NCBI GenBank assembly: GCA_034723415.1
Contig: JAYEOX010000031.1
Span: 1 to 22,229 of the forward strand
Origin: Fidelibacterota bacterium
Lineage (GTDB): Bacteria > Fidelibacterota > Fidelibacteria > Fidelibacterales > Fidelibacteraceae
DNA: 22,229 nt
Reading direction: 5' to 3'
In this document: positions 1-22,229 of the stretch, in pieces
How the letters are laid out: each line of letters opens with the position of its first letter
Numbering within the stretch: the stretch's first letter is position 1
Position numbers and translations under genes: made by a program
Notes under the pieces: model-generated
Database searches by the model: none
Seen by the model: only the letters and a program-made list of their open reading frames with translations
Told to the model about the DNA's origin: nothing

Positions 1-25
1 ATTCTAAGTTAATCATCTACAATAT

Positions 26-59
26 TATTCCTGAGTGTTATAACTGACACTCAGGAATA
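26..59. repeat. Inverted repeat / hairpin (13-bp perfect stem)
   Basis: TATTCCTGAGTGT (26-38) pairs with ACACTCAGGAATA (47-59), extendable by T.G and A-T around a 4-nt loop. No clear U-tract, so a terminator role is uncertain. Confidence 0.75.
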
Positions 60-119
60 TAAAAATAGTATTTAAAACACTTATTATGTCTTGATTAAAT
101 GAAGAAACAAAGCACGAAA

Positions 120-251
120 CGCTAACAATGTATATAGTTTATGGCGGGTGAAGTGCTAAATATGAACATTTTAACAGCATATAAACATCGGTGTAAGTTG
201 AAAGATTTGTGTTTCAAAAACCGCCACAAAACCATATACTAAACGTTACAG
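120..251 (+). mobile_element. Integron attC-like recombination site (long type), isolated
   Basis: CGCTAAC (120-126) and GTTACAG (245-251) provide the AAC/GTT cores. Inner arms GTATATAGTTTATGGCGG (130-147) and CCGCCACAAAACCATATAC (221-239) pair with one extra base and two A/C mismatches. Length 132 bp is within the attC range. Confidence 0.75.
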
Positions 252-281
252 ACAAAATAATAAACAAATTTTTAAATATAT

Positions 282-308
282 AAAAAAAGCCCAAAATACT
301 TGGGCTTT
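282..308 (-). terminator. Rho-independent terminator of the rplM-frr operon
   Basis: Minus strand AAAGCCCAA-gtatt-TTGGGCTTT runs into a T7 tract, 25 nt after the frr stop. Confidence 0.85.
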
Positions 309-333
309 AAAATTATATTATTTGCAGAATATT

Positions 334-891
334 TTACACTTTAAGAATTTCTTTTTCTTTTACTTTAAAAAATTCATCTATTCTATCAATATGTTTGTCT
401 GTAATTTCCTGAATTTCATCTAATCCATCGGCAACATTATCTTTTGAAATAGAATCTTCGGATTCAGATTTTTTTATCAATTTATTTGCCTCATGACGAT
501 GATTCCTTACAGATATTTTTGCTTCTTCCGCTAATTTATGAATATGTTTTACTAAATCTTCTCTTCTTTCATCTGTCATGGCAGGAATTGGTATTCTGAT
601 AACTTGCCCATCATTATTAGGATTTAAACTTAGATCTGATTTCATTATTGCTTTTTCAATCGGGCCTAGCATTTTTTTCTCCCACGGCTGAATAACAATT
701 AATCTTGCTTCCGGAACAGATATAGAAGAAACCTGATTTAATGGTGTTTGTGAGCCATAATAATCTACTTTAATTCCATCTAAAAGTGCTGTAGATGCTC
801 TGCCTGTTCTTAAACCAGCAAATTCATGTCTTAAAAATTCCAATGTCTCTTCCATTTCTTTGTCACAATTTGTTTTTATTTTAGAAAACAT
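334..891 (-). CDS. frr: Ribosome recycling factor
   Basis: 185 aa with LRTGRAS, YYGSQTPLNQV, PNNDGQVIRIPIP and KISVRNHR motifs; follows pyrH. Confidence 0.98.
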   Translation of the reverse strand: MFSKIKTNCDKEMEETLEFLRHEFAGLRTGRASTALLDGIKVDYYGSQTPLNQVSSISVPEARLIVIQPWEKKMLGPIEKAIMKSDLSLNPNNDGQVIRIPIPAMTDERREDLVKHIHKLAEEAKISVRNHRHEANKLIKKSESEDSISKDNVADGLDEIQEITDKHIDRIDEFFKVKEKEILKV

Positions 892-1608
892 TTAATCATC
901 TCCTATTTTTGTTCCTTTATTTTCACCCATCAATATTTCTTTTAAAGTCCCCGGTTCTTTAAAATTGAAAACATTTATTGGTATGTTATTTGCTTTACAT
1001 AGTGTAATTGCACTCAAATCCATTACTTTAAGATCATCCCTCAACACATCGGAATAACTTAATTTATCATATTTTTTTGCATCTGCATTTAATTCCGGAT
1101 CACTATCAAATACTCCATCAACTTTTGTTCCTTTAAGTAAAATATCTGCATCAATCTCAGCAGATCTTAATGCGGCAGCTGTGTCAGTGGAAAAATAAGG
1201 ATGACCTGTTCCTGCACAAAAAATAACTACTCTTCCTTTACTTAAATGTCTTAACGCTTTTTCTTGAATAAATGGTTCAACGATTTTATTAATATTAAGT
1301 GCAGACATAACTCGAGTTGGAATACCGGCAGCTTCAAACGAATCCTTTAATGCCAAAGAATTTATTACAGTAGCCAACATTCCCATATAATCACCATCAA
1401 TTCTTCCAATCTTTCCGCCATTGGAATTGGTTTTTGCTCCACGATAGATATTTCCACCACCAATTACAATTGCTGTTTCAACACCAAGATCAAAAATTGA
1501 TCTGATCTCATGTGAAAAATATTTTAATACATCAATATCAATTACCGATTCATTTTCACCAGCTAATATTTCGCCACTTAACTTTAGTAATATTCTATTA
1601 TAATTCAT
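892..1608 (-). CDS. pyrH: UMP kinase
   Basis: RILLKLSGE, VIGGGNIYRG, DYMGMLAT and GTGHPYFSTDTAAALR motifs; lies between tsf and frr. Confidence 0.98.
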   Translation of the reverse strand: MNYNRILLKLSGEILAGENESVIDIDVLKYFSHEIRSIFDLGVETAIVIGGGNIYRGAKTNSNGGKIGRIDGDYMGMLATVINSLALKDSFEAAGIPTRVMSALNINKIVEPFIQEKALRHLSKGRVVIFCAGTGHPYFSTDTAAALRSAEIDADILLKGTKVDGVFDSDPELNADAKKYDKLSYSDVLRDDLKVMDLSAITLCKANNIPINVFNFKEPGTLKEILMGENKGTKIGDD

Positions 1609-1626
1609 CTATAATAAATATTTTAT

Positions 1627-2220
1627 TTATTCACCTAATTGGAAACGTGCAAATTTTGAGATATTAATATTCTCCCCTAATTTACCAATTGTTTCTTTTA
1701 AATATGTTTCAATATTTTGATCAGAATCTTTAATAAATTCTTGTTCTAATAAAACATTTTCTCTGTAATATTTTTCCATTTTACCGGTAATTATTTTTTC
1801 AGCAATATGTTCCGGTTTACCTTGTTGAATTATTTGTTCTTTATATACCGCTTTTTCTCTTTCAACTAATTTTGGATCAAGTTCTTCTCTGCTAATTACC
1901 ATAGGATCAGATGCGGCAATTTGCATTGCTATATCTTTTAAAAACGATTTGAACTCTTTTGTATCAGCCACAAAATCAGTTTCACAATTTATCTGAACTA
2001 AAACACCTAATTTGCTACCCGGATGTATATATGAATAAACTGCTCCTTCTTTTGCTTCGCGGCCGGATTTTTTTTCTGCTTTGGCAATTCCTGTAGACCT
2101 TAAATGATCTACTGCTTTATTGATATCACCATCACAAGATTCCAACGCCTTTTTACAATCCATCATGCCGGCACCGGTCTTATCTCTTAACTCTTTTACT
2201 AATTTTGCACTTATTCCCAT
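1627..2220 (-). CDS. tsf: Elongation factor Ts (short form)
   Basis: VKELRDKTGAGMMDCKKAL, NCETDFVA, IAMQIAA and LLEQEFIKD motifs; 197 aa. Confidence 0.98.
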   Translation of the reverse strand: MGISAKLVKELRDKTGAGMMDCKKALESCDGDINKAVDHLRSTGIAKAEKKSGREAKEGAVYSYIHPGSKLGVLVQINCETDFVADTKEFKSFLKDIAMQIAASDPMVISREELDPKLVEREKAVYKEQIIQQGKPEHIAEKIITGKMEKYYRENVLLEQEFIKDSDQNIETYLKETIGKLGENINISKFARFQLGE

Positions 2221-2252
2221 ATTTATCTATCTCTCCCTATCAATAAAATAAT

Positions 2253-3026
2253 TTATTGTCTATTTTTTACTAATCTTCTTTTTACACTTTTAGGTTTTAT
2301 ATGTTCTGTCTTTTCTTCTTTCATATCATTTTTGGTTTCTCCACCTTTTTTCTCAGCTAATATAGTATCAGTCATTTGTTTTGCTATCAATTGAATTGTG
2401 CGATATGAATCATCATTTGCAGGTATTGGAATATCTATCAAACTCGGATCCGAATCAGTATCAACAATAGCAACTATTGGAATATCAAGTTTATTTGCTT
2501 CGGAAACTGCAATATTTTCATGATTCGTATCAGCAATAAAAAGAACTTCGGGTAAACGCTTCATGTTTTTAATACCACCAAGCACCAATTCTAATTTATT
2601 CTTTTCTTTTATAAGCTGTAAAACTTCTTTTTTTGTAAAATTTTCCCATTCGTCTTCATTTTGGCTCTCTTTTTGCAGCTTTTTCATATGACGAATACTT
2701 TTCCTTATTGTAGCATAATTGGTCAAGGTTCCACCAAGCCAACGTTCTGCAATAAAATGCATATTACTTCTTATAGCTTCATCTTTAATAATGTCCTTTG
2801 CCTGTTTCTTTGTACCAACAAAAAGTACTTCACCACCTTTTCGCACAATATTACCTATAAGATCACTTGCCTTATCTATAGCTTTAATTGTTTGTTTCAG
2901 ATCAATAACATGAATACCGTTTTTTTCCATAACCACATAATCTTTCATGGATGGATTCCATTTACTTGTTAAATGTCCAAAATGAGCTCCTGAACTAATT
3001 AATTTCTCTATTGTAATTTCTGCCAT
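2253..3026 (-). CDS. rpsB: 30S ribosomal protein S2
   Basis: GAHFGH, WNPSM, LFVGTKKQA, RWLGGTLTN and IPANDDS motifs. Confidence 0.99.
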   Translation of the reverse strand: MAEITIEKLISSGAHFGHLTSKWNPSMKDYVVMEKNGIHVIDLKQTIKAIDKASDLIGNIVRKGGEVLFVGTKKQAKDIIKDEAIRSNMHFIAERWLGGTLTNYATIRKSIRHMKKLQKESQNEDEWENFTKKEVLQLIKEKNKLELVLGGIKNMKRLPEVLFIADTNHENIAVSEANKLDIPIVAIVDTDSDPSLIDIPIPANDDSYRTIQLIAKQMTDTILAEKKGGETKNDMKEEKTEHIKPKSVKRRLVKNRQ

Positions 3027-3047
3027 TTATTTTATCTCCAATATATT

Positions 3048-3440
3048 TTAACGTTTAGAAAATTGAAAACCTCTTCTTGCACCACGCAATCCGGGTTTTT
3101 TCCTCTCAACTTTTCTAGAATCACGTGTTAAAAATCCATTCTCTTTCAATATAGAACGATTTTCAGAATCATTTGCAGCCAATGCTCGACTTATCCCGTG
3201 CCTTATTGCCCCAGCTTGACCTGTTAAGCCACCGCCTTTGACATTTACATAAATATCGTAACTTTTTTTTGAATCAGTCAATTCTATCGGCTGTAAAATA
3301 ATCATCTTATATGTTTTTCTACCAAAGTAATCATCAACTTTTCTATTGTTTATTATAATTTCACCTTTTCCCGGATTTAATCTTACTCGTGCTACCGATC
3401 TTTTTCTACGACCTACAAATATATCTACTTTCTTTTTCAT
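3048..3440 (-). CDS. rpsI: 30S ribosomal protein S9
   Basis: [29 protein letters not shown] and C-terminal [16 protein letters not shown]. Confidence 0.99.
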
Positions 3441-3453
3441 TTAGCCATTACTC

Positions 3454-3885
3454 CTAATTTGTTTCTAATTTCTTTGGATTTTGAGCATCGTGTGGATGAT
3501 TAGGGCCTACATAAACTTTAAGTTTTTTAATAATTTTACGACCTAATTTATTATGAGGAAGCATTCCCTTAACTGCATTAATTATAATCTTTTCAGGATG
3601 TTTCTTCCTTAACTCTTTTATTAATATAGTTTTTGTACTCCCGGGATATTCAGAATGACTAAAATACGATTTCATTTGTTCTTTCTTCCCCGTTACACGA
3701 ATTTTATCAGCATTTACAACAACAACAAAATCACCAGTATCCATATGTGGAGTAAATATCGGTTTATGTTTCCCTCTTAATATCTGAGCAATATCACTTG
3801 CTAACCTTCCTAATACTTTATCCTTAGCATCAACAACAAACCATTCATGATTTATATCATCAGGTTTTGCGGAATATGTTTTCAA
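3454..3885 (-). CDS. rplM: 50S ribosomal protein L13
   Basis: [29 protein letters not shown] and [10 protein letters not shown] motifs; TTG start with GGAGG 7 nt upstream. Confidence 0.99.
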
Positions 3886-4154
3886 TTTGTATCCTCCGTT
3901 ATTTCATTTAAGTTTAATCAATTTTATAAAAAGAAATTTTATAATTTTTATAAAATTACAACTTCATTAGCTTTTCAAGTCATCTTTCCGGGACTTCCTT
4001 TAAAGCTTAGTAATATAATAATATTTTCAATAATTACAAATGTTTTTCTTTAAAATAATATTTTTATGTAATTTGATTTTTAAAAAACTCTCAAAATCTG
4101 AAAAATCACACATATTTTATATCTGCTTTTTACCAATTGCCATCACATTATCCA

Positions 4155-5024
4155 TTATACCAAACTTAATACAATAGAATTTAATTTTGCTCGTGAGTTA
4201 TCGGATCGTGACAACAACACTAATGGAACTTTTGCACCCATAACAATCCCACCGACATCTGCTTTGTCAACATAAAGCATGTGTTTTAATAAAAAATTTG
4301 CTGTGGTGATATTCGGACCTATTATTATATCAACATCACCACTAATTTTTGAATCAATTTTTTTCTTTTTTGCCGCAAGAGAAGAATAAATAACATCCAA
4401 AGCAATAGGACCTTCTGCAAGATATCCTCTCTTTGTAAATTCTTCTGCTAACTTATCTGCTTCAATTGTTGCAGGGATTCTTTCATTCAATTTTTCAATA
4501 ATCGCTGCAAATGCTATTTTAATCGGTGGCTTGGCAATTTTCTTTACAAATTCAATAGCATTATTAGCAATTGCTCGCCTTTTATCAATATTCAGATCAA
4601 TATTTATTGCACCATCTGTCACAAATAAAATTTTGTGATAACCCGGCGTATCACAAACCGCAACATGAGAAAGTAATTCACCTTTTCTTAATCCGGTATC
4701 TCTTTTTAAAATCGGGCTTAAAAAACTCGCTGTTCCGATGTCCCCTTTCATTAATACATCGCCCTTGCCATCTCTTATATCTTTAATTGCATTTTTAATC
4801 GCCTCATCAGGAGAATCGCTTTTAATTATTGTAAAATTAGTTAGTGAAGTTTCCTTTGAAAATTTGTTAATATTATCAACTATTCCATATAATCTTGTTT
4901 TAATGTAGCCCTTATCTGTTGCAGCTTTTAAAGCTTCATAAACAGGTTTAGAATTTGGGAAAACCACATTAATCGTCTTTGGTTTTTCTATATTGATCAT
5001 TTTATAAATATCTGAATAACGCAT
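4155..5024 (-). CDS. ptb: Phosphate butyryl/acyltransferase (PTA/PTB family)
   Basis: LMKG, LLSHVAV, TDGAIN, EGPIALD and GGIVMGAKVPLVLLSRSD motifs; adjacent to butyrate kinase. Substrate not determinable. Confidence 0.85.
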   Translation of the reverse strand: MRYSDIYKMINIEKPKTINVVFPNSKPVYEALKAATDKGYIKTRLYGIVDNINKFSKETSLTNFTIIKSDSPDEAIKNAIKDIRDGKGDVLMKGDIGTASFLSPILKRDTGLRKGELLSHVAVCDTPGYHKILFVTDGAINIDLNIDKRRAIANNAIEFVKKIAKPPIKIAFAAIIEKLNERIPATIEADKLAEEFTKRGYLAEGPIALDVIYSSLAAKKKKIDSKISGDVDIIIGPNITTANFLLKHMLYVDKADVGGIVMGAKVPLVLLSRSDNSRAKLNSIVLSLV

Positions 5025-5041
5025 AAAACATTCCTCTTATA

Positions 5042-6097
5042 TTATTTGTAATCATTAATTTCTATTTTGCCATCAATTGCTCGAAATCCTCCATCAGCCA
5101 TCGCTTCTAATTCATTTTCACCAGGGAAAAATATTACATTATTTTTATCCAAGTTTTTCGTCAAATGTTCTTGAATATATTTATTATGAGCTAAACCGCC
5201 CGTAATAATAATTGCTTTTACATTATAATCACATACAGAAAGCATTGCTCCTATCTCCTTTTGAATTTGATAGATCATTGCATCAAATATCAATTTTGCT
5301 TTTTTATCACCATTTTTAATTCTTTTACTAACTTCCCTGCCATCGTTAGTCCCTAAATATCCTTTTAATCCACTGTTTTTTATAAATAATAATTCTAATT
5401 CTTTTTTAGTATATTCTCCCGAATATGCCAAATCCATAACTCCTCGCAATGGCAATGCTCCTGCTCTTTCAGGTGAAAATGGTCCCATTCCTATCAAAGC
5501 ATCATTGACATCGACCATTCTTGATCTTTTTAAAGCACAAATTGAAATTCCACCTCCCAAATGAGCAACAACAAAATTATTTTTTTCAATATTCCAATTA
5601 TTTTGATCACATATTTTCCGAGTGGTCGCTTTAATATTCAATGCATGAGCTCTACTAATTCTTTTAATGCTTGGGACACCTGATATTCTGGCTACATCTT
5701 CTAACTCATCAATCGTTACAGGATCAATAATAAAAGCTTGAACCCCAAATTTCTTGCCAAAATAATCGGCAAGCATCGCTCCTAAATTACTTGCATGATT
5801 GCCGTTTTTTGCCTCTTTTAAATCTTCAACTAATTTATCATTTATTCTATATACACCACCCTTTAGTGGTTTTAATAATCCTCCTCTGCCTACCACAGCA
5901 ACTAAATCTTTAAGATCAACATCTTTTAATGATCTTTCAATTGAATCTTTTCGATATGGGAATTCGGTTGCAACATTCTTTTTGGATATTTCTGAAGTGG
6001 GCATTTCAACTTTAAATTCGTAAATTTTTTCTTTTTGATTAAAAACCCCCATTTTTGTCGTAGTTGACCCGGGATTAATTGTTAAAATCAATTTCAT
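5042..6097 (-). CDS. buk: Butyrate kinase
   Basis: INPGSTTTK, VGRGGLLKP, HASNLGA, AHLGGGIS, GPFSPERAG and PGENELEA motifs. Confidence 0.95.
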   Translation of the reverse strand: MKLILTINPGSTTTKMGVFNQKEKIYEFKVEMPTSEISKKNVATEFPYRKDSIERSLKDVDLKDLVAVVGRGGLLKPLKGGVYRINDKLVEDLKEAKNGNHASNLGAMLADYFGKKFGVQAFIIDPVTIDELEDVARISGVPSIKRISRAHALNIKATTRKICDQNNWNIEKNNFVVAHLGGGISICALKRSRMVDVNDALIGMGPFSPERAGALPLRGVMDLAYSGEYTKKELELLFIKNSGLKGYLGTNDGREVSKRIKNGDKKAKLIFDAMIYQIQKEIGAMLSVCDYNVKAIIITGGLAHNKYIQEHLTKNLDKNNVIFFPGENELEAMADGGFRAIDGKIEINDYK

Positions 6098-6255
6098 AAA
6101 TAAGCCTCCTCAAATTTTAATTTGTTCCAACACTATTAATATTTGAAATTTACAATTTTTTTTCAAAATAATCAAATAAAATTTTATAAATCTTGACTTA
6201 CTTTATCAATTATACATGCCAAATAATAAAGATATATTGTATCTAAATAAAAATT

Positions 6256-6284
6256 CTTAGCGACTTTGTGCCTTAAAAGTGAAA
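6256..6284. repeat. Degenerate CTTTGYG-type 8-bp tandem repeat
   Basis: CTTAGCGA CTTTGTGC CTTAAAA GTGAAA resembles the modules at 16625-16652 and 21450-21487. Confidence 0.35.
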
Positions 6285-6296
6285 ATAGACCAATTT

Positions 6297-8849
6297 TTAC
6301 ATTTCTGCGAGTTCCATCCACTTAATTTGACGATTTTCGAATTTATGATGTAATAATTTATTATACGGACGGACACGAACAGCATATTTGTAAATTCCAC
6401 CTTTTGGGATTTCTACTTTTCCGTAATAAATATAATAATCTTGTGATTTTTTTTCTATCATTTCTAATTCCGTAATTGAAATAGGATCTGTTTCATATCC
6501 ATCTTGCACTAAGAAAACTTCAGTTTTAACATCTTTCGGATTTAATCCATTTAGGTTTACTTCAACTTTTACATTTACTTCCAATTCATTTGTAGATTTA
6601 TTAACACCATCGATTTCTCTTATCCAAATATCATTCCAGGCATTATTTATTTTCTCTTTCCATTCTACTAATTTTGAGGAATTCACAGCTGATTTTTCAG
6701 ACATTTTATTCTTATATCTAAAAATTGGAATATAAATATCATTTACATAATCTCTAAGCATTCTACAAGTAGAAAATTTTGTTGAATTTGTTATTATGGA
6801 TTCCTTCATTCTGCTTATCCACGAAAGTGAAAATCTATTACCATTTTTCCTTTCGAAATATTCAGGTATAATAGAATTTTCCAAAGTAAAATATAAGCTT
6901 GCCTCATCATCACTATCCTGGATATCGTCGTTATCATAATCTTTATCCTCTCCAATCGTCCAACCGTTTTTTTGATTGTATCCTTCGGCCCACCATCCAT
7001 CAAGAACGGAAAAATTAATAACTCCATTTACACAAGCTTTTTCGCCGGAAGTTCCACTTGCTTCACGAGGTCGTCTCGGATTATTTAACCAAACATCAAC
7101 ACCGGAAACTAAATATCTCGCTAAAGTAATGTTGTAATTTTCAAGAATATTTATTTTCCCCAAGAATTCTTCCTGTAAAGATAAATGATAAATTTGCTTA
7201 ATAAATTCCTGTCCCGGGTTATCTGCCGGATGAGCTTTTCCGGCAAAAAATAGAACAACCGGTCTGTCGCTATTATTCAATATTCTCTTAATTCTTTCTA
7301 TATCTCTAAATATTAAAGTCGCTCTTTTATATGTCGCAAAACGCCTTGCAAATCCGATAAAAAGTGCATTTGGATCTAATTGTTCCTTAATTTTATTTGT
7401 AATATAATCCGGAATTCCATTATGTTTATTCCTCTTCTCAATATTTTTCATCGCAATATCCACTAATCGTTTTTTTCGATGAATATGTGTTTCCCACATC
7501 TTTTCCGGTGGAATGTTTTCTACTTTTTCCCACATCTTTTTATCACAAATATTTTCAAACCATCTTTTACTTAAAAATTCTTCATATAAATCCCTAAATT
7601 CTTTTGATATCCATGTTTCAGTGTGAATTCCATTGGTAACATGATTTATCGGAACTTCATTGACAGGAATATCTTTCCAATAATCCTGCCAAATCTTTCT
7701 ACTTACTTCACCATGAAGTTTACTAACTCCGTTATATGCTTTCGAGAGGTTAAATGCTAAAATTGTCATGCTAAATTTATTATCAACGGGATCACGACCA
7801 AGTCCAAAAAATCTTTCCCAATCTATGTTTAATTTTAAATGAAATTTATTGAAATATTTTTTCATTAAATCTTCATTAAATGCATCATGACCTGCCGGAA
7901 CCGGAGTATGAGTTGTAAAAATTGATGACGACGCAACAAGTTCCTTTGCAACTTCAAATGATTTTCCATTTTCAACGAATTCTCTCATTCTTTCCAATCC
8001 CAAAAATGCAGAATGGCCTTCGTTCATATGCCAAACAGTCGGAGATATTTTCATTTTTCTTAAAGATCTCACTCCTGCAATTCCCAAAAAATACTCCTGT
8101 GTGATTCTCATCTCATTATCTCCACCGTATAATTGAGAAGTTAGAATTCTATCTTCAGGAAGATTTTCTCCAATATCCGAATCAAGTAAATAAATATTTG
8201 AAATCCCAACTTTCAACTTCCAAATTTGGGCATAAGCTTTTCTATTGTGTAAATCTACACTCACTTTTAGTGGAATATTTTTTTCATCTTTCACAAGTGA
8301 AATTGGTAATTCATTAAAGTCATAACTTGGATAAATACTTTCTTGCTGACCATCTGAATTAAATCTTTGAATAAAATATCCCTGCTTATAAAGTAACCCA
8401 ATTCCAACAAGTGGAATTCCAAGATCACTTGCTGTCTTTATATGATCACCGGCTAAAATTCCCAAGCCACCGGAATAAACCGGAACAGTTTCATGAACTC
8501 CAAATTCTGTGCAAAAATATGCAACAAGAAAATCTTTTTGTTTTCCATATTCTCTATTAAACCAAACATTTTTATCTGACATGTAATGTTTATATTCTTT
8601 CATTACTTCATCAAATAATTTCACATATTCGGTGTCATTGCTTTTTTCATTTAATTTATTTTGACTTATTTCTTTTAGCATTCTCAATGGATTGTGTTTT
8701 ACTTCATACCAAAGATCCTTATCTAAATCCGAAAATAATTTTTGTGCTCTCGGTTTCCAACTCCACCATAAATTATAGCTGAATTCTTCCAATTTTTTTA
8801 ACTTTTCCGGAACTATACTTTTCACTATGATTTTTCTGAAACGATTCAT
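6297..8849 (-). CDS. glgP: Alpha-glucan (glycogen/maltodextrin) phosphorylase
   Basis: 850 aa with NLWWSW, YSGGLGILAGDH, HMNEGHSAF, FARRFATYKRA and the PLP-lysine motif EASGTSGEK. Confidence 0.96.
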   Translation of the reverse strand: MNRFRKIIVKSIVPEKLKKLEEFSYNLWWSWKPRAQKLFSDLDKDLWYEVKHNPLRMLKEISQNKLNEKSNDTEYVKLFDEVMKEYKHYMSDKNVWFNREYGKQKDFLVAYFCTEFGVHETVPVYSGGLGILAGDHIKTASDLGIPLVGIGLLYKQGYFIQRFNSDGQQESIYPSYDFNELPISLVKDEKNIPLKVSVDLHNRKAYAQIWKLKVGISNIYLLDSDIGENLPEDRILTSQLYGGDNEMRITQEYFLGIAGVRSLRKMKISPTVWHMNEGHSAFLGLERMREFVENGKSFEVAKELVASSSIFTTHTPVPAGHDAFNEDLMKKYFNKFHLKLNIDWERFFGLGRDPVDNKFSMTILAFNLSKAYNGVSKLHGEVSRKIWQDYWKDIPVNEVPINHVTNGIHTETWISKEFRDLYEEFLSKRWFENICDKKMWEKVENIPPEKMWETHIHRKKRLVDIAMKNIEKRNKHNGIPDYITNKIKEQLDPNALFIGFARRFATYKRATLIFRDIERIKRILNNSDRPVVLFFAGKAHPADNPGQEFIKQIYHLSLQEEFLGKINILENYNITLARYLVSGVDVWLNNPRRPREASGTSGEKACVNGVINFSVLDGWWAEGYNQKNGWTIGEDKDYDNDDIQDSDDEASLYFTLENSIIPEYFERKNGNRFSLSWISRMKESIITNSTKFSTCRMLRDYVNDIYIPIFRYKNKMSEKSAVNSSKLVEWKEKINNAWNDIWIREIDGVNKSTNELEVNVKVEVNLNGLNPKDVKTEVFLVQDGYETDPISITELEMIEKKSQDYYIYYGKVEIPKGGIYKYAVRVRPYNKLLHHKFENRQIKWMELAEM

Positions 8850-8920
8850 TTTTCTCCTTTAATTTGCAGATTTCACCTTATATAAACTCTGATAAGATAT
8901 TTAATTTTTTAAACAATTCA

Positions 8921-8960
8921 AAAAGAAAAACAGCTACAAATAAAATATCTGTAGCTGTTT
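8921..8960 (-). terminator. Rho-independent terminator downstream of the DUF975 gene
   Basis: AAACAGCTACA (8928-8938) pairs with TGTAGCTGTTT (8950-8960); on the minus strand the stem runs into TTTTTCTTTT. Confidence 0.85.
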
Positions 8961-9001
8961 AAATAATTTTATTCCTACTAATTGTTAGTTTGAAAATATT
9001 T

Positions 9002-9649
9002 CTATTTTTGAGCTGCTTTCAGATCATCATAGAATTTTGCATAACTAACATTTATATATGGAACTAACCAAAGAAATCCAATTCCGGCTGTCAATAAAGC
9101 TAATAAACCCCAGCCAACAAATCTCAGTCCAAGACAGAAAAATTCAAATTTGTGTCCTTTCATCATCTCCTTACTTTTTGTGATTGCCGCCAATGGGTTA
9201 ATATTTCTATCATCTGCAAGAATGAAAAAAGTCATTGAATAGGCAAGTCCTTTTACAATTCCAGGAATAATAAGTAGCAATCCCCAAAGAAGAATAAAAA
9301 GTAACATCAAAAGATAAGTGCCTAAAGCAACAAAAAATCTCTTAAATCCGTCAAATAATTGAACAACTTCTGAATCTTGTTTTCTCGAAATAGACAATAC
9401 AAAAACCGTTAATCCTAATACTAATGGACCGGCAATTATTAAAGCTGCAATATTGCCAACTACAACATTGATTTTACCAAAAACAACACTTATCCCAGCT
9501 GTAATAAGTAAATAGATCAAAGCAACTAATACTGCTTTCACCCAATTACCTTTCAATGTTTCACGAGCGTGTTTCGTAATATTTGCAAAGTTGATGAAAC
9601 TCTCATTTTCTTGAGTTACGAAACCTTTCAAAGTTTTCTCGTTTTCCAT
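9002..9649 (-). CDS. DUF975-family integral membrane protein
   Basis: A...LKGNW start, LFDGFK, LWGLLLIIPGIVK..AYSMT, SKEMMKGHK and WLVPY..A.FYDDL motifs; several TM segments; GGAGG SD. Confidence 0.88.
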   Translation of the reverse strand: MENEKTLKGFVTQENESFINFANITKHARETLKGNWVKAVLVALIYLLITAGISVVFGKINVVVGNIAALIIAGPLVLGLTVFVLSISRKQDSEVVQLFDGFKRFFVALGTYLLMLLFILLWGLLLIIPGIVKGLAYSMTFFILADDRNINPLAAITKSKEMMKGHKFEFFCLGLRFVGWGLLALLTAGIGFLWLVPYINVSYAKFYDDLKAAQK

Positions 9650-9935
9650 AATTCTTCCTCCCTTTTTTTATTAAATATAATCTAATGTATTTTTAAAAAC
9701 AATTAAATAGTTTTGAATTTTAGAATTAATATATTTTTTAAATTATAATCACTTAGTTTTTATTAATGTCCAAGTACCAAGAAAGATTATCAATATACTA
9801 ATAAATAAATATTTTCTTATTTTTAAAACAAGTTTTAGTGAAATTTTCTACTAGGATTTATTGTAATAATTATTTTTTATGTTTGTTTTAGTTTATTACT
9901 AATAACCTATATTTCCTTTTTCAAAAATATTTCAT

Positions 9936-9964
9936 TTGAATTTATCCAATATTTTTCATATATT
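9936..9964 (+). promoter_or_regulatory. Possible sigma70 promoter for asnS
   Basis: TTGAAT-N17-TATATT, 45 nt before the ATG. The region is very AT-rich, so a chance match is possible. Confidence 0.35.
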
Positions 9965-10009
9965 TAAAAATAATAATTTTAGAATCATTAATTTTGAAAA
10001 AAGGGAAAA

Positions 10010-11305
10010 ATGGCAAAACACACATTAGCAAAAAACATTGACAAATACTTAAATGAAACAGTTACACTCAAGGGATGGGTTTATAACATTAGAAAAAGTG
10101 GCAAAATCTGGTTTTTAATTTTTCGTGATGGCACGGAATTTATTCAATGTGTAATTCTAAAGAATGAGGTTTCACCGGAAGTTTTTGAATTGAAGACTAC
10201 ACTGACACAGGAATCATCTGTTACAATTACAGGTGTTGTCCAAAAAGCATCTAATCAAAAATTTGGTTATGAGATATTAGTAAAAGATATGAAAGTTATT
10301 CAAATTGCTGAGGAATATCCAATTTCCCTCAAAGAGCATGGCATAGAATTTTTATTAGATAATCGTCATTTATGGTTACGCTCTAAATTGCCAAATGCAA
10401 TATTAAAAATTCGTCATGAAGTGAGTAAAGCAAGCAGGAACTTTTTTGATGAACGAGATTTTACTTTAATTGATTCACCAATGTTTACTCCAAATGCATC
10501 AGAAGGCACAACTACTTTATTCAAAACAAAATATTTTGATCAAGAAGCATATTTAACTCAATCCGGGCAATTATATAGTGAAGCAGCGATTATGGGATTT
10601 AATAAAACATATTGTTTTGGACCAATATTCAGAGCGGAAAAATCTAAAACAAGACGACATTTGACAGAATTTTGGATGATCGAACCGGAAATGGCTTTTT
10701 ATGATATCAATGATAATATGAAATTGGCAGAAGAATATGTTAGTTATATTATTCAACAGGTTTTGAAAAACAGAAAAAAAGAGTTGGAAATTTTAGGACG
10801 AAATGTTACAAAATTAAAAAAAATTAAACCACCATTCCCTCGTATAACTTATGATGAAGCAGTAAAGATATTACAACAAAATGGACGTGACTTTAAATGG
10901 GGCGATGACTTTGGTGCACCGGATGAAACTCTTATTGCAAAGGACTTTGACAAACCTGTAATGATTCATCGTTGGCCTGCAAAAACAAAACCATTCTATA
11001 TGAAACGCGATGAAAATGACGATAAATATGTTTTGGGAATGGATATGATAGCTCCGGAAGGACACGGTGAAATTATTGGTGGAAGCCAAAGAGAAGATAA
11101 TCTTGATCTACTTTTAAAACGAATTAAAAATGAAAATTTATCAAAAGAGATGTATAATTGGTATCTTGATCTAAGGAAATACGGTTCAATTCCTCATTCA
11201 GGATTTGGTTTGGGCTTAGAAAGGACTGTCGGTTGGATTTGCGGAATTAAACATATTAGAGAAGCAATTCCATTTCCAAGAACAATGATTCGATTAGCAC
11301 CTTAA
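10010..11305 (+). CDS. asnS: Asparagine--tRNA ligase
   Basis: N-terminal OB fold (GWVYNIR..GKIWFLIFRDG), RHLWLRS, YLTQSGQLY, FRAEKSKTRRHLTEFWM, EIIGGSQRE and PHSGFGLGLER. Confidence 0.96.
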   Translation: MAKHTLAKNIDKYLNETVTLKGWVYNIRKSGKIWFLIFRDGTEFIQCVILKNEVSPEVFELKTTLTQESSVTITGVVQKASNQKFGYEILVKDMKVIQIAEEYPISLKEHGIEFLLDNRHLWLRSKLPNAILKIRHEVSKASRNFFDERDFTLIDSPMFTPNASEGTTTLFKTKYFDQEAYLTQSGQLYSEAAIMGFNKTYCFGPIFRAEKSKTRRHLTEFWMIEPEMAFYDINDNMKLAEEYVSYIIQQVLKNRKKELEILGRNVTKLKKIKPPFPRITYDEAVKILQQNGRDFKWGDDFGAPDETLIAKDFDKPVMIHRWPAKTKPFYMKRDENDDKYVLGMDMIAPEGHGEIIGGSQREDNLDLLLKRIKNENLSKEMYNWYLDLRKYGSIPHSGFGLGLERTVGWICGIKHIREAIPFPRTMIRLAP

Positions 11306-11328
11306 CAAATAAGGAAATATACAAAATT

Positions 11329-12438
11329 ATGAATTGGCAAGAAGAACTAAAAACAAACATTACAAAAATTAACGAATTACAAAAGTTTGTTAATTTGGAC
11401 AAAAATGAAATAGAAAAATTGAAGGAAGTTGTAAAGCATCATCCTATGAATATTTCCCGATATTATTTATCATTAATTGATAAAAACAACGAAAATGATC
11501 CAATTAAAAAAATGATGATACCCTCAGTAGAGGAATTAATCCCCGGTGGCGATTATGATCCAAGTAAAGAAAAGTCAAATACAAAATTAGTTGGATTGCA
11601 ACATAAATACAGTGAAACGGCACTATTATTAGCAACGAATAGATGTGCATCATATTGTAGATATTGTTTCAGAAAAAGGATGGTAGCTCTTACAACAGGT
11701 GAAATTGCAAAAAAATATCATGATGCAATCAAATATATTAAAAATCATAATGAAATAACTAATGTTCTAATAAGTGGTGGAGATCCACTTACCTTACCTA
11801 CAAAACTTTTAAAAACACTTTTATCAAAACTCTCTCAAATTGAACATTTGAATTTCATTCGCATTGGCACCAAGGTCCCTGTTTCCTTTCCAAATAGAAT
11901 CATCAATGATAATGAATTATTAGAGTTGCTTAAAACAATTAATCAAAAAAAGAGAGTTTACATTACAACACATTTTAACCATAATAATGAAATAACAGAG
12001 AAATCTACAAATGCAATTGCAATGTTAATAAAATCCGGAATTCTTGTTAATAATCAATCTGTATTATTAAAAGGTGTAAATGATAATGCACAAGAATTAG
12101 GTTCATTACAGAAAAATTTAGTCAAAATAGGAATAAATCCATATTACATATTCCAATGCAGACCTGTGGCAAGAGTAAAAAATCATTTTCAAGTTCCAAT
12201 ATATGAGGGTATTAAAATTACCGAAGAAGCCAAAAAATATATGGATGGATACAGTAAAAAATTCAGATATATATTATCTCATACAGCGGGAAAATTTCAT
12301 GTGTTAGGCAAAGATGATAAAATGATCTACCTTAAACATTATGAAGTAAAAGACAAAAATTATTATGGAAAGATATTCAGCAGAAAAATTGATAAAAATG
12401 CCACTTGGTTAAGTGAAAAAGGATTTAAATTAATTTAA
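11329..12438 (+). CDS. KamA-family radical SAM protein (2,3-aminomutase-like)
   Basis: GLQHKY, CASYCRYCFRKR (CX3CX2C), LISGGDPL, THFNH, NQSVLLKGVND and PYYIFQC motifs. Confidence 0.92.
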   Translation: MNWQEELKTNITKINELQKFVNLDKNEIEKLKEVVKHHPMNISRYYLSLIDKNNENDPIKKMMIPSVEELIPGGDYDPSKEKSNTKLVGLQHKYSETALLLATNRCASYCRYCFRKRMVALTTGEIAKKYHDAIKYIKNHNEITNVLISGGDPLTLPTKLLKTLLSKLSQIEHLNFIRIGTKVPVSFPNRIINDNELLELLKTINQKKRVYITTHFNHNNEITEKSTNAIAMLIKSGILVNNQSVLLKGVNDNAQELGSLQKNLVKIGINPYYIFQCRPVARVKNHFQVPIYEGIKITEEAKKYMDGYSKKFRYILSHTAGKFHVLGKDDKMIYLKHYEVKDKNYYGKIFSRKIDKNATWLSEKGFKLI

Positions 12439-12451
12439 CAATTCACAAAAA

Positions 12452-12928
12452 ATGAAAATATCACAATTAAAGAATTATCCATTAATAGCCGTATTCGGAG
12501 GACGAAAGGCGGAACCAAATACTTTAGAGGAAGCATATAATTTTGGAAAATCTGCTGCAAAAAACAATTGGATAATTCTTTGTGGTGGCAAAGGTGGCGT
12601 AATGGAATCCGTTTGTAAAGGTGTCTCCGAATCAAATGGATTAAGTATCGGAATTTTAACTGGTAATGATAAAAAATCCGCTAATCCTTTTGTAAGTATT
12701 CCACTTGCAACCGGTGTCGGTGTATCTCGTAATCAGATAATAGCTCGTGCTTGTGATTTTGCTATTGCTATTGGTGGCCATTACGGAACACTTTCTGAAA
12801 TTGCTTATGCACTTCAAATGAACAAAAAAATTATTTCATTAAATTCTTGGAATATCAAAGGAATGAAAAAGGCAAAAAATCACAAAGAAGCAATAGAAAT
12901 AATAAAACAATGGTTGTCAAAAAAATGA
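12452..12928 (+). CDS. LOG-superfamily nucleotide-binding protein (TIGR00725-like)
   Basis: CGGKGGVMESVCKG, SANPFV, RNQII and GTLSEIAYAL motifs. Confidence 0.88.
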   Translation: MKISQLKNYPLIAVFGGRKAEPNTLEEAYNFGKSAAKNNWIILCGGKGGVMESVCKGVSESNGLSIGILTGNDKKSANPFVSIPLATGVGVSRNQIIARACDFAIAIGGHYGTLSEIAYALQMNKKIISLNSWNIKGMKKAKNHKEAIEIIKQWLSKK

Positions 12929-13785
12929 AATTAGGAATAATCGCAAATACTACGAAAATCAAATCTTGCTCGGAGTTTTTTGTAAAGTTCATTGACTGGT
13001 TAAATGACAATAATGTAGATTTTTCTGTAGAAAATGAATTAGCAACTTTTCTACCAAATTCATATAAAATAAAAAGATTAGACGAAAATCAAATGTTTAT
13101 TGATTCCGATATTATCGTTGTAATTGGAGGTGACGGAACAATACTTTCTACAGTAAGAAAAACAAATACTCTCGAAAAACCAATTATAGGAATTCATATT
13201 GGTAGATTAGGTTTCTTGGCAGAAATTACAATGTCAAATTTTAAAGATTACTTTACAAAAATCATTAAGGGAAAATATTCAATAGAAAAAAGATCAATTT
13301 TAAAAGCAACAGTAATTTCCAAAAATGAAACAACAACATTCTTTGCATTAAATGATTTTGTTGTTTCAAAAAGTAATACTCCCCGAATGATAGAATTTCA
13401 AGTTGATATTAATGATATGTTTATGAATGCATTCAAAGCCGATGGATTAATTATTTCCACTCCAACCGGTTCTACCGCCTATTCCCTTTCGAACAATGGA
13501 CCAATTTTGACGCCTGACCTAAAAGGAATAATTCTCAACCCGATTTGCCCTCATATTCTTACAAATCGACCAATGGTAATAACAGATGATAAAAAAATTA
13601 AAATTAATTTTATAAATAAATCAGATGAATGTATTTTTACCGGCGATGGACAAAGTGATATCAAGTTAAATTATCATTCACAAATATATATTGAAAAAGC
13701 AAGATTCCACGCAAATCTTATAAGAATAGCAGGAAGTAACTATTTTAAGACATTAAGAAATAAATTAAGATGGGGGATAAATTAA
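12925..13785 (+). CDS. nadK: NAD(+) kinase
   Basis: GGDGT, GRLGFL, ALND and DGLIISTPTGSTAYSLS motifs. Start moved to the ATG at 12925, which overlaps the upstream stop as ATGA. Confidence 0.95.
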   Translation: MKLGIIANTTKIKSCSEFFVKFIDWLNDNNVDFSVENELATFLPNSYKIKRLDENQMFIDSDIIVVIGGDGTILSTVRKTNTLEKPIIGIHIGRLGFLAEITMSNFKDYFTKIIKGKYSIEKRSILKATVISKNETTTFFALNDFVVSKSNTPRMIEFQVDINDMFMNAFKADGLIISTPTGSTAYSLSNNGPILTPDLKGIILNPICPHILTNRPMVITDDKKIKINFINKSDECIFTGDGQSDIKLNYHSQIYIEKARFHANLIRIAGSNYFKTLRNKLRWGIN

Positions 13786-13786
13786 G

Positions 13787-14143
13787 ATGGAAACGATCAG
13801 ATTGAAAAATATGATATTTTATGGATTCCACGGTGTTGAAAAAGAAGAAAAGAAATTGGGAGGACGATTTGAAGTTGATATCACATTAAAATGTGATTTG
13901 CGCAAAGCTATGGCATCAGATTCTCTAAAAGATACAATAAATTATGAAGCTGTTCATGATGAAGTGAAGAAAATTATTACATCTGAAAAGAATCATCATC
14001 TTTTAGAAACAGTTGCCGGTATAGTATGCAAAAATATCAAATCAAAATTTCCATTAGTAGAAACAGTTATTGCAACTATTCGTAAGCCAAACGTTCCTAT
14101 ACAAGGTGTGATAGATACTGTTGAAGTTGAAGTGAGTTTGTAA
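13787..14143 (+). CDS. folB: Dihydroneopterin aldolase
   Basis: FYGFHGV..EE, FEVDI, D.LKDTINY, LLETVA and RKPNVPI motifs. Confidence 0.93.
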   Translation: METIRLKNMIFYGFHGVEKEEKKLGGRFEVDITLKCDLRKAMASDSLKDTINYEAVHDEVKKIITSEKNHHLLETVAGIVCKNIKSKFPLVETVIATIRKPNVPIQGVIDTVEVEVSL

Positions 14144-14152
14144 AATTAAAAA

Positions 14153-14524
14153 ATGAAACTAATAAAAATAGTAATCATAATTCTATTTTTTGTTATAATC
14201 TTGATTGCACAAGACAAGGTTTTTTTTGATGAAAACACTCCTTTTCTAGATAAAATTTACAATGTGCTCAAAAAAAATAATTATATTTTAACAAAAGATT
14301 CTGCTAATGCAAATTATTATGGTGAAATAACTACCAAAAATAAAAAAGATTCAACACAATGTATGGTAATGATAAAAAATGAATATGAAAAAAATATAAT
14401 TGGAAGTTTTTCGATGGAACTAATAAAAAAAACAGAAGTAAAAAAAAATGTGAAAAAATATGCTTTTTTTGGTTTTTTACTTAATAGTCTAATGATAATA
14501 TTATATTTTATTAGGTCAACATAG
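14153..14524 (+). CDS. Hypothetical protein with signal peptide and C-terminal TM helix
   Basis: In-operon spacing; basic then hydrophobic N-terminus ending LIA-Q; hydrophobic C-terminus. Confidence 0.7.
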   Translation: MKLIKIVIIILFFVIILIAQDKVFFDENTPFLDKIYNVLKKNNYILTKDSANANYYGEITTKNKKDSTQCMVMIKNEYEKNIIGSFSMELIKKTEVKKNVKKYAFFGFLLNSLMIILYFIRST

Positions 14525-14537
14525 GGGAAATAAATTA

Positions 14538-15149
14538 ATGAAAAAAATACTGTTTATAATTTTCTTGAACATTATAATGATTACTAATATTTTTAGTCAG
14601 GATAACTTTGACAAAAAAAATATTCTAAAAAGTATCGTCTTACCCGGTTGGGGAGAATTGAGTTACAATAAAACCCGTAGTAAAATGTTTTTGGTCTCCG
14701 AATTAACAATGTGGGTGTCGTTATTCACTTTTAATAAATATAATGATATTCAAGATCAGGATATGAGAAATTATGCGGAAATTCATTCAGGAGCTGAAGA
14801 ATTTTCCACTGAATCTCAATATTGGGTTGATCTTGGAAATTATTTTAGTTATCAAGATCATAAAAGCGAAATGCTTGAGATGAGAACACCGGAAAAAATT
14901 TACGATGTAAAATACGAGTGGGACTGGGACACTCATACCAATGCTAATAAATATCGTGATATGAGAATTGATCGCGACCAGTCATTATTAAGAGCAAAAT
15001 TTGCTGCCGGCGGACTTGTTTTAAATAGAATAATTAGTGCGATTGATGTAATATATCTATCAAATAAACAAAATCATATTAACTCTTCCCTATTGCTCAA
15101 TCATGATAATACTACTTTTAAAATCTCAATTCCACTTAATTTATTTTAA
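14538..15149 (+). CDS. Hypothetical exported/membrane protein (SxxxPGWG motif, DUF5683-like)
   Basis: Signal peptide, KSIVLPGWGE and NRIISAID motifs, aromatic C-terminus; GGGG SD-like sequence upstream. Confidence 0.72.
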   Translation: MKKILFIIFLNIIMITNIFSQDNFDKKNILKSIVLPGWGELSYNKTRSKMFLVSELTMWVSLFTFNKYNDIQDQDMRNYAEIHSGAEEFSTESQYWVDLGNYFSYQDHKSEMLEMRTPEKIYDVKYEWDWDTHTNANKYRDMRIDRDQSLLRAKFAAGGLVLNRIISAIDVIYLSNKQNHINSSLLLNHDNTTFKISIPLNLF

Positions 15150-15159
15150 TTAATTACCA

Positions 15160-15810
15160 TTGAATATTTTTAAAAATAACAGCGTTTTGTTGTCTTTTAC
15201 AATTGTATATTTAATTGTATTTACCTTTATTTCATCATTAGCAGGACAGTTTTTAGGTTTGATACCTATTTTTATTATTGTACTTTTCGATAATTCAAGA
15301 AATAAGATCTTTAAATCGTTTAAAAAATTTTCTATCCTTATTATTTTCACATTACTAATTCATCTTTTTTTTAGGTTTGATCCAAATAATTATTTTAATG
15401 ATCTATTAAGCAAAGATTTGTGGATTAAGAGTTTATTTTTCACAATACGAAATGTAAATATTATTTTATTAATGATCTGGTTCATAAATTCAATGTCTAA
15501 AATAGATTACTATAGTTCATTGAATTCATTGCAGAAAAAATTTTTGAAATTCAAAATTAATCTATCTTTTTTAATTCAACCATTAATAATTGGCTTAAGA
15601 TATTTTGATATTATTCACACAGAATTAAAATCATTACAACAAATACACAGAATTATGGGAATGAAGAAACCTACTAAAATAACTAAGAAAATAAAATACT
15701 ATTCAGGTCTAATTTTACCATTAATTATTAACTCAATAGAGAGAGCTGAAATATTATCAATTGCTTTAACCACTCGTAAATATAATTATTCAACTAAAGA
15801 TAATCTATGA
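15160..15810 (+). CDS. ECF transporter T-component-like (EcfT/CbiQ) membrane protein
   Basis: Hydrophobic N-terminal helices, then IGLRYF and LPLIINSIERAEILSIALTTR resembling the EcfT coupling helices; directly upstream of truA. TTG start uncertain. Confidence 0.7.
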   Translation: MNIFKNNSVLLSFTIVYLIVFTFISSLAGQFLGLIPIFIIVLFDNSRNKIFKSFKKFSILIIFTLLIHLFFRFDPNNYFNDLLSKDLWIKSLFFTIRNVNIILLMIWFINSMSKIDYYSSLNSLQKKFLKFKINLSFLIQPLIIGLRYFDIIHTELKSLQQIHRIMGMKKPTKITKKIKYYSGLILPLIINSIERAEILSIALTTRKYNYSTKDNL

Positions 15811-16583
15811 AACCAAATGAATCTTCAAATAATATTTTCGTCCTTGAAGTGGAATATGATGGTGCAAATTATGCCGGTTTTCAAATCCAGCCAAATGTAA
15901 AAACTGTCCAAGGTGAATTGCAAAAAGCATTGGAAAATATATATCAAACTAAAATCACAATAAAGGCCTCGGGAAGAACAGATGCAGGAGTCCATGCAAA
16001 ACGACAAATTTTTCATTTCACACCACCAAAATTAATTAAAAATATTAATTTAAAACTTGCAATAAATTCACAGATAAACAGAGATATTAGAATAAGAAAA
16101 GTCGGAATAGCAAATTTAAATTTTCATTCAAGATTTTCGGCTATTGAAAGAACTTATAAATATTATATATTATTAAAAAAAGACATCTTTAGCCGAAATT
16201 ATTCATGGCAAATTAATTATGATATTAATGTAAAATATTTAAAAAAATGTGCAAAGATTGTCAAAGGCGAACATGACTTCACAGCTTTTTGCAATTCAAG
16301 TTCAGAAATAAACCATAAATTATGTGTTGTAAAAAAAAGTAACTGGAAAATAAAAAATAATTCACTGATTTATACAATCACAGCAAATAGATTTCTACAT
16401 AATATGGTAAGGTCATTAGTTGGACTAATGATAAAAGTTGGAAATGGTGAAAAAACAGTTGATAATTTTAGGAAAATATTAGGAGATAAAATCAGACATT
16501 TTGATATTTATACAGCACCACCACAGGGATTATTTTTAGAAAAAGTTCGTTATAATAATGAAATCCGATGGATAATTAAGTAA
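15807..16583 (+). CDS. truA: tRNA pseudouridine(38-40) synthase
   Basis: EYDGANYAGFQIQ, SGRTDAGVHA, FHSRFSA..R.Y.Y, FLHNMVR and TAPPQGLFL motifs. Confidence 0.97.
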   Translation: MKPNESSNNIFVLEVEYDGANYAGFQIQPNVKTVQGELQKALENIYQTKITIKASGRTDAGVHAKRQIFHFTPPKLIKNINLKLAINSQINRDIRIRKVGIANLNFHSRFSAIERTYKYYILLKKDIFSRNYSWQINYDINVKYLKKCAKIVKGEHDFTAFCNSSSEINHKLCVVKKSNWKIKNNSLIYTITANRFLHNMVRSLVGLMIKVGNGEKTVDNFRKILGDKIRHFDIYTAPPQGLFLEKVRYNNEIRWIIK

Positions 16584-16615
16584 AAAGTGAGAAGATGCAA
16601 AAAAACGACTAAGCG

Positions 16616-16656
16616 AAGTTGCAACTTTGAAACTTTATGACTTTGTGAGAAAAGTC
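16616..16656. repeat. 12-bp palindrome plus three 8-bp tandem units
   Basis: AAGTTGCAACTT (16616-16627); CTTTGAAA CTTTATGA CTTTGTGA (16625-16648); small GACTTT/AAAGTC stem (16639-16656). Confidence 0.55.
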
Positions 16657-16758
16657 CTAACTTTAATTTGTGACTAAATATTATTATTTTTGTAATTTTT
16701 AATAATAATTCGTATTTTAATATAATGAAAATTAAAAATAACATATTTGGAAAATAAA

Positions 16759-17931
16759 ATGACAAATTCTTTTAAACGCACTTTAACATCTCTTCTCATT
16801 TTATCACTATTTGCAATTATTATCGTTATGATTTTTCACAATTATTCCTTAATAAAAGAAATTCAAAAGCCAAATCCACAAAATAAACAAATTGTAAATA
16901 CAAATATTTCCCTTGAACGACAAAATGCCATCACACAAATAATTGAAAAATGTAGTCCCGCAATTGTTGGGATTCATGTTACACAAATAAAAAAATATAC
17001 ACAAAATAATTATTTTAATGATCCATTTTTTGATCAATTTTTCCCACCTAAAATATATAATAAAAAAGTAAAAAGTATGGGAAGTGGAGTAATAATTTCA
17101 GAAGATGGTTTGATTTTGACCAATGCTCATGTAGTTGGCACAAATGCTCTTGAAATAGTTGTTTCTTCAACAACCGGAGAAAAATTTAATGCAGAAATAA
17201 TAGGTATTGATGCTTTGTCAGATATTGCAGTATTAAAAATTAAAAAGAAAAATTGTCCATTTTTAAAAATGGGTAGTAGCGATGAAATTATAATTGGAGA
17301 ATGGGTCGTAGCATTAGGAAATCCGTTTGGATTATTTGATGTAAATTTTCAACCGGTGGCAACCATTGGAATAATCAGTAGTACTAATCTTGATTTCGGT
17401 GAGCAACAAAGTGGACGAGTATATCAAGATATGATCCAAACAGATGCAAGTATTAATTCTGGAAATAGCGGAGGTGCATTGGTAAATGTTTTTGGAGAAA
17501 TTATTGGAATTAACACTTTTATCTTTAGTGGCGGCTCTTCTTCAGGATCCATAGGAATTGGATTTGCAATTCCAATAAATCGAGTCAAAGAAATTACTGA
17601 TGAACTGATAAAAAGTGGAAAAATTGATCGTGGCTTTGACACAGGCTTGATAGTACAAATATTAAATCCATACATAATAAATTATTTAAAGATTCCGGTT
17701 AAATATGGTGTAATTATTACTGACATCAAAAGGAATAGTTCAGCAACAAAAACAGATTTACAAATCGGAGATGTTATTTTAGAGGTAAATGAACAAAAGG
17801 TAAGAAATGATCGGGATATATATCGTATTATAAACGAAAATTTTCTCAGAGCAGGAGATAATATTCTTTTAACAATTTGGCGTGAAGGGAAAAAACATAA
17901 AATAAATCTCCCTTTAGAAAAATCGAAATAA
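16759..17931 (+). CDS. HtrA/DegP-family serine protease, N-terminal TM, one PDZ domain
   Basis: GSGVII, TNAHVV (His), SDIAVL (Asp), IQTDASINSGNSGG (Ser) and a C-terminal PDZ. ATG at 16759 preferred over TTG at 16747. Confidence 0.95.
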   Translation: MTNSFKRTLTSLLILSLFAIIIVMIFHNYSLIKEIQKPNPQNKQIVNTNISLERQNAITQIIEKCSPAIVGIHVTQIKKYTQNNYFNDPFFDQFFPPKIYNKKVKSMGSGVIISEDGLILTNAHVVGTNALEIVVSSTTGEKFNAEIIGIDALSDIAVLKIKKKNCPFLKMGSSDEIIIGEWVVALGNPFGLFDVNFQPVATIGIISSTNLDFGEQQSGRVYQDMIQTDASINSGNSGGALVNVFGEIIGINTFIFSGGSSSGSIGIGFAIPINRVKEITDELIKSGKIDRGFDTGLIVQILNPYIINYLKIPVKYGVIITDIKRNSSATKTDLQIGDVILEVNEQKVRNDRDIYRIINENFLRAGDNILLTIWREGKKHKINLPLEKSK

Positions 17932-17955
17932 GGAAATAAGCACGAAAATATTTTA

Positions 17956-17984
17956 TTGACTTTTTAAATTAATTTAATTAAAAT
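17956..17984 (+). promoter_or_regulatory. Sigma70 promoter upstream of the GNAT gene
   Basis: TTGACT-N17-TAAAAT, followed by a GGAGG SD at 17998-18002 and a TTG start at 18013. Confidence 0.65.
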
Positions 17985-18012
17985 ACTTAAAACATCAGGA
18001 GGGAATGATATT

Positions 18013-19128
18013 TTGAAAATTATATTAGTAAAAGACAGAAAGACAAAAAAACAATTTATTCGATTACCTTGGGAAATTTATGAAAATGATCCCAATTGGG
18101 TGCAACCACTTATTATGCAAGAAAAAGAAAAGTTCAATAAAAATAAATCCCCATTTTTTGAGCATTCAGAAGCAGATTTTTTCATTGCAGAAAAAGACGG
18201 AGATATTGTTGGTAGAATTGCTGCTATAAAAAATAATAATCATTTAAAAGTTTACAACGATGATACCGGTTTTTTCGGCTTTTTTGAGTCAATAAATGAT
18301 CAAACTGTTGCTAATGCACTTTTTGATACTGCAAACAATTGGTTAAAAGAGAGAGGACTAAAAAAGATCAGAGGCCCTGAGAATTATTCTCAAAATGAGG
18401 AAGCGGGATTATTAATTGATGCTTTTGATTTGCCACCCGTAATAATGATGACTTATAATCCCCCCTATTATATTAATTTAATTGAAAATTATGGATTTAA
18501 AAAGGAAATGGACCTTTATGCTTATAACATTAAAAATATAAAACAAATTCCTTCTCGCTTAAAAAAAGCCGTTTCTTTAACAAAAAGAAGATATAATTAT
18601 AATATCAGAAAAGTAAATGTAAAAAATATTGATGCTGAAATCGAAAAGATAAAATCAGTCTATGATACTGCTTGGTCGGAAAATTGGGGTGCTGTGCCAT
18701 TTACTAAATCTGAAATAGAACACCTGAAAAAGGAACTAATACAAATATTAATTCCTGATTTGGCATTCATTGCTGAAATTGATAATAAACCTGTAGGTGT
18801 TTCAATAACAGTTCCGGATATCAATGAGGCATTAATAAAAATAAATGGTCGCCTTTTTCCTTTGGGACTTTTTAAACTTCTATGGTACCAAAGAAAGATT
18901 AATGGTGTTAGAGTACTTATATTAGGAATAATCCCCGGGCAACGAAATAAAGGTATTGATACAGCATTATACCATGAAACTTTTAAGAATACTATTAATA
19001 AAGGATTTAACAAGGGGGAAATGTCATGGATATTGGAAAATAATCATCCAATGCGTAATGCTTTAGAAAAAATATATGGTGCAAAAATATATAAAACTTA
19101 TAGAATTTATCAACAACAAATTAATTAA
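18013..19128 (+). CDS. Double-GNAT N-acyltransferase, bacterial ceramide synthase (bCerS/YghO)-like
   Basis: FIRLPWEIY..DPNWVQPL, VGRIAA, GFFGFFE, YNPPYY, AWSENWG..P, PDINEAL and EMSWILENN..M motifs. Family recognised by eye; specific function inferred. Confidence 0.8.
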   Translation: MKIILVKDRKTKKQFIRLPWEIYENDPNWVQPLIMQEKEKFNKNKSPFFEHSEADFFIAEKDGDIVGRIAAIKNNNHLKVYNDDTGFFGFFESINDQTVANALFDTANNWLKERGLKKIRGPENYSQNEEAGLLIDAFDLPPVIMMTYNPPYYINLIENYGFKKEMDLYAYNIKNIKQIPSRLKKAVSLTKRRYNYNIRKVNVKNIDAEIEKIKSVYDTAWSENWGAVPFTKSEIEHLKKELIQILIPDLAFIAEIDNKPVGVSITVPDINEALIKINGRLFPLGLFKLLWYQRKINGVRVLILGIIPGQRNKGIDTALYHETFKNTINKGFNKGEMSWILENNHPMRNALEKIYGAKIYKTYRIYQQQIN

Positions 19129-19159
19129 TCACGAATAACAATGAATGACAATTTAAGAG

Positions 19160-19183
19160 GGTTAGAAGGTTAGGAGGTTAGAA
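19160..19183. repeat. 8-bp tandem repeat x3
   Basis: GGTTAGAA GGTTAGGA GGTTAGAA. Confidence 0.85.
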
Positions 19184-19185
19184 TA

Positions 19186-19317
19186 TACCGTGCACAAAAG
19201 TGTGTCTAAATCAATGACAATTAATAACAACAAATGACTACAAATGACAATAAATGACAATCAATGACAACAAATTCCTCTGCGTCTTCTTGCACTGAGC
19301 TTGTCGAAGTGTGCGGT
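19186..19317 (+). repeat. Composite repeat element, left copy
   Basis: 25-bp arm TACCGTGCACAAAAGTGTGTCTAAA (19186-19210), six decamers of consensus NNAATGACAA (19211-19270), AAATTCCTCTGCGTCTT, then a REP-like motif and GCGGT. Confidence 0.85.
19293..19311. repeat. REP-like motif CACTGAGCTTGTCGAAGTG
   Basis: GC-rich island with CACT/AGTG closing arms around GAGCTTGTCGA. It resembles the CTTCGACAAGCTCAG dispersed repeat I recall from Bacteroidota-type genomes. Confidence 0.6.
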
Positions 19318-19326
19318 AAAGTAAAA

Positions 19327-20244
19327 ATGACAACAAATAAACACAATTTACATCAAACCCCAACTTCACTTTTAATACAATTTTATAATCTTTCAATTAG
19401 TATTTTTATTATCTTTAATTATTCTATAATTGACAATTCATTTCAATTATTGATTATACATTTATTTCTATCCTTATTTTTGTTGACAATTTCTTATGTT
19501 AATAATATTAAACCAAATATTATTTCACATCCTGCTTTTATTTTTGCTCCAATTATTTTGATTGAAATTTTCCATTATGAATCAGGGATTTTTAATTTAA
19601 TAATTTTCCCAAATTATTTTGATGAATTTATTAAGCAATTTGATATTTTTATTTTTGGACTTCTTCCAAATAATATGCTCTCAAAACTTCTACCATACAA
19701 TTTTATTCATCAACTTTTCCATTTCTTTTACTTCACTTTTTACATAATGTTGATTCTTCCACCAATAATAATCTATTCCCAAGAACGAAAAAAAACATAC
19801 GAACCAAACATATTGAATTATAAAAATTTACAGAAATATTTATTTGTTTTGCTTTTTACAATGTTATCCTGTTTTTGGATTTTTATTATTTTTCCGGTTA
19901 TCGGTCCAACAAGCCAACATAAAATTCTATTTCCGAATAACAGAGGAATGATTTCTGTTATCAATTTTCTGTTTGCGAATGGCGATTTAGATGGTGGAGC
20001 TTTTCCAAGTTCTCATGTTGCAGGAGCTTTTATTGCAACAATTTTTGTTTTTCAGTATATTAAGAAATTGAAAATTTATTTCTTAATTGCATTTATTCTA
20101 CTCTCAATTTCAACTGTTTATTGCAGTTTTCATTATGGAGTAGATGTAATAGGTGGATTTTTTGCAGGAATTATTTTCTACTTATTGGGGAATTATTTAT
20201 TTAAGAAACTTTACAAACTTCAAAAAACCAAAAGTGTAATATGA
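19327..20244 (+). CDS. PAP2-superfamily polytopic membrane enzyme, Aur1/IPC-synthase-like
   Basis: FFYFTFY, FPVIGP, AFPSSHVA and STVY..FHYGVDVIGG give a His/His/Asp triad; many TM helices. Start placed at the second MTTN (19327). Confidence 0.85.
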   Translation: MTTNKHNLHQTPTSLLIQFYNLSISIFIIFNYSIIDNSFQLLIIHLFLSLFLLTISYVNNIKPNIISHPAFIFAPIILIEIFHYESGIFNLIIFPNYFDEFIKQFDIFIFGLLPNNMLSKLLPYNFIHQLFHFFYFTFYIMLILPPIIIYSQERKKTYEPNILNYKNLQKYLFVLLFTMLSCFWIFIIFPVIGPTSQHKILFPNNRGMISVINFLFANGDLDGGAFPSSHVAGAFIATIFVFQYIKKLKIYFLIAFILLSISTVYCSFHYGVDVIGGFFAGIIFYLLGNYLFKKLYKLQKTKSVI

Positions 20245-21221
20245 AAGCATTTGTCACAGGTGCAACAGGATTTATCGGCTATCACTTAGTAAAAAAATTA
20301 CTCTCTATGAATTGGGAAGTTGTCTGCTTAAGTCGGAAAAATAGCAATAACAATACTGAATTTCAAAAAGAAGTTTCTTGGATTATTGGCGATTTATTTG
20401 ATAAAAAAGCACTTGCCGAGGGATGTTCAAATGCGGATATAATTTTTCATCTCGCAGGTCAGATTAAGGCAATAAATAAAAAAGAATTGTTTGAAACAAA
20501 TGCAAATGGAACAAAAAATCTAATCGAAGCAATTCTAAAATCCAATAAAAACACACATCTGATTTTTTTGAGTTCCCTATCTGCAAGTGGTCCGACAAAT
20601 AAAAATAAAGTAAATACAGAATCAGATAAAAATAAACCGATTTCAAATTACGGGAAAAGCAAATTATTGGCAGAAGATATTATACTAAAAAACAGAGACA
20701 ATTTATACTCCACAATTATTCGTCCGGGAATTGTCTATGGTCCCAAAGATAGAGAAACTTTATTGTTTTTCAAATTAGCGAAATTCGGAATTAATTTACA
20801 TTTGGGAATTAATGAACAACATTTAAGTATGATTTTTGTTGAAGATTTAATTCAGTTAATAATAAAAACCACAACAATAAAAACAAACTCCGGAGAGATA
20901 TTTTTTGCTTCTGATAATGATACCGGCTACTCATGGAATAAAATTATGAGAACCATTGCAAACATTATGAATAAAAAAATAGTTACAATTATAATTCCAA
21001 AATTTGTTATAAAAACAATAATATATATTTCAGTATTTTTGGCAAATATTTTTCATTATTCGACGATATTAAATTTAGATAAATATGAAGAACTAAAATA
21101 TCCTAACTGGGTTTGTTCATCACAAAAAGCAAAAAAAATACTGAAATACAACCCTGAATTTTCGTTAAAAAACGGATTGGAAAAAACTTATAAGTGGTAT
21201 AAAGAAAATGATTGGATATAA
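20241..21221 (+). CDS. Extended SDR NAD-dependent epimerase/dehydratase, ceramide reductase-like
   Basis: TGATGFIG, HLAG, FLSSLSA, YGKSK (YxxxK) and RPGIVYGP motifs; ATGA overlap with the PAP2 gene. Confidence 0.9.
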   Translation: MKAFVTGATGFIGYHLVKKLLSMNWEVVCLSRKNSNNNTEFQKEVSWIIGDLFDKKALAEGCSNADIIFHLAGQIKAINKKELFETNANGTKNLIEAILKSNKNTHLIFLSSLSASGPTNKNKVNTESDKNKPISNYGKSKLLAEDIILKNRDNLYSTIIRPGIVYGPKDRETLLFFKLAKFGINLHLGINEQHLSMIFVEDLIQLIIKTTTIKTNSGEIFFASDNDTGYSWNKIMRTIANIMNKKIVTIIIPKFVIKTIIYISVFLANIFHYSTILNLDKYEELKYPNWVCSSQKAKKILKYNPEFSLKNGLEKTYKWYKENDWI

Positions 21222-21239
21222 TAAGATTGAATTAACCCC

Positions 21240-21419
21240 ACCGCCAAGACGCAAAAACACAGAGGAATTTATTGTCATTTATTGTCATTGGTTGTCATAT
21301 TCACCACAAAAGAACACAAAGAACACAGAGATTATCTAATTCATCTAATTATTATCATCGAATTAATCGAATTTATCTAATTGGTTATCATTGGTTTAGA
21401 CACACTTTTGTGCACGGTA
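21240..21419 (-). repeat. Composite repeat element, right (inverted) copy
   Basis: 21395-21419 is the exact reverse complement of 19186-19210. 21260-21298 reverse-complements to ATGACAACCAATGACAATAAATGACAATAAATTCCTCTG. About 80 bp of other short repeats lie between the two parts. Confidence 0.85.
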
Positions 21420-21449
21420 CCCTTCTTAATGGCTCAACATTAAATAACT

Positions 21450-21567
21450 CTTTGCGTTCTTTCTTTCTTTGCAAACTTTGCGTGAAATCTTTTTCGTGCA
21501 TTTTCAACTTTCAATTCTCAATTAAAATAATCCGTGTTAATCCGCATTATCCGCGAAAATCCGTGTG
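21450..21567. repeat. Mosaic of short tandem repeat modules
   Basis: CTTTGCGT/CTTTGCAAA/CTTTGCGT (21450-21487); TTTTCAA CTTTCAA TTCTCAA (21501-21521); ATCCG x4 at 9-10 bp spacing (21530-21563). Confidence 0.75.
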
Positions 21568-21572
21568 CTAAC

Positions 21573-21604
21573 AAAAAAACACCCGATATTACTACCGAGT
21601 GTTT
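21573..21604 (-). terminator. Rho-independent terminator in minus orientation
   Basis: Minus strand AAACACTCGGTA-GTAA-TATCGGGTGTTT-TTTT: a 12-bp stem with two G.U pairs, a GNRA loop and a T7 tract. Confidence 0.7.
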
Positions 21605-21623
21605 AACATCTTTTCTTTTTCCC

Positions 21624-21656
21624 TTGCTTTTATCATATCATCATATTATAATATGA
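21624..21656 (+). promoter_or_regulatory. Sigma70 promoter with overlapping 16-bp palindromic operator
   Basis: TTGCTT (21624-21629)-N17-TATAAT (21647-21652); perfect palindrome TCATATTATAATATGA (21641-21656). Confidence 0.75.
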
Positions 21657-21678
21657 CAGTTTTAAAAATGGAGAAGTT

Positions 21679-22050
21679 ATGATCGATGAATTTGTGATTT
21701 CAAAAACAGCAAAATTATTTAATGTCTTATCAAGTGAAATACGAATTAAAATAATTTATCATTTGATGGAAAATAATAGGCTATCTGTAACAGAATTATC
21801 TGAAAAATTAAATATTCCACAAAACACATTATCATCTCACCTAAAAATTTTATATGATGGTTCATACATCAATAAAGAACAAAAATGGCGAAATGTTAAT
21901 TATTCAATCAGAGAAAAGAAATTAGAAAAAATTATTGAAATTGCGATATCCATTCTTAACAACAAATGGGAAGGTAATTGGGAAAAAATTGATAGAGCAA
22001 AGAAAAGTTTAAATAAAATGATTAATAGTCAAAATAAAAAAAGGAAGTAA
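21679..22050 (+). CDS. ArsR/SmtB-family transcriptional regulator
   Basis: FNVLS..IRIKII, LSVTELSEKLNIPQNTLSSHLKIL winged HTH and K..RNVNYSI; GGAG SD. Confidence 0.9.
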   Translation: MIDEFVISKTAKLFNVLSSEIRIKIIYHLMENNRLSVTELSEKLNIPQNTLSSHLKILYDGSYINKEQKWRNVNYSIREKKLEKIIEIAISILNNKWEGNWEKIDRAKKSLNKMINSQNKKRK

Positions 22051-22052
22051 AA

Positions 22053-22229
22053 ATGACAAAAACAAAATTAAAAGTTGGAAAAATTTCTAAACCTCGTTTT
22101 GAGTTTCGCACTTTTGGCCAAAATTTTGAATCTGAAAGGAAAAAAATGTCAGAACTTTCTGTACCGGTTCCCGAAAAGGTAAAAGAGAGAAATTCTGAAG
22201 AAACATATATTGTTTCCAAAACAAATGAT
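22053..22229 (+). CDS. Hypothetical protein, 5' part (runs off the window; absent from the ORF track)
   Basis: ATG two nt after the ArsR stop with AAGGA upstream. Open frame MTKTKLKVGKISKPRFEFRTFGQNFESERKKMSELSVPVPEKVKERNSEETYIVSKTND continues to the window end. Confidence 0.8.
   Translation, partial: MTKTKLKVGKISKPRFEFRTFGQNFESERKKMSELSVPVPEKVKERNSEETYIVSKTND

Follow-up and report, generated by a model that had tools for sequence, protein, structure and literature searches.

The closest described route to a bacterial ceramide is that of Caulobacter and E. coli BL21(DE3), built from serine palmitoyltransferase (Spt), a ceramide synthase (bCerS) and a ceramide reductase (CerR); the Caulobacter bCerS and CerR tags CCNA_01212 and CCNA_01222 are, we take it, the same genes as CC_1154 and CC_1164. 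Caulobacter CerR is periplasmic and reduces 3-keto-dihydroceramide (PMC11087976). E. coli YghO (ECD_02850) is listed as the counterpart of CC_1154 in the accessible part of PMC9386255, and in B. fragilis knockouts of CerS (BF9343_4218) and CerR (BF9343_4240) support acylation before reduction, as far as the available portion of the preprint goes (bioRxiv 10.1101/2023.05.23.541633). For the transfer of a phospho-head group, three kinds of enzyme serve for comparison: BT_1522, the phosphoinositol dihydroceramide synthase of B. thetaiotaomicron; fungal Aur1 (9ivc, 9vj3, 9vj4); and the SMS-family EPC synthases (human SMSr, 8ijq/8ijr; TbSLS2).

Against this background, we see that the window (the whole 22,229-nt stretch of DNA analysed here) carries three ORFs on the + strand, encoding a GNAT-type acyltransferase, a PAP2 protein and a short-chain dehydrogenase/reductase (SDR), together with the following features:

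17956..17984, + strand: sigma70-like promoter match TTGACT-17-TAAAAT, 10/12 bases, unproven
17997..18002, + strand: RBS AGGAGG, 10 nt 5' of the TTG start (from the sequence)
18013..19128, + strand: bCerS/YghO-family acyltransferase (predicted bacterial ceramide synthase), 371 aa, TTG start (homology, tree)
19129..19326, no strand: intergenic dispersed repeat that includes tandem 10-nt AATGACAA units, outside the pathway (BLASTN)
19327..20244, + strand: Aur1-fold PAP2 membrane enzyme (predicted ceramide phospho-headgroup transferase), 305 aa (Pfam, AlphaFold model)
20241..21221, + strand: CerR-type extended SDR (predicted ceramide reductase), 326 aa (homology, HMM)
21254..21419, no strand: inverted copies of the 19129..19326 intergenic repeat (repeat comparison)

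The arrangement is as the preliminary description had it: three co-oriented genes, the last two joined by an ATGA overlap (20241-20244), with neither spt nor an ACP gene among the ORFs of the window; an acyl-ACP synthetase and lptFG are likewise absent from it. The promoter of their own that the genes were also credited with stays unproven, being a consensus match in a region with 46 promoter-type sites (35.5 +/- 6.6 in shuffles); since, in addition, a search downstream of htrA, the upstream neighbour, found no terminator, read-through from htrA may occur. The longest PAP2 ORF begins at 19264, inside the AATGACAA repeat, and the start at 19327 (305 aa) seems likelier because most of the 18 closest homologues measure 293–323 aa (one has 239). 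The 198-nt gap between the GNAT and PAP2 genes, which the preliminary description passes over, holds a dispersed repeat with 35 BLASTN matches across the genome, self-hit included; its inverted arms (19244-19288/21254-21298, 87%; 19186-19225/21380-21419, 90%) lie on either side of pap2-cerR. Recent transfer of the two genes as a cassette between these repeats is not supported, given their ordinary GC3 (z -0.2 and +0.7), the genome-wide spread of the repeat and the same gene order in four other loci. The identity of cerR to its counterpart in the same-genus genome G001 is nevertheless just 58%, where bcerS reaches 90%.

Working through the genes in order, the GNAT protein aligns along its full length with E. 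coli BL21(DE3) YghO (37% identity, 377 columns, E 4e-82), thus matching the ~370–385 aa bCerS/YghO proteins with E. coli rather than Caulobacter CCNA_01212 as the reference; it is 32% identical to the Sphingomonas homologue, and an unrooted tree places it among 28 rows that include those of E. coli, Roseomonas and Sphingomonas (SH-aLRT 100 for this side). The references throughout were E. coli BL21(DE3), Sphingomonas parapaucimobilis, B. finegoldii and Bacteroides-genus genomes. The Pfam match (PF00583) is weak, a PDB sequence search at E<=1 returned nothing, and hydropathy gave zero hydrophobic segments at the cut-off used. The YghO homology and the tree bear out the description of this protein as bCerS-like, and we predict it to be an N-acyltransferase acting on 3-ketosphinganine or sphinganine.

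The SDR carries the motifs TGATGFIG, S112 and Y137xxxK141, and is 28% identical to BL21(DE3) epi (ECD_02852; E 1e-41). It is the sole match in its genome of the E. coli CerR homologue and the best match of that from B. finegoldii. An HMM built from 28 SDRs of spt-containing loci gives it 317 bits, a value that is partly circular, the training set having been picked by similarity to this very protein; the same model gives 209 bits for BL21 epi, 208 for Sphingomonas, 251 for B. finegoldii, at most 74 for unrelated SDRs and at most 65 for the remaining SDRs of the genome. Motifs, E. coli match and HMM separation thus agree with the CerR assignment made earlier. The chain begins directly with the Rossmann motif, leaving no room for a signal peptide. 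For both enzymes the resemblance to the Caulobacter/E. coli pathway extends to soluble or peripheral-type proteins.

The same genome (G000, with C94, C51, C75, C82, C17, C11 and C87 among its other contigs) also holds a strong candidate for the serine palmitoyltransferase whose absence was to have counted against the proposal. This gene (C94:2358-3539) is, unlike that of the Caulobacter/E. coli pathway, unlinked to the other two and of Bacteroidota type: the best of the 12 NCBIfam models listed is SerpalmtaseCFB (NF047600; 632.3 bits, curated cut-off 640). Its product scores 497.6 bits against SPT structures (3a2b/8guh) versus 334 for the next enzyme in the PDB, and thus resembles SPT more than it does Kbl, BioF, HemA or cysteate acyltransferase; a separate Kbl gene lies on C82. 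Further departures from the described pathway are the PAP2 gene between bcerS and cerR, a second, Bacteroides-type bCerS (C11, 27%) and the lack of any AcpR match in the genome. Two ACPs are present, one in a fab cluster and one standing alone on C87, neither adjoining spt.

Spt and CerR thus co-occur with the bCerS homologue, so that the ceramide backbone would be that of the known pathway. Spt would join serine and an acyl thioester into 3-ketosphinganine, which bCerS would N-acylate; CerR would then reduce the 3-keto group to give dihydroceramide, the order of the last two steps being borrowed from Caulobacter and B. fragilis. We consider it very probable, from these homologies, that the three enzymes make the backbone, and the trio in the window likely accounts for the later steps of bacterial sphingolipid synthesis. 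The genome probably belongs to Marinisomatota, a group proposed as sphingolipid producers in 2024, without demonstration in culture, according to the accessible part of that report (PMC11334938); to speak of a lineage not known to make sphingolipids was therefore an overstatement. Black Sea lipidomes list seven subclasses, phospho-ceramides not among them, a point against the head-group transfer proposed below. With the backbone known and the phylum already proposed, the locus by itself is a modest addition.

The PAP2 protein matches PF14378 (44.6 bits) and has six hydrophobic segments, and its AlphaFold model (pLDDT 95.5) most resembles Aur1 (9ivc; Z 17.0, rmsd 4.0, 253 residues aligned; next Z 13.7), which also supplies the top two Foldseek matches. 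The FPSxH and HYxxD motifs of Aur1-type PAP2 enzymes are present as FPSSH and HYGVD; H230, H269 and D273 (305-aa numbering) align with FPSLH and HHYFVD of Aur1 and are invariant in 107 sequences. The predicted fold and the His-His-Asp triad are therefore those of the Aur1/SMS-like PAP2 enzymes, although identity to Aur1 is 20%. SMS-family EPC synthases share the fold (Z 11.8–12.4) and the chemistry that we predict below, PE + ceramide -> EPC + diacylglycerol, but at 9–12% identity and with no sequence-level match in PDB searches; they are possibly functional analogues, not orthologues.

The enzyme has much in common with BT_1522, likewise a bacterial Aur1 relative (PAP2_3, PSxH, HYxxD, no C3 arginine, about 305 aa), and is predicted to act, like it, on dihydroceramide. 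It is nonetheless of a different type. A search with NF052609 gave no hit for the window protein at E<=0.01, against 564 bits for a BT_1522-type control (cut-off 480), and BT_1522-type proteins reach Aur1 at E 2e-16 compared with 2.5e-4 for ours. Just ahead of the C3 His, 25/25 BT_1522-type proteins and Aur1 have H, the window enzyme has F, Bacteroidota members of its family have A, and that family as a whole has Y/A/F/M/L. A quick tree (LG+G4, 68 rows picked by hand, with no AU test and no eukaryotic Aur1) sets six BT_1522-type rows apart on a long branch (support 100, branch 2.24); the window protein falls among 52 rows (92, not starred) that include cerR-linked Bacteroides proteins, and two odd rows of its family fall on the BT_1522 side (92). 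The earlier label of an Aur1/IPC-synthase-like protein thus stands as regards the Aur1 fold; the part that placed it with the IPC synthases is not borne out by NF052609 or by the BT_1522 clade.

To place this family in context, we collected 80 genome loci with flanks of up to 7 kb on each side. A bCerS gene is found at 54/80, a CerR-type SDR at 44/80 and Spt at 37/80; 63/80 have at least one of the three. Neither MIPS nor an IPCT-like gene (CDP-inositol NTP transferase) adjoins any of the 80, and PgsA-, PssA- and PgpA-like queries also gave 0/80. The bcerS-pap2-cerR order of the window recurs in 4/24 metagenome loci. No ceramide gene is nearby at 17/80 genome and 15/24 metagenome loci, many of them short, L278, L284 and L288 being exceptions. 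Conversely, genus g3 of the same taxonomic family has bcerS-cerR and no full-length PAP2 match, including in the single-contig genome G010. That PAP2 is missing from same-genus genomes is not read as loss, since the contigs of G001 and G003 end 65 and 187 nt past bcerS, that of G003 inside the intergenic repeat, and cerR of G001 opens another contig. Judged by its gene neighbourhoods, the uncharacterised PAP2 family regularly joins the three ceramide genes as a fourth, in bacterial operons of about ten phyla.

The genus Bacteroides offers a link between this family and a known lipid. Family members occur in 61/61 Bacteroides-genus genomes, directly after the gene of a CerR-type SDR in all 26 examined, including all eight without MIPS; a second PAP2_3 match is absent from 19/61. 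Beyond Bacteroides, its presence across the taxonomic order of G041 is patchy: PAP2_3 matches in 4/61 within the taxonomic family of that genome, and profile matches in 17/151 within the order. BT_1522-type enzymes, by contrast, are tied to an inositol operon and are themselves patchy, the window family keeping company with ceramide genes and being core in Bacteroides. This parallels the lipids: Cer-PE is a core lipid of Bacteroides and their most abundant sphingolipid, Cer-PI being patchy (PMC10056535 and PMC10191378, in the parts accessible), and deletion of BT_1522 left PE-DHC unchanged, according to the available portion of PMC9246714. BLAST found no EPC synthase in 2022, and the BT_1522 mutant keeps trace IPC (PMC8791184). 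Searches of open-access literature turned up neither a named bacterial Cer-PE synthase nor a PAP2-cerR link, though the assignment may be in print elsewhere; the PAP2 neighbour goes unmentioned in the accessible part of the B. fragilis preprint. BT_3075 has a single mention in that open-access literature, as a qPCR target. On this distribution, the PAP2 protein after cerR is a candidate Cer-PE synthase of Bacteroides.

For the window enzyme, we envisage that a phospho-head group would be taken from a glycerophospholipid onto the catalytic histidine of the H230/H269/D273 triad and passed to the C1 hydroxyl of the ceramide, releasing diacylglycerol; the most likely donor would be phosphatidylethanolamine, yielding phosphoethanolamine on dihydroceramide. 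That the protein is a headgroup transferase we regard as probable, and of the weight given to transfer a little over half goes to PE as the donor. The reading that we prefer, at a probability of roughly 0.45, is then dihydroceramide synthesis followed by phospho-headgroup transfer, with ethanolamine likelier than inositol. Contig C75 of this genome encodes pssA- and psd-like genes (psd named from sequence). PS decarboxylase (Psd) is found in 42/50 genomes that carry the PAP2 family, weak support for PE given that Psd is common in bacteria (7/14 controls); it is present, with no MIPS match, in the single-chromosome carriers G333 and G044 and in the same-phylum carriers G032, G035 and G040 (97–99% complete). 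Extended to the whole family, the proposal that this is the missing bacterial Cer-PE synthase, distinct from BT_1522 and used by both Bacteroides and Marinisomatota to make PE-dihydroceramide, is a tentative one, at slightly under even odds. Trypanosome synthases >90% identical to each other differ in head group (PMC11796370) and the window protein is only 24% identical to that of Bacteroides, so specificity need not be common to the two.

On the same backbone, the enzyme might instead transfer the phosphoglycerol group of PG, phosphocholine, or the product of a CDP-alcohol phosphotransferase that some of these operons encode, which we think unlikely. Such a phosphotransferase lies within the operon in MIPS-less G035 and G040 and in metagenome loci L293 and L295 (2/24), and has a 33–37% identical homologue on C17 of the window's genome, which also has pgsA and pgpA-like genes; phosphoglycerol-DHC is reported as probable in Porphyromonas (PMC9246714, in its accessible part), and the signature residue is F here and A in Bacteroidota. 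Yet the phosphotransferase is near just 1/80 genome loci, and a family that is core in Bacteroides is in keeping with Cer-PE, their most abundant sphingolipid.

Less likely again is an inositol-phosphoceramide synthase supplied with PI by the CDP-inositol route. PI is probably available, since a search for inositol-phosphate synthase, suggested earlier, found MIPS (C51:434-1798) beside an IPCT-like NTP transferase, and the genome also encodes a DIPPS-like CDP-alcohol phosphotransferase; Aur1 is also the best single-sequence PDB match, an IPCT-DIPPS-like gene lies 1.5 kb from the PAP2 of G039, and among the eight carriers with no Psd match are both Fibrobacteraceae and both Krumholzibacteriia genomes, which have MIPS. 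Against this stand the missing NF052609 match, the weaker Aur1 hit and the want of inositol genes at the 80 loci, the window too being free of the MIPS, PIP synthase and PIP phosphatase genes that accompany BT_1522; MIPS is found in 23/50 carriers and unmatched in 27/50, so that on the donor side the IPC claim keeps the MIPS of this genome and loses any dependence of the family on inositol genes. Bacteroides with both enzymes, moreover, lose nearly all IPC once BT_1522 alone is deleted, going by the portions available (PMC9246714, PMC8791184). The donor here, unlike that of Aur1, is probably not PI.

More doubtful still is a lipid phosphatase, or a phospholipase-C-like hydrolase, acting on ceramide-1-phosphate or a related intermediate. 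PAP2 phosphatases carry the motifs KxxxxxxRP and SRxxxxxHxxxD. The window protein shares their superfamily fold, the structural matches next after Aur1 are PgpB, LpxE and G6PC1 (Z 13–13.7), NCBIfam gives a single, weak match to an undecaprenyl-diphosphate phosphatase model, the family profile scores B. subtilis PgpB (1.4e-7, 60 positions) ahead of Aur1 (1.8e-5, 269 positions), and hydrolase activity is reported for SMS-family enzymes. The basic C1 and C3 residues of the phosphatases (PgpB, LpxE, LPP) are however lost: the protein reads STVYCSFHYGVD where they have SR...H, with Thr at the position of the C3 Arg that PgpB carries in the alignment, and KxxxxxxRP is missing at the aligned position. 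Position H-6 of the C3 motif is never Arg in the 117 family sequences (116 fit the pattern, one did not), the C1 region is FPxxGP, resembling FPAAPP of Aur1, and the Aur1 alignment spans 253 residues compared with 162–186 for phosphatases. The absent C3 Arg and the Aur1 fold argue for a predicted transferase rather than a phosphatase.

That the trio acts on some other aminolipid (a sulfonolipid, say, or another alpha-oxoamine product), or is functionally unlinked here, is very improbable: the unlinked spt scoring just under its cut-off, the bCerS paralogue, HpnA as best NCBIfam model of the SDR (far under cut-off) and a bCerS/CerR comparison made without the Caulobacter proteins themselves all leave room for it, but C94 scores 498 bits on SPT versus 252 on cysteate acyltransferase 28eh, spt-bcerS-cerR-pap2 clusters of the same families occur at 28/80 loci, and HpnA likewise comes out as the best sub-threshold model for the CerR homologues of E. 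coli and Sphingomonas.

Returning to headgroup transfer by the PAP2 enzyme, the main value of the locus lies in its middle gene, which marks an uncharacterised Aur1-fold family of ceramide operons. If our reading is correct, Cer-PE could be removed in B. thetaiotaomicron without losing all sphingolipids, as host-microbe studies need, and the family would allow phosphosphingolipids to be traced by a marker gene in lineages not yet cultured.

Our structure model of the PAP2 protein (pLDDT 95.5) finds its best matches in structures of Aur1 (Foldseek E 6e-5; Z 17.0, rmsd 4.0, 253 aligned), the next structural match reaching Z 13.7 with 173 aligned; the earlier description of this protein as IPC-synthase-like holds for its fold, but not in the sense of a BT_1522-type enzyme (the B. 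thetaiotaomicron phosphoinositol dihydroceramide synthase), as NF052609 gives no match against 564 bits for the positive control. The E-values of their matches to Aur1 separate the two (2.5e-4 for the window protein versus 2e-16 for the BT_1522 type), as does a quick tree built from 68 rows chosen by hand, in which two odd members of the PAP2 family join the BT_1522 side. Within the family H230, H269 and D273 are invariant (107 sequences), and none of the 116 pattern-matching sequences (of 117 members) has the C3 arginine found in phosphatases; the family belongs to a known type of enzyme, as a variant that is still uncharacterised. Transfer through a phospho-histidine is known from the Aur1 and SMS families and, by analogy, we put the probability that PAP2 moves the phospho-head group of a glycerophospholipid onto dihydroceramide in this way at roughly 0.8.

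A profile scan of species genomes with the family, from which the best 80 of at least 600 stretches were kept, places these genes in ceramide neighbourhoods: within the available flank (up to 7 kb each side) bCerS is seen in 54, a CerR-type SDR in 44 and Spt in 37, with at least one of the three in 63 and all three in 28; the remaining 17, several of them short, have none. Carriers among these 80, the related ones not being independent, belong to Gemmatimonadota, Verrucomicrobiota, Cloacimonadota, Bacteroidota, Planctomycetota, Fibrobacterota, Krumholzibacteriota, Thermodesulfobacteriota, Myxococcota and Neomarinimicrobiota. Metagenomes supplied 24 loci of the closest group: nine carry bCerS or CerR, four in the order bcerS-pap2-cerR, and three long ones carry neither.

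Several arrangements differ from that of the window. The actinomycete Nonomuraea gerenzanensis (L139:8620-13477) groups an spt-like gene, its match split across two reading frames, with bcerS, cerR and a PAP2-family gene. Two PAP2-family genes share an operon at L067:1894-7642 (which also has two SDRs) and L280:4803-8770, and may serve two head groups. Cloacimonadota loci (e.g. L060, L099, L102) show bcerS-pap2 pairs without cerR; a membrane protein common to 16 of them has a start that, we presume, resembles PlsY.

The backbone is an already known pathway: to judge by sequence, Spt, bCerS and CerR would very probably make dihydroceramide. The bCerS-like and CerR-like assignments of the preliminary description are supported. 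The window GNAT matches YghO-type proteins over its full length (45 plasmid-collection records), and shares 37% identity with YghO of E. coli BL21(DE3); a 37-row tree, unrooted, puts it on one side with the proteins of E. coli, Roseomonas and Sphingomonas. The SDR shares 28% identity with the BL21 reductase, whose only match in the genome it is; an HMM of 28 SDRs from spt-containing loci, chosen by similarity to the window SDR, gives the latter 317 bits, the E. coli protein 209, the Sphingomonas protein 208 and unrelated SDRs no more than 74, the independent part of this evidence being the high proteobacterial scores. The E. coli genes, yghO/ECD_02850 and ECD_02852, are listed as equivalent to those for the acyltransferase and reductase of Caulobacter, with activities suggested but unproven (PMC9386255, in part). 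A strong Spt candidate, sought outside the window, lies at C94:2358-3539; it scores 497.6 bits on the SPT structures 3a2b/8guh, the next enzyme reaching 334, and 632 bits on NF047600 (cut-off 640); Kbl is a separate gene. The GC3 of spt is unusually high for this genome (0.30, z +3.0), yet it is 80% identical to the copy in G001, of the same genus.

Across 41 genomes of the phylum, this one included, such an Spt (E<=1e-100) occurs in 26 and a bCerS match in 19. The idea of a lineage not known to make sphingolipids is overstated, Marinisomatota having been named as potential producers (PMC11334938, in part). The predicted order, acylation before reduction, follows PMC11087976 and B. fragilis knockouts (bioRxiv 2023.05.23.541633), and a reduction-first route exists too (PMC9278070; all three in part). 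In genus g2, which belongs to the same taxonomic family, 13/14 genomes have Spt and 0/14 a bCerS match, spt being followed by a classical short-chain reductase in the two examined (G007:C1:2026725-2028781, L300; G005:C111, L304), which suggests reduction first with an acyltransferase of another kind. The genome also holds a second bCerS paralogue (27%), which groups with the B. finegoldii protein in the 37-row unrooted tree and has as its head-to-head neighbour a stand-alone E2 catalytic-domain protein of the 2-oxoacid dehydrogenase type, 281 aa long (C11:5147-7260, L019); G001 keeps the pair, at 87% each, and it is possibly a second acylation route.

In the window itself, the three reading frames, their motifs and the ATGA overlap were found as described. 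PAP2 most likely starts at 19327, judged from sequence, because the longer start falls within a repeat and close homologues have a length of around 300 aa. For a promoter of their own there is a consensus match of 10/12 bases, but the region has 46 such sites versus 35.5 +/- 6.6 in shuffles; no terminator was found after the upstream htrA. Modular intergenic repeats (19129-19326 and 21222-21600) give 35 and 38 BLASTN matches across the genome, several of them close to the ends of contigs. A KamA-family radical SAM protein (11329-12438; TIGR00238 above cut-off, no specific aminomutase cut-off reached) lies between asnS and a SLOG-family gene, and an ArsR-family regulator precedes an ORF truncated by the contig end (21679-22229), the window being the entire contig C31 of a 1.94 Mb, 94% complete genome. 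S9 has a 90% cluster member named Ca. Neomarinimicrobiota; S2 alone (52% and 53%) does not separate the phylum from Bacteroidota. Of the three Atlas clusters shown for PAP2, two have Fidelibacterota as their commonest taxon; we take Neomarinimicrobiota and Fidelibacterota to be Marinisomatota under other names.

As to the head group, PE is overall the single most likely donor, a tentative choice at somewhat under even odds. Searches of 50 of the 80 genomes, picked mainly for loci with ceramide genes and of completeness not given, found Psd in 42 and MIPS in 23; MIPS is missing from two carriers with a single chromosome, and three same-phylum carriers, 97-99% complete, have Psd and no MIPS. In the flanks of the best 80 of at least 600 loci, MIPS and IPCT-like queries matched 0/80 and a DIPPS-like query 1/80. 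The residue before the C3 His, presumably the one that predicts product in trypanosomes, is Phe in the window protein, Tyr (47), Ala (36), Phe (18), Met (10) or Leu (1) in the family (n=117, 5 unmatched) and His in 25/25 BT_1522-type proteins. In trypanosomes, Ser beside the catalytic His predicts IPC and Phe/Tyr EPC/SM (PMC11796370, in part); extended by analogy to this family, the rule would be a weak inference.

Against PE, the check for inositol-phosphate synthase was positive: the genome has MIPS, an adjoining IPCT-like gene and a DIPPS-like phosphotransferase, and a homologue of the last lies within the ceramide operon of G035 and G040, same-phylum carriers without MIPS. The DIPPS-like CDP-alcohol phosphotransferases are:

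C17:19346-20251, in the window's own genome
L170:7487-8380, in-operon
L175:7587-8534, in-operon
L293, in-operon
L295, in-operon

Operons with this gene are in genomes without a MIPS match. The MIPS cluster (C51:434-3721) comprises MIPS, the IPCT-like NTP transferase and a third protein, which we take from its sequence to resemble CDP-glycerol glycerophosphotransferases; inositol here may end up in a surface polymer and not in a lipid. Further against PE, 8/50 carriers lack Psd, four of these having MIPS; Psd is common anyway (7/14 controls); near-identical eukaryotic synthases make different products; the related genus g3 has bcerS-cerR and no full-length PAP2 match; the window and B. finegoldii PAP2 proteins are only 24% identical; and Black Sea lipidomes, in the portion available, report no phospho-ceramides. 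These lipids are noted in hydrothermal sediments (PMC12619533, in part).

Bacteroides speaks for PE as donor. In B. finegoldii, rnr and dusB flank a pair made up of an SDR and a PAP2 gene; in B. thetaiotaomicron the PAP2 gene next to cerR on its downstream side is probably BT_3074. In a 61-genome genus inferred as Bacteroides (examined PAP2 proteins 70-95% identical to that of B. finegoldii), PAP2 is present in 61/61 genomes and MIPS in 53/61, 19/61 being without a second PAP2_3 match; PAP2 comes after a CerR-type gene in 26/26 examined loci, including all eight MIPS-less genomes. Four Bacteroides species have Cer-PE as a core lipid and as their most abundant sphingolipid, Cer-PI being patchy (PMC10056535, PMC10191378), and PE-DHC is spared by BT_1522 deletion (PMC9246714; all three in part). 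The consulted portion of PMC8791184 reports that no EPC synthase was found and that trace IPC persisted; that of PMC10865984 lists Spt, KDSR, CerS, CerR and CGT and no Cer-PE synthase. No assignment of function to the PAP2 family was found in the open-access papers searched. The ceramide genes are ordinary; the use of the finding is that it can be tested directly in Bacteroides.
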